Shown piece by piece: positions 1 to 64,000 of a stretch of 64,000 nucleotides of DNA. Below the pieces are notes generated by a model, which was given only the letters and a program-made list of their open reading frames with translations, made no database searches and had not been told where the DNA came from. Origin of the DNA: an uncultured Candidatus Rokubacteria bacterium (GTDB lineage Bacteria; Methylomirabilota; Methylomirabilia; Rokubacteriales; CSP1-6); the NCBI GenBank assembly GCA_963747235.1, contig CAVVEU010000024.1:512001-576000 (forward strand). The letters run 5' to 3'. Numbering within the stretch: the first letter of the stretch is position 1; each line of letters begins with the position of its first letter. A program made the translations under genes and the position numbers.

Positions 1-344
1 CGGGGCAGGGCGGCGGGGACGACGTCGGAGCGCGTCTCGCCCCAGAAGGTGTTGCGCGCGTGCTCGGCGAGCACCGCGCGGGTCACGAGCTGCACCGGAT
101 CGGCGCCGGGCGCCGAGGGCAGCGAGGGCGCGAGGTAGAGCAGCATGATGAGCGCGGTGGCCACCGCCGAGAACGCGGGCGGCAGCCAGAGCGTCCACCA
201 GGGCTGCCGCGGGCGGGCGGGCATCAGCGCCTCGACCACCGCGGCGCGCAGGACGGGCGGCGCGGGATGACGCGGCAGCCGCTCGCGCAGCAACCGGCCG
301 ATCCCGCCGTCGTCCTCTTGCGGTTCCGTGTTCTCGCGCGTCAT
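1..344 (-). CDS. Membrane-anchored anti-sigma factor (3' end outside window)
   Basis: Manual translation from ATG 344, which overlaps the sigma stop (ATGA): MTRENTEPQEDDGGIGRLLRERLPRHPAPPVLRAAVVEALMP...WWTLWLPPAFSAVATALIMLLYLAP. Has an 'AP..LRA' anti-sigma linker and one TM helix; not in the ORF track. Confidence 0.7.
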   Translation of the reverse strand, partial: MTRENTEPQEDDGGIGRLLRERLPRHPAPPVLRAAVVEALMPARPRQPWWTLWLPPAFSAVATALIMLLYLAPSLPSAPGADPVQLVTRAVLAEHARNTFWGETRSDVVPAALP

Positions 345-853
345 GACCCCTGATAATCTTTCAAGTAGCCGCGCAGCCGCTCCTTGGCGCGGAAGATCCG
401 GGACTTCACGGTGCCCACGGGGCAGTCCATGATGCGCGCCACGTCCTCCAGCGCCAGCCCCTCGACCTCGGCCAGCAGGAGCGGCGTCTTGAACTCCTCG
501 GGCAGCTTCGCCAGGGCCCGGTCCAGATCCATGTGGGCCCCGGCGCTCTCACCATCCCGCCCGGGGGCGTCGTGGAACATCGGCGCCTCTCCTTCCGGGA
601 CCCCGTCCTCCGAGATGGCGGACTCCCGCTCCCGGAGCCGGTAGAACGTCAGGAACGTGTTTCTCAATATTTGGAACAACCAGGCCCGCAGATGGGTTCC
701 CGGCTGGAACCGATGGGAAAACCGCATGGCCCGCACATAGGTCTCCTGGACCAGGTCCTCCGCCTCGGAGCCGTTCCGGGTCAGGTAGACGGCGAGGTTA
801 TGGAGGGCGTCCAGGTGTTGAAGGGCCTGCTGCCGGAACTCGTCGTCAGCCAC
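341..853 (-). CDS. ECF RNA polymerase sigma factor
   Basis: AEDLVQETYVRA, AWLFQILRNTF, CPVGTVKSRIFRAK (regions 2 and 4). Confidence 0.95.
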   Translation of the reverse strand: MADDEFRQQALQHLDALHNLAVYLTRNGSEAEDLVQETYVRAMRFSHRFQPGTHLRAWLFQILRNTFLTFYRLRERESAISEDGVPEGEAPMFHDAPGRDGESAGAHMDLDRALAKLPEEFKTPLLLAEVEGLALEDVARIMDCPVGTVKSRIFRAKERLRGYLKDYQGS

Positions 854-859
854 GTGACA

Positions 860-1408
860 TCAGCCGTCGAACCACCGGCGCGGCAGGTCGGACTCCCGCA
901 CCTCGTGCTCGTCCTCCAGCAGGTCCAGCAGCTCCTGGATGGTCTGGTAGAGGACCGGGTGCTCCAGGTCCGGGGCGAGGTCGGCCAGGGGCCGCAGCAC
1001 GAACCGGCGCTCGTGCATGAGCAGATGGGGGATGTGCAGGTGCTCGGGCCCGCTGATCACGCGATCGTCGTAGAGCAGGATGTCGATGTCGAGCGGCCGG
1101 GGCTCGTAGCGCTGCGCCTCCGGCGTGCCCCCGCGCCGCTCGCGGCCCAGGGCGTCCTCGACCGCCTGCAGCCGCGCGAGCAGGGTGGCGGGCGGCAGCT
1201 CGGTCTCGATCACGACCGCGCAGTTGAAGAACCAGCCGGCGTCCTCGTCGGGCTTCCCGGGCGGGCGCTCCCAGGGCTCGGTGCGGTAGAGCGGCGAGGC
1301 GTCCAGGAACCGCAGATCCTGCATGGCGCGAAGCTGCTCCACGGCGCGGCGCAGGCAATCCAGCCGGTCGCCCAGGTTCGACCCCACCGAGAGGAACACC
1401 CGCGCCAT
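860..1408 (-). CDS. folK: 2-amino-4-hydroxy-6-hydroxymethyldihydropteridine diphosphokinase
   Basis: LSVGSNLGDR, PRPLDIDILLY, IPHLLMHERRFVLRPL. Confidence 0.95.
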   Translation of the reverse strand: MARVFLSVGSNLGDRLDCLRRAVEQLRAMQDLRFLDASPLYRTEPWERPPGKPDEDAGWFFNCAVVIETELPPATLLARLQAVEDALGRERRGGTPEAQRYEPRPLDIDILLYDDRVISGPEHLHIPHLLMHERRFVLRPLADLAPDLEHPVLYQTIQELLDLLEDEHEVRESDLPRRWFDG

Positions 1409-1417
1409 GTGATCGCT

Positions 1418-1783
1418 CTACCGTCTCCGTCGAGTCAGCTCGACGCCGGGGATGCCCTGCAACCCTTCCATCGGGGGCGTGAGCTTGCGCACCCGCACCC
1501 GGACTTCGTCGCAGGGAAACTCCGCCAGCAGCATCTGGGCCAGCCGTCCCGCCAGCCGCTCCAGGAGATTGACCCGCTCCTTGGTGGACACCTCCACGAT
1601 GCGCGCCGCGATCAGCCCGTAGTCCACCGTGGACCGCAGATCGTCCGAGGCCGCCGCCGCCGCGAGGTCGAGCATGAGCTCGGCGTCCACCGCGAACCAC
1701 GCGCCGACCGTCTGCTGGGCCTTCGTGACCCCGTGGTGCCCGTAGAAGCGGACGTCCTCCAGGAAGATTTTATCAGAGCTCAG
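1418..1783 (-). CDS. folB: Dihydroneopterin aldolase (probable CTG start)
   Basis: C-terminal part of ORF 1418..2542: DKIFLEDVRFYGHHGV, DDLRSTVDYG, NLLERLA, VRVRK; adjacent to folK. Confidence 0.9.
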   Translation of the reverse strand: MSSDKIFLEDVRFYGHHGVTKAQQTVGAWFAVDAELMLDLAAAAASDDLRSTVDYGLIAARIVEVSTKERVNLLERLAGRLAQMLLAEFPCDEVRVRVRKLTPPMEGLQGIPGVELTRRRR

Positions 1784-2975
1784 AGCTTGAGCCCCCGGAG
1801 GCGGTCCATCGCCTCCTGCAGGCGCTTGGCGTCGATGGTGAGCGCGATCCGGTAGAAGCCTTCCCCGGAGGGGCCGAAGCCGACCCCGGGGGTGATCACG
1901 CAGCCGACCTCGTTGAGCATGCGCGCCGCGAAGGTGCGCGAATCGAGGCCGCCGGGGACGGGGGCCCAGACGAAGAAGGCGGCCCTGGGCACGTCCACCT
2001 CCCACCCGAGCCGCTTGAGGCCCGCCACCACCACGTCGCGCCGCTCCTGATACGTGCGGCGATACTGCTCCGAGAGGTCTTGCGGCCCGGTGAGCGCGGC
2101 GATGCCCGCTTCCTGCACCGCCTGGAAGACGCCCGAGTCCACGTTGGTCTTGATCTTGCCGAGGCCGGCGATCGCCCCCGCGTTGCCGGAGCAGAAGCCG
2201 ATCCGCCAGCCGGTCATCGAGTAGGTCTTGGACAGCGAATGGAACTCGACGCCGATCTCCATCGCGCCCGGCGTCTCGAGGAAGGAGGGCGGGCGGTAGT
2301 CGTCGAAGCGCAGCTCCGAGTACATCGCGTCGTGGCAGACGATGATCTGGTGCCGCCGCGCGAAGTCGACGACGCGGGCGAAGAACTCCGGTGTCGCCAC
2401 CGCCGCGGTGGGGTTGTTCGGGTAGTTCAGGTACATGAGCTTGGCGCGCTTCGCCACGTCCGCCGGGATGGCGTCGAGATCCGGCAGGAAGCCGTTGGCG
2501 CGGCGCAGCGGCATGAAGTGCACCTCGCCGTCCGCGAACCACGTGCCCGCCGCGTAGACCGGGTAGCCCGGGTCCGGCACCAGCACCACGTCGCCCGGGT
2601 TCACGAAGGCGAGCGGCATGTGGGCGGTGCCCTCCTTCGACCCGATGAGGGTGAGCACCTCGGTCCGCGGATCGAGCGTGACGCCGAAGCGCCCGCGATA
2701 CCAGTTGGCCACCGCGGTGCGGAAGCTCAGCAGGCCCTCGTAGTCGGGATAGCGGTGATTCGCCGGGGTCTCGGCCGAGCGCTTGAGCGCCTCGATGATG
2801 TGGGGCGGCGTCGGCAGGTCCGGATCGCCGATGCCCATGTCGATGAGATCGACGCCGCGGGCGCGGGCCTCGCGCTTGTTCTTGTCGATCTCCGCGAAGA
2901 GGTACGGGGGCAGCTTGGCCAGGCGGGAGGCCAGCGGGATGGGGGAGGGGGTAAGAGGGGAGGGAATAAGAGTGC

Positions 2976-2979
<4 letters not shown>
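1780..2979 (-). CDS. dapL: LL-diaminopimelate aminotransferase
   Basis: LPPYLFAEID, GIGDPD, IGSKEG, LNYPNNPT, SLSKTYSMTGWRIG; GTG start overlaps upstream stop; dapA/dapB context. Confidence 0.88.
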
Positions 2980-4550
<1,571 letters not shown>

Positions 4551-4563
4551 GACGAGCGGAGGA

Positions 4564-5460
4564 TCAGCCCTTGACGAGGCCGAGCGAGGCCAGGACCGCC
4601 CGGAGCCGCGGCCGGTTCGCCTCGCCCATCCGGCACATGGGCAGCCGGAACTCCGGCTCGGCCAGCTTGCCCATCATGGCCAGCGCTTCCTTGACCGGGA
4701 TCGGGTTGGTCTCGATGAACATCGCGCGCGACAGCGGGAAGAGCTTGAGGTGCAGCTCGCGCGCCTGCTTCCAGTCGCCCGCCAGCGCGGCGTGCGTCAT
4801 CTCGGCGGTCTCCCGCGGCACCAGGTTGGCGATGACCGAGATCACCCCGCGGCCGCCGACCGACATGAGGGGCAGGGTGATGTTGTCGTCGCCGGAGAGG
4901 ACCGAGAAGTCGGGACCGCACGCCAGGATCACCTGGGTCATCTGGTCGAGGGAGCCCGAGGCCTCCTTGACGCCCACGACGTTCGGGCAGTCCCGTGACG
5001 ATGCGGGCCAGGGTGTCCGTCTCCACGTTGACCGCGGTGCGGCCCGCGATGTTGTAGACGAGGATCGGGATGTCCACCGCGTCCGCGACCGCGCGGAAGT
5101 GCCGGTAGAGGCCTTCCTGGGTGGGCTTGTTGTAGTAGGGATTGACCACCAGCGCGCCGGTGGCCCCCGCCTTCTTGGCGTGGGCGGTGAGGTCGATCGC
5201 CTCGGAGGTGGAGTTGGAGCCGGTGCCCGCGATGACGCGCGACCCGCCCGCGGGCGGTCTCGATGACCAGCTCCACCACGCGCTTGTGCTCGTCGTGGCT
5301 CAGGGTGGGCGACTCGCCCGGTGGTGCCGCAGGGCACGATGCCGTCCGTGCCGCTGGCCACGTGCCACTCGACCAGCTCCCGGAGCTTGGCCTCGTCCAC
5401 CTTGCCGCCGCGGAACGGGGTCACGAGGGCGACGATCGATCCCTGGAATGTCGCGCGCAT
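4564..5460 (-). CDS. dapA: 4-hydroxy-tetrahydrodipicolinate synthase (several frameshifts)
   Basis: [42 protein letters not shown] across three frames. Confidence 0.93.
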
Positions 5461-5534
5461 GGTTGAGTCCCTCCGTTGCTCACTGCGATGTGGGACGAAG
5501 AGTTGTCTGACTCTAACACCAGAGCCGGAAGCAC

Positions 5535-5563
5535 TTCAAGCGGCAGCCGTGATGCGGTAGACT
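5535..5563 (+). promoter_or_regulatory. Putative sigma70 promoter of lysA (leaderless)
   Basis: TTCAAG-N17-TAGACT, ATG 7 nt downstream. Confidence 0.45.
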
Positions 5564-5570
5564 CCAGCGG

Positions 5571-6832
5571 ATGGAAAGCCCCCGAGCCGACGGCCGCACC
5601 GCTCACGTCACCGCCGACGTCGCCGCCGAGGTGCGCCGCCGCTTCGGCACGCCCTGCTACGTCTACGATCACGCCGCGCTCGAGACGGCGGCGCGGCAGG
5701 CGCTGGCCTTCCCGGCGCCGTTCGGCCTCACCGTGCGCTACGCGATGAAGGCCAACCCGAGCCGCGGCATCCTCGCGCTGTTCCGCGAGCTGGGCCTGCA
5801 CGTGGACGCCTCGAGCGACTTCGAGGTGGAGCGGGCGCTGCGGGCGGGCTTCGCGGCCGAGCGCATCCAGCTCACCTCGCAGATGCCCTCGCGCGCGCTC
5901 GAGCGGCACCTCGCGCGCGGCATGCTCTTCAACGCCTGCTCGCTGCACCAGCTCGAGGAGTTCGGGCGGCGTCGCGCCGGGCCGGGAGCTCTCCGTGCGG
6001 GTGAACCCGGGGCTCGGCACCGGCTCCACCAAGCGCACCAATACCGGCGGGCCCGCCTCGAGCTTCGGGATCTGGCACGAGGCGCTGGGCGAGATCCTGG
6101 CGCATCGCCAAGCGGTACGACCTGCGCATCCGCCGGCTGCACTCGCACGTCGGCTCCGGCACGGATCCGGAGGTGTGGAAGCGCTGCGCGCGGATGACCC
6201 TCGACCTGGCCGCCCAGCTCCCCGAGGTGGCGAGCATCAACCTGGGGGGCGGCTTCAAGGTCGGCCGCATGCCCGAGGAGCCGTCGGTGGACATGGCCGA
6301 CGTGGGCGCGCACGTGCGGCGCGAGATCGAGGGGTTCCACGACCGCTCGGGCCGGGGCCTCCACCTCGAGATCGAGCCCGGCACCTTCCTCGTCGCCAAC
6401 GCGGGCGTGATCGTCGCCTCCTGCGTGGACGTGGTGGACACCGGCGCGGAGGGCTACTGCTTCGCCAAGCTCGACGCGGGCATGCCCGAGATCACGCGGC
6501 CCTCGCTCTACGGCGCCCAGCACCCGATCGACGTGCTGGCCGCCGGGCGCGAGCAGAAGGCGGTGGTCTTCGTGGGCCCGTGCTGCGAGTCGGGGGACAT
6601 CCTCACGCCGGCCCCCGGCGATCCCGAGGCGCTCGCGCCCCGCTGGGTGGCGACCCCGCGGATCGGGGACCTGGTGGTGATCGGCGGCGCGGGCGCCTAC
6701 TGCGCGGGCATGGCCACGATCAACTACAACTCCTACCCGCAGGCGCCCGAGGTCATGCTCGGCCGCGACGGCGCGCTCACGCTGCTACGCCGACGCCAGA
6801 CGCCAGAGCAGGTCTGGCAAAACGAGTTCTAG
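5571..6832 (+). CDS. lysA: Diaminopimelate decarboxylase (frameshifts ~5970-6110)
   Basis: [54 protein letters not shown]. Confidence 0.88.
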
Positions 6833-7909
6833 GGGACGCGGACGGAGATTTCGTTGGAGCGCGCGCTCTCGTTGGGGCGGCGCGCCCGGTCGAACGCGGT
6901 GACCGCGTAGCGGTAGGTCGCGCCCGGCCGCACGTCGCGGTCCAGGTAGACGGTGGCGACCGCCATCGTCGTCGCGATGCGCATGAAGTCGCCCGTCTCG
7001 CCCGCCCGGTAGATCGCGTAGAGCGCCACGTCCGGCGAGCCGCTCGCGTTCCAGGCCAGTCGCACCGCGCCCGGCGACGGCACCGCGAGCAGGTTGGCGG
7101 GCGCGGCGGGCGGCGTGGTGTCGGCCGCCGCGACGACCACCGCCGCCGAGGTCTCGCCGGTGGCGGTGACCGCCGGATCCACGCGCACCGCGCGCACCGC
7201 GTAGCGATAGTCGGTGTCGTTGTCCACGCCCTCGTCGGTGAACGTGGTGCCGTCCACCGGCTTCGGCGTGATCGCGCTGAGCGCGCCCTCCGCGCCCGCG
7301 CCCCGCAGCACGACGTAGCGCAGATCGCCGGGAGCGGGCGAGCCGTCCACCATCTCGGCGGGCGGCTGCCAGGTCAGGCGGATGCGGCGGTCGCCCGGCG
7401 CGGCGCTGAGCGCGCGCGGCGCCTTCGGGGCGGCCAGGTAGGGGATCACGAGGCGCTCGGAGGGCCCGCTGCTCCGCCCGAGCGCGTCCTCGGCGGTGAC
7501 CACGTAGACGTAGCGGCGGCCGACCGCGAGCGCGCGCCGGTCCACCCACGTGACCGTGGAGCCCTGCCACGGTCGCGGGCGCGGGGCTCTCGGGCCGGAT
7601 CGTCGCGATCTCGTCGTAGCCCACCACGCGGCCCGACGAGAGCATCGCGGACTTGGGCTCGCCGCCGTCGGCTTCTTCCCGCCGATACAGCTTGTACAGG
7701 GCGATCGCGCGCAGGCGCGTGCCGTCCACGCGGGTGCCGGGGGCGGTCCAGCCCACCACGACGCTCTGCTCGTCGACCGCGCCGTGCAGGCCGCTGGGGC
7801 CCGCGGGCACGCGCAGCTCGGGCGCCACCGGCGGTCCCTTCTTGCCGCAGGCGACCAGCGCGCTCGCGGCCAGGAGGAGCAGCAGCGCGCCCCGCGCGGC
7901 CGCCCTCAC
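6829..7909 (-). CDS. Lipoprotein with LptM-like N-terminus and fibronectin type III domains (frameshift ~7560)
   Basis: Lipobox [10 protein letters not shown]; FN3 signatures [34 protein letters not shown]. Confidence 0.8.
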
Positions 7910-9318
7910 GCGCCCGGCCCTGCCCGCGAGCAGCGCCTTCGCCTGCGCGAGCTGCCGCGCGGACCGCGTCCGGCGCGGTGCCGCCGATCACCGCGCGGGC
8001 GCGCAGCGAGGCCTCCACGGTGAGCGCCGGGTAGACGTCGCGCCCGATCAGCGGGGAGAACTGGCGCAGCTCCTCGAGCGGCAGCTCGCCCAGCTCCACG
8101 CCGCGCGTGATGGCGTGGCGCACCGCCCGGCCCACCACCTCGTGCGCGTCGCGGAAGGGCAGGCCCTGGCGGACGAGATAGTCCGCGAGATCGGTGGCGG
8201 TCGAGTAGTGCGCGCCCGCCGCATCCCGCATGCGGTCGATCCGGAAGGTCAGCGAGCCGAGCATCGGGGGCAGCACGCGGAAGATCGCCTCGAGCGTGTC
8301 CACCGTGTCGAAGAGCGGCTCCTTGTCCTCCTGCATGTCGGAGTTGTAGGTGAGGGGGAGCCCCTTCATGACGGTCAGCGCGGCGGTGAGGTTGCCGTAG
8401 AGCCGGCCGGTCTTGCCCCGGATCAGCTCGGCCACGTCGGGGTTCTTCTTCTGCGGCATGATCGACGACCCGGTCGCGAAGGCGTCCGAGAACTCCACGA
8501 AGCCGAACTCGGACGTGGCCCACAGGGTGAGATCCGCGGCGAGCCGCGAGCAGTGCATGCCGAGGATCGCGGCGTGGGCGAGGAACTCCACCACGAAGTC
8601 GCGATCGGCCACCGCGTCCATGCTGTTGGGGCTGGGCGCGGTGAAGCCCGAGATCGCGCGCGAGCGCCTCGCGGTCGATGGCGAAGGCGGCGCCCGCGAG
8701 GGCGGCGGCGCCCAGCGGCATCACGTTGACGCGCGCGCGCCCGTCGCGGAAGCGCGCGCGATCGCGCTCGAGCATGAAGACGTAGGCGAGCAGGTGGTGG
8801 GCCAGCAGCACCGGCTGGGCGCGCTGCAGGTGCGTGTAGCCGGGCATCGGCGCCTCGCCGTGCTGCTCGGCCTGGGCGATGAGCGCGCGCTCCACGTCCA
8901 CCAGTCCCGCGTCCACGTGGTCGAGGATGTCCCGGAGATAGAGCCGCTCGTCCAGCGCGATCTGATCGTTGCGGGAGCGGCCGGTGTGGAGCTTGCCGCC
9001 CACCGGCCCCGCCAGCTCGATGAGGCGGCGCTCCACGTTCATGTGGATGTCCTCGAGCTCGCGCCGGAACGGGAAGGTGCCGCCCTCGAGCTCGCGGCGG
9101 ACCCCGTCGAGGCCCGCCAGCAGGCTCTCGAGCTCCGCCTCGGTGATCAGCTTCGCCCGCGCGAGCGCGCGCGCCCACGCCGCGCTTCCGGTCAGATCGT
9201 AGGGCCAGAGCCGCCGGTCGAAGGCCAGGGACGCGGTGAAGGCTTCGGCGGTCGGATCGGCCCCGGCGGCGAAGCGCCCGGACCAGGCCTTGCCCGGGGG
9301 CGTACCGGCGGCGGTCAC
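7906..9318 (-). CDS. argH: Argininosuccinate lyase (frameshifts ~8650 and ~7955)
   Basis: [47 protein letters not shown]. Confidence 0.95.
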
Positions 9319-10058
9319 GAGGCGCCCGCGCGGCCGGCGGCCGCCGCGGGAACGGGCGGCACGCGCAGGAGCGCGGCGATCTCGGCCATGATGCGACGGG
9401 TGGCGTCGTCCCGCTCGGTCCGCGCGATGGGCCCGCGGCGCGCCCGGCCGAAGTGGATCGGCTCCCCGAACCGCACCGCGAGCGGCCGGCGCCGCGGCAG
9501 GTAGAAGCGCCGCCCGCGGAGCGCCTCGTAGGTGCCCTCGATGGCGGCGGGCACCACCGGCACGCCCGCGCGGAGCGCGACCATCGCCGTCCCGGGCCGG
9601 CCGCGCACGAGCCGGCCTTCCTGGCTGAACGGGCCCTCGGGGAAGATGCCCACCACGCGGCCGGCCTCGAGCACCTGCAGCACGCGCTTGATGGCGCCGG
9701 GATCCGGCCGCTCGAGCGCCACCGGGATCGAGCCGATGCGCCGGTGAAACGGCGGATGCAGCGGCGTCGCCCGGAACACGCGCGGCATCACGAGGAACGA
9801 GATCGGCCGCGGCACCGCGACGCCCAGCACGAACCCGTCCAGGTAGTTGTGATGGTTCGAGGCCAGGATGAAGGGGCCGGCCAGCGGTAGCCGCTCCATT
9901 CCCTCGACGCGCAGGTCGAACAATCCCCGCAGCAGCACTCCCGCCACGTCGCGGAACACCCGGTAGACCGGGGGAAACGCCTCCACGGGCACACGGCGCG
10001 ACGCCGCGGACGCGGTCGGCCGCAACACGGACAGGGTAGGGGAGTCTTCGCCCGGCAC
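9315..10058 (-). CDS. 1-acyl-sn-glycerol-3-phosphate (lysophospholipid) acyltransferase; start uncertain
   Basis: NHHNYLD (HX4D), IFPEG, VPVVP. Confidence 0.85.
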   Translation of the reverse strand: MPGEDSPTLSVLRPTASAASRRVPVEAFPPVYRVFRDVAGVLLRGLFDLRVEGMERLPLAGPFILASNHHNYLDGFVLGVAVPRPISFLVMPRVFRATPLHPPFHRRIGSIPVALERPDPGAIKRVLQVLEAGRVVGIFPEGPFSQEGRLVRGRPGTAMVALRAGVPVVPAAIEGTYEALRGRRFYLPRRRPLAVRFGEPIHFGRARRGPIARTERDDATRRIMAEIAALLRVPPVPAAAAGRAGAS

Positions 10059-10204
10059 GGGGGGAGGATAGCACGACGCCGAACCGGTAGAAGGGGGGTC
10101 CGGTAGTGGTCCCTCTGTCCGGTCCTGGACAGACTCGGTGGGCTGAGAGGTGATCTGATCAGAGCCATGAAGGATCTGATCGAGCACCTCGAGGCCCTCT
10201 GCCC

Positions 10205-10567
10205 ATGACGAGACCCGACCGGCCCGTCCAGGTTCCCCTCCTTCACGTGACGCTGGCCGAGCAGCTGGAACGGCTCCGGCAGGAGCCCACGTGGCGCTCG
10301 AAGGGACACAATGCGATCACCTTGACCAAGGCGCCCGGGCTTCGCCTGGTCCTGATGCTATTCGCGAAAGGGGCCAAGCTCGCCGAGCATCGGGCCGCCG
10401 GGCCCCTGACCTTCCACGTCCTGAGTGGCTCGGTGACTTTTCGGACCGGCGCCCGCGCGGAAACGGTCCGGTCCGGAGAGGTTGTCGTGCTCGAGGCAGC
10501 GATCGTGCACGACGTGGAGGCTCTGGAGGAGAGCGCCTGCTTGCTGACCCTCGCGGGCGCTGCCTAG
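10205..10567 (+). CDS. Cupin domain protein
   Basis: LAEHRAAGPLTFHVLSG...IVHDVEALEES. Confidence 0.8.
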   Translation: MTRPDRPVQVPLLHVTLAEQLERLRQEPTWRSKGHNAITLTKAPGLRLVLMLFAKGAKLAEHRAAGPLTFHVLSGSVTFRTGARAETVRSGEVVVLEAAIVHDVEALEESACLLTLAGAA

Positions 10568-10592
10568 TAGGAGGACGCGAGGAGCGGGCGAG

Positions 10593-11648
10593 CTAGCGCG
10601 CGCGCGCGAGGCGGTACCGCGCCACCGCCGCGTTGTGATCCGCCAGGTTGGTGGAGAACGTGTGGAACCGCTCGTCCAGCGACACGAAGTAGAGGTAGTT
10701 CACGCGCGCCGGCCGCACCGCCGCCGCGATGGCCGCGCGCCCCGGGCTCGCGATGGGGCCGGGCGGAAGACCCTGGCGGCGATACGTGTTGTAGGGTGAG
10801 TCCACCTGGAGATCCTCGCGGGTGAGCCGCCGGCGGTCCTTGCCCACCGCGTACTGCACGGTGGGATCCGCCTGCAGCGGCATGTCGCGCCGGATCCGGT
10901 TCCAGAACACCGCGGAGATGAGCGGCATCTCGCTCGATTCGACGGCTTCCTTTTCGATGATGGAGGCGAGCGTGAGCACCTGGTGCAGGCTCACGTCGCG
11001 GCCGCGCGCTTCCACGAGCAGCTCGGGCGAGATCTTCTCGCGCATCCGCGCCACCATGCGGGCCAGGACCTCCTCGGGGGTCATGCCCTTCACGAACTGA
11101 TAGGTGTCCGGGAAGAGGTAGCCTTCCACCGAGTCGGCCTGGATGTCGAGGTTCTTCAGGAAGACGGGGTCCTTGCCGACCCGGAGGATGTCTTCGGCCG
11201 AGACCAGCCGCTCGGTCTGGAGCAGCCGCGCCAGCTCGGCCAGGGTGCTGCCCTCCGGGAAGACCACCATGTGCTGGAGGACCTGGCCGCCCGCGATCTG
11301 CTCGAGCACCCGCACCGTGTTCGAGCCCGCGGGGATCTGGTACTCGCCGGCCTTGAGGCTGCGGAAGCTGCCCCGGGCCAGGGCCAGGAGGACGAAGCCG
11401 ACCCGGCTCCGGATGACCCCCGCTTCGTCCAGGATCTCGGCCACTTCGATGACGCCCTTGTGGGCCGGGAGCTCCACGACCCGGGCCGAGGCCCGCAGCG
11501 GCGCCGGGACGCTGAGGATCCACCAGCCTTCGAGCAGCAGGGAGAGGAGGGCCACGACCACCACGAAGCCCACGGCGGCCCGCCAGGTCGGCCCGGGGCG
11601 TCCAGGCCCAACCCCCCATGTCGGAAGCGATCGGGGACGTTCCATCAT
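10593..11648 (-). CDS. mltG: Endolytic transglycosylase MltG (YceG)
   Basis: N-terminal TM, LKAGEY, EGYLFPDTY, LASIIEKE, LQADPTVQY, GLPPGPIASPG. Confidence 0.95.
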   Translation of the reverse strand: MMERPRSLPTWGVGPGRPGPTWRAAVGFVVVVALLSLLLEGWWILSVPAPLRASARVVELPAHKGVIEVAEILDEAGVIRSRVGFVLLALARGSFRSLKAGEYQIPAGSNTVRVLEQIAGGQVLQHMVVFPEGSTLAELARLLQTERLVSAEDILRVGKDPVFLKNLDIQADSVEGYLFPDTYQFVKGMTPEEVLARMVARMREKISPELLVEARGRDVSLHQVLTLASIIEKEAVESSEMPLISAVFWNRIRRDMPLQADPTVQYAVGKDRRRLTREDLQVDSPYNTYRRQGLPPGPIASPGRAAIAAAVRPARVNYLYFVSLDERFHTFSTNLADHNAAVARYRLARAR

Positions 11649-11727
11649 GGTGAGCCTTCATTCTGGCCGGACTGGGATTCTCAGTCAAACCGGGGGAGTG
11701 GGGAAGGCTGGCGGTCCCGGGGGTTGC

Positions 11728-11736
11728 TGGTATAAT
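11728..11736 (+). promoter_or_regulatory. Extended -10 promoter of rpoA
   Basis: TGgTATAAT; Shine-Dalgarno GAGGAGGG at ~11769-11776. Confidence 0.6.
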
Positions 11737-11782
11737 GACCGGCCTGGGGCGACCCGCCCCAGAACTCTGAGGAGGGAAACCC

Positions 11783-12781
11783 ATGCAGGAGCTGGTGCTT
11801 CCAGTCCGTCACGAATGGCTCGCCCGGGAGCGCGCCTACGGGAAGATCGCGATCGAGCCCTTCGAGCCGGGCTTTGCCCTGACGGCGGGCAATGCCTACC
11901 GCCGGGTGCTGCTGTCGTCCATCACGGGGTCCGCGCCCACCTGGGTCAAGATCGAGGGGGTGCTGCACGAGTTCTCGCACCTGGTCGGGATGCGCGAGGA
12001 CACCCTCGACATCATCCTGAACCTGCGCAAGCTCGTGTTCACGCTGCACGTCAACCGCCCCAAGCTGCTCCGGCTGAAGGTGCAGGGGGTGCGGACGGTG
12101 ACCGCGCGGGACTTCGAGCCCGATCCGGACGTGGAGATCCTGACGCCGGACGTGGCGCTGGCCACGCTGGACAAGGACGGCAGCCTCGAGATGGAAGTGT
12201 GCGTGGAGCGCGGGCGGGGCTACCAGGCGGCGGAGAAGCGCGAGCCGGAGGCGCTGCCCATCAACGCGATGATGATGGACGCGGACTTCTCGCCGGTGAA
12301 GCGCGTGAACTTCCACGTGGAGCCGAAGGGCGCGCACGAGCGGCTCATCATGGAAGTGTGGACCAACGGGACGGTGACGCCGGAGATGGCGGTGGCCGAC
12401 GCCTCGCGGATCCTCGACGACCAGTTCGCGCTGCTGATCGACTTCCCGACCACGCCGCCGGTGCAGACCGAGGGGACCGAGGCCGTCGCGGGCGAGCCCG
12501 CGCCGCGGAGCGAGGTGAACGAGCACCTCTTCCGCAACGTGGACGAGCTCGAGCTGTCGGTGCGCGCGTCCAACTGCCTCAAGACCGCGAACATCCGGAC
12601 CATCGCGGATCTCGTGCAGAAGACCGAGTCGGAGCTGCTGAAGACCAAGAATTTCGGCAAGAAGTCGCTGAACGAGATCAAGACCATCCTGGGGGAGATG
12701 GGGCTCTCCCTGGGCATGCGTCTCGATCCCGAAGAGCTGGAGCGGCTGCGCGCTCACTACGAGCGCGCGTTCGAGACCTAG
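11783..12781 (+). CDS. rpoA: DNA-directed RNA polymerase subunit alpha (stand-alone, divergent NTD)
   Basis: [60 protein letters not shown]. Confidence 0.96.
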
Positions 12782-12820
12782 ACCGCCTCCCGCTTCCCGC
12801 GCGTCCACCACGGCCTCCGG

Positions 12821-15229
12821 TCATCCGGGGGCCGTGCTGTTTTCGGGGGTCTTTTCCGAGATCGTTTCGGGGTCGAGCTCCCAGGTCTCGGTGACGCCGC
12901 GGGCCCACGCGGTCACGCGCAGCACGCGTCCGTCGGTCTCCAGGATGACCGCGCCGTCGCGGTCGGTGCGGTAGACGCGCGCGCCCGCCGCGTCGAGGCG
13001 GGCGAGCGCCTCCGCGCTCGGGTGGCGGAAGGGATTGCGTGCGCCCACCGAGATCACCGCGAGCCGCGGCCGGGCCCGCTCGAGGAACGGCGCGGTGGAG
13101 GAGAACCGGCTGCCGTGATGCGCGACCTTGAGCGCGAGGGCGGCCACCGGGCCGGCACGCTCGAGCAGTAGCGCCTCGCCGCGGGCGCCCAGGTCGCCCG
13201 CGAGCAGCAGCGACACGCCACGCCAGTCGAGCCGCAACACCAGCGACTGGTCATTGGCCGTCTGCGCCGGCTCCGGACCGGGGCCGAGCACCGTGATCAG
13301 CGCGCTTCCGAGCCAGAGGCGCTGGCCGGCCGCCAGCACGCGGCGGGGCGCGCGCGAGCGGAGCAGCGCGGCCACCGTCTCCGGCGCGCCGCCCGAAGGG
13401 CGCCCGCTTTCCCAGAACTCGCCCACGTGGAAGTGGGTGAGGACGGCGGCGAGCCCGCCGGAGTGATCGGCGTCCCAGTGGGTGAGCGCGACCGCGTCCA
13501 GCCGGGCGAGCGGCCGGTTCCAGAGAAACGGCGCCAGCACGCGCTCGCCCACGTCGAAGCGGCGGACGCCGCCGGGCCCGCCGTCCACGAGCAGGCGCGG
13601 CCCCTCGGGCAGCTCGATCAGCGCCGCGTCCCCCTGGCCGACGTCGAGGAACGTCACGCGGAGCATGGTCTCGGTCGGCCGGAGCCACGGCCAGATCGAG
13701 AGCGCCGCCACCAGGACCACCAGAACCCCCATCACGACCCGGATGCGGCGGGACGCGGCCATCCCCGGCGCGAGGAGGACCGCGCCGTACCAGGCGACCG
13801 CGGTCGCCGCGGACGGCGCCGGCAGGTGCACCATCGCGGCGGGCAGGGCGGCCGCCAGGGAGACGCCCGCGCGCAGCGCGATCAGGACGAGCCAGAGCGC
13901 GTGGAAGAGCAGCGCGGCGAGCGCGCCCGAGGCCAGCTCGACCAGCAGCGCGAGCATGCCGAGGGTCGTCGCCACCGCGGCGAGCGGCACCACGAGCAGG
14001 TTGGCGACCACGCCGATCAGCGAGAGCTGATTGAAGTGGGCGAGCATGAGCGGCGTGACCGCGGCCTGCGCGCCCAGGCTCACCGCCACCGCCGCCGCGA
14101 GCCAGGCGGGCGCGCCGCGCGCGACGAGGCGCGCCGTGATGACCGGCCCGAGGTAGACGATGCCCGCGGTGGCCGCGAAGGAGAGCTGGAAGCCGGGCTC
14201 CCAGAGATCGCCGGGCCGCCAGAGCAGGAGCGCGAGCACCGCGAGGGCCAGCGCGTTGGGGAGCTGGGACTCGCGGTCGAGCAGCAGGGCGGCGAGCAGC
14301 AGCAACCCCATCACGGTGGCACGCAGCACGGACGGCTGGCCGCCCACGACCAGCGCGAACCCGACGAGCACGACGGCGGCCACGCCCGCGGCGCCGCGGC
14401 GCGGGACCCCGCACATGGCCAGCCCGCCGAACACCGCGCCCGCGAGCAGCGCCACGTTGAAGCCCGACACCGCGAGGATGTGGTAGACGCCGGCCCGCCG
14501 GAAGCCGGCGTCGATTTCACGAGGCAGCGCCGACCGCTCCCCGAGCAGCAGGCCCGCCAGCAGCGCGGCCGACGTCTCCGGCAGGCGCGCGGTGATGACG
14601 CCGACGGCCCAGCGCTTCACCGCCACCGGCCACGGCGGAGCATCCGGCGTCAGCGCGGTGATCCGATCCGATCGCGCGTGGCCGACCAGGAGAATGCCCT
14701 CGCGCCGCAGATGTTCCGGATAGTCGAAGCCGCCGGGGTTCCGGAAGCCGACGGGCCGATGGAGCCGCGCGTCCACGAGCACGCGCTGGTCCTCGCCGAG
14801 CGGGAGCGCGAGCTCGCCGTAGACGGTGAGCTGGACGCGGCCCACCGCGGGCAGCCGCTCGGGACCCGCGTGCAGGGCGTCCACGTCGAGCAGGAGCCGC
14901 GTGCGATCCGGCGTCCAGCGGACCGGCTCCTCGGCGAGCCGCCCCTCCAGCGCCAGCGTCCCGACGAGCGCCCGCCGGGCCAGGTGATCGGCGGGCAGAG
15001 GCGACCCGGCGACGCGTAGCGCGCCCAGCAGGGTCAGGCCGGCCAGGACCAGCACCAGCGCCGCGCGCGGATGCCGGCGGCTCGCGAGCGCGGCGAGCAG
15101 GAGCATGCCGGCCGCGGCGACGAGCAGGCGCGGCGTGGGGAGCGATAGCCACGCGGCCGCCGCGATGCCCGCGGTGACGGCCGCCGCGGGCGGCAGGAGC
15201 GGCGCGGTCGCGAGCCGCCGCTCAATCAC
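12821..15229 (-). CDS. comEC: DNA uptake channel ComEC/Rec2
   Basis: NPGGFDY, HILAVSGFNV, GFQLSFAA, FLDVGQGDA, THWDADHSGG, KVAHHGS. Confidence 0.95.
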   Translation of the reverse strand: MIERRLATAPLLPPAAAVTAGIAAAAWLSLPTPRLLVAAAGMLLLAALASRRHPRAALVLVLAGLTLLGALRVAGSPLPADHLARRALVGTLALEGRLAEEPVRWTPDRTRLLLDVDALHAGPERLPAVGRVQLTVYGELALPLGEDQRVLVDARLHRPVGFRNPGGFDYPEHLRREGILLVGHARSDRITALTPDAPPWPVAVKRWAVGVITARLPETSAALLAGLLLGERSALPREIDAGFRRAGVYHILAVSGFNVALLAGAVFGGLAMCGVPRRGAAGVAAVVLVGFALVVGGQPSVLRATVMGLLLLAALLLDRESQLPNALALAVLALLLWRPGDLWEPGFQLSFAATAGIVYLGPVITARLVARGAPAWLAAAVAVSLGAQAAVTPLMLAHFNQLSLIGVVANLLVVPLAAVATTLGMLALLVELASGALAALLFHALWLVLIALRAGVSLAAALPAAMVHLPAPSAATAVAWYGAVLLAPGMAASRRIRVVMGVLVVLVAALSIWPWLRPTETMLRVTFLDVGQGDAALIELPEGPRLLVDGGPGGVRRFDVGERVLAPFLWNRPLARLDAVALTHWDADHSGGLAAVLTHFHVGEFWESGRPSGGAPETVAALLRSRAPRRVLAAGQRLWLGSALITVLGPGPEPAQTANDQSLVLRLDWRGVSLLLAGDLGARGEALLLERAGPVAALALKVAHHGSRFSSTAPFLERARPRLAVISVGARNPFRHPSAEALARLDAAGARVYRTDRDGAVILETDGRVLRVTAWARGVTETWELDPETISEKTPENSTAPG

Positions 15230-15659
15230 TCACGGTGATGAAGCGTCGGATGGCGGCGAGCTTCTTCGGCCCCATGCCCAGGACATAGCGGAGCGCCTCG
15301 GGCGAGTCGAAGCGGCCGCGTCGCTCGCGCTCCTCCACGATGCGCTGCGCGAGCCCCGGCCCCACGCCGGGCAACGCGGCCAGCTCCGCGGCGGCGGCGC
15401 GGTTGACGTCGAGGGGCTTGATCGGCGCCGGCTCGGGCGCCGCCGCCGCGGGCGGGGTCGCGCGCGCGGGGGCGGGTGGCGGTGTCGGCGCCCCGGGCGT
15501 CTCGCCCACGAGGGGCGCCACCGGCTCGTCGCGATCGAATCGCTCCAGCCGCAGCGCCGCATCGGGGAAGCCGGCGCGCCATTCGCGCACGCCCAGCCCC
15601 ACGAGCAGGGTGAGCGCCAGCAGGATCAGGAGGCGGAGCTGCGGGAGGGAGTAGAGCAC
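15222..15659 (-). CDS. comEA: ComEA-like helix-hairpin-helix DNA-binding protein
   Basis: TM anchor plus LDVNRA..ELAALPGVGPGLAQRIV; GGAGG before GTG 15659. Confidence 0.85.
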   Translation of the reverse strand: MLYSLPQLRLLILLALTLLVGLGVREWRAGFPDAALRLERFDRDEPVAPLVGETPGAPTPPPAPARATPPAAAAPEPAPIKPLDVNRAAAAELAALPGVGPGLAQRIVEERERRGRFDSPEALRYVLGMGPKKLAAIRRFITVSD

Positions 15660-15803
15660 GCCTCCACCGTCCCACGACGATCCCGGGCTCGGCCAGAGTG
15701 CCAATCGGGATACGCCCCGCGGCGGCCCGGTCCCGACCAGCCGTGCTACACTTCGGAGCGCTTCGAGGTTGGCGCAGCCTCCTCAGCGCATCAGCGAACG
15801 CAC

Positions 15804-16133
15804 GTGCTCGAAAATCTCGTCATCCTGCTGATCATGGCCGGCCTGCTCGGCGGATTCTCGCTGTTTCTGTTCTTTCGCCTGCAGCGCAAGCAGCGGCGGG
15901 CGCCCTGGCGGCGGGAAGCGGGAATCCAGAACAACCGGCGCCTGGAGCGGCGGACGTTCGTGATCGGGGTCTGCGTGGTGCTCGTCCTGGTGGCCGGCAT
16001 CGTCGCGCTCCAGCTCAGCCGGCGCCCGTCCTGCGTCGGACGGTTCGTGATGATCACGGGGCCGGGTGGGACCAAGCTCGAGTGCACCTGCGAGCGCGGG
16101 CGCCTCGGCGTCTGCTTCGATCCCGGGCCCTAG
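15804..16133 (+). CDS. Small two-TM hypothetical protein with Cys-rich C-terminus
   Basis: Two hydrophobic helices, then SCVGRF...ECTCERGRLGVCFDP. Confidence 0.55.
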   Translation: MLENLVILLIMAGLLGGFSLFLFFRLQRKQRRAPWRREAGIQNNRRLERRTFVIGVCVVLVLVAGIVALQLSRRPSCVGRFVMITGPGGTKLECTCERGRLGVCFDPGP

Positions 16134-16141
16134 CGGGCCGC

Positions 16142-16978
16142 TCAGATCAGGCCGAAGCCGTGGCCCCGGATGAACGGCCCGAAGTTGTGGCGCTCCGGCA
16201 CCGAGTACTGACGCGCCTTGTCCTCCGACCAGCCGTAGGGCTCCGAATACCCGAAGCGTTCCACGAAGCGCTGGTTCTCCTTCGGGGTGGCGTGCCGGCC
16301 CTCGCGACGGGTGTCGTAGGCCGCGAGCTGCGCGGGCAGATCCGCGTCGTCGTAGCGGTCGGTGTGGACGCTCACCACGGGGGGTAGCCGCATGCTGGTC
16401 CACCCGGGCTGCAGCGGATAGCCCACGCAGAGCCCGGCCACCGGGAAGACGCCGGGCGGCAGCTCGAGCAGCGCGGCGACCTTCTCGACGTGGTTGCGCA
16501 CCACGCTGATCGGGCAGCAGCCGAGGCCGAGCGCCTCCGCCGCGGTGATGAAGGCCTGCAGCACCAGCCCCGCGTCCACCGCCGCGTTCATGAACATGTC
16601 GAGCGTGTCGTTGGGGAAGGGGCGCGCGCGCAGCTCGCTCACCCGGCGGATGCGCCGGTGGTCGCCGCAGAACACCATGAAGAGCGGGGCCTGCGCGATC
16701 CACGGCATGTCCGGGATCCATGCGCCGATGGTGGCTTGCTTGATCCGGTCTCGCACGAGCACGATGCCGACCTGCTGCAGGTCCGACTTCGACGGCGCGG
16801 AGAGCGCGCCGGCCAGGGCCATCTCGAGCACGTCGTCCGGAATCGGGTCGGGCTTGTAGCGGCGCTGCGTCCGGTGCGAGAGCAGCAGGGCGAGGGCGCC
16901 TTCGGCGGGCCGCGCGCGCCCGGCCTCGGTCGGCAGGCCGAAGCGCTCCTGGATGAGATCCGCGATGGTCTTGCTCAC
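16142..16978 (-). CDS. Nitroreductase / NADPH-dependent flavin reductase (NfsA/Frp-like)
   Basis: HRTQRRY, SAPSKSDLQ, AEALGLGCCPIS, AGLCVGYP. Confidence 0.88.
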   Translation of the reverse strand: MSKTIADLIQERFGLPTEAGRARPAEGALALLLSHRTQRRYKPDPIPDDVLEMALAGALSAPSKSDLQQVGIVLVRDRIKQATIGAWIPDMPWIAQAPLFMVFCGDHRRIRRVSELRARPFPNDTLDMFMNAAVDAGLVLQAFITAAEALGLGCCPISVVRNHVEKVAALLELPPGVFPVAGLCVGYPLQPGWTSMRLPPVVSVHTDRYDDADLPAQLAAYDTRREGRHATPKENQRFVERFGYSEPYGWSEDKARQYSVPERHNFGPFIRGHGFGLI

Positions 16979-18090
16979 GGCGTGAGCGCCGCGCGGGTGA
17001 TCGTCGTGGTCTCCCGGTTGTGCCACTCCGAGGCCGCGAAGGCCTCGTTGATCTGCTCGAGCGGGTAGGTGTGCGAGAGGATGCGGTGCCATGGCCGGCT
17101 CTCGCGCGTGCGCACGAGGAAGTCGAGCGCGCGCGGGATCACCCACGGGTCGTACTGGATCACGCCGACGATCTTCTTGGAGCCCCAGACGAGCAGCGCG
17201 GGCTCCAGCTCCACCTTGGCCCCGCGGCTGATGGTGCCGATCTCCAGATAGGTCCCGCCCGAGCGGAGCATCTCGATGCCCTCGGGGATCACCGCGGGGA
17301 AGCCCACCAGGTCGCACGCCACGTCCGCGCCGACCCCGCCCGTCCACTGGCGCACCAGCTTCACGCGCTCGCGCCGGTCGGTCACTTCCTTGACGTTGAT
17401 CGTGTGGTCCGCCCCGAAGGCGCGCGCCAGCTCGAGGCGCCCCGGGATCTGGTCCACCACGATCACGGTCTGCGCGCCCAGGTCCTTGGCCACCGCGGCC
17501 GCCTGGATGCCGAGGCCGCCCGCGCCCTGGATCACCACCGAGTCGCCCTGGCGGAGCCCGGCCACGTGCAGACCGTAGAAGACCTGGGAGAGCGCGCAGT
17601 TCACGCCCGCCACCGCCTCGTCGGACAGCGAATCCGGCACCACGAAGATCTGGCCGCGCGGGCGCAGGTAGTAGTGGTCGGCGAAGGCGCCGTGCAGGTG
17701 CGGAAACGCGCTCGGGCCGAGCGGCCGCTCGAGCTTGTTGGGGCAGGCCGCGGGCTCCTGGTGGAGGCACGCGTAGCAGCGCCCGCACGGGTAGAAGTAG
17801 GTGTAGGCGACGCGGTCGCCTTCCTTGAGCGGGCGGCCGAGCGAGTCGGTCTTGATCTTCGCGCCGAGGCGGGCCACGCGCCCGGTCATCTCGTGGCCGA
17901 AGATCCAGCCGTCGTCGGGCAGGCGCAGCGGCGCGTCGCCGCGCCAGAAGTGGAGGTCGGAGCCGCAGATGTTGGCGTGGCTGACCCGGATCAGCACGCC
18001 CTCCGGTTCGACCTCGGGGATCGGCACCTGGCGGATCTCGAAGGGCTTGCCGGGCCCGAAGAAGACGGCCGCCCGCGCGGTGGTGGCCAC
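16975..18090 (-). CDS. Zinc-binding alcohol dehydrogenase (MDR family)
   Basis: ICGSDLH, GHEMTG, CGRCYAC...C, GAGGLG. Confidence 0.92.
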   Translation of the reverse strand: MATTARAAVFFGPGKPFEIRQVPIPEVEPEGVLIRVSHANICGSDLHFWRGDAPLRLPDDGWIFGHEMTGRVARLGAKIKTDSLGRPLKEGDRVAYTYFYPCGRCYACLHQEPAACPNKLERPLGPSAFPHLHGAFADHYYLRPRGQIFVVPDSLSDEAVAGVNCALSQVFYGLHVAGLRQGDSVVIQGAGGLGIQAAAVAKDLGAQTVIVVDQIPGRLELARAFGADHTINVKEVTDRRERVKLVRQWTGGVGADVACDLVGFPAVIPEGIEMLRSGGTYLEIGTISRGAKVELEPALLVWGSKKIVGVIQYDPWVIPRALDFLVRTRESRPWHRILSHTYPLEQINEAFAASEWHNRETTTITRAALTP

Positions 18091-18092
18091 GG

Positions 18093-19322
18093 TCAGACCC
18101 CCCGCTCGGCGCCGAGCGCGAAGACGTCGTGCAGCGCCCGCACCGCGAGCTCGGTGTACTTGTCCTCGATGACGCAGGAGACCGCGATCTCGGAGGTGGA
18201 GATCATCTGGATGTTGATGCCCTCGGCGGACAGGGTCTCGAACATGCGGGCGGCGACGCCGGCGTGGCTGCGCATGCCCACGCCCACCACGGACACCTTG
18301 GCCACCCGGTCGTCCGCGGTCACGCCCTCGGCGCCGATCTCGCGGGCCAGCCCGGCCAGCACCGTCTCCGCGCGGGTGCGATCGGCGCGCGGCAGGGTGA
18401 AGGAGATGTCGGTCAGCCCGTCGCGGCTGATGTTCTGCACGATCATGTCCACCACGATGTTCTGGGCGCCGAGGCCGCCGAACACGCGCGAGGCGATGCC
18501 CGGCCGGTCGGGCACGCGCAGGATCGAGACCTTGGCCTGTCCCCGATCATGGGTGATGCCGGTCACCACCACGTCTTCCATGCTGTAATCCTCCCTGGTC
18601 ACGAGCGTGCCCGGGTCTGGCTTGAAGGTGGAGCGCACGTGAACCGGGACGTTGTGCTTCTTGGCGAACTCGACGGAGCGGGACTGGAGCACCTTCGCTC
18701 CGAGCGCGGCCATCTCGAGCATCTCGTCGTAGGAGATGCGCGGCAGCTTGCGCGCGTCGGGCACCACGTTGGGGTCGGCGGTGTAGACGCCGTCCACGTC
18801 GGTGAAGATCTCGCACACGTCGGCCTTGAGCGCGGCGGCGAGCGCGACCCCGGTGAGGTCGGAGCCGCCGCGGCCGAGGGTGGTGATGTCGCCGTCCTCG
18901 GTGGTGCCCTGGAAGCCCGCGATCACCGCGACGCGCCCCGCGTCGAGCGCGGCGTGGATGCGCTCGGCGGTGATGCGCTTGATGCGGGCGCGCGTGTGCC
19001 CCGCGTCGGTGACCATGCCGATCTGCGGCCCGGTGAACGAGCAGGCGGGATGGCCGAGGGACTGGAGCGCCATCGCGAGGAGCCCGATGGTGACCTGCTC
19101 GCCGGTGGAGAGGATCATGTCCATCTCGCGGGGATCCGGCGTGGCCGTGATCGCCGCGGCCAGGGAGAGGAGGCCGTCGGTGGTCTTGCCCATCGCGGAG
19201 ACCACGACGACCATGCGATGGCCGAGGCGGGCGGACTCCGCCACGCGCCGGGCCACGTTCTTGATCTTCTCGGCGTCGGCGACGGAGGAGCCACCATACT
19301 TCTGGACGATCAGCAGGCCCAT
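18093..19322 (-). CDS. lysC: Aspartate kinase
   Basis: [26 protein letters not shown], two ACT domains. Confidence 0.96.
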
Positions 19323-19374
19323 GAGAGGGCCATCCTACACGACGCCCGCGCGGAGTGTAAAGCCGCGCCCGGCT

Positions 19375-19986
19375 TCAGCGCGGGCGGCGACCGGGGTCGC
19401 CGCCGTCGTCGCGCGGCGGCCGGATCTCGCGCGGCGCCGACTGGCGGCGCTGCCGTAGCTGCTCGCGGGCCTGCTGGCGCTGCTCGGGGGTCATGGTGCG
19501 CCACCGCTCGAGGTTCCGGTCGAGCCGCTCGCGCTGCTCCGGCGTGAGCGCCTGGTAGCGCTCGTAGCGCTGCTGGATCTGCTGCCGCCGGTCCGGCGGG
19601 AGCTGCTGGTATCGCTCGTAGGCCCGCTCGAGCTCGCGCTTGCGATCGTCGGGGAGCTGGTTCCAGCGCTGGAAGTCCTGCATGATCCGCGCGCGCTCGC
19701 TCGGCGGCATCTGGCGGTAGCGCTGGAGATTCTGGCGTGCGTTCTGGCGCTCCTCGGGGGACAGGCTCTTCCAGTGGCGGTAGTTCTCGAGCGCGCGCTC
19801 CCGCTGCTCGGGCGTCATGGTGCGCCACCGCTCCAGGTTGCGCTCGGCCGCCGCGCGCTCCTCCGGCGAGAGCCGCTCGAGGCCCTGGATGGGCGCGCCC
19901 GCGGGCGGCGGCGGGGGCGGCGCCTGGGCGGACGCCGCGGCGGCGAGCCCCAGCACCGCGGCCACGACGAGCGCGATGAGGCGCAT
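19375..19986 (-). CDS. DUF3106-like secreted helical-repeat protein
   Basis: Signal peptide (AAASA) and repeated W/Y-x-x-L/M-S/T-PE-E/Q-R units. Confidence 0.75.
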   Translation of the reverse strand: MRLIALVVAAVLGLAAAASAQAPPPPPPAGAPIQGLERLSPEERAAAERNLERWRTMTPEQRERALENYRHWKSLSPEERQNARQNLQRYRQMPPSERARIMQDFQRWNQLPDDRKRELERAYERYQQLPPDRRQQIQQRYERYQALTPEQRERLDRNLERWRTMTPEQRQQAREQLRQRRQSAPREIRPPRDDGGDPGRRPR

Positions 19987-20285
19987 CACTTCACGCTCCG
20001 GGTGGGCGGCGGCGGCGGGGGCGACGACGCGGAGTCGGGCCCGCCCGCGGCCTCCTGCGCGCGCTGGCTCTCGAGCATGCGCAGCCGCTCGAAGAAGCCC
20101 ATGCGCCGCGCCACCTCGCGGTCGCGCGCGTAGTCGGGACTGCTCAGCAGGTCGAGGTCTCTCAGCATCTCCGCGTCCACCGCCTCCGGCGCGCCCGCGC
20201 GCCCACCGCGCTCGGCCGCGCCCGCTTCGCTCACTCCCGCCAGCGCCAGCGCCGCGAGGCCGACGGGCCAGATCCATGGGGTCAC
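19986..20285 (-). CDS. Small secreted hypothetical protein in ECF operon
   Basis: Signal-like N-terminus, EMLRDLDLL motif, coupled to the downstream gene. Confidence 0.65.
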   Translation of the reverse strand: MTPWIWPVGLAALALAGVSEAGAAERGGRAGAPEAVDAEMLRDLDLLSSPDYARDREVARRMGFFERLRMLESQRAQEAAGGPDSASSPPPPPPTRSVK

Positions 20286-20288
20286 CGC

Positions 20289-20789
20289 TCAGCCCTTCTG
20301 GGGCTCCGGCAGCTCGTCCAGCTCGCCGATCACGTTGAAGTCCTCGAGCAGGTCGAGCTGCTGCACCACGTCGAGCCGCGCGATCATGTCGAGCTGGCTC
20401 GCCAGGATCGTGTTGTCCAGCGCGAGCGGATCGGGCGTGCGCACGCCGGCCGGCAGCCCGGTCATCACCAGCAGCGCCACGAGGCCCGCCGCCACCAGGG
20501 CGGGCAGCGGGCGCGCGAGCCACGCCCAGAGCCCGGCGCTCCCCCCGGCGCTGCCCGAGATCCGGCGCTCGAGCCGCTCGCGCAGCTCCGCGCGATAGGC
20601 GCCCCAGTGGATCGGGGGCGGCGCCGGCGCGGTCCGGGCCAGCTCCGTCATCAGCGCGCCGAACCGCTCGCGCGCCGCGCGGCAGTCGTCGCACGCCGAC
20701 AGGTGGGCGTCCACCCGCGCCCGGTCGGCCGGATCGAGCTCGCCGCGGACGTGATCGATCAGCCATTCGTCGACGTGTACGTCGTTCAT
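20289..20789 (-). CDS. Zinc-finger (zf-HC2) anti-sigma factor
   Basis: AHLSACDDC (HxxxCxxC), TM helix, ATGA overlap with sigma. Confidence 0.88.
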   Translation of the reverse strand: MNDVHVDEWLIDHVRGELDPADRARVDAHLSACDDCRAARERFGALMTELARTAPAPPPIHWGAYRAELRERLERRISGSAGGSAGLWAWLARPLPALVAAGLVALLVMTGLPAGVRTPDPLALDNTILASQLDMIARLDVVQQLDLLEDFNVIGELDELPEPQKG

Positions 20790-21364
20790 CCCTCGTCTCC
20801 GAGCCGCCGCCTGAGCGTGGAGAGCGCGCGGTGCAGATGGACCCGCACGGTGGCCTCCGACACGTTCAGCACGGCGGCGATGTCCTTCGTCGCCAGCCCC
20901 TCGCGGCACGACAGCGTCACCGCGGCGCGCTGCTGCGGCGAGAGGTCTTCCACCAGCGCCCAGACCTTCGTCATGCGCCGCTCCGTATCCATGCCCTCGA
21001 CCGGGTCCGTGAAGGGCGCGGGCGCCTGCTCCACCGGATCCGGCTCGTCGGGCCCGTCGGCGCGCTGGTCGCGCCAGCCGACGAGCCGCCGCCACCCGCG
21101 CCGGCGCCGCTGCTGGTCCAGGCAGCAGTTGACCAGGATGCGGTAGAACCAGGTCGAGAACTTCGACTGCCCCGCGAACGACCCGGCCGATTCGTGGAGG
21201 CGGATGAACGCTTCCTGCGAGCAATCCCGGGCGTCCTCGCGATCGCGCAGCACGGACCAGGCGATCCGGTAGGCCCGTTCCTGGTAGCGCTCCACCAGGA
21301 GATCGAAGGCTCCCGGTTCTCGCTCGGCGATCGCACGGCACAACTGTTCATCGCTCGACTCCAC
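20786..21364 (-). CDS. ECF RNA polymerase sigma factor
   Basis: DCSQEAFIRL, FSTWFYRILVNCCLD, SEATVRVHLHRA. Confidence 0.93.
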   Translation of the reverse strand: MESSDEQLCRAIAEREPGAFDLLVERYQERAYRIAWSVLRDREDARDCSQEAFIRLHESAGSFAGQSKFSTWFYRILVNCCLDQQRRRRGWRRLVGWRDQRADGPDEPDPVEQAPAPFTDPVEGMDTERRMTKVWALVEDLSPQQRAAVTLSCREGLATKDIAAVLNVSEATVRVHLHRALSTLRRRLGDEG

Positions 21365-21422
21365 GGGCGCCTCTCGCCCCGATCTTCCCACACGCGCGCA
21401 CGCGGCACCAATTCCCGCTCGA

Positions 21423-21885
21423 CTACCGCCCGCGCCGGTCCGCCACGTCCCGACGCAGCTCGCGCCGATCCTGGCGCAGGTCGCGCACGTCGTGCCGCCG
21501 GTCCTGCCGGTCCTTGCGGAGCTCGCGCCGATCCTGCCACCGGTCCCGGACATCGTCGCGGAGCTCGCGCCGGTCGCCCCGCAGCTCCTGCCGGGCCTGG
21601 CGCACCGCCTGCGGGTCGCCCGATCGAGTACGCGTCGCGCAGCTCCCGCCGGTCGCCGCGCAGCTCGCGTCGATCGTGGTGGATCTCGCGGGTATCACCG
21701 CGCAGCTCGCGCCGGTCCTCGCGGATCTCCCGGCTGTCCTGGCGGATCTCCCGGCGGTCGCGGCGCAGCTCCTGGACATCGTTGCGGATCTCCTGCGCGG
21801 AGGCCACCGTGCCGAGCAGCCCCATCGTCAGGCCCGCGGCCGTCACCGCGAGGGCCCGTCCCATCCACCGAGAATGCCTACTCAT
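21423..21885 (-). CDS. Secreted Arg/Asp-rich heptad-repeat protein (frameshift ~21628)
   Basis: Signal peptide ..VASA-QE then tandem E(L/I)RxDRR repeats. Confidence 0.75.
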
Positions 21886-21953
21886 CGATCTATCCTCCTG
21901 GTTTCACAGGGATTTCCTGAATCGAGCCCCGGCGTGCCGCCTTCACTAGATGA

Positions 21954-21980
21954 GACGCGGAGGGGCAAGCGCCTGTTTAC
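21954..21980 (-). promoter_or_regulatory. Putative ECF-sigma promoter of the operon
   Basis: GTAAAC-N17-CGTC on the minus strand (AAC/CGT pattern of ECF promoters). Confidence 0.55.
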
Positions 21981-22029
21981 GCCAGCAATTGTCTTGGTAA
22001 TCCGGGGGATGTTTCTCTAGGCTCTGGGT

Positions 22030-22263
22030 ATGCGACTCGGGATCGGCGTCCTGGCCCTGCTGGTGGCCGCGGCGGTGCCCGCGGTGCTCTTCGCGGGCGC
22101 GACGACGACCCTGCGTGGGCTCGGCTGGCTCGTCGTGGTGGCGGTGGGCGCGGTCCTGCTCATCGACCTCAGCGACCGGCTCACCGAATGGGTCGAGCGG
22201 CGCCGGTGGGGCCGGCTCGCCCGGCTCCGCCTGGACCGCTACCCTTCCGACGACACGCCCTGA
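22030..22263 (+). CDS. Small two-TM hypothetical protein
   Basis: Two hydrophobic segments, 77 aa; fills the intergenic gap. Confidence 0.55.
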   Translation: MRLGIGVLALLVAAAVPAVLFAGATTTLRGLGWLVVVAVGAVLLIDLSDRLTEWVERRRWGRLARLRLDRYPSDDTP

Positions 22264-23241
22264 GACGCCGCGCGCGCCGCGTCGGTCAGGCTGACGTGCT
22301 CCAGCAGCAGGCACACCAGTCCGACCGCGGTGATCGGGAAGAACTGCGAGGCGTGCAGCAGTAGTGAGAAGGAGAGGGCCTCGGCGCGCGGCACCGCGAA
22401 GAGCGCCAGCGCCAGCACCGTCGCGATCTGGACGACCCCCACGAATCCGGGACTCGACGGCAGGCTCACCCCGAGCCCGAGGAAGGCCAGCACGACCCAC
22501 GAGGCCACCAGCGGGAGATCCAGGTGGGCGGCGTGCATCGCGGTCCACACCGACAGCGCGAGGAACAACCAGATCGCCACCGAGCTCGACGGCGAGCGGG
22601 ATCGCGTGGTGGGGCGCCCGAATGCCGCGGAGCCCCTCGGTCATCGTCCCGAGCAGCGCAATCAGTCGCCGCTCGAGCCACCCGATCCGGTGGAAGATCG
22701 TCTCGATCAGCACCCGGCATACCCCGGGCGCGACGGCGATCATCACCAGCACCAGCAGCGCCGCCAGGTCCAAGGCCAGGAAGACCGCGATGGACCAGCG
22801 CATCTCGGCCGACACCGGGACCACGAGCAGCAGGCCGGCCACGATCAGCCCCAGCGCCAGGCCGTCCAGCACGCGCTCCACCACGACCGTGGCGAAGGCG
22901 GTCCAGAACCGCGGGCCGTGCCGGGAGGCGACGTAGACCCGTACCACCTCGCCGGCGCGGAGCGGCAGCAGGTTGTTGCCCATGTAGCCGATGAGCAGCG
23001 ACCGGAACAGATGGGTCGGGCGCGGCTCCGGGCCCGGTGGGAAGAGATAGAACCAGCGCCAGGCCCGGGCCCACATCGAGACGAAGTTGCCCGCGATACT
23101 GAGCGCAACGAACGTCCAGAGGGTCCCGCGCAGCCGCCCGGCGATGTCGCCGAGATCCACGGCCCAGAAGGAGTAGACGAGAAGGCCTGCGCTCACCGCC
23201 AGGCCCAGGAGGATCTGCGCCAGCCGGCGCGGCGACGGCAT
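22239..23241 (-). CDS. Lysylphosphatidylglycerol synthase TM-domain (UPF0104 flippase-like) protein (frameshift ~22590)
   Basis: RAWRW, NNLLPLRAGEVVR, VVERVLD, PSSPGFVG. Confidence 0.85.
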
Positions 23242-23275
23242 GTGGGGGCGGCTCAGAGCCCCCGCGCGCCGGCGG

Positions 23276-24574
23276 TCATGCCTCCACCCGGATCATCGTG
23301 GTGCGCCCGGCCACCACCGGCAGCTTGTCGATGGCGGCGAGCGCGGCGCGCATGTCCCGCTCCCGCGCCTCGTGCGTCATCATGACCACCGGCACCGCCT
23401 CCGTGCGCGCGCGCTCCTTCTGGAGCACCGAGACGAGGGAGATGTCGTGCCGCCCGAGGATGCCCGCCACCTGGGCGAGCACGCCGGGCTGGTCCAGGGC
23501 CATCACGCGCAGGTAGTAGGCCGAGCGGATGTCGTCCATGGGCCGGAGCGGCAGGGGGTTGCGCCCGACGGACGGGAGATCGATGTCGAGCGCCGGGATG
23601 CCGTGGGCGACCCGCCGCGCGATCTCGAGCGCGTCGGACCAGACCGCGGAGGCGGTCGGGAGCTGGCCGGCCCCGCGGCCGTAGAACATGAGGTTGCCCA
23701 CGTTGTCGCCGGTCATGAATACAGCATTGAAGACGCCGGAGACCGCCGCCATGGGCGACCCGGCCGGGATCATCGTGGGGTGCACGCGGGCTTCCAGGCC
23801 GCCGTCCGAGGCCTTGGCGATCGCGAGCAGCTTGATGCGGTAGCCGAGCTCGGTGGCGTTGACCACGTCCTGCTGGGTCACCGCGGTGATGCCCTCGGTG
23901 TAGATGTCCTTGAGATCCACCGTGGTGCGGAAGGCCAGGGTGGCCAGGATCTGCAGCTTGTGGGCGGAGTCCATGCCCTCGATGTCGAGCGTGGGATCGG
24001 ACTCCGCGTAGCCGTGGGCCTGCGCTTCCTTCAGGACCTCGCCGAAGTCCCGCCCCTCGTCGGTCATCTTGGACAGGATGTAGTTGCAGGTGCCGTTGAC
24101 GATGCCGAAGGTGGACAGGATCCGGTTCGCGGGTAGCCCGTCCTTGACCGCGCGGATGAGGGGGATGCCGCCCGCCACCGCCGCCTCGAAGCCGAGCATC
24201 ACCCCGCGGCGCCGCGCTTCCTCGAACAGCTCGGTCCCGTGATGGGCGAGCAGCGCCTTGTTGGCGGTGACCACGTGCTTGCCCGCCGCGAGGGCCCGGA
24301 GGATGAAGGTGCGCGCGGGCTCGAGCCCGCCGATCAGCTCGATGACGATCTGCACCGAGGGGTCGTCGATGGCCTGGTTGGCGTCGCTGCCCAGGGGCAG
24401 GCGGGCCAGGTCGATGCCGTCGCGCGGCCGCGTGAGGTCGGCGTCCACGACGCGCCCGAGGGCGAGCCGGCAGCCGGCGCGCTCGGCCATCTCGGCGCCA
24501 TGGCTCTGGAGCACCTTGACCACGCCGCAGCCGACGGTGCCCAGGCCCAGGAGGGCGATCTTGATCTCGTTCAG
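23276..24574 (-). CDS. hom: Homoserine dehydrogenase (probable CTG start)
   Basis: In-frame upstream LNEIKIALLGLGTVG, VVTANK, EAAVAGGIP, GYAESDP, C-terminal ACT. Confidence 0.95.
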   Translation of the reverse strand: MNEIKIALLGLGTVGCGVVKVLQSHGAEMAERAGCRLALGRVVDADLTRPRDGIDLARLPLGSDANQAIDDPSVQIVIELIGGLEPARTFILRALAAGKHVVTANKALLAHHGTELFEEARRRGVMLGFEAAVAGGIPLIRAVKDGLPANRILSTFGIVNGTCNYILSKMTDEGRDFGEVLKEAQAHGYAESDPTLDIEGMDSAHKLQILATLAFRTTVDLKDIYTEGITAVTQQDVVNATELGYRIKLLAIAKASDGGLEARVHPTMIPAGSPMAAVSGVFNAVFMTGDNVGNLMFYGRGAGQLPTASAVWSDALEIARRVAHGIPALDIDLPSVGRNPLPLRPMDDIRSAYYLRVMALDQPGVLAQVAGILGRHDISLVSVLQKERARTEAVPVVMMTHEARERDMRAALAAIDKLPVVAGRTTMIRVEA

Positions 24575-24592
24575 GGGGTGCCTCGCCGGGCG

Positions 24593-25765
<1,173 letters not shown>

Positions 25766-25801
25766 AGATCTTCTCCCGGGAGGACTTGGATCAGGAGTTC
25801 G

Positions 25802-25917
25802 ATCATACTGTGGCGTGCTCAGGAGTGTCAACAAAGGCGCGGAGATAGCGCGCACCTCGGAGGCGCGCTCGCGGCGCGGCCGGGGGGTTGACACCCCTTG
25901 AATTGGCGTGCTAGAAG
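25802..25917. promoter_or_regulatory. Divergent sigma70 promoters
   Basis: Minus: TTGACA-N18-TATGAT (25831..25802). Plus: TTGACA-N18-TAGAAG (25888..25917). Confidence 0.65.
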
Positions 25918-26067
25918 AAACCCTACCGGGCGAAACTGTAACCAGTACCCACCCTTCCAACGGGTTCCGTAGTCGCCAGCGTGTTCCGTAGTCGATGAAG
26001 TCGAGGCCCCGAGGGGCCGCCAGGACCCGGTAGGACGAGGCAGTCCAGCGAGCGAGGGACGAGTCTT

Positions 26068-26487
26068 ATGTTCAGGCGAAGGGGCAAGGCGCCGCGGCGA
26101 AGCGAGCTGACCGCCTTCATCGACGAAGGATCGGAGATCGAAGGCCGCTATACGTTCCGGGGTACCGTCATGCTCAACGGCAAGTTCAAGGGCGAGATCA
26201 GCTCCAACGACACCCTCATCATCGGGGAGCGCGCCGTCCTCCATGCCGACGTCCGGGCCGGGCGCCTGGTGGTGAACGGGGAAGTCACCGGCAACCTGAG
26301 CGCCATGGAGCGGATCGAGCTGAAGCGGACGGCCCGGGTGTACGGCGACGTGGAGGCCCCCGTGGTGGTGCTGGAGGAGGGGGTCCTGTTCGAGGGGCAC
26401 TGCCGGATGGCCAAGCCGAGCGCGGTGGCGGAGGTCCCGCCGCGGGACCTGGCGCGGGATCTCTCGGTGGTCCCGCTCAAGCGCTGA
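26068..26487 (+). CDS. Bactofilin (polymer-forming cytoskeletal protein)
   Basis: FIDEGSEIEG...NGKFKGEI...VNGEVTGNL...EEGVLFEGHC. Confidence 0.92.
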   Translation: MFRRRGKAPRRSELTAFIDEGSEIEGRYTFRGTVMLNGKFKGEISSNDTLIIGERAVLHADVRAGRLVVNGEVTGNLSAMERIELKRTARVYGDVEAPVVVLEEGVLFEGHCRMAKPSAVAEVPPRDLARDLSVVPLKR

Positions 26488-26498
26488 CCCGCAAACGT

Positions 26499-27407
26499 AT
26501 GCCCAAGCCCAAACAGTTCAACCTGCTGATGGTCCGGGACGACGGCAGCCGCGTCCTGCGGCTCTCGGTGCCGGGCTGGGCGGTGGGCGTCGCGGTCGGC
26601 GGGCTGGCCGTCACGATCCTGGGGCTCGCCTTCATCTATCCGGACTACGTCTCGCTCCGTCACCAGCGCGGCACCTTCGCGGCGCTGAGCGAGCGCCTGC
26701 ACATCCAGCAGGGGTTGCTCGACGCCTCCCAGTCGCGGCTGCGCGAGATCCGCGGGGAGATCGATAGCTGGCGGGATCTGCACGCCAAGATCTGGGAGCC
26801 CTTCGGGCCCGAGGCCGCCCCGGTCAAGCGCGGCACCGGCATTGGCGGGAAGACCGCGGTGGAGCCCGACCGGGCGCCGCCGGTCAAGGAGGAGATGGAT
26901 CGCCTGCTCGGGACCGTCCGGGAGGAGGGCGAGTCCATCCGGACGCTCGAGCGCTTCCTGGGCCGCGCCAGCCGGGTCCTCGCCTCGCTGCCATCGCGGT
27001 GGCCGGTGCGCGGGCCCGTGAACTCCGACTTCGGCCAGCGGCGCTCGCCGTGGGCGCCCAACTCGGAGTTCCACAGCGGCATCGACATCGGGGCCCCGAT
27101 CGGGACGTCGGTGCGGGCGCCGGCCCCGGGCGTGGTGATCTTCGCGGGCCAGCACGCCGAGTACGGCGTCACCCTCATCATCGATCACGGCAACGAGACC
27201 CGGTCCCTCTACGGCCACCTGTCCCGGCTCAACGTGGCCATGGATCAGGTCATCAGGCGGGGCGACACGGTGGCGATGACGGGCAACACCGGCCGGTCCT
27301 CCGGTCCGCATCTGCACTACGAGATCCAGGTCAAGGGCCAGCCGGTGAACCCCCACAGCTACATCTGGGAGGAGTCGGCCCCGGCCGTCGCCCGGTCCGC
27401 CCGCTGA
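26499..27407 (+). CDS. M23 family peptidoglycan endopeptidase
   Basis: TM plus coiled coil; HSGIDIG, YGHLS, GRSSGPHLHYE. Confidence 0.93.
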   Translation: MPKPKQFNLLMVRDDGSRVLRLSVPGWAVGVAVGGLAVTILGLAFIYPDYVSLRHQRGTFAALSERLHIQQGLLDASQSRLREIRGEIDSWRDLHAKIWEPFGPEAAPVKRGTGIGGKTAVEPDRAPPVKEEMDRLLGTVREEGESIRTLERFLGRASRVLASLPSRWPVRGPVNSDFGQRRSPWAPNSEFHSGIDIGAPIGTSVRAPAPGVVIFAGQHAEYGVTLIIDHGNETRSLYGHLSRLNVAMDQVIRRGDTVAMTGNTGRSSGPHLHYEIQVKGQPVNPHSYIWEESAPAVARSAR

Positions 27408-27425
27408 GGGCGGGCCCGCGGGCCG

Positions 27426-28238
27426 TCAGGCCCCGCGGTGTTTCTCGAGGAACTCCAGGTTGGTCGCGGTGAACCGATCCGCCTGCTCGATGAAGTGCAG
27501 GTGGCCCGCGTCCTCCATCGCGACCAGCTCCGAGCCGGGGATGCGCGCGTGCAGGTCCCGCGAGGAGATCGGCGGAACCAGGATGTCCTCGGTGCCGGTG
27601 GTGATCAGGGTCGGCACGCCGATCTCGCCGAGCCGCGCGGCGGTGTCGTGGCCCCGGATCGCGTCGGCCTGGCGTGAGAGGCCCTCGAGCCCGATCGGGT
27701 AGGGGTAGGCCAGCGCCCGCTCGATCCAGAAGCGGATGAACTCGGGCCGCTCGATCATGGTCTTGCGGCAGAGCACCCACGGCATCACCGCCCGCACGTA
27801 CTCCTCCCGGTCGCCCCGCGCCTTCACCGCGATGAGGGTGTCGATCAGGAAGCGGCCGTACGTGTCGATGCCCGCGGTCGTGCAGTGCAGGCCGAGCGTG
27901 CGCACGCGGTCCGGATGGCGCAGGGCCAGCTCCTGCGCGATCATGCCGCCCATCGAGGCGCCGCAGATGTGGGCGCGGCGGATCCCGAGCGCGTCCATCA
28001 TCCCGGCCACGTCCGCGGCCATCCCGGCGATCGTGTAGGGCGCGTCCGGCACGTCGCTCTGGCCGGCGCCCCGGTTGTCGAGCGCGATCACGCGATGCTC
28101 GGCCGCGAAGGCCGGCGCCTGCAGCGCCCACGCGGTGTGGTCTCCGCCCCAGCCCATGATGAGCACCAGCGGCGGCGCGTCGGGCGCGCCGGTCTCCTGG
28201 TAGAAGAGGCGGACGCCGTTGGCCTGGGCGTGGGGCAC
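27426..28238 (-). CDS. Alpha/beta hydrolase
   Basis: DNRGAGQS, GASMGG nucleophile elbow, GTEDIL, AGHL. Confidence 0.9.
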   Translation of the reverse strand: MPHAQANGVRLFYQETGAPDAPPLVLIMGWGGDHTAWALQAPAFAAEHRVIALDNRGAGQSDVPDAPYTIAGMAADVAGMMDALGIRRAHICGASMGGMIAQELALRHPDRVRTLGLHCTTAGIDTYGRFLIDTLIAVKARGDREEYVRAVMPWVLCRKTMIERPEFIRFWIERALAYPYPIGLEGLSRQADAIRGHDTAARLGEIGVPTLITTGTEDILVPPISSRDLHARIPGSELVAMEDAGHLHFIEQADRFTATNLEFLEKHRGA

Positions 28239-28243
28239 GGGGC

Positions 28244-29140
28244 TCAGGACACGACGGCGGCGAGCAGCTCGTCGAGCTCGGTCTGCGTGGCCGCGTCGAG
28301 CACGGGCGCGGGCGGTCGCACCAGCGCGCAGGCGATCCAGCCACGGCGGCGCAGGATCTCCTTGCGGATGCCCACCGCGGTGCCGGGCGTGGCGCCGGGC
28401 TGCGTCTCGTAGCGGATCAAGGGCAGCCAGCGGTAGAAGAGGGCGCGCGCCTCGTCGCGCCGGCCCGCCACGAAGTGGTCGCGGATGGCGCGGAGGGCCT
28501 CCGGGTACGGGAAGCCGGTCATGGCCCCGTCGGCGCCGCGGGAGAGCTCCTCGAAGAAGTAGACGCCGCCGAGGCCGCCGAAGATCGCCACCCGGTCGCC
28601 GAAGAGCGCGCGCAGGCGCGTGATCTTGGGCAGCGTCGGGGGCTCCTCCAGCTTGACCGCCTGGATCTGCGCGATCTCGGCGCACACCTGGGCGATGAAG
28701 GGCGCCGGCATGTTCACCTGCGTGGTGACCGGCTCGTCCTGCAGCACGATCGGCAGCCCGGTGGCGGCGGCGACTACGCGATAGTACTCCGCCACCGCGT
28801 CGAGGTTCTTGAGCCCGGCGGGCGGCGCCACCATCAGCGCGTCGGCGCCGTGCTCGCGCGCCATGCGGGCGAACGCGGTGGCCAGGTGCGTGCCGGACGC
28901 CGAGACGCCCACCGCGACGGGCACCCGGCCGCGGGTCTCCTTGACCACCGTCTCCACCACGCGACGGCGCTCCTCGTCGGTGAGCCGGTGGGCCTCGCCC
29001 GCGATGCCGAGGATCGTGAGGCCGTTCACCCCGGTGGCGAGCGCGGACTCGATCAGGCGGGGGAGGCCCGCGACGTCGAGCGCGCCGTCCTCGCGGAACG
29101 GGGTGGCCAAGATGTGGAACACACCGGACCACGCAATCAA
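28244..29140 (-). CDS. DapA/NanA-family class I aldolase
   Basis: LATPFREDG, GIAGE, VKLEE; lacks the GTTGE and YN motifs of true DapA. Confidence 0.85.
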   Translation of the reverse strand: MIAWSGVFHILATPFREDGALDVAGLPRLIESALATGVNGLTILGIAGEAHRLTDEERRRVVETVVKETRGRVPVAVGVSASGTHLATAFARMAREHGADALMVAPPAGLKNLDAVAEYYRVVAAATGLPIVLQDEPVTTQVNMPAPFIAQVCAEIAQIQAVKLEEPPTLPKITRLRALFGDRVAIFGGLGGVYFFEELSRGADGAMTGFPYPEALRAIRDHFVAGRRDEARALFYRWLPLIRYETQPGATPGTAVGIRKEILRRRGWIACALVRPPAPVLDAATQTELDELLAAVVS

Positions 29141-29160
29141 CCCTGACCCCTCTTCATATC

Positions 29161-29189
29161 CGCTCGCCTCGCCTTCGGCTGCGGCTCGC
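29161..29189 (+). repeat. Dispersed 29-bp repeat, copy 1
   Basis: CGCTCGCCTCGCCTTCGGCTGCGGCTCGC, identical to 57649-57677. Confidence 0.85.
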
Positions 29190-29241
29190 CAGACTCGAAC
29201 TCCCTGCTCCTCCCGCTACATCCTCACGGACGCCGCTGCCG

Positions 29242-30216
<975 letters not shown>

Positions 30217-30225
30217 GGCTGCCCT

Positions 30226-31204
<979 letters not shown>

Positions 31205-31234
31205 AGGGTGCGGCCTCCTCTGGGGTGCGGGCGG

Positions 31235-32272
31235 CTACCAGGCCGCCGTGATCTCGCGAACGGCCTCGAGGGCCCGCTCGATGTCGTCGGTGTCGATATC
31301 CTTGTGGGTCACGCAGCGAATGGTGCCGGGACCGGTCTGGTGGATCTTGACCTTGCGGGCCAGGCAGCCGGTGACCAGCTCCGCGGCGCCACCGTCCCGC
31401 TCCACCCGGAAGATGACGATGTTGGTCTGCACGGTCGCCAGGTCCAGCCGCACGCGGGGCAGGCGGCTCACCCCCTCGGCGAGCCGGCGGCAGTTGACGT
31501 GATCCTCGGCGAGCCGGTCCACCATCGAGTCGAGCGCGACGAGCCCGGCCGCGGCCAGCACGCCCACCTGGCGCATGCCGCCGCCCAGCATCTTCCGCAC
31601 CCGCCGGGCCCGCGCCACGAGCTCGCGCGAGCCGCACACCAGCGAGCCCACCGGGGCGCCGAGGCCCTTGGACAGGCAGAAGGTGAGCGAATCGACGGGG
31701 CGCGCGAAGTCGGCGACGGGACGCCCGAGCGCGACCGCCGCGTTGAAGAGCCGCGCACCGTCGAGGTGCACCGGCACGCCGGCGGCGTGGGCCGCGGCGG
31801 CCACCGCCTCGATCTCCTCGGGCGTGCAGCAGGTGCCGCCGTGGCGGTTGTGCGTGTTCTCGACCGCGACCAGCCCGGTCATCGGGATGTGGATGTTGTT
31901 GGGCCGGATGTGCTCGCGCACCTGCTCGGGCGTCAGGAAGCCGCGCGCGGTCTTGACCGGGAAGGTCTGCACGCCGCCGAAGACGGCCGCGCCCGCGCCC
32001 TCGTAGTTGAAGATGTGGGAGTCGGCGTCGAGCACCACTTCCTGGCCCGCGCGCGTCTGGGCGAGGACGGAGACCAGGTTGCCCTGGGTGCCGGAGGAGA
32101 CGAACAGGGCGGCCTCCTTGCCGGTGCGCCGGGCCGCGGTGTCCTCGAGGCGCCGGACCGTCGGATCCTCTTCCCAGACGTCGTCGCCCACCTCGGCGCG
32201 CGCCATGGCATCGCGCATTGCCTGGGTCGGGAGAGTGAGGGTATCCGATCGGAGATCGACGACGTCGTGCAT
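31235..32272 (-). CDS. ltaE: Low-specificity L-threonine aldolase
   Basis: [38 protein letters not shown]. Confidence 0.93.
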
Positions 32273-32275
32273 GAC

Positions 32276-33028
32276 TTACCTCGCGGCCTGGAGGCGTTGC
32301 GCGGCGCGCTTGCCCCACTCCGTGTAAGGGTACTCATCCGCCAGCTGCCGATACATCCGCTGAGACTCCTCGGCCCGTCCGTCGCCGGAATATACCTCAC
32401 CCAGCCGGAAGAGCGCCTCCGGGATCACGAGGGTGCGCGGGAATTCCTTGACCACCTTCTCCAGCCGCTGGCGGGCCGCCCCGGGATTGCCCTGGTTGAT
32501 GTAGTAGGCGGCGACCCACAGCTCCTTCTGGGCCAGGCGCCCCCGACAGATGTCGATCTTGGCGAGCGCGTCCGCCGCGTAGCGGCTCTCCGGGTACTCG
32601 CGAACGAGCACCTTGAACGCCTCCATCGACTTGCGGGTGATCTCCTGGTCCTGCTCCACCGGCTTCATCTGGTCGTAGTAGCTCATCGAGAGACGATACT
32701 GGACCAGGTCGGCGATCTGGTGCCGCGGGTAGAAGGCCATGAAGCCTTCGAACTCCTTGATCGCCTTGTCGAACTGTCCCTCGCGGTAGAACGCCTCGCC
32801 GATCAGGAAGCGGGCCCGCGGCGCGTAGCTCGATTGCGGGTGCCGCTCCGCGACCTTGCGGAAGGCGGTGCGCGCCTCGTCGTACCGGCTCTTGTTGAGC
32901 TGAGTCTCGCCTTCCGCGTACAGCTCGGAGGCAGGCGGGAGCGCCTGCGGACGCTGGCGGAAGAAGTCCGCAATGGTCGTGCACCCGCTCAGGAGCAGGA
33001 GCAGACTCATCAGCGTCGCGGGAACCAA
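32276..33028 (-). CDS. bamD: Outer membrane protein assembly factor BamD; start uncertain
   Basis: Lipobox LSGC, TPR repeats, [26 protein letters not shown]. Confidence 0.85.
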
Positions 33029-33170
33029 GGAGGAATTTGAGACGCATCGGCCAGTGGTTGGCCATCGATTGGCCCCCAGTTGTAAGGGCGGAAGTCTGGA
33101 AAGTCAAGGACATCGTGCGGGGGGCCTCCCCTCCGGGCGGCGGGGGCTCCGGTTCAGCTTTGTCGTCGAC

Positions 33171-33773
33171 TTACCGGGCGCGGGCGCGGTCTTTCGCGGC
33201 CGGCCCCCAGATCGCCTCCAGTCGCTGGTCGCGGCCGCAACCGGCGCGGTAGAGGTTGTAACGGATCGGGTTCTTCTTGTAGTAGTCCTGGTGGTAGTCC
33301 TCCGCGGGCCAGAACTTCGAGGCCGTGACGACCTCGGTCACCACCGGCTTCCGCAGGCGCTCCGCCACCGCGCGCCTGGATTCCTCCGCCAGGCGCCGCT
33401 GGGTCTCGTCGTGCACGAAGATAGCGGCCCGGTACTGGCTGCCGGTGTCGCAGAACTGCGCGTTGGCGGTCAGGGGGTCGATGTTGCGCCAGAATACGTC
33501 GAGAAGCTGCGAGTAGGCGACCTTCGCGGGGTCGTACACGATCTCGACCGCCTCGGCATGGCCCGTCCGGCCGGCCGAGACCTGCTCGTACGTCGGATCC
33601 GTGGTGCGGCCGCCCGTGTAGCCGGAGGTGGTCGAGACGACTCCGTCCAGCTTGTCGAACGGCGGCTCCATGCACCAGAAGCAACCGCCCGCGAAGGTGG
33701 CTCGGGCGCGCTCCTGCGCGTCTGCTGCGACGACCGCGGCGAGACAGAGCAGGCTCGCGATGATCGTGCGCAT
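33171..33773 (-). CDS. msrA: Peptide-methionine (S)-S-oxide reductase with signal peptide
   Basis: GGCFWC, GYTGG, TGHAE, AEDYHQDYY. Confidence 0.96.
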   Translation of the reverse strand: MRTIIASLLCLAAVVAADAQERARATFAGGCFWCMEPPFDKLDGVVSTTSGYTGGRTTDPTYEQVSAGRTGHAEAVEIVYDPAKVAYSQLLDVFWRNIDPLTANAQFCDTGSQYRAAIFVHDETQRRLAEESRRAVAERLRKPVVTEVVTASKFWPAEDYHQDYYKKNPIRYNLYRAGCGRDQRLEAIWGPAAKDRARAR

Positions 33774-33776
33774 GGC

Positions 33777-34268
33777 TCAGGCCCGCCGGAAGACGAGGGC
33801 GATGCCGTTCATGCAGTAGCGTAGCCCGGTCGGCTTCGGCCCGTCGTCGAACACGTGTCCCAGGTGGCCGCCGCACCGCCGGCAATGCACCTCGGTCCGG
33901 GACATGAACAGGGACCGGTCCGTCGTCGTCCCGACCGCGTCCGGCAGCGGCGTCCAGAAGCTGGGCCAGCCGGTTCGGCTGTCGAACTTCGTGTCCGACG
34001 AGAAGAGAGGCAGCTCGCACCCGGCGCAATGGTAGGTTCCCCGGCCGTACTCCTTGTCCAGGGGGCTGCTCCCGGGGCGCTCGGTCCCGTGCTTGCGCAA
34101 CACCGAGAACTGCGCCGCGGTGAGCCGCTGCTTCCACTCGGCCTCGGTCATCGCCACGTCGAAGGTCCCGGTCGGCTTGCTCACCTTGTCCTCCGCGCCG
34201 GCGATCCGCGCGGCCGCTCCCGCCGTGGCGATCGCCAGCCCCATCTGCAAGAGTCGTCGTCTGGTCAT
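33777..34268 (-). CDS. msrB: Peptide-methionine (R)-S-oxide reductase with Tat-like signal
   Basis: TRRRLL signal, GTERP, GWPSF, HLGHVFDDGP, RYCMN. Confidence 0.96.
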   Translation of the reverse strand: MTRRRLLQMGLAIATAGAAARIAGAEDKVSKPTGTFDVAMTEAEWKQRLTAAQFSVLRKHGTERPGSSPLDKEYGRGTYHCAGCELPLFSSDTKFDSRTGWPSFWTPLPDAVGTTTDRSLFMSRTEVHCRRCGGHLGHVFDDGPKPTGLRYCMNGIALVFRRA

Positions 34269-34332
34269 CTTGGGCCAGTATGCGCCTCGGAAGCGCTCCG
34301 CATGTCACAGGGGCGTGAACAAACTCGGAACG

Positions 34333-34362
34333 TTGACAGGTCCTGCCGAGACTACATATGAT
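34333..34362 (+). promoter_or_regulatory. Sigma70 promoter (leaderless transcript)
   Basis: TTGACA-N18-TATGAT, ATG 6 nt downstream. Confidence 0.7.
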
Positions 34363-34368
34363 CCCGCC

Positions 34369-35638
34369 ATGCCGCTGGGACCGGTGACGCTCCCGACGAT
34401 GCACCGTGTGCGGCAGACCTTCGCGCGCACCCGCCTCGAGGACATTCCCGGAGGGGTCCGGAAGACCCTGGCCGGCGCCGGCCTGCCCATCAAGCGGGGG
34501 GATAGGGTGGCGGTCGGGGCGGGCAGCCGGGGGATCGCCAATATCGCGGTCATCGTCCGCGCCACCGTGGACTGGCTCAAGGCGCACGGGGCCCGGCCCT
34601 TCGTCTTCCCGGCCATGGGCAGCCACGGCGGGGCCACCGCCGAGGGGCAACGCTCGGTGCTGGAGCAATACGGCATCACCGAGGCCACCATGGGCTGCGA
34701 GGTCCGGGCCTCCATGGACGTGGTCCAGGTGGGGGAGGCTCTGGGGCTGCCGATCTGGCTCGACCGGATCGCCTCCGAGGCCGACTGGATCGGGGTGGTC
34801 AACCGGATCAAGCCCCACACCGACTTCAAGGGCTCGATCGAGTCCGGCCTCTTCAAGATGATGACGATCGGGCTCGGCAAGTACCACGGGGCCACCCAGT
34901 ACCACCGGGCCAACGTCACTCACGGCTACGAGACGGTGATCACCGCGGTGGGCCGCGAGATGCTGGCCAAGGCCCGCATCGGGTTCGGGCTCGGGATCGT
35001 GGAGAACGGCTACGACGAGACCGCGTGCGTGGAGGCCTTCAACGCGGCGGACCTCGAGGCGGGCGAGCGGCGGCTGCTCAAGGACGCGCGCACCTGGATG
35101 GCGCGGCTGCCCGTTCTCCCCCATCGACGTGCTGGTGGTCGAGGAGATCGGCAAGAACGTCTCCGGCTCCGGCATGGACACCAACGTGATCGGCCGCCCG
35201 TCGAACCCGCACGAGCCGTTCCCGGCCGACCCGAAGATCCTGTGGATCGTGGCCCTCGACCTCACCGAGGAGAGCCACGGCAACGCCACCGGGATCGGCA
35301 ACGCCGACTTCACCACCCGCCGGCTGGCCGAGAAGATCGACTGGAAGCCGACGGCCATCAACACCCTCACCGCCTGCGCCCCCAACGGGGCCAAGCTGCC
35401 CCTCGTGTTCGAGAGCGACCGCGAGGCGGTGGAGAATGCGCTGAACTGCATCGGCCTCACCCCGCCCGACCGCGCCCGCGTGATCCGGATCCGGAGCACG
35501 CTGGTGCTGGGCGAGATCGAGTGCTCCGAGGCCATGCTGCCGGAGATCGCCAAGCGTCCGGACCTGACCGTGATCGGCGAGGGTCGTCCCCTCGGGTTCG
35601 ACGCGGCGGGCCGCATCATCCCGCTTCTCGCCCACTGA
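34369..35638 (+). CDS. LarA/DUF362-like (lactate racemase N-terminal domain) protein (frameshift ~35113)
   Basis: GSRGIANI, PAMGSHGGATAEGQ, NRIKPHTDF, GKNVSGSGMDTNVIGR, GNATGIG. Confidence 0.75.
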
Positions 35639-35660
35639 GCGAAACAGGAGGTTCCAACCG

Positions 35661-36638
35661 ATGATCGTGACGACCCGAAGGGTATACGTGCTGGCCGCCG
35701 CGCTGTTGCTCAGCCTGGCTCTGGCGGCGCCCGGCCACGCCCAGGACAAGGTGGGGCTGATCTTCTCCGCCGGCCCCACCGGCGGAACCTGGACGCCCAT
35801 GGCCGCGGCCACCGCTGACGTGATCAAGAAGAAATTCCCCGAGCTCGACGTCCAAGTCGAGCCGGGCGCCGCCCTCGTCAACATGGAGAAGATCCGCAAC
35901 GACAAGGCCGACATCGGCTGGTCCATGACCACCGTGCTCGCCGACGCGCGCGCGGGGGTGAACACCTGGAAGGGGAAGCAGACCGACAAGCCCCTCATCG
36001 TCGCCAACTACTACCCGAACGTCTGGCAGCTCATCGTCCCTGTCGACAGCGATGTTCGGAAGCTCGAGGATTTGAAGGGCAAGGCGGTGGCGCTCCCGCC
36101 CCGCGGCAACACCAGCCTCGCCGAGGGGTGGGAACTGCTCCTCAAGGTCGTCGGCATGAAGCTCGACGACCTCGGGACCAAGAGCTACGGCTCGATCACC
36201 GAGAACGGCGAGCTGATCAAGAACCGGCAGGCGGTAGCCATGGGGTGGTACACCGTCGTCCCGGCCTCGTTCGTGCTGGATGTCGGCTCATCGCGGAAGC
36301 TGCGGATGGTGGGCCTGACCGAGGACACGATCAAGAAGATGCAGGCTCTCAACGCCGGATTCATCCGCCACGTGGTCCCGAAGGGCACGTACGGCGCCTA
36401 CGGTGTCGAGGAGGACGTGGTGACGATCCAGGCCCCGACCATCCTGATCGCCTCGTCCAAGACGCCCGCCGACGCGATCTACAAGGTCACCAAGGCCATC
36501 GTCGAGGGCCGGGACGCCTTCGGCCACGTGAGCTCGGTCATGAAGGGCACCACTCCGCAGCACTTCGCCGAGTCGTTCGGCATGCCCCGGCACCCCGGGG
36601 CGGAGCGCTACTATCGCGAAGCCGGCCTCCTGAAGTAG
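35661..36638 (+). CDS. TAXI-family TRAP transporter solute-binding protein
   Basis: Signal peptide, AGPTGGTW, DLKGK, HPGAERYYRE. Confidence 0.9.
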   Translation: MIVTTRRVYVLAAALLLSLALAAPGHAQDKVGLIFSAGPTGGTWTPMAAATADVIKKKFPELDVQVEPGAALVNMEKIRNDKADIGWSMTTVLADARAGVNTWKGKQTDKPLIVANYYPNVWQLIVPVDSDVRKLEDLKGKAVALPPRGNTSLAEGWELLLKVVGMKLDDLGTKSYGSITENGELIKNRQAVAMGWYTVVPASFVLDVGSSRKLRMVGLTEDTIKKMQALNAGFIRHVVPKGTYGAYGVEEDVVTIQAPTILIASSKTPADAIYKVTKAIVEGRDAFGHVSSVMKGTTPQHFAESFGMPRHPGAERYYREAGLLK

Positions 36639-36645
36639 TCGCTCG

Positions 36646-38532
36646 GTGCGCAAGCTCGCCGGCTACTCCGGGCTGGTCGTCGGCGTGGTGGGGGTCTTCA
36701 TGTCCCTCTACCACGTCTACGCCCGGCTCACCCCCGCGGCGCCGGACAGCTTGGCGCTGCGGATCATTACGCTCGCGTTCAGCCTGGTTCTCGCGTTCCT
36801 GCTCTTTCCGGCGCGCAAGGGCGGCCCGTCCGATCGGATCCCGTGGACCGACCTGGCCTGGGCCGCCCTGTCGCTCGTCTGCACCGCCTACCTGTTCGTC
36901 CGGTACGAGTACGTCAACAGCCGCTTCCCCACCGCCGACCCGTTGAGCGCCGTGGACATGGCGGTGGCGGCGCTCGCGGTGATCCTGGTCCTCGACGCGA
37001 CGCGGCGGACAATCGGGGCCGCCCTGCCCATCGTCGCCCTGTCCTTCATCGTCTACGCCCTCGCGGGCCCCTGGATGCCCGGAGCCCTCCATCACCGCGG
37101 GCTCACGCTCGAGATCCTCCTCGACCAGACCTTCTTCACCAGCGAGGGCATCTTCGGGATCCCGCTCGGCGTGGCCGGCTCGTACGTCATCCTCTTCATC
37201 ATCTTCGGCGCGTTCCTCGAGAAGTCGGGGGCGGGCCAGTTCTTCATGAACTTCGCCAACGCCCTCGCGGGGGGCGCGCGCGGCGGCCCCGGCAAGGTCG
37301 CGGTGGTGTCCTCGAGCCTGTTCGGGACCATCTCGGGTTCCGCGGTCGCCAACGTCATGGTGGACGGCTGGCTGACCATCCCGATGATGAAGCGGACCGG
37401 CTTCAAGCCGGAGGCGGCGGCCGCCATCGAGGCGGTGGCCTCCACCGGCGGCCAGATCATGCCGCCCATCATGGGGGCGGCCGCCTTCGTGATGGCCGAG
37501 TTCCTCGGCGTCTCCTACGGCTCCATCATGCTCGCCGCCATGATCCCCGCGCTGTTCTACTACGGGGCCCTCTTCGCGGCCATCCACTTCAACGCGATCC
37601 GCAGCGGCCTGCGGGGCATCCCCCGGGAAGAGCTGCCCGTGCTCGGGCACATCATGGTGCGGCAAGGCCACCTCTTCATCCCGCTCGTGGTCATCTTCGT
37701 CCTGCTCCTGCAGGGGTTCACCGCCACCTACGCGGCCATCATCTCGTCGGTGTCGGTGATCCTGCTGTCCTGGCTTCGCGCGGAGAGCCGGATCACGCTT
37801 CGGCGCGCGATCGACGCGCTCCGGGACGGCGCGGAGCAGACGGTGCCGGTGGCGATGGCCACCGCGGCCGCGGGCATCGTCATCGGGGTGGTGCTCCAGA
37901 CCGGGCTGGCCATCCGGTTCACGAGCTTCCTGGTCGGCATCTCGGGCACGAGCCTCCTTCTCGCCCTCTTCATCACCATGTGCGCCGCGATCATCCTCGG
38001 CATGGGGATGCCGACGACACCCGCCTACATCATGCTCGCCGCGCTGCTGATCCCCGCGCTCATCAAGCTCGGGGTGACCCCGATGGCCGCGCACATGTTC
38101 GGCTTCTACTTCGCGTGCCTCTCCGCGGTCACGCCGCCGGTGGCCCTGGCGGTCTACGCTGCTGCGTCGATCGGCAAGTCCGGCCTGTGGGGGTCCGGGT
38201 TACAGGCGGTCAAGTTCGCCGCCGCCGGGTTCATCGTTCCGTATTTCTTCGTCTACAACCCGGCCCTCCTCTTCTCGGGCCCGTGGATCGAGATCGGCCG
38301 CGCCATCCTCACCGGCACCATCGGCGTGATCGCGCTCGCGGCGGGGCTCGAGGGCTACTTCATCCGGGTCGCCCGGCCGTGGGAGCGCGCGATCTTCGTC
38401 GCGGCCGCCCTGTGCCTCATCGATCCGGGGCTGATCACCGACGTGATCGGGCTGGGCCTGCTTCTGGCCGGTCTTGCCCTGCAGAAGCTCCGGCCGGCGA
38501 TCATGATCGCCCAGCCGGTGAGACCGTCGTGA
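36646..38532 (+). CDS. TRAP transporter fused (4TM/12TM) permease
   Basis: GGPGKVAV, SGSAVANV, ASTGGQIMPPIMGAAAF, GMGMPTTPAY, TPPVALA. Confidence 0.93.
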   Translation: MRKLAGYSGLVVGVVGVFMSLYHVYARLTPAAPDSLALRIITLAFSLVLAFLLFPARKGGPSDRIPWTDLAWAALSLVCTAYLFVRYEYVNSRFPTADPLSAVDMAVAALAVILVLDATRRTIGAALPIVALSFIVYALAGPWMPGALHHRGLTLEILLDQTFFTSEGIFGIPLGVAGSYVILFIIFGAFLEKSGAGQFFMNFANALAGGARGGPGKVAVVSSSLFGTISGSAVANVMVDGWLTIPMMKRTGFKPEAAAAIEAVASTGGQIMPPIMGAAAFVMAEFLGVSYGSIMLAAMIPALFYYGALFAAIHFNAIRSGLRGIPREELPVLGHIMVRQGHLFIPLVVIFVLLLQGFTATYAAIISSVSVILLSWLRAESRITLRRAIDALRDGAEQTVPVAMATAAAGIVIGVVLQTGLAIRFTSFLVGISGTSLLLALFITMCAAIILGMGMPTTPAYIMLAALLIPALIKLGVTPMAAHMFGFYFACLSAVTPPVALAVYAAASIGKSGLWGSGLQAVKFAAAGFIVPYFFVYNPALLFSGPWIEIGRAILTGTIGVIALAAGLEGYFIRVARPWERAIFVAAALCLIDPGLITDVIGLGLLLAGLALQKLRPAIMIAQPVRPS

Positions 38533-38621
38533 GCCGGGCCGCGCAGGCTGCCCTGACGTTGATCGCGGCAACGCTGCTCGTCGGCACCGTGCTCTACGGG
38601 GTCCTCCGCGTCTACGCCTGA
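38529..38621 (+). CDS. Putative 30-aa single-TM small protein
   Basis: GTGA overlap with permease stop; hydrophobic LTLIAATLLVGTVLYGVL. Confidence 0.45.
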   Translation: MSRAAQAALTLIAATLLVGTVLYGVLRVYA

Positions 38622-38642
38622 CCCGTGTGGCCCGCGAATTGC

Positions 38643-38672
38643 TTGACAGACGCCCGTCGCGCGGCATACAGT
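38643..38672 (+). promoter_or_regulatory. Sigma70 promoter of ABC operon
   Basis: TTGACA-N18-TACAGT. Confidence 0.65.
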
Positions 38673-38728
38673 CCGCACACACCTTTCCAGATTTTGTCCC
38701 GACCCGTTACCTCAGTGAGGAGGAGTCC

Positions 38729-40007
38729 ATGGGACCTGTCACTCGCCGTCAGTTCCTGACCACCACCGGAGCCGGCCTCGCCGGCATCCTTGCCACCCGC
38801 GTGCCGCCGGCCCGGGGCCAGCAGCGCGAGATCTCGTACCTCTGCTGGAACAACTTCGCGCCCGCCTCGGACAAGAAGCTGGCCGAGATCGGGCTGCGCT
38901 TCACCAAGGACACCGGGATCAAGCTCAAGATCGACCACATCTCCCACATGGGCCCCCAGCAGGCCAAGTACGCCTCCGAGGTGCAGACCCAGGCCGGGCA
39001 CGACATGGTCGAGATGCGCATGCACTTCCCGTGGCTCTACGAGCCGCAGCTCGTGGACGTCTCCGACGTGGTGGCCGGCCTCGAGAAGCAGTACGGGAAG
39101 GCCATCGCCTCCTCGTACGAGGGGGCGCACGTCAAGGGCGTGTGGCGCGCGGTCCCGCAGTACCACGGCATGTTCGTGGCCACCTACCGCGAGGACCTCT
39201 TCAAGAAGGCGAGCCTCAAGGTGCCGGACACCTGGGAAGATCTCTACACGGTCGGCAAGGAGCTCAAGAAGATGGGGAATCCGGTGGGGATCCCCATCTC
39301 GCAGAACTACGATTCGATCTCCACCGCGGGGCCCGTGCTGTGGTCGTTCGGCGGCATGGAGGTGGACAAGGACGGCAAGACGGTGCGCATCAACTCGCCC
39401 GCCACCGTGCAGACGATCGAGTGGTACCAGAAGATGTACCGGGACTGCATGGAGCCCGAGGTGCTGTCCTGGTCGGATGCGAGCAACAACGAGTCCATCC
39501 AGCAGGGCAAGGCGGGCTGGATCCACAATCCGGTCTCGGCCTACATCATCGCCAAGCAGCGCAAGCTCGTGACCGCCGACGGCATCAACCACCACCGGAG
39601 CCTGGGCGGCCCTCAGGGGCGCCACGAGACGGACACGCCGCGCCACATCGGCATCTGGAAGTTCTCCAAGAACATCGACGCCGTCCAAGGAGTGGATCCG
39701 CTACCTGCTTGGCAAGCGCGAGAACTACGACGAGTACATCATGGCGGGGGACGCCTTCAACCTGCCCACGTACGAGAAGCTCCAGGACCACCCGGTGCTC
39801 CGGACCGATCCCAAGCTCGCCGCCCTCAAGGGGGAAGGCGTCCAGTACCACACCTACGGCTGGCCGGCGCCGCCCTCGGACAAGGTCCAGCTCATCACCA
39901 ACACCTATCTCCTGCCCAACATGATCGCCAAGGCGGTCACCGGCACCTCGACCAAGGACGCCATCGCCTGGGCCGAGAACGAGATGAAGAAGATCCTGGC
40001 TGGGTGA
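38729..40007 (+). CDS. Carbohydrate-type ABC solute-binding protein, Tat signal (frameshift ~39680)
   Basis: TRRQFL, YREDLF, PDTWEDL; AGGAGG SD. Confidence 0.85.
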
Positions 40008-40065
40008 GGTGAAGCCGACGGCGAGCCGAACGAATATGACAAAGGGGTCAGGGTAGAGACGACAC

Positions 40066-41010
40066 ATGGCGGTCAGAGCCGAGCAAATTCGCGTAACGCC
40101 GGCCCGCCCGGGGTTGGTGGCCCGGGTGAGGGGATTGCTCGACCGCGAGGAGATCCTGGGGCCGGTCTTCGTCACCCCGGCCCTGCTCCTCCTGCTCCTG
40201 CTCGTCGCCTATCCGTTCGTGATGGCGCTCTACTTCTCGATGTCCAACGCCTTCATCGGCCGGCCGAGCGAGTTCATCGGCTTCCGCAACTTCGTGAAGC
40301 TGTGGGACAGCGACGCCTTCCGCCAGACCTTCCAGAACGCCTTCGTCTTCACCGGGATCGCGGTGGTGTTCAAGGTGGTGCTGGGGATCATCCTGGCCCT
40401 GCTCCTCAACGAGCAGCTCTGGTTCAAGCGGATGATCCGCGGGCGTGGTGCTCCTGCCCTGGGTCATCCCCACCGCGCTCAGCACGCTCGGGCTGGTGGT
40501 GGATGTTCAACTCGCTCTACAGCGTGGTGAACTGGACCGGCATCGCCACCGGGCTCATGGATCCGCCCGGGCCCGAACTGGCTCGGCCAGCGGTACTACG
40601 CGATGGCCGCGGTCATCACCGTCAACATCTGGCGCGGGCTGCCGTTCTTCGCGATCACCATCCTGGCGGGCCTGGTGGCCATCCCCAAGGAGCTGTACGA
40701 GGCGGCCGAGGCCGACGGCGCGGGCGCCAATGCCCGCTTCTGGCACATCACCCTGCCGCTGCTCAAGCCGGTGCTCGCGGTGGTGGTGCTCTTCTCCACC
40801 ATCTTCACCTTCAGCGACTTCAACATCGTCTACGTGCTCACCCACGGCGGGCCCATCAACTCCACCCACCTCTTCGCCACGCTGTCGCGCATGATCGGCA
40901 TCGACACCGGGCGGATCGGCGAGGGCGCGGCGATCTCGCTCTACCTCTTCCCGCTGCTCGTCTTCGTGGTCTGGGCCCAGCTCCGCTTCGTGCGGAAGCA
41001 GACGTTCTGA
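40066..41010 (+). CDS. Carbohydrate ABC permease (frameshifts 40440-40580)
   Basis: FIGFRNF, LLPWVIP, ELYEAAEADGA EAA motif. Confidence 0.9.
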
Positions 41011-41017
41011 GCCCGAC

Positions 41018-41863
41018 GTGACCGTCGCGCGCCGGCCGTTCCTGGGGAAGGTCACGAAGCACCTGCTGCTGCTGCCGTTCCTCGTCTTCGCGCTGTTCCC
41101 CTTCTACCACATGACGCTCACGTCGCTGAAGCAGGACCGCGAGCTCTACGATCGCTACGCGGTGCCCCTCATCATCACGCAGGGGCCCACCCTCGAGCAC
41201 TACACCAAGCTCCTCTGGGACACCGAGTTCCTCATCTGGACCAAGAACAGCCTGCTCGTGACCGGCCTGTCCACCGTGGTGTCGGTCGTCATCGGCACCA
41301 TCGCGGCCTACGCGCTCGCCCGGCTGAAGTTCGCCGGGGTCGCCGCCCTCGGTACCGGGATCTTCGTCACCTACCTCGTGCCCACCTCGCTCCTGTTCTT
41401 GCCGCTGGCCCAGGTCATCAACTGGATCGGGATGGGCGATTCGAAGTGGGCGCTCGTGCTGACGTACCCGACCTTCCTGGTGCCGTTCTGCACGTGGCTG
41501 CTCATCGGCTACTTCCGCACGGTCCCCAAGGAGATCGAGGAGTGCGCGATGGTGGACGGGGCCACGCGAATCCAGGCGCTCTGGCGCATCGTGCTGCCCA
41601 TCGCGGTGCCCGGGCTCGTGTGCGCGGCGCTCTTCGCCTTCACGCTCTCGTGGAACGAGTTCATCTACGCGCTCACCTTCACGTCCTCGTCGGATCAGAT
41701 CACCGCCAGCGTGGGCGTCACCACCGAGCTGATTCGCGGGGACATCTACTTCTGGGGCTCGCTCATGGCGGGCGCGGTCCTGGGCTCGGTGCCCATCGTG
41801 ATCCTGTACGTGTTCTTCCTCGACTACTACGTCTCCGGCCTCACCGCCGGCGCGATCAAGTAG
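41018..41863 (+). CDS. Carbohydrate ABC permease
   Basis: AAYALAR, EIEECAMVDGA, SWNEF. Confidence 0.93.
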   Translation: MTVARRPFLGKVTKHLLLLPFLVFALFPFYHMTLTSLKQDRELYDRYAVPLIITQGPTLEHYTKLLWDTEFLIWTKNSLLVTGLSTVVSVVIGTIAAYALARLKFAGVAALGTGIFVTYLVPTSLLFLPLAQVINWIGMGDSKWALVLTYPTFLVPFCTWLLIGYFRTVPKEIEECAMVDGATRIQALWRIVLPIAVPGLVCAALFAFTLSWNEFIYALTFTSSSDQITASVGVTTELIRGDIYFWGSLMAGAVLGSVPIVILYVFFLDYYVSGLTAGAIK

Positions 41864-41906
41864 CTCCAGCCGCCTCCTGGTCCGACCGCCGGCGACCGTC
41901 GGCGCG

Positions 41907-41921
41907 TGGCATCCATCTTGC
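41907..41921 (+). promoter_or_regulatory. Putative sigma54 -24/-12 promoter
   Basis: TGGCAT-CCATC-TTGC upstream of the GNAT gene. Confidence 0.6.
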
Positions 41922-41966
41922 GCGAAACTCCATCTCAGCGATGGAGTGATCGGAAGGATGGAGGCG

Positions 41967-42487
41967 ATGACGGGCGAGGTGATGCAGGACGCGGCACAGT
42001 ACCCGCGCGAGTTGGTGCGGAGATCACGCTCAAGGACGGCTTCTCCGCGCGGATCCGTCCCATCCGACCCGACGACGAGCCCCGGCTCACGGTGCTGCGC
42101 CACCTCCCTCCCGACTGGTACCACTTCTTCGCGAACGTGGACTACGTGCGCCGCCTGGCCCTGGTGGCGGAGCGCGAGACGGTCGCGGGCGTGCAGCTCA
42201 TCGGCGTCGGCCGCTACGAGCCCGGGGAGGAGCCGGACACCGCGGAGGTGGCGTTCGTCGTCGACGATGGCTGGCAGGGCCGCGGTCTGGGCGGCATCCT
42301 GCTGGACGCGGTGCTAAGGGCGGCCGAGGCGCGGGGGATTCACCGCTTCAGCGCCTACGTGCAGGCCGACAACTACCGGATGCTGCGGCTGCTCACCACC
42401 CGGACCCAGGTCGAGGACCGGAAGACGGAGGAAGGGGTCACCGCGCTACGGTTCCGGCGCGTCCCCGCTGACGCCACACCTCGATGA
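41967..42487 (+). CDS. GNAT N-acetyltransferase (Pat-type GNAT domain; frameshift ~42020, possible internal deletion)
   Basis: IRPIRPDDEPRL, IGVGRY, AEVAFVVDDGWQGRGLG, DNYRML. Confidence 0.8.
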
Positions 42488-43091
42488 TCCCGGGCAGGAT
42501 GGACAGGATGATGATCGCGAAGATCACGAGCGAGAAGTTGCGCCGCACCACCGGGATATTGCCGAAGAGGTAGCCGCCCAGCACCAGGCTCAGGATCCAC
42601 AGGAGCGCGCCCGCCACGTTGTAGAAGAGGAAGTGCCCGTACCGCATCCGGCCGATGCCCGCCACGAACGGGGCGAACGTCCGCACGATCGGCACGAACC
42701 GCGCGATCACGATGGTCTTGGCCCCGTAGCGCTCGTAGAACTCGTGGGTGCGGTCGAGATGACGGCGGTTCAGGAACCGCACGCCCTCCCGCCGGAACAC
42801 CCGCGGGCCGAGCCTCGCCCCGATCGCGTAGTTGACGCTGTCCCCCAGGATCGCGGCGGCGCTCAGCAGCGCGATGACCAGCCCGAGGTCGAGGGCCCCG
42901 AGGGCCGCGAAGGTGCCGACCGCGAAGAGCAGCGAGTCGCCGGGCAGGAAGGGCGTCACCACCAGGCCCGTCTCGCAGAAGACGATCAGGAACAGGATCA
43001 GGTAGGTCCAGACCCCGTACTGCTGGATGATCTCGCTGAGATGCCGGTCCAGATGGAGCACGATGTCGACGAGCAGCCACAGGAGATCCAT
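42438..43091 (-). CDS. dedA: DedA family membrane protein
   Basis: FCETGLVVTPFLPGDSLLF, ARFVPIVRTFAPFVAG. Confidence 0.93.
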   Translation of the reverse strand: MDLLWLLVDIVLHLDRHLSEIIQQYGVWTYLILFLIVFCETGLVVTPFLPGDSLLFAVGTFAALGALDLGLVIALLSAAAILGDSVNYAIGARLGPRVFRREGVRFLNRRHLDRTHEFYERYGAKTIVIARFVPIVRTFAPFVAGIGRMRYGHFLFYNVAGALLWILSLVLGGYLFGNIPVVRRNFSLVIFAIIILSILPGIIEVWRQRGRAGTVAR

Positions 43092-43223
43092 GGTCCGACC
43101 ATTGTAGCCTCTGGCCGGGCTCCTGACCGAATTCGCAGCAGCGGCTGCCTGTCGGATGACCAGCGCGGCGCGGCCGCGTGATCCGCGGGGCCGATTTGGC
43201 GCGGTTCCACGCGGGTTCGATGC

Positions 43224-43239
43224 TGGCACAGGGGTTGCT
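43224..43239 (+). promoter_or_regulatory. Putative sigma54 -24/-12 promoter
   Basis: TGGCAC-AGGGG-TTGCT, near-perfect consensus. Confidence 0.7.
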
Positions 43240-43261
43240 CCCGCCGATGGGGCCCAGCCAC

Positions 43262-43576
43262 GTGAGCGAGCGCGTAGATTCCTGCTTGGTGGTCGGCGGC
43301 GGGATCGTCGCCGTTCGCGCCGTGGTGTCGCTGCTGGAGGCGGGCGCCCGCGTCACGGTGGTGAGCCCGTGGCTCGCGCCCGCGCTCCTCGAGGTGGCGC
43401 GCGAGGGCCGGCTCTCCTGGTGGCCGCGGGAGTACGCGTGCGGCGACGTGTCGGGCTTCGCGCGGGTGGTCGCCGCGACCGACGACGCGGAGGTCAACGC
43501 GCGCGTGCTCGCGGAAGCCCGCGAGCGCGGCCTGCCGGTACCCCCGACGCCGCGTCGATCGGCCGACCACCGCTGA
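43262..43576 (+). CDS. Truncated precorrin-2 dehydrogenase (SirC/CysG N-terminal NAD-binding) domain protein
   Basis: CLVVGGGIVA, GARVTVVSP, VAATDD..VN; ends before the usual VNVVD...FxxP segment. Confidence 0.7.
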   Translation: MSERVDSCLVVGGGIVAVRAVVSLLEAGARVTVVSPWLAPALLEVAREGRLSWWPREYACGDVSGFARVVAATDDAEVNARVLAEARERGLPVPPTPRRSADHR

Positions 43577-43612
43577 GGGCGTCCAGCGCCCACTGAAGTT
43601 GGTCCCGGAGGT

Positions 43613-43639
43613 TCGGAAGGGGGCGCAGCCCCCCTCCGA
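43613..43639. repeat. Palindromic hairpin between convergent genes (REP-like or terminator)
   Basis: TCGGAAGGGGGC-GCA-GCCCCCCTCCGA. Confidence 0.55.
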
Positions 43640-43640
43640 G

Positions 43641-44616
<976 letters not shown>

Positions 44617-44620
<4 letters not shown>

Positions 44621-45621
44621 CGCGCCGCGCTCGAGGTGGCGGGGGCCGGGACCGAGAGCCAGCAGCGCGTGGTGTGACGCGGGGCCAGCACCGTCTCGGG
44701 CGGCGTCTGCTCGCGGCACTGGGTCAGCGCCTGCGGGCAGCGCGGGTGAAACGCGCAGCCGGACGGCGGCGCGGCCAGATCCGGCGGCTGGCCCTCGATG
44801 GCGGTCAGGCGCTCGCGGCTGTCGCCCATGCGCGGGATGGACCCGAGCAGCGCCTGGGTGTACGGATGGGCGGGCGCGTCGAAGATGCGGGTCACCGGTC
44901 CCCACTCGACCAGCCGCCCCGCGTACATCACCGCCACCTGGTCGCACATCTTGGCCACGATGCCCAGGTTGTGGGTGATGAAGATCAGGGCCAGCTCGTG
45001 CTGCCGCTGCAGGTCCCGCAGGAGATTCAGGTACTGGGCCTGGATCGTGAGGTCCAGGCTCGTGGTGGGCTCGTCGGCGATGAGCAGCCGGGGGGCGCAG
45101 GAGATCGCGATGGCCCCCACGATGCGCTGGCGCATGCCGCCCGACATCTGGTGGGGGTACTCGCCCACCCGCGCCTCCGGCGCGGAGATGCGCACCGACT
45201 TCAGCAGCTCCTTGGCCCGGCTCCAGGCCCCGGCGCGCCCCACCCCTTCGTGCACGCGGAGCGCCTCCCCGACCTGGTCCCCGACGGTGAAGAGCGGGTT
45301 CAGCGAGGCCATCGGGTCCTGCAGGATCATCGCGATGCGCTTGCCGCGGATGCGCCGCATCTCGGCGTCGGACTTCGCGCGGAGGTCCTCGCCGTCGAAG
45401 AGGATCTCCCCGCCGGTGATGCGGGCCGCGGGCGGCAGCAGGCGCAGGATGGTCAGCGCCAGCGTGCTCTTGCCGGAGCCGGACTCGCCCACGATGCCGA
45501 GCGTGCTGCCCGCCTCCAGCGTGAGCGAGACCTCGTCCACCGCGCGCACCACGCGGGTGCCCCGCGCGCTGACATAGTGGGTCGAGAGGTTGCGCAGCTC
45601 GAGAAGGGGCGGAGCGCTCAC
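44617..45621 (-). CDS. Oligopeptide ABC ATPase (OppD-like)
   Basis: [24 protein letters not shown]. Confidence 0.94.
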
Positions 45622-46502
45622 AGCTGGCGGAGCTGGGGGTCGAGCTTCACGCGGAGCCAGTCACCCAGGAGGTTGGCGGAGAGCACCATGAACATGATGC
45701 AGCAGCCGGGCAGCACGGTGAGCCACCAGTAGCCCGCCATCATGCCCTTCTTGCCGTCGGCGAGCATGAGCCCCCAGGCCGGCTTGGGCGGTGGGACCCC
45801 GACCCCGAGGAAGGACAGGGCCGCTTCCGTCACCACCACCACCCCCAGCATCAGGGTGCCCAGCACGATGGCGGAGTTGAGCACGTTGGGCAGGATGTGC
45901 CGCTTCATGATGGTGCGCCTGGAGCAGCCCGCCACGATGGCGAGGCGGACGAAATCGCGCTCCTTCAGCGAGAGCACCTCGCCGCGGATCACCCGCGCGT
46001 AGCGCGTCCAGTAGACCGCACCCAGGATGATCACGATGTTCATCTCGCTGGGCCCCACCACCGCGGCCAGGAAGATCGCGAAGGTCAGCGCGGGCAGGGC
46101 GAGCCAGGTGTCGGTGATCCGCATGATGACCTGGTCCACCCAGCCGCCCAGGTAGCCGGACAGGATGCCGAGGCCGGTGCCCAGGACGCCCGCCACCAGC
46201 ACCGCGGTGAAGCCCACCACGATGGAGACGCGGGCCCCGAAGATCAGGCGCGAGAGCACGTCGCGGCCCAGGTGATCGCTGCCGAGCAGGAACTTCTCGC
46301 TCCCGCCCTGCTGCCAGAACGGGGGGCGGAAGCGCTCGCCCAGGGCGCCCACCTCGGGATCGTGCGGGGCGAGCACGTTGGCGAAGATCGCCACGAAGAG
46401 CAGACCGCCCAGGATGGACAGCGGGATCAGCGGGAAGCCCTCGGTCCGGAACGCGGCGAGGCGCCCGGCGACGGGGATCGTGGCGGCGCGGCTGCCGTTC
46501 AT
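45618..46502 (-). CDS. Peptide ABC permease (OppC/DppC-like)
   Basis: LGSDHLGRDVLSRLIFGARVS, HILPN, EAALSFLGVG. Confidence 0.93.
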   Translation of the reverse strand: MNGSRAATIPVAGRLAAFRTEGFPLIPLSILGGLLFVAIFANVLAPHDPEVGALGERFRPPFWQQGGSEKFLLGSDHLGRDVLSRLIFGARVSIVVGFTAVLVAGVLGTGLGILSGYLGGWVDQVIMRITDTWLALPALTFAIFLAAVVGPSEMNIVIILGAVYWTRYARVIRGEVLSLKERDFVRLAIVAGCSRRTIMKRHILPNVLNSAIVLGTLMLGVVVVTEAALSFLGVGVPPPKPAWGLMLADGKKGMMAGYWWLTVLPGCCIMFMVLSANLLGDWLRVKLDPQLRQL

Positions 46503-47420
46503 CGGGCGAACCGGATGCGCGGATCGATGACCGCGTAGAGGATGTCGACGAGGAGGCTCACGATCACGACCATGGCTCCATTCAGGATGACGGTCGCCTG
46601 CACGACCGGGAAGTCGCGGAAGGCGATGCCCTCGTAGAGCAGCCGGCCGATGCCGGGCCACGCGAAGACCGTCTCCACCACCACCGCGACGTTGACCATG
46701 ACCACGAGATTGATCCCGGCCAGCGTCAGCACCGGGATGAGCGCGTTCTTGAACGCGTGCTTGCCGATCACGAGCGCTTCCGGCAGCCCCTTGAGCCGGG
46801 CCAGCTTCACGTACTCGGAGCCCAGCACGTCCAGCATGGACGAGCGGGTGAGCCGCATGTGGGCGGCCGCGAAGTACCAGCCGAGCGCGAAGGCGGGCAT
46901 GATCGAGGTGGGCCGCGGTGCCCGAGCCGGAGGACGGGAGCCACCCGAGGTACACCGAGAAGAACAGGATCAGGAGGAGGCCGACCCAGAACGACGGCAG
47001 CGACAGCCCGAGGAGGGCGAACACCTTGCCCGCGCTGTCCCACCACTGGTTGACCCGCACCGCCGCGATGATCCCGGTGGGGATGCCGATCAGGAGCGAG
47101 AAGGCCATCGCCGCGCCGGCGAGCAGGAGCGAGCTGGGCAAGCGCGAGAGATAGAGCTCGAGGACCGGGGTGCGGTAGTAGAAGGAGTGGCCGAGGTCGC
47201 CGCGCACCAGGCTCGAGGCGAAGTGGCCGTACTGCACCCAGATCGGGCGGTCGAGGCCGAACTGCTGGCGGATGGCCTCCATGTCGGCCTGGCTGGCCCC
47301 CGGCTCCACCAGGAGCACGGTCGGATCGCCGGTCAGCCGCACGAGCAGGAAGATCGTGATGGACAGGAGGACGAGCGAGATCGCCGCGAAGCCGACCCGC
47401 TTGAGAATGTAGCGCTTCAT
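46499..47420 (-). CDS. Peptide ABC permease (OppB/DppB-like; frameshift ~46905)
   Basis: GLDRP, SLPSFWVG, ARLKGL, VETVFAWPGIG, RDFPVVQ. Confidence 0.92.
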
Positions 47421-47421
47421 G

Positions 47422-48985
47422 TCACTGCTTCTTCAGGCGCAGGTCTTCGTACGGCGCCGAGTACGCGTGGTTGGCCACGAGCCCCAGCCCGTGGACCTCG
47501 AGGCGCGGGCCCACCCCGTTGAGGAAGGCGGGCTCGATCACCGGCCCGAACATGACCTTCTCGTGGATGAGCTGCTGGATCTTGTGGAGGATCTGCTGGC
47601 GCACCCGCGGGTTCATCTCGTTGACCTGCTCGGTGTAGAGGCCGTCCACGTCGGGATAGGCGCCGTACGCGTAGCGGCCGCCCGTGACCGCGTACTGCTC
47701 GAGGCGCGTGGGCGCGTTGCCGGGCGCGCCGCTGCCGCTGAAGATCACCCCGCGCAGCTTCTTCTCGCCGTACTCCTTGAAGAAGGCGACGCGCTCCATC
47801 GGCCGGAGGCGAAGCCGGATGCCGACCTGCTGGAGGTAGTTGGCCACCGGCTCCCCGATGGCCACGCCGTAGATCGTGTCGCCGGTGAGATCGCCCGCGT
47901 CGAAGCCGTTCGGGTAGCCCGCCTCCACCAGGAGCTGCTTGGCCGCCCTTGGCGTCGAAGGCGTAGGGCGGCGGCGCCCAGAAGTACTCCATGCCCTGGG
48001 GGATGAAGCGAGTGCGCGAGCTTGGAGAGGCCCGAGGTAGACCGCCTGGTTGATGCCGGCGCGGTCGATCGCGAGGTTCGCGGCCAGGCGCACGCGCCGG
48101 TCGTGCCAGGGCGACTTCGGGTCCCACTGCTCGGTGAAGACCAGCCAGGTGGTGAAGGTGAAGTAGGTGGGCAGCCAGGGCGAGCCCGGGCGTGCGCTTG
48201 AGCTCCTCGGCGAGCGGCCCGGTGATCGAGTAGGCCACGTCCACCTCGCCGCGCTTGAGCGCGGCCAGCCGGGTGGACTCGTCGGGGATCGTGCCGCAGC
48301 ACGAGCGTCTTCACCGCCGGGATCTTTCGCCAGTAGTGCTCGTGCGCTTCCAGGATCAGCTCGACGCCCGGCTTGAACGAGACGAACTTGTACGGCCCCG
48401 CGCCCACCGGGCGCCTTCTTGAAGCCCTCGTCGCCCACCTGCTCGACGTACTTCCTGGGCACGATCCAGGCGGCGCCGGTCGCCGGCGTCGCGTAGAAGG
48501 CCAGGAAGTCGGGCCACGCCTGCTTCAGGGTGAAGCGGACACGGTGCGGGTCGAGCGCCTCCACCTTGGCGACCTTGCCCTTGAGCAGGGCCGCGCTCGC
48601 GCCCCGGTACCGCTCGAAGGAGAACTTCACGTCCTCGGCGGTCATCACGTCGCCGTTGTGGAAGCGCACGTTCTTCCGCAGCACGAACTCGTAGACGAGG
48701 CCGTCCTTCGACTGGGTCCACGACTCGGCGAGGGACGGCGCCATCGCCTTGCCGGGCATCGGCTTCACGAGGGCGTCGTGCATGCGCGTACAGCACCATG
48801 AAGGGCGTGATGATCCCGGCGGTCTCGGCCGGATCGAACCAGGTCGGCGCCAGGGAGACGTGCACGGCCCAGGTCACCTGGCCTTCGGGCGCGGCGATGG
48901 CTGCGGGCGGGGCGGGGAAGGTGAAGAGCGCAACGGCCAGCGACAGCGCGATCAGGGTCGAGCGGACAGGGGTCATGGGCACCAT
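47422..48985 (-). CDS. Peptide/nickel ABC solute-binding protein, family 5 (multiple frameshifts)
   Basis: Signal peptide, SLAESW, FHNGD, EDVKFS, GAGPYK, AGYPNGF. Confidence 0.9.
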
Positions 48986-49218
48986 TTCCTGAAGGAGGTG
49001 TGCACGGCGACTCGGACAGAGGGCGCACTCCTGAACAGGGCGGCGAGAAGACCGCCGCGAGGGCCGATAGGCGGATGCGCCGGGGTCCGATCATCACCGT
49101 CTCCTCCATGAGACGAAGGTCGGAGCGCTAGGAAGCTTGGGACTTGGCCTGAGTCGGGTCGGGAGTGCCGTGATTATCGTCGAAACGATGTCCTTGTCAA
49201 TGGGGCGGGAACGGCGAA

Positions 49219-49559
49219 TCAGCGGTCGCGGGCGGTGGTATAGACCTCGATCAGCCCGGTGAGGGTCCGGACGCTGCGGTCGAAGACGTCGGCGGCCCGG
49301 CCGATGGTGGCGGGGGTGGTGCCGTCCATGCGCAGGATGTGGGTCCAGCCCGCGATGGCGTTCAGGTGAGCCCGCAGGTCGTGGCCGAGCTGGTGCCGCG
49401 CCTCGCCGTCCGCCTTCCGCTCCCGCTCCACGGAGCCGCGCAGCGCGGTGACGCGTCCGGCCAGGTCGGCGCGCGCCTCGTCGGGCAGGTCGCGCCGTCC
49501 CGCGACGGCCGCTTCGAGGTTCTCGAGCAGCCCCGCGACGGTCGGGTCCATCGTCTCGA

Positions 49560-49563
<4 letters not shown>
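49219..49563 (-). CDS. Small stand-alone HisKA (DHp)-like protein
   Basis: [20 protein letters not shown] resembles the H-box; GTGA overlap with the activator stop; no ATPase domain. Confidence 0.6.
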
Positions 49564-50958
<1,395 letters not shown>

Positions 50959-50984
50959 CGCGAATCGTCCATGTCCACTGATCG

Positions 50985-51000
50985 AGCAAGGGCCGTGCCC
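50985..51000 (-). promoter_or_regulatory. Putative sigma54 promoter of the activator gene
   Basis: GGGCAC-GGCCC-TTGCT, ending ~27 nt before ATG 50958. Confidence 0.55.
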
Positions 51001-51294
51001 GGACCGAGGGCGCGGCGATGTGCTGGAAACTATGAAGATGACCGCCACGCGATCGGGTCAGCCAGTCGCGATGACGGCATTGTGGCACGGTAAGAACGAC
51101 CCGGCTACCGGCCGGCGACCTCCTGACGCTCGGAAGTTCTGACCCGGTAACCCTTGGGTACTCAGCGCACCGCACCGCCCGATCCGGACGGAAAACGGGC
51201 TCGTTGCCGGGGTTTGGGCGGGTGGCAGCCGAGTTGCTTCGGGTGTTGCGACTTGTGAAGGTGTTGCGATTTTGCGAGAGGAGACCAGACAACG

Positions 51295-51567
51295 ATGGCG
51301 CAGCGGCGAGAGCTTGATGAGTCGCTCCTGACCGAGGTCACCCGGCGCCTGGCCGAGATCTCGGAGACCCAGCACGAACTGGCCCGCCGGCAGCGGATCC
51401 TGTCTCGCGCGGCGACGCAACTCCGCACGGGCAAGGGCGGGGAATCGGTCCTGGCCGAGATCCGCGAGCAGAGCCCGGAGCTGCTCCGGGACTACTGCGA
51501 TCTCCACGTCACGCTCACCACGTCGCCGCCGCTCCGCCCGGTGCCTCGGGTCGCCGCCTCGGCCTGA
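51295..51567 (+). CDS. Hypothetical helical protein (90 aa)
   Basis: AGGAG SD, GC-rich third codon positions, helical character. Confidence 0.65.
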   Translation: MAQRRELDESLLTEVTRRLAEISETQHELARRQRILSRAATQLRTGKGGESVLAEIREQSPELLRDYCDLHVTLTTSPPLRPVPRVAASA

Positions 51568-51591
51568 AGCGGGCCGCGGGCGCCGGGCCGA

Positions 51592-52567
51592 TCAGGCCGA
51601 CGGGGCGAGCGTCTCCGCCCACTCCGGCCGGATCCGCATGCGGGTGACGGCCTCCATCACCCGGTGCGGGCTCCCCAGATCGGACCAGACGATGCGCGGG
51701 AGCCGGGAGACCGCGAGCGCATCCGGACACGCTTCGATCACGCTCTTCGAGAAATTCGCCCGGGCCATCAGCTCGTAGGCCTGTCGGACCGCATCGGCTT
51801 CCTCGGGCGTGCCCAGGAACGGCTCGATGTGGGCCAGGCGATCGCTCAGCTCGGGCAGCGCCTGCCAGCCGGTCTGCACCAGCGTCGCGACCTTGGCGAC
51901 GAGGACCGACGTATTCCACAGGTGACCGGCCCCGAGACAGGCGCGGGCGCGCGCGACCGACGGCTTCTCCCAGAACTGCCGCACCGCCCGGACCGGGCCG
52001 GTGGAGAGATCGCCGAGCGCCTCGTCCGGCTCGATCCATCCGTATTCCACTTCCGGTGAGGTCGGCGGGGCGCCGAGCAGCACGAGCCGCTCGGGATGCT
52101 TCTCGACCCAGGCGGTCACTTCCGCGACGTGGGCCATGAAGGCGGTGTCGCCGAGCAGGAAGTGGTCGGACGGGAAGATCGCCACCGTCGCTTCGGGATT
52201 GCGCCAGGCGATCCAGTGCGCCGGGTAGAGCACCCCGGCGGCGGTGCCGCGATCGAGCGGCTGGGCCAGGATCCGCGGGCGCGTGGCGCCGGAGAACTCC
52301 TCGGCGATGTAGCCGGCGTGCCGGCGGACCGTGACGACGAGCGTACGCTCCGGCGGGATGGCGAGGGCCACGCGGTCGAGGGTCTGCCGTAGGAGCGTGC
52401 GCGGGCCGAGGAGGCGCACGTACTGCTTCGGCCGATCGGCGCCGAACACCTGGCGGACCAGAGGCCGCAGTCGCATGCCCTCGCCGCCGGCCAGGATCAC
52501 CGCCCAGCAGTGCGGCGGTTCGACGCGCGCGATCGTGTCCGTGCTCCAGTAGCGTCTGCTCGCTCAT
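51592..52567 (-). CDS. Mannose-1-phosphate guanylyltransferase-like nucleotidyltransferase (frameshift near start)
   Basis: WAVILAGGEG, RPKQY, FPSDH, EYGWIEP, FWEKP, WSDLGS. Confidence 0.88.
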
Positions 52568-52618
52568 CCCGTCTCCTCCTGCCCCGGGAATTTGATGAAG
52601 GGGGGCGGCGTCGGGAGT

Positions 52619-52633
52619 TCAAGCGACGTGCCA
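52619..52633 (-). promoter_or_regulatory. Putative sigma54 promoter
   Basis: TGGCAC-GTCGC-TTGA. Confidence 0.5.
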
Positions 52634-52790
52634 GCCCGCCATCGAGCCGCGCCTCTCGCCGGCCCAATACTGGCGGGGCATTTTCATGAAGGGCGGCGGG
52701 GCTCGCGGACGAACAGGAGCTTCTACCGGGTTATTTCTTCCGCGACGCCCCGGGTGACTCCGCGCGGACGAGTCCGCTATAATGCGCTCC

Positions 52791-53772
52791 ATGAAACCGC
52801 TCGTCGTGCTCGGAGGGCCCATCCACGAGGATGGGATGAAGCAGCTCGAGGCGGAGGCGCGGGTGGTCGTCACGAGCGCCGAGACCGAGGCCGGCATGAT
52901 CGCCGCCGCCAAGGAGGCCGAGGGCATCCTCTTCCGCTCCAAGCCGGACTGCACCCGGAGCCTGATGGCGGCCTGCCCGAAGCTCAAGGTGGTGGGGCGT
53001 CACGGGGTGGGACTCGACATCGTGGACCTGCCCGCGGCCACCGATCTCGGCGTCGCGGTGGTGCACGCGCCCGGCTCCAACTCGAACTCGGTGGCCGAGC
53101 ACGCGATCATGCTCATGCTGGCCTGCGCCAAGCAGGCGGTGGTGGTGGACCAGCGGACCCGCAAGGCCGAGTGGGGCAAGGCCCGCTGGGAGGGCATGCT
53201 CGAGCTGAACGGCAAGACGCTCGGCATCATCGGCGTCGGCAATATCGGCCGGCGGGTGGCCCGGACCGCGGCCGCGCTCGGCATGCGGGTGATCGGGTAC
53301 GACAAGTACGTGCCGGCCGACGAGGTGCGCAACCGCGGGGTCGAGCCGATGCCCGACATGGCCTCGGTCCTGCGCCAGGCCGACGTGGTGACCTGCCACA
53401 CGCCGCATACCAAGGAATCGCATCACATGATCGACGCCGCCGCGGTGGCCCAGATGAAGGACGGCGTGATCTTCGTGAACACCTCCCGCGGCAAGACCCA
53501 GGACGAGAACGCCCTCGTGGCCGGGCTCGAGAGCGGCAAGATCCGCGCGGCGGGCATCGACGTCTTCGAGGAGGAGCCCGCGTCCTCCGACAACCGCTTC
53601 TTCCAGCTCGAGAACGTGATCGTCTCGCCCCACATCGCGGGGGTGACTCGGGAGACCATGCGCGGGATGGCGCTCCAGGTGACCGCCGAGATGCTCCGCG
53701 TGCTGCGCGGCGAGAAGCCGCACGTGCTCGGCCAACGCCGATCTCTGGCCTCGGCTCGGGCACCTCAAGTAG
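52791..53772 (+). CDS. D-2-hydroxyacid (SerA-like) dehydrogenase (frameshift ~53730)
   Basis: RHGVGLD, GIIGVGNIG, VNTSRG, DVFEEEP, SPHIAG; TATAAT 7 nt upstream. Confidence 0.9.
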
Positions 53773-53796
53773 ACTGGGCGAGGGGAGACACCACCG

Positions 53797-54585
53797 ATGC
53801 CGATCGACGCGCGCCATCCGAAGGAGATCCGGGCCGACATCCGGGCGGGCCGGCTCGCCACCATCACCGCCGGGCTCGCCCCCGGCTTCGTGCAGGCCAA
53901 CCTCGCGGTGCTGCCGAAGGAGCAGGCCTACGACTTCCTGCTCTTCTGCCAGCGCAACCCGCGGCCCTGCCCGCTCATCGAGGTGACCGACGTGGGCTCG
54001 CCCGAGCCGGTGGGGGTGGCGCCGGGGGCCGACCTGCGCACGGACATTCCGCGGTATCGCATCTACAAGGACGGCGTGCTCGCCGACGAGGTCACCGACG
54101 TGACCCCGTTCTGGCGCGATGACCTGGTCGCCTTCCTCCTCGGCTGCTCGTTCACCTTCGAGTGGGCGCTGCTCGACGCGGGCATCCCGATGCGCCACAT
54201 CGACGAGGGCAAGAACGTGGCGATGTGGAAGACCTCGGTGGCGTGCCGGCCCGCCGGCCAGTTCCACGGGCCCATGGTCGTCTCGATGCGGCCGATCCCG
54301 ACCGGGCTCGTCTCGAAGGCGGTGACGGCCTCGGCGCGCTTCCCCGGCGCCCACGGCGCCCCCGTGCACATCGGCGACCCGGCGGCGCTCGGCATCGCCG
54401 ACGTCAACAAGCCCGACTGGGGCGACTCGGTGGGCGTTCGCGCGGGCGAGGTGCCGGTGTTCTGGGCCTGCGGGGTGACGCCGCAGGCGGTGGCGCTGGC
54501 CTCGAAGCCCGCGTTCATGATCACGCACAGCCCGGGGCACATGTTCATCACCGACCTGCCGAATCACACGCTCGCGGCAATCTGA
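53797..54585 (+). CDS. DUF1445/YcsI putative hydro-lyase (D-glutamate cyclase family)
   Basis: QANL, FCQRNPRPCP, DLRTDIPRY, GCSFTFE, HGAPVH, FWACGVTPQ, THSPGHM. Confidence 0.9.
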   Translation: MPIDARHPKEIRADIRAGRLATITAGLAPGFVQANLAVLPKEQAYDFLLFCQRNPRPCPLIEVTDVGSPEPVGVAPGADLRTDIPRYRIYKDGVLADEVTDVTPFWRDDLVAFLLGCSFTFEWALLDAGIPMRHIDEGKNVAMWKTSVACRPAGQFHGPMVVSMRPIPTGLVSKAVTASARFPGAHGAPVHIGDPAALGIADVNKPDWGDSVGVRAGEVPVFWACGVTPQAVALASKPAFMITHSPGHMFITDLPNHTLAAI

Positions 54586-54598
54586 TCACTCCCGCCCG

Positions 54599-55345
54599 GT
54601 GACGATCTGGTCCGAGCCGCGGTTCCTCCCCTGCGGGGATCGCGCCCTCTCGGTCGAGCTGGGTGACGAGATCACCCGCGACATCAACGCCCGCATCCTG
54701 GCGCTCGAGTACCTGCTCCAGCAGAAGCGCGTGCCCGGCGTCGGCGAGACCGTTCCCAGCTATCGCGCCCTGCTCGTCTACTACGACCCGCTCGTGGTGG
54801 GCTACGAGGAGCTGACCGCCACGCTGCGCGGGCTCCTGGCCGAGGCGCGCCCGGAGGTGCTGCCGCCCGTGCGCACCGTGGAGCTGCCGTGCTGCTACGG
54901 CGGCGAGCTGGGCTTCGAGCTCGAGGCCGCCGCGGCCAAGCTCGGGCTCGCGCCCGAGGAGATGGCGCGCCTGCACGCGGCGGCCGACTACTACGTCTAC
55001 TTCGTCGGCTTCACCCCCGGGCTGCCGTACATGACCGGCATGCCCGAGCGCCTGACGATCCCGCGCCTCACGAACCCGCGCGTGAAGACGCCGCCCGGCA
55101 GCGTGAGCATCGGGGGCGTGCAGTGCTGCATCTACTCGGTGGAGAGCCCGGGCGGCTTCTGGGTGCTCGGCCGCACGCCGGTGCGCCTCTACGATCCGAC
55201 CGCGCCCGATCCGATCCTGCTCCGCGCGGGCGATCACGTGCGCTTCCGCCCGGTCGACCGCGCCGAGTACGACGCGATCGCGGCCCTGGTGGACGCCGGC
55301 CGCTACACGCCCCGGATCGCCGGCTCCGTCACCACGACGCCATGA
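54599..55345 (+). CDS. pxpB: 5-oxoprolinase subunit B
   Basis: GDRAL, VPSYRALLV, GFTPG, ESPGGFWVLGRT. Confidence 0.9.
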   Translation: MTIWSEPRFLPCGDRALSVELGDEITRDINARILALEYLLQQKRVPGVGETVPSYRALLVYYDPLVVGYEELTATLRGLLAEARPEVLPPVRTVELPCCYGGELGFELEAAAAKLGLAPEEMARLHAAADYYVYFVGFTPGLPYMTGMPERLTIPRLTNPRVKTPPGSVSIGGVQCCIYSVESPGGFWVLGRTPVRLYDPTAPDPILLRAGDHVRFRPVDRAEYDAIAALVDAGRYTPRIAGSVTTTP

Positions 55346-56271
55346 GCGACCTGCTCGTCCAGGACGCGGGCCCGCTCACCACCATCCAGGACCTGGGCCG
55401 GCCCGGCCATCTGCGCGTGGGCATCCCGGCCTCGGGGCCGATGGACCGCGAGGCCTTCCTCCTCGCCAACCGCCTGATCGCCAATCCGGACACCGCGGCC
55501 GGGCTCGAGTGCACGCTGATCGGCCCGCGCGTGGAGTTCACCGACGAGCGGCTGATCGCGATCACCGGCGCCGACATGGCGCCCACCGTGAACGGCGCGC
55601 CGGTGCCCGCCTGGCAGGGGCTGCGCGTGCACGCGGGCGACGTGCTCAAGCTGGGCCCCGCGCGCAGCGGGGTGCGCGCCTACCTGGCGATCGCGGGCGG
55701 CATCCAGACGCCGCCGGTGCTCGGCTCGCGCGCGACCTACGTGCGCGGCCGGCTGGGCGGCCTCGAGGGCCGCGCGCTGCGCAAGGCCGACCGGCTGCCG
55801 CTGGGCCCGGCGGGGGCGGCCCGGCCGCACCGCCTGCATCCCGACCGCGTGCCCACGTACGGGGGCGAGCCCGAGCTGGCGGTGGTGCTGGGCCCGCAGG
55901 ACGATCGCTTCACGCCGACGGGCATCGCGGCCCTCTTCGAGGCCCCCTACGAGATGCTGCCCCAGAACGACCGCATGGGCGCGCGGCTCAAGGGGGCCGT
56001 CATCGAGCACACCCGCGGCCACGACATCATCTCCGACGGCGTGGCGCTGGGCGGCATCCAGGTCATCGGCGACGGCCAGCCCATCGTGCTGCTGGCCGAC
56101 CGGCAATCCACCGGGGGATACACCAAGATCGGCACCATCTGCTCCTTCCACATCGGCCGGATCGCCCAGGTGAAGCCGGGCGGGCGGCTCCACTTCCGCC
56201 GCGTGACAGTGGCCGAGGCTCATGCGATGCTGCGGCAGAGCCTGCGGTCGCTGGACACCGCTATCGAATAG
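55342..56271 (+). CDS. pxpC: 5-oxoprolinase subunit C
   Basis: TTIQDLGRPG, SGPMD, LGSRAT, DRMGARL, DRQSTGGYTKI. Confidence 0.9.
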   Translation: MSDLLVQDAGPLTTIQDLGRPGHLRVGIPASGPMDREAFLLANRLIANPDTAAGLECTLIGPRVEFTDERLIAITGADMAPTVNGAPVPAWQGLRVHAGDVLKLGPARSGVRAYLAIAGGIQTPPVLGSRATYVRGRLGGLEGRALRKADRLPLGPAGAARPHRLHPDRVPTYGGEPELAVVLGPQDDRFTPTGIAALFEAPYEMLPQNDRMGARLKGAVIEHTRGHDIISDGVALGGIQVIGDGQPIVLLADRQSTGGYTKIGTICSFHIGRIAQVKPGGRLHFRRVTVAEAHAMLRQSLRSLDTAIE

Positions 56272-56295
56272 CCACCGGATCCAGGGAGGAACGCC

Positions 56296-57615
56296 ATGTC
56301 TCTCGAGCGCGCCGTCACCGACTACCAGGCCAAGACCCCCCGCTCCCGCCAGCTCTTCGAGGAGGCGCTGCGGGTGATGCCGGGCGGCAATAGCCGGACG
56401 ACCACCTTCTTCGACCCGTACCCGTTCTACATCACCCGCGGCGAGGGCGCGCGGATCTGGGACGCCGACGGGATCGAGCGGCTCGACTTCAACGGCAACT
56501 ACACGAGCCTGATCCTGGGCCACGCCAACCCGCAGGTGGTGAAGGCGATCCAGGACGCGGCGGTGAACGGCATGTCGTTCCCGGGCCCGAGCGAGCACGA
56601 GATCCGGCTCGCCGAGATCCTCACCACGCGCATTCCGGGCATGGAGGTGGTGCGCTTCGCCAACTCCGGCACCGAGGCCACCATGCACGCGGTGCGGGTG
56701 GCCCGCGCGTTCACCGGCCGCGCCAAGATCGCCAAGTTCGAGGGCGCCTACCACGGCACCCACGACTGGGTGCTGGTGAGCGTGGCGCCGGATCCGGCCA
56801 CCGCCGGCTCGCGCAAGCGGCCGAAGTCGGTGGCGTGGTCCTCGGGCGTGCCGCCCATGGTGCTCAAGCACGTGGTGACGCTGCCGTGGAACGACGCGGA
56901 CGCCTGCGAGAAGATCCTCGAGAAGCAGGGAGGTGACATCGCGGCGCTGATCATCGATCCCTTGCTGGCCAACGCGGGCATGATCCCGGTGCGCGAGGGG
57001 TTCCTCGAGAAGCTGCGCGAGGTCACCCAGCGCCTCGGCATCCTGCTGATCTTCGACGAGGTCATCTCGTTCCGGATCGGCCGCGGCGGCGCCCAGGAGC
57101 GCTTCAACATCCGGCCGGACCTGACCACGCTCGGCAAGATCATCGGCGGCGGCCTCGCGGTGGGCGCCTTCGGCGGGCGCGCGGACGTGATGAACTTCTA
57201 CGACCCGCGCGACGGCAAGGGCCGCATCAACCACGGCGGCACCTTCAACGCCAACCCGCTCACGATGGCGGGCGGCATCGCCACCATGGAGCAGCTCACG
57301 CCGGACGCGTATGCGCGCCTCGAGGCGCTCGGCGATCGGCTGCGCGACGGGGTGCGGCGCCTCCTGCGCAAGAAGGGCTACGCGGGCCAGATCACCGGCA
57401 CCGGCTCGCTCTTCTGGCTGCATCACACCAAGAAGAAGCTGAGCGACTACCGCTCGGCCCGCCCGGAGGATCCGAAGACGCCCGCGCGGACGTTCCTGGG
57501 CCTGGTCAACGAGGGCGTGCTCCTCTCCCAGCGCGGGCTCGGCGCCTGCTCCCTGGCCATGACCGACGCCGACGTGGACCGCTTCGTGGAGACGCTGGGC
57601 CGGGTTCTCGAGTAG
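56296..57615 (+). CDS. Class III aminotransferase (GSA aminomutase-like)
   Basis: MPGGNSR, NSGTEA, GAYHG, FDEVISFR, TLGKIIGGG, GTFNANP. Confidence 0.88.
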   Translation: MSLERAVTDYQAKTPRSRQLFEEALRVMPGGNSRTTTFFDPYPFYITRGEGARIWDADGIERLDFNGNYTSLILGHANPQVVKAIQDAAVNGMSFPGPSEHEIRLAEILTTRIPGMEVVRFANSGTEATMHAVRVARAFTGRAKIAKFEGAYHGTHDWVLVSVAPDPATAGSRKRPKSVAWSSGVPPMVLKHVVTLPWNDADACEKILEKQGGDIAALIIDPLLANAGMIPVREGFLEKLREVTQRLGILLIFDEVISFRIGRGGAQERFNIRPDLTTLGKIIGGGLAVGAFGGRADVMNFYDPRDGKGRINHGGTFNANPLTMAGGIATMEQLTPDAYARLEALGDRLRDGVRRLLRKKGYAGQITGTGSLFWLHHTKKKLSDYRSARPEDPKTPARTFLGLVNEGVLLSQRGLGACSLAMTDADVDRFVETLGRVLE

Positions 57616-57619
57616 GGCC

Positions 57620-58447
57620 ATGAGCCGCCGTCGCCCCTCTTTCGAATGCGCTCGCCTCGCCTTCGGCTGCGGCTCGCAAGGCCATCGACCTCAACTGCGA
57701 CATGGGCGAGTCGTACGGGCGCTGGACGCTCGGCGCCGACGAGGCCATCATGCCGTTCATCAGCTCCGCCAACGTGGCCTGCGGCTTCCACGGCGGCGAC
57801 CCGCACATCATGCGCAAGACGGTGGAGCTGGCGCTGGCGCACCGGCGTCGCCCTCGGCGCCCACCCCTCGCTGCCCGATCTCATGGGCTTCGGCCGGCGC
57901 AAGATGGACGTGAGCCAGCGCGAGCTGCAGGATTACCTCTGCTACCAGACCGGCGCGCTGCGCGAGATCGCGCGCGCGGCGGGGTCCCGAGCTGCAGCAC
58001 ATGAAGCCCCACGGCATCCTCTACAGCATGATGGAGGCCGACGAGGCGCTCGCCACCGCGGCCGGACAGTCCGCGATGGACTCGGACCTGATCCTGATGA
58101 CGCTCGCCTCCGGGCGCTACGACGCCACGTGCCGCAAGATGGGCGCGCGGGTGGCCTCGGAGGGCTTCGCGGACCGCGCCTACAACGTGGACGGCACGCT
58201 CGTCTCCCGCAAGATCGCGGGCTCGCTCATCACCGACCCGGTGAAGGCCGCCGCGCAGGCCGTGGAGATGGCGATGCGCGGGAAGGTCCGCACCATGGAC
58301 GGCGTGGAGATCGACATCTCGGTGCAGACCATCTGCTGCCACGGCGATACCCCGGGCGCCGAGCGCATCGTGCGCACGGTGCGCGAGGCGCTGGAGAAGG
58401 CCGGCTGCCAGGTCAAGCCGCTGCGCGACTGGCTGCCCGCCCACTGA
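57620..58447 (+). CDS. pxpA: 5-oxoprolinase subunit A, LamB/YcsF (frameshifts)
   Basis: [52 protein letters not shown]. Confidence 0.9.
57649..57677 (+). repeat. Dispersed 29-bp repeat, copy 2, within the pxpA 5' region
   Basis: Identical to 29161-29189. Confidence 0.85.
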
Positions 58448-58881
58448 TGACCGGGCGCGCCGCCGGCCTCGTCCTGGTCGCCGCCCTCCTGGCGCCGGGC
58501 TGCTCGGTGGCCCGGCTGCCCGAGACGGCGGCGGCCCGCGAGCAGACCGCGACCCAGCACCGCCTCGACGTGGCCGACTGCAAGGCCGAGGTGGGCTACC
58601 GCCACAACTACAACGGCGACGACTCCCCGCTGGCCAATGCCCTCCGCAACGTCTTCGTCCTCGGCACGAGCGGCGCCGCGCTCGGCGGCTTCCTGACCGG
58701 GCTGCCCACGACCGTCGCGTCGTCGACGGCCAGCGAGGGCCTGATCGCGGGCGCCGGCGCGGGGGGTATCGCGGGCGGCGCGATCAGCGTGACCGGCCGC
58801 TCCCGCTTCGAGCGCGAGTGGATCGCCTGCATGGAGAGCCGCGGCTACCGGATCGTTGCGGCCCCGGCGGCCATCCATTAA
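58447..58881 (+). CDS. Lipoprotein with glycine-zipper-like helices
   Basis: Lipobox-like APGC, DVADC...GAALGG...GAGAGGIAGG...ACMESRGY. Confidence 0.7.
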   Translation: MTGRAAGLVLVAALLAPGCSVARLPETAAAREQTATQHRLDVADCKAEVGYRHNYNGDDSPLANALRNVFVLGTSGAALGGFLTGLPTTVASSTASEGLIAGAGAGGIAGGAISVTGRSRFEREWIACMESRGYRIVAAPAAIH

Positions 58882-58917
58882 GATGAGGGCGCCCCGGGCA
58901 TCCACCCAGGCATCCAG

Positions 58918-60039
<1,122 letters not shown>

Positions 60040-60052
60040 GAGAGAGACGTCG

Positions 60053-60448
60053 ATGGCGAACGTTCCCGCTGAGCTCAAGTACACCCGCGAGCACGAATGG
60101 GCCAAGGTGGAGGGCGACCGCGCCCGCATCGGCATCACCGCCTTCGCCCAGGAGCAGCTCGGCGACGTGGTCTTCGTCGAGTTGCCCAAGGTGGGCGCGA
60201 AGGTCACCGCCATGAAGACGTTCGGGGTGGTCGAGTCGGTGAAGGCGGTCTCCGATCTCTTCGCGCCGGTCTCGGGCGAGGTGGTGGAGGTCAACGCGGA
60301 GCTGCCGAAGCAGCCCGAGCTCGTGAACACCGACCCCTACGGGAAAGGCTGGATGCTCGTCATCCGGATGGCGAATCCGAAAGACGTGGACGGCCTGATG
60401 AGCGCCGGGGACTACGAGAAGCTCATCGCCGACGGCGGCGGGCACTAG
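60053..60448 (+). CDS. gcvH: Glycine cleavage system H protein
   Basis: YTREHEW, GITAFAQ, VESVKAVSD (lipoyl Lys), DPYGKGW. Confidence 0.97.
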   Translation: MANVPAELKYTREHEWAKVEGDRARIGITAFAQEQLGDVVFVELPKVGAKVTAMKTFGVVESVKAVSDLFAPVSGEVVEVNAELPKQPELVNTDPYGKGWMLVIRMANPKDVDGLMSAGDYEKLIADGGGH

Positions 60449-60449
60449 C

Positions 60450-61793
60450 ATGCGCTACATCTCCAACACGGCGGCCCAGCAGAAGGAGATGCTGGGCGTC
60501 ATCGGCGCCGCCTCGATCGAGGACCTGCTGGTCCGCATCCCGACCAAGGCGCGGCTGTCGCGGCCGCTGAACCTGCCGCGCGCCATGGCCGAGACCGACC
60601 TGATCCGGCATCTCCAGCGCATGGCCGCGCTCAACGCGGGCGCGGACGACCATGCCTGCTTCCTCGGGGCGGGCTCCTACGACCACGCGATCCCGAGCCC
60701 CATCAACCACCTGATCTCCCGCGGCGAGTTCTTCACCGCCTACACCCCGTACCAGCCGGAAGCCAGCCAGGGCACGCTGCGCTCGATCTTCGAGTACCAG
60801 ACCATGATGGCGGAGCTGACCGGCATGGACGTGGCCAACGCCTCGATCTACGACGGCGCCTCCTCGCTGGCCGAGGCCACGCTGATGGCCCACTCGGTGA
60901 CCGGGCGCGACACCCTGCTGATCTCGCGCGGGGTGAACCCGCTCTACCGCCAGGTGGTCGAGACCTACGTGGAAGGCCCCGGGCTCAAGATCAAGTCGGT
61001 CGCGCTCGGCGACGGGGTCACCGACCTGGACGCGCTGCGGAAGGCGGTATCCAAGCACAGCGCGGCGGTGGTGATCCAGTACCCGAACTTCTTCGGCTCG
61101 CTCGAGGACGTCCGGGCGATCGCGGACATCGCCCACGAGGCGGGCGCGCTCCTGGTCGTGGTCGCGGATCCGGTGAATCTCGGCCTGCTGACTCCCCCGG
61201 GCGCCTGCGGCGCCGATATCGTGGTGGGCGAGGGGCAGGGGCTCGGGGTGCCGATGAGCTTCGGCGGCCCCAACCTCGGGGTCTTCGCGGCCAAGCAGGA
61301 GCTGGTGCGGCGGATGCCCGGCCGCCTGGTCGGCGCCACCGTGGACGTGGACGGCCAGCGCGGCTTCGTGCTGACGCTGCAGACGCGCGAGCAGCACATC
61401 CGCCGCGAGAAGGCGACGTCGAACATCTGCACCAACGTGGCGCTGTGCGCGCTGATGGCCACGATCTACGTGTCGATCCTGGGCAAGCGCGGGCTGCGCA
61501 AGGTCGGCGAGCTCTCGACCGCCAAGGCCCACTACGCGGCGCGTGAGCTCACGAAGATCCCGGGGGTTCGGCTGCGCTTCACCGCGCCCTTCTTCAAGGA
61601 GTTCACGCTCCAGCTCCCGAAGTCGCCGGAGCGGGTGATCAAGCGCCTCATGAAGGACCGGCTGCTCGCCGGCGTGCCGCTCAAGGGGTTCGACCGCGCC
61701 TACAAGGACTGCCTGCTCGTCGCGGTGACCGAGAAGCGCACCAAGGACGAGATCGACGCCTACGCGGCCGCGCTGGCCGCGGCGGTGGCGTGA
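60450..61793 (+). CDS. gcvPA: Glycine dehydrogenase subunit 1
   Basis: [35 protein letters not shown]. Confidence 0.96.
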
Positions 61794-61800
61794 GGCCGCC

Positions 61801-63273
61801 ATGCCCGCCGCCAAGCCCGCCTACGACAAGCTGATCTTCGAGCTCTCCGCGCCCGGCCGCTTCGCCTACTCGCTGCCCGAGAGCGACGTGCCGGACAGCG
61901 ATCCGGCCGCGCTCCTGCCGAAGGAGCACCTGCGCGCGTCCGCCGCCGAGCTGCCGGAGGTCTCCGAAGTGGACGTGGTCCGCCACTACTCGCGCCTGTC
62001 GCAGATGAACTACGGCGTGGACACCCACTTCTATCCGCTCGGCTCGTGCACGATGAAGTACAACCCGAAGATCAACGAGGACATGGCGCGGCTGGGCGGC
62101 TTCGCGCGCCTGCACCCGCTGGCCCCGGAGGCGGCGAGCCAGGGCGCGCTCCAGCTCATGTGGGAGCTCGGGCGGGACCTGGCCGAGATCTCCGGGATGG
62201 ATGAGGTCTCGCTCCAGCCCGCGGCGGGCGCCCAGGGCGAGCTGGCGGGCGTGCTGATGATCCGCGCCTACCACCTGGCGCGGGGCGAGCGGCGCCACAA
62301 GGTGCTGATCCCCGACTCGGCGCACGGGACCAATCCCGCGTCCACCGCGCTGGCCGGCTTCGCGGTGGTCGAGCTCAAGTCCGAGGCCAACGGGGACGTG
62401 GATCTCGTGGACCTCGAGCGGCATCTCGACGAGGACGTGGCCGCGTTCATGATCACCCAGCCCAACACGCTGGGGCTCTTCGAGTCGAAGATCCACCAGA
62501 TCACCGAGATGTGCCACGCCAAGGGCGTGCAGGTCTACATGGACGGCGCCAACTTCAACGCCATCCTCGGCATCACGCGCCCCGGCGACCTGGGCTTCGA
62601 CGTCTGCCACTTCAACCTGCACAAGACCTTCACCACGCCGCACGGCGGCGGGGGCCCCGGCTCGGGGCCGGTGGGCATCAAGGCGCATCTGGCCCCGTTC
62701 CTGCCCACGCCGGTGGTGGTCAAGCGGGACGCCGGCGCCTTCGGGCTCGACTGGAACCGCCCGCAGTCCATCGGCAAGCTGCAGGCCTTCTGGGGCAACT
62801 TCGGCATGCTGGTGCGCGCCTACACCTACATCCGCACGATGGGACCGGACGGCCTGCGCTCGGTCTCGGAGAACGCGGTGCTCAACGCCAACTACATCCT
62901 CAAGCGCCTCGAGGGCGACTACGACCGCTCGGCGCCCGGCCCGTGCATGCACGAGTGCGTGCTCTCCGCCCGGCGCCAGAAGAAGCTCGGGGTGTCCGCG
63001 ATGGACATCGCCAAGCGGCTGCTGGACCTGGGCTTCTACGCCCCGTCGACGTACTTCCCGATGATCGTCGAGGAGGCGCTGATGATCGAGCCCACCGAGA
63101 CCGAGTCGAAGGAGACGCTCGACCAGTTCTGCGACGCCATGATCCAGATCGCGCGGGAGACCGAGACGAACCCGCATCTGATCCACGAGGCGCCGGTCAC
63201 GACGCCGGTGCGCCGCTTGGACCAGACGCTGGCCGCCCGCCAGCCCGTGCTGAGGTGGCGTCCGTCCAAATAA
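61801..63273 (+). CDS. gcvPB: Glycine dehydrogenase subunit 2
   Basis: [32 protein letters not shown]. Confidence 0.96.
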
Positions 63274-63307
63274 CCCTCTCCCCCTGGGGAGAGGGCAGGG
63301 TGAGGGG
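63274..63307. repeat. REP-like palindrome
   Basis: CCCTCTCCCC-CT-GGGGAGAGGG followed by CAGGGTGAGGGG, directly after the gcvPB stop. Confidence 0.7.
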
Positions 63308-63321
63308 TGACAAGTCGAGGG

Positions 63322-64000
63322 GTGACGACTCCGTTCCGCCTGCTGGTCACCGAGCCCCTCGACGGCGCGCTCAACATGGCGCTGGACGAGGCCCTCCTGC
63401 TGGGCCGGCTCGCGGGCACCGCGCCCCCCACGCTCCGCTTCTTCTCCTGGCAGCCCGCCACCATCTCCCTCGGCTACGGGCAGGCCCTCGACCATCGCAT
63501 CGCCATGGAGGCGGCGTCCGCGCTCGGCCTCGGGCTCGTGCGCCGGCCCACCGGCGGCAGCGCGATTCTCCACGAGGGGCCCGAGCTCGAGCTGACCTAC
63601 AGCGTGGCGGCGCGCGCGGGGGATTTCGAGGGCGCGGGGGACCTGCTCGAGACGTATCGCTGGATCGGCGCGGCCCTCGCCGCCGGGATCAATCGCCTGG
63701 GCGCGCCGGTCGAGATGGTGCCGGTGCAGCCCTCCGATCCCACCGCGATGCCCACCTTCTGCTTCGCGCGGACGGGCTCGTACGAGCTGGAAGTCGCCGG
63801 CCTCAAGGTGGTGGGCAGCGCCCAGCGGCGGCAGGGCGCGGGCTTCCTGCAGCACGGGGCGGTGATGCTGGGCGCCGCGCCGGACCGCCTGCGGCGCGTG
63901 TTCCCGGCGGAGCGCGATCCGCTGGCCGGCATGACCACGCTCGAGGCCGTGCTGGGCCGGCGGCCTTCATTCGAGGAGACCATGACCGCGCTGGCCGAGG
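63322..64000 (+). CDS. Lipoate-protein ligase / octanoyltransferase (LipM-like), runs off the window
   Basis: Manual translation: GALNMALDEALL, PTLRFFSW, SLGYGQ, RRPTGGSAILH, KVVGSAQRR, LQHG. Confidence 0.88.
   Translation, partial: MTTPFRLLVTEPLDGALNMALDEALLLGRLAGTAPPTLRFFSWQPATISLGYGQALDHRIAMEAASALGLGLVRRPTGGSAILHEGPELELTYSVAARAGDFEGAGDLLETYRWIGAALAAGINRLGAPVEMVPVQPSDPTAMPTFCFARTGSYELEVAGLKVVGSAQRRQGAGFLQHGAVMLGAAPDRLRRVFPAERDPLAGMTTLEAVLGRRPSFEETMTALAE

Follow-up and report, generated by a model that had tools for sequence, protein, structure and literature searches.

Two reciprocally diverged RNA polymerase alpha paralogs of Rokubacteriales as candidate partners in an oriented heterodimer

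In the usual description of bacterial RNA polymerase (RNAP), the two alpha subunits are identical and Francisella is an exception. A window of 64,000 nucleotides from an uncultured bacterium of Candidatus Rokubacteria, which is the whole stretch of DNA analyzed here and the frame for all coordinates unless a contig is named, includes an rpoA gene that stands outside the ribosomal alpha operon. The question raised by this locus is whether such a gene is (i) the only alpha of its genome, (ii) an alternative alpha that forms an RNAP of its own, or (iii) one half of an alpha pair in which each member has a set position. In the following, sa denotes the stand-alone rpoA of the window and op its paralog in the ribosomal operon. 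Based on sequence comparison, sa and op are probably (at a rough probability of 0.65) subfunctionalized alphas of one RNAP that assemble, like the Francisella alphas, into an oriented heterodimer in which sa faces beta.

The stand-alone rpoA and its putative expression signals

The sa gene (11783..12781, forward strand; C24:523783-524778 on contig C24) is an intact ORF of 332 aa with an ATG start and no stops, in agreement with a first-pass annotation, made from the sequence alone, that had described a full-length rpoA free of frameshifts. The predicted protein has the three domains of an alpha subunit, namely the dimerization domain (PF01193, 3.2e-17), the insert domain (PF01000, 2.6e-29) and a canonical C-terminal domain (CTD; PF03118, 2e-26), the last of which spans residues 244-304 (12512..12694, forward strand). 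The protein can be aligned over its full length with bacterial alphas of solved structure (best 7ye1_A, E 1.6e-82, among the 60 listed of 72 matched structures), and the peptide strings quoted in the first-pass annotation (51 residues) are all present in the ORF. RpoA features found in sa include the N-terminal dimerization and insert domains, the canonical CTD and Arg45. Those absent from sa are the conserved RpoA loop RVxQxTDxDKL (E. coli 191-201, within the 13 residues from V187 to L201) and the usual rpsM-rpsK-rpsD-rpoA-rplQ location, as the gene sits between yceG and comEC. Orthologs of sa with 62-98% identity are found throughout the order, and the public records that carry them are assigned to Candidatus Rokubacteria, Rokuibacteriota or Methylomirabilota, with a few bins under other labels.

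The neighbors of sa are those named at first pass: a divergent mltG/yceG (10593..11648, reverse strand; PF02618, 1.1e-84) and a convergent comEC (12821..15229, reverse strand; PF03772, PF13567 and PF00753). Adjacency to mltG/yceG is kept at six other loci (L040, L042, L043, L044, L061 and L062) and adjacency to comEC at four (L040, L042, L043 and L044), with the order comEC, rpoA-sa, mltG common to 4/4 long loci from two families. An extended -10 element, TGgTATAAT, is read upstream of sa (11728..11736, forward strand) and is conserved in the orthologs, of which 91/92 distinct upstream regions have TATA[ACG]T within 125 nt of the start; the exact hexamer TATAAT is found in 40/92 and the pattern TGnTAnnnT in 68/92. 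By a rough estimate of our own (A and T each ~0.15), such a hexamer would be present by chance in <1% of upstream stretches of this kind. A sigma-70 scan does not list the forward-strand promoter of sa, for want of a good -35 hexamer, and the promoter is predicted from the extended -10 and the conservation of this element among orthologs. A Shine-Dalgarno sequence, GGAGG (11771..11775, forward strand), is located 7 nt before the ATG, and most of the ortholog upstream regions inspected have GGAGG or GGGGG in the corresponding position; the -10 and Shine-Dalgarno elements read at first pass are, thus, both in place. After the sa stop, a terminator-like hairpin of 12 pairs (10 G-C) with a T-rich tail (12809..12846, forward strand) overlaps the 3' end of comEC, and terminator-like sites in this region number 3 versus 0.5 expected from shuffles.

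RNA-library contigs that cover sa come from 3 runs of 3 studies, and such contigs are no proof of transcription. In two of these runs (X15 and X16) the RNA cover ends at the ends of the sa ORF, whereas a DNA run covers all 30 bins, a pattern that hints, weakly at best, at a monocistronic sa transcript. A GC hairpin in the 5'UTR, just after the -10 in family f1, was considered as a further element and is not supported by folding tests: RNAalifold returned no consensus structure for 42 of the 64 extracted sa 5'UTRs, and single-sequence folds of 91 sa 5'UTRs gave a median z of -0.06 versus shuffles.

A second rpoA in the ribosomal operon

The first-pass annotation had proposed a search for a second rpoA in an rpsK-rpsD-rpoA-rplQ cluster. 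Such a gene (op) is present on the same 832-kb contig, 364 kb from sa (C24:159605-160531), and lies in an S11-S4-rpoA-L17 cluster with the gene order L6-L18-S5-L15-SecY-Map-IF1-L36-S13-S11-S4-rpoA-L17; sa is, thus, not the only rpoA of its genome. The op protein is 328 aa, has all three alpha domains (insert domain PF01000, 4.1e-21) and is 38% identical to sa. By comparison with solved structures, sa and op are both credible alphas. The operon place of op is kept in every locus read.

Duplicate rpoA genes are widespread in the order. Among 41 relatives (the window's genome included), at least two rpoA matches are found in 32, one in 8 and none in 1; among 98 genomes of the order (97 of >=90% completeness and the window's genome at 88%), at least two are found in 86, one in 10 and none in 2. 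Both tallies take in the unpublished genomes G068, G094 and G122. Of 41 genomes from other orders of the class (the unpublished G084 and G145 among them), 35 have a single rpoA match, 5 have a pair and one has no match, and the single rpoA of the sister orders is inside an S13-S11-S4-rpoA-L17 cluster in 5/5 loci read. The largest subunits are not duplicated in this way, as beta (PF00562) and beta' (PF00623) have one locus each in 5/5 near-complete relatives, with an extra fragment at a contig end in G036. Odd extra rpoA copies occur in a few bins (L056, G099, G151 and G153), and G135 has an apparent independent rpoA duplication. Because rpoA serves as a single-copy marker, the duplication may inflate contamination estimates for genomes of the order.

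Could the pair arise from binning contamination, an assembly chimera or a pseudogene? The window's genome is a metagenome bin of 88% completeness and 4.9% contamination, which together with the odd extra copies would be in keeping with such an artefact. The location of sa and op on one 832-kb contig stands against it, as does their location on one contig in several other genomes (G036, G038, G040 and G066), which excludes a binning error. Both ORFs are intact with low dN/dS, synteny is conserved, and parts of the sa stretch recur in independent contigs of 4 runs. An artefact was tested for in this manner and is not supported; its probability is negligible.

Origin of the two copies

Two trees were built. 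The first, a quick tree of 86 rows, draws on 49 of the 113 representatives with a length of 300-365 aa and omits 9 near-duplicate or truncated rows of our own; it recovers sa and op as monophyletic groups (support 100 and 99, respectively) that are sister to each other (98). The second, a more careful tree of 53 rows, is composed of 11 genome pairs, the op copy of family f2, 7 sister-order alphas, E. coli and 22 representatives. Here, sa and op are each recovered with support of 100/99 and their sister relation with 94/80, and the branching order within one clade is mirrored in the other. The sa and op clades are on long stems (0.38 and 0.32) and, together, do not join the sister-order clade. 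Because both paralogs are on long stems, long-branch effects are possible for the sister relation, which is taken to have moderate support. In approximately unbiased (AU) tests, with groups chosen after the tree was seen, a clade of sa and the sister-order alphas that leaves out op is rejected (p 0.0165), as is a clade of op and the sister-order alphas that leaves out sa (p 0.0034); a single clade of sa, op and the sister-order alphas is not rejected (p 0.172). Outside of its own orthologs, op has no relative with >44% identity among the 1.84 billion representatives searched. The best reading of these data is that rpoA was duplicated once in the ancestor of the order and that both copies then descended vertically.

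The possibility that one paralog is foreign, acquired by horizontal transfer rather than duplication, such that the two need not cooperate, is consistent with the position of the sa and op clade apart from the sister-order clade in the careful tree. It is also consistent with the best PDB scores, which are to proteobacterial alphas for sa and to Firmicutes/Actinobacteria-type alphas for op. Set against this are the mutual sister relation of sa and op in both trees, the AU tests that separate either paralog alone from the sister-order alphas, the joint monophyly that the same tests leave standing, and the lack of a donor-like relative above the 44% level among the representatives searched. Transfer of op in particular is rejected by the last finding and by the AU tests. 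A foreign copy is, thus, quite improbable, and in any case the origin does not decide function.

In 9 pairwise comparisons with the window's genome, dN/dS ranges from 0.12 to 0.26 in sa and from 0.08 to 0.23 in op, which indicates that both genes are maintained by purifying selection. The view that the stand-alone copy is the divergent one does not hold, as sa is nearer to the single alphas of the sister orders (47-54% identity over five operon loci, versus 40-43% for op), is slower evolving and has the canonical CTD.

Reciprocal degeneration of the assembly surfaces

Region identities were calculated as mean pairwise values for the same 11 genomes in each paralog, with E. coli numbering, and residues were counted in 95 distinct sa and 46 distinct op sequences. 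The region 26-56 is 81.9% identical among sa and 81.1% among op sequences, and R44 and R45 are invariant (95/95 sa and 46/46 op). By contrast, the region 63-72 is 78.7% identical in sa but 25.5% in op. The core of this region in sa is the LHEFS motif (L61-H62-E63-F64-S65, corresponding to E. coli 65-69; codons at 11963..11977, forward strand), in which L65, H66, F68 and S69 are each found in 95/95 and E67 in 94/95 of the sa sequences; none of the five is conserved among the 46 op sequences. The region 96-160 is also better conserved in sa (66.5%) than in op (47.4%).

The loop 188-199 follows the opposite trend, with 39.0% identity among sa and 85.3% among op sequences; this loop is 93.3% identical among single-copy alphas and 9.0% identical between sa and the singles. 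R191 is found in 0/95 sa and 46/46 op. D197 is found in 46/46 and T196 in 40/46 op, and neither is among the five commonest residues at its position in sa. From V187 to L201, the loop is always 13 residues in op and 8-16 residues in sa, and the 13-residue form is shared by 5 sister-order single-copy alphas and E. coli, all of which keep R191. The check proposed at first pass was whether the operon copy keeps an RVxQRTD loop and has a degenerate R45 region. The former is borne out, as op keeps the loop in the form RxGxxTDYxKL, whereas the latter is not, as R45 is intact and LHEFS is lost instead. The two positions at which beta' binding is known from E. coli also differ between the paralogs: position 86 is Arg in 93/95 sa and Lys in 40/46 op, and position 200 is Arg in 94/95 sa and Lys in 37/46 op.

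In the sa of the window, alignment to solved alphas places the degenerate loop at P181-R187 (PKGAHER; E. coli 189-200; 12323..12343, forward strand), and the ten-residue loop string noted at first pass is 5 residues shorter than its counterpart in E. coli and other solved alphas. The short loop without an R191 equivalent, thus, stands as described, and the 5-residue deletion is real in the gene of the window but is one state of a loop that varies in length among the orthologs. RNA-library contigs of X15, X16 and X18 (3 runs from 3 studies; contigs, not raw reads) run across the short loop with no insertion or deletion, and one of them is 635 nt in length and covers 11771-12405. The DNA run X2 does not span the loop intact and has a depth of 0 at several places in it, and, thus, the independent check of the loop is provided by the RNA-library contigs. 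One X2 contig joins 12322 to 12494 (skipping 171, at a depth of 4.89); with a likeness of 90% it may be from another organism and is counted neither for nor against the loop.

In E. coli, beta protects alpha residues 30-55 and 65-75 while beta' protects 175-185 and 195-210, and R45 is needed for beta binding; beta' is bound less well after K86A, V173A or an insertion at 180 or 200 (all from PMC3294249). The LHEFS motif is inside the beta-protected stretch 65-75 (PMC3294249). Judged by these landmarks, sa appears to have kept the beta-footprint segment and lost the beta'-region loop, and op appears to have done the reverse and to have kept the two lysines as well; the assignment of surfaces to beta and beta' is based on the E. 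coli footprinting cited in PMC3294249, not on a structure of the Rokubacteria enzyme, and is put forward as likely on that basis. A homodimeric alpha must serve both positions, so that reciprocal loss is expected only if each paralog serves one.

The dimer interface is less altered, with F35Y and S50I/V/A in op and L39V/A in sa, and homodimers would still be possible because the known interface residues are only mildly changed. A knob-into-hole fit at the interface (a small residue 39 in sa and a bulky residue 50 in op) was considered. It holds in family f1 as a hint, and the pattern is inconsistent in families f3 and f4, where position 50 of op is A or V.

An alternative that these surfaces bear upon is that sa, having moved out of the operon, is the only true RNAP alpha and forms a homodimer, with op a paralog of another role (e.g., assembly factor, regulator or ribosome-linked protein). 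The closer relation of the sister-order singles to sa, the canonical CTD and slower evolution of sa, and the tolerance of op to CTD loss (see below) would all fit. Against this, op is under strong constraint in R44/R45, in the dimerization helix region 26-56 (81%) and in the loop 188-199 (85%), has dN/dS values as low as those given above and holds its operon place in every locus read, and it is in sa that a loop invariant among single-copy alphas is scrambled, which makes it hard for sa to fill both positions. An enzyme with sa as its sole alpha is, thus, considered unlikely.

The C-terminal domains

The CTD of sa is 92.8% identical (mean pairwise, six genomes) versus 70.7% for its N-terminal domain, and nine CTD residues examined (E261, R265, N268, C269, K271, G296, K297, K298 and S299) are each found in 95/95 sa sequences, in accord with the canonical CTD described at first pass. 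The CTD of op is 70.4% conserved. Of the CTD residues that we take to be DNA- or activator-binding (R265, N268, C269, G296, K298 and S299; E. coli numbering), op retains R265, G296, K298 and S299 in 36/36 sequences and N268 in 34/36. At E261, C269 and K297, which presumably contact sigma region 4 and DNA, op is changed: E261 to P in 30/36, C269 to A in 34/36 and K297 to E, S, D or T.

In 10/10 loci of families f3 and f4, the op ORF is complete at 237-255 aa, has no CTD and ends in an acidic tail, with L17 directly after. PF03118 is found twice in the window's genome but once per genome, in sa, in 5/5 genomes with the CTD-less op. This count indicates that the two lineages encode a single alpha-CTD, and it rejects a split gene in which the missing CTD is encoded apart from op.

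The CTDs are central to a further alternative, in which the paralogs form two polymerases, (sa)2-beta-beta' and (op)2-beta-beta', that differ in promoter or activator specificity, with op tied to growth and sa regulated separately. Such an arrangement would make sense of the separate promoters and contexts of the two genes, of CTDs that differ at the presumed sigma region 4/DNA contacts E261, C269 and K297, and of dimer-interface residues that are mostly kept in both paralogs. However, each homodimer would need both assembly surfaces to be constrained and each paralog has lost a different one, an (op)2 enzyme in families f3 and f4 would operate without any CTD in genomes of 5-8 Mb, and there is a single beta/beta' set to be shared. 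Two polymerases are, thus, unlikely. Of the two options raised at first pass, the comparative evidence favors the beta-facing alpha of a heterodimer over the free-standing alternative alpha.

A proposed oriented enzyme

The heterodimer reading, in which sa and op are partners in one RNAP, can be formulated as follows. The rpoA gene would have been duplicated at the base of the order (Candidatus Rokubacteria, phylum Methylomirabilota). One copy (op) would have stayed in the ribosomal alpha operon, and the other (sa) would have become an autonomous gene between mltG and comEC with an extended -10 promoter and a terminator of its own. The predicted core enzyme is sa.op.beta.beta'(omega). In this enzyme, sa would occupy the beta-proximal (alpha-I) position, supply the canonical CTD that reads UP elements and activators, and be expressed as a monocistronic unit from its own extended -10 promoter. 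The op subunit would occupy the beta'-proximal (alpha-II) position and be expressed with the ribosomal proteins; its CTD is divergent in the family of the window and lost in two other families. The pairing of sa with op, and the choice of sa as the one that faces beta, are suggested by the reciprocal surfaces.

Certain findings count against this proposal. R44/R45, which are lost in the non-beta alpha of Francisella, are invariant in sa and op, and the 10/98 genomes with one rpoA match and 2/98 with none are likewise weighed against a heterodimer. The more ambitious statement, that the RNAP of Rokubacteriales is an obligate oriented alpha-I/alpha-II heterodimer, and as such the second natural bacterial case after Francisella, the first to span an order, and one with a single-CTD enzyme in two families, is regarded as evenly balanced between true and false.

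Comparison with other paired alpha subunits

Within the literature collection searched, no paper pairs Rokubacteria with rpoA, and among the matches listed for rpoA duplication the Francisella papers are the only ones on a bacterial case. Other matches listed deal with rpoA of plastids or apicoplasts, with archaeal rpoA2 or with the term in unrelated senses.

In Francisella, rpoA1 is in the ribosomal operon, rpoA2 is elsewhere and the alpha1 and alpha2 products form a heterodimer in vitro (PMC3294249); two chains of PDB 6wmp are named 'alpha 1' and 'alpha 2' in the table of solved alphas. The side assignment of the Francisella alphas is taken from PMC3294249 and from these chain names. The likeness to sa and op includes: (i) a pair of divergent rpoA paralogs, of which one is in the alpha operon and the other stands alone, kept across the lineage (86/98 genomes), (ii) a lineage-specific duplication with faster evolution, seen here as sister clades on long stems and subject to the long-branch caveat, (iii) one beta/beta' set, (iv) assembly surfaces altered in ways that point to an oriented heterodimer, and (v) Lys200 in the presumed beta'-side paralog (here 37/46 op) and its absence from the other. 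The systems also differ. Francisella alpha2 has Gln at position 45, whereas R45 is kept in sa and op and the asymmetry is at 65-69 and 188-199. The operon copy (alpha1) looks to be on the beta side in Francisella, whereas the stand-alone sa looks to be on that side here. The Francisella pair is confined to one genus, and that described here extends through a whole order of an uncultured phylum, with one paralog missing its CTD in two families. The Francisella heterodimer is demonstrated in vitro, and that of sa and op is predicted from sequence. Relative to Francisella, sa and op would add a broader taxonomic range, other diverged surfaces, a different genomic copy as the apparent beta-facing one and the absence of a CTD from one paralog. 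The pair may represent a second case beside Francisella that is older and taxonomically broader, with a clean signature of mutually lost surfaces, and it is relevant to the architecture of promoters and activators in a soil lineage that is abundant and uncultured.

Archaeal Rpo3/Rpo11 and eukaryotic RPB3/RPB11 (AC40/AC19) are similarly pairs of two different alpha-like subunits, in which the larger and better-conserved subunit contacts the beta-like subunit and the other is reduced, is missing parts of the fold and provides no second C-terminal regulatory domain (PMC3294249). By contrast, op retains an insert domain, albeit less conserved (47.4% versus 66.5% in sa for residues 96-160), and sa and op are without Rpo10/Rpo12 partners and would be of independent, bacterial origin. 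If the heterodimer reading is correct, the single-CTD polymerase would be a convergent analogue of the asymmetry in the archaeal and eukaryotic pairs, sa and op could serve as a bacterial model for the evolution of the asymmetric RPB3/RPB11 pair, and the order would offer a natural system in which to separate the roles of the beta-side and beta'-side CTDs, including enzymes that have a single CTD.

Other duplications of rpoA are described from three Chloroflexus species, Streptomyces avermitilis, Psychromonas ingrahamii and Leptospira borgpetersenii (PMC3294249). These share with sa and op the presence of two rpoA genes per genome. In the description of PMC3294249, the duplicates are identical or recent, and those of Chloroflexus have no drastic changes in dimerization or beta/beta' regions and are possibly equivalent; by that description, sa and op are set apart, as their assembly regions are drastically and reciprocally unlike. 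Engineered RNAPs of E. coli that combine one R45A alpha with one wild-type alpha (PMC3294249) differ in being artificial, with an orientation set by R45A instead of a natural difference such as that between sa and op. These enzymes show a functional difference between the two alpha positions and work with a different alpha at each.

A second rpoA in a sister order

Downstream of the alpha operon, at a distance of 3 kb, the genome G135 from a sister order has a second rpoA of its own; the two rpoA genes are at 6082-7131 and 10024-11004 of the locus L035 (G135:C3:116000-132000), both on the minus strand. The gene for S11 precedes the second copy and is missing where it usually sits, between S13 and S4. 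In the tree, the second rpoA groups with the protein representative P0121 at 100/99*, and the pair falls within the single-copy clade of alphas; thus, the G135 gene appears, from its placement, to stem from an independent duplication. Loop 188-199 of the encoded protein is degenerate too, and PHEFC, an LHEFS-like motif, is retained. The protein may be a parallel to the stand-alone alpha of the window.

Surplus, split and atypical alpha genes among relatives

Genomes with three or four alpha matches include G151, G153, G099 and G104 of the window's family. G151 encodes a pair of genes similar to the stand-alone rpoA, located 16 kb apart on the same contig (C104:7932-8915 and C104:24570-25559), while the matches of G153 are on the contigs C64, C116 and C93. 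The surplus matches of these four genomes represent either further duplications of the stand-alone gene or contamination. A third, different alpha (locus L056, G033:C358:1-2600) is 42-43% identical to the stand-alone and operon alphas alike and adjoins an L17 of only 54% identity; the contig is short and probably does not belong to the bin. No alpha matches were detected with either query in G114 and G110 of the window's family, which are 97% and 91% complete, respectively.

In one genome of the window's genus, the stand-alone gene is split (locus L023, G013:C15:389229-392936), with one in-frame TGA or a frameshift separating pieces of 393 and 227 codons; this copy has either become a pseudogene or been misassembled. 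In an f3 family genome (locus L061, G026:C19), the C-terminus of the stand-alone alpha is aberrant past NEIK, likely due to a frameshift or assembly error. Of the protein representatives, P0002 (569 aa) and P0005 (526 aa) have an alpha match that lies in the C-terminal half and may be gene-call fusions of S4 to alpha.

Intergenic region and 5'UTR of the stand-alone rpoA

A GC-rich hairpin, CUGGGGCG-ACC-CGCCCCAG, is found directly past the -10 element (window 11737-11765), and a GC-rich hairpin just downstream of the -10 is also noted in the 5'UTRs of family f1 orthologs. Across the ortholog 5'UTRs, the hairpin has no alignment consensus and its stability is not above that of shuffled sequences. 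The only sigma-70-like promoter match of the intergenic region (TTGACT, 17 nt, CAGAAT) is on the minus strand at window 11660-11688 and is oriented toward mltG; thus, the spacer may carry divergent promoters.
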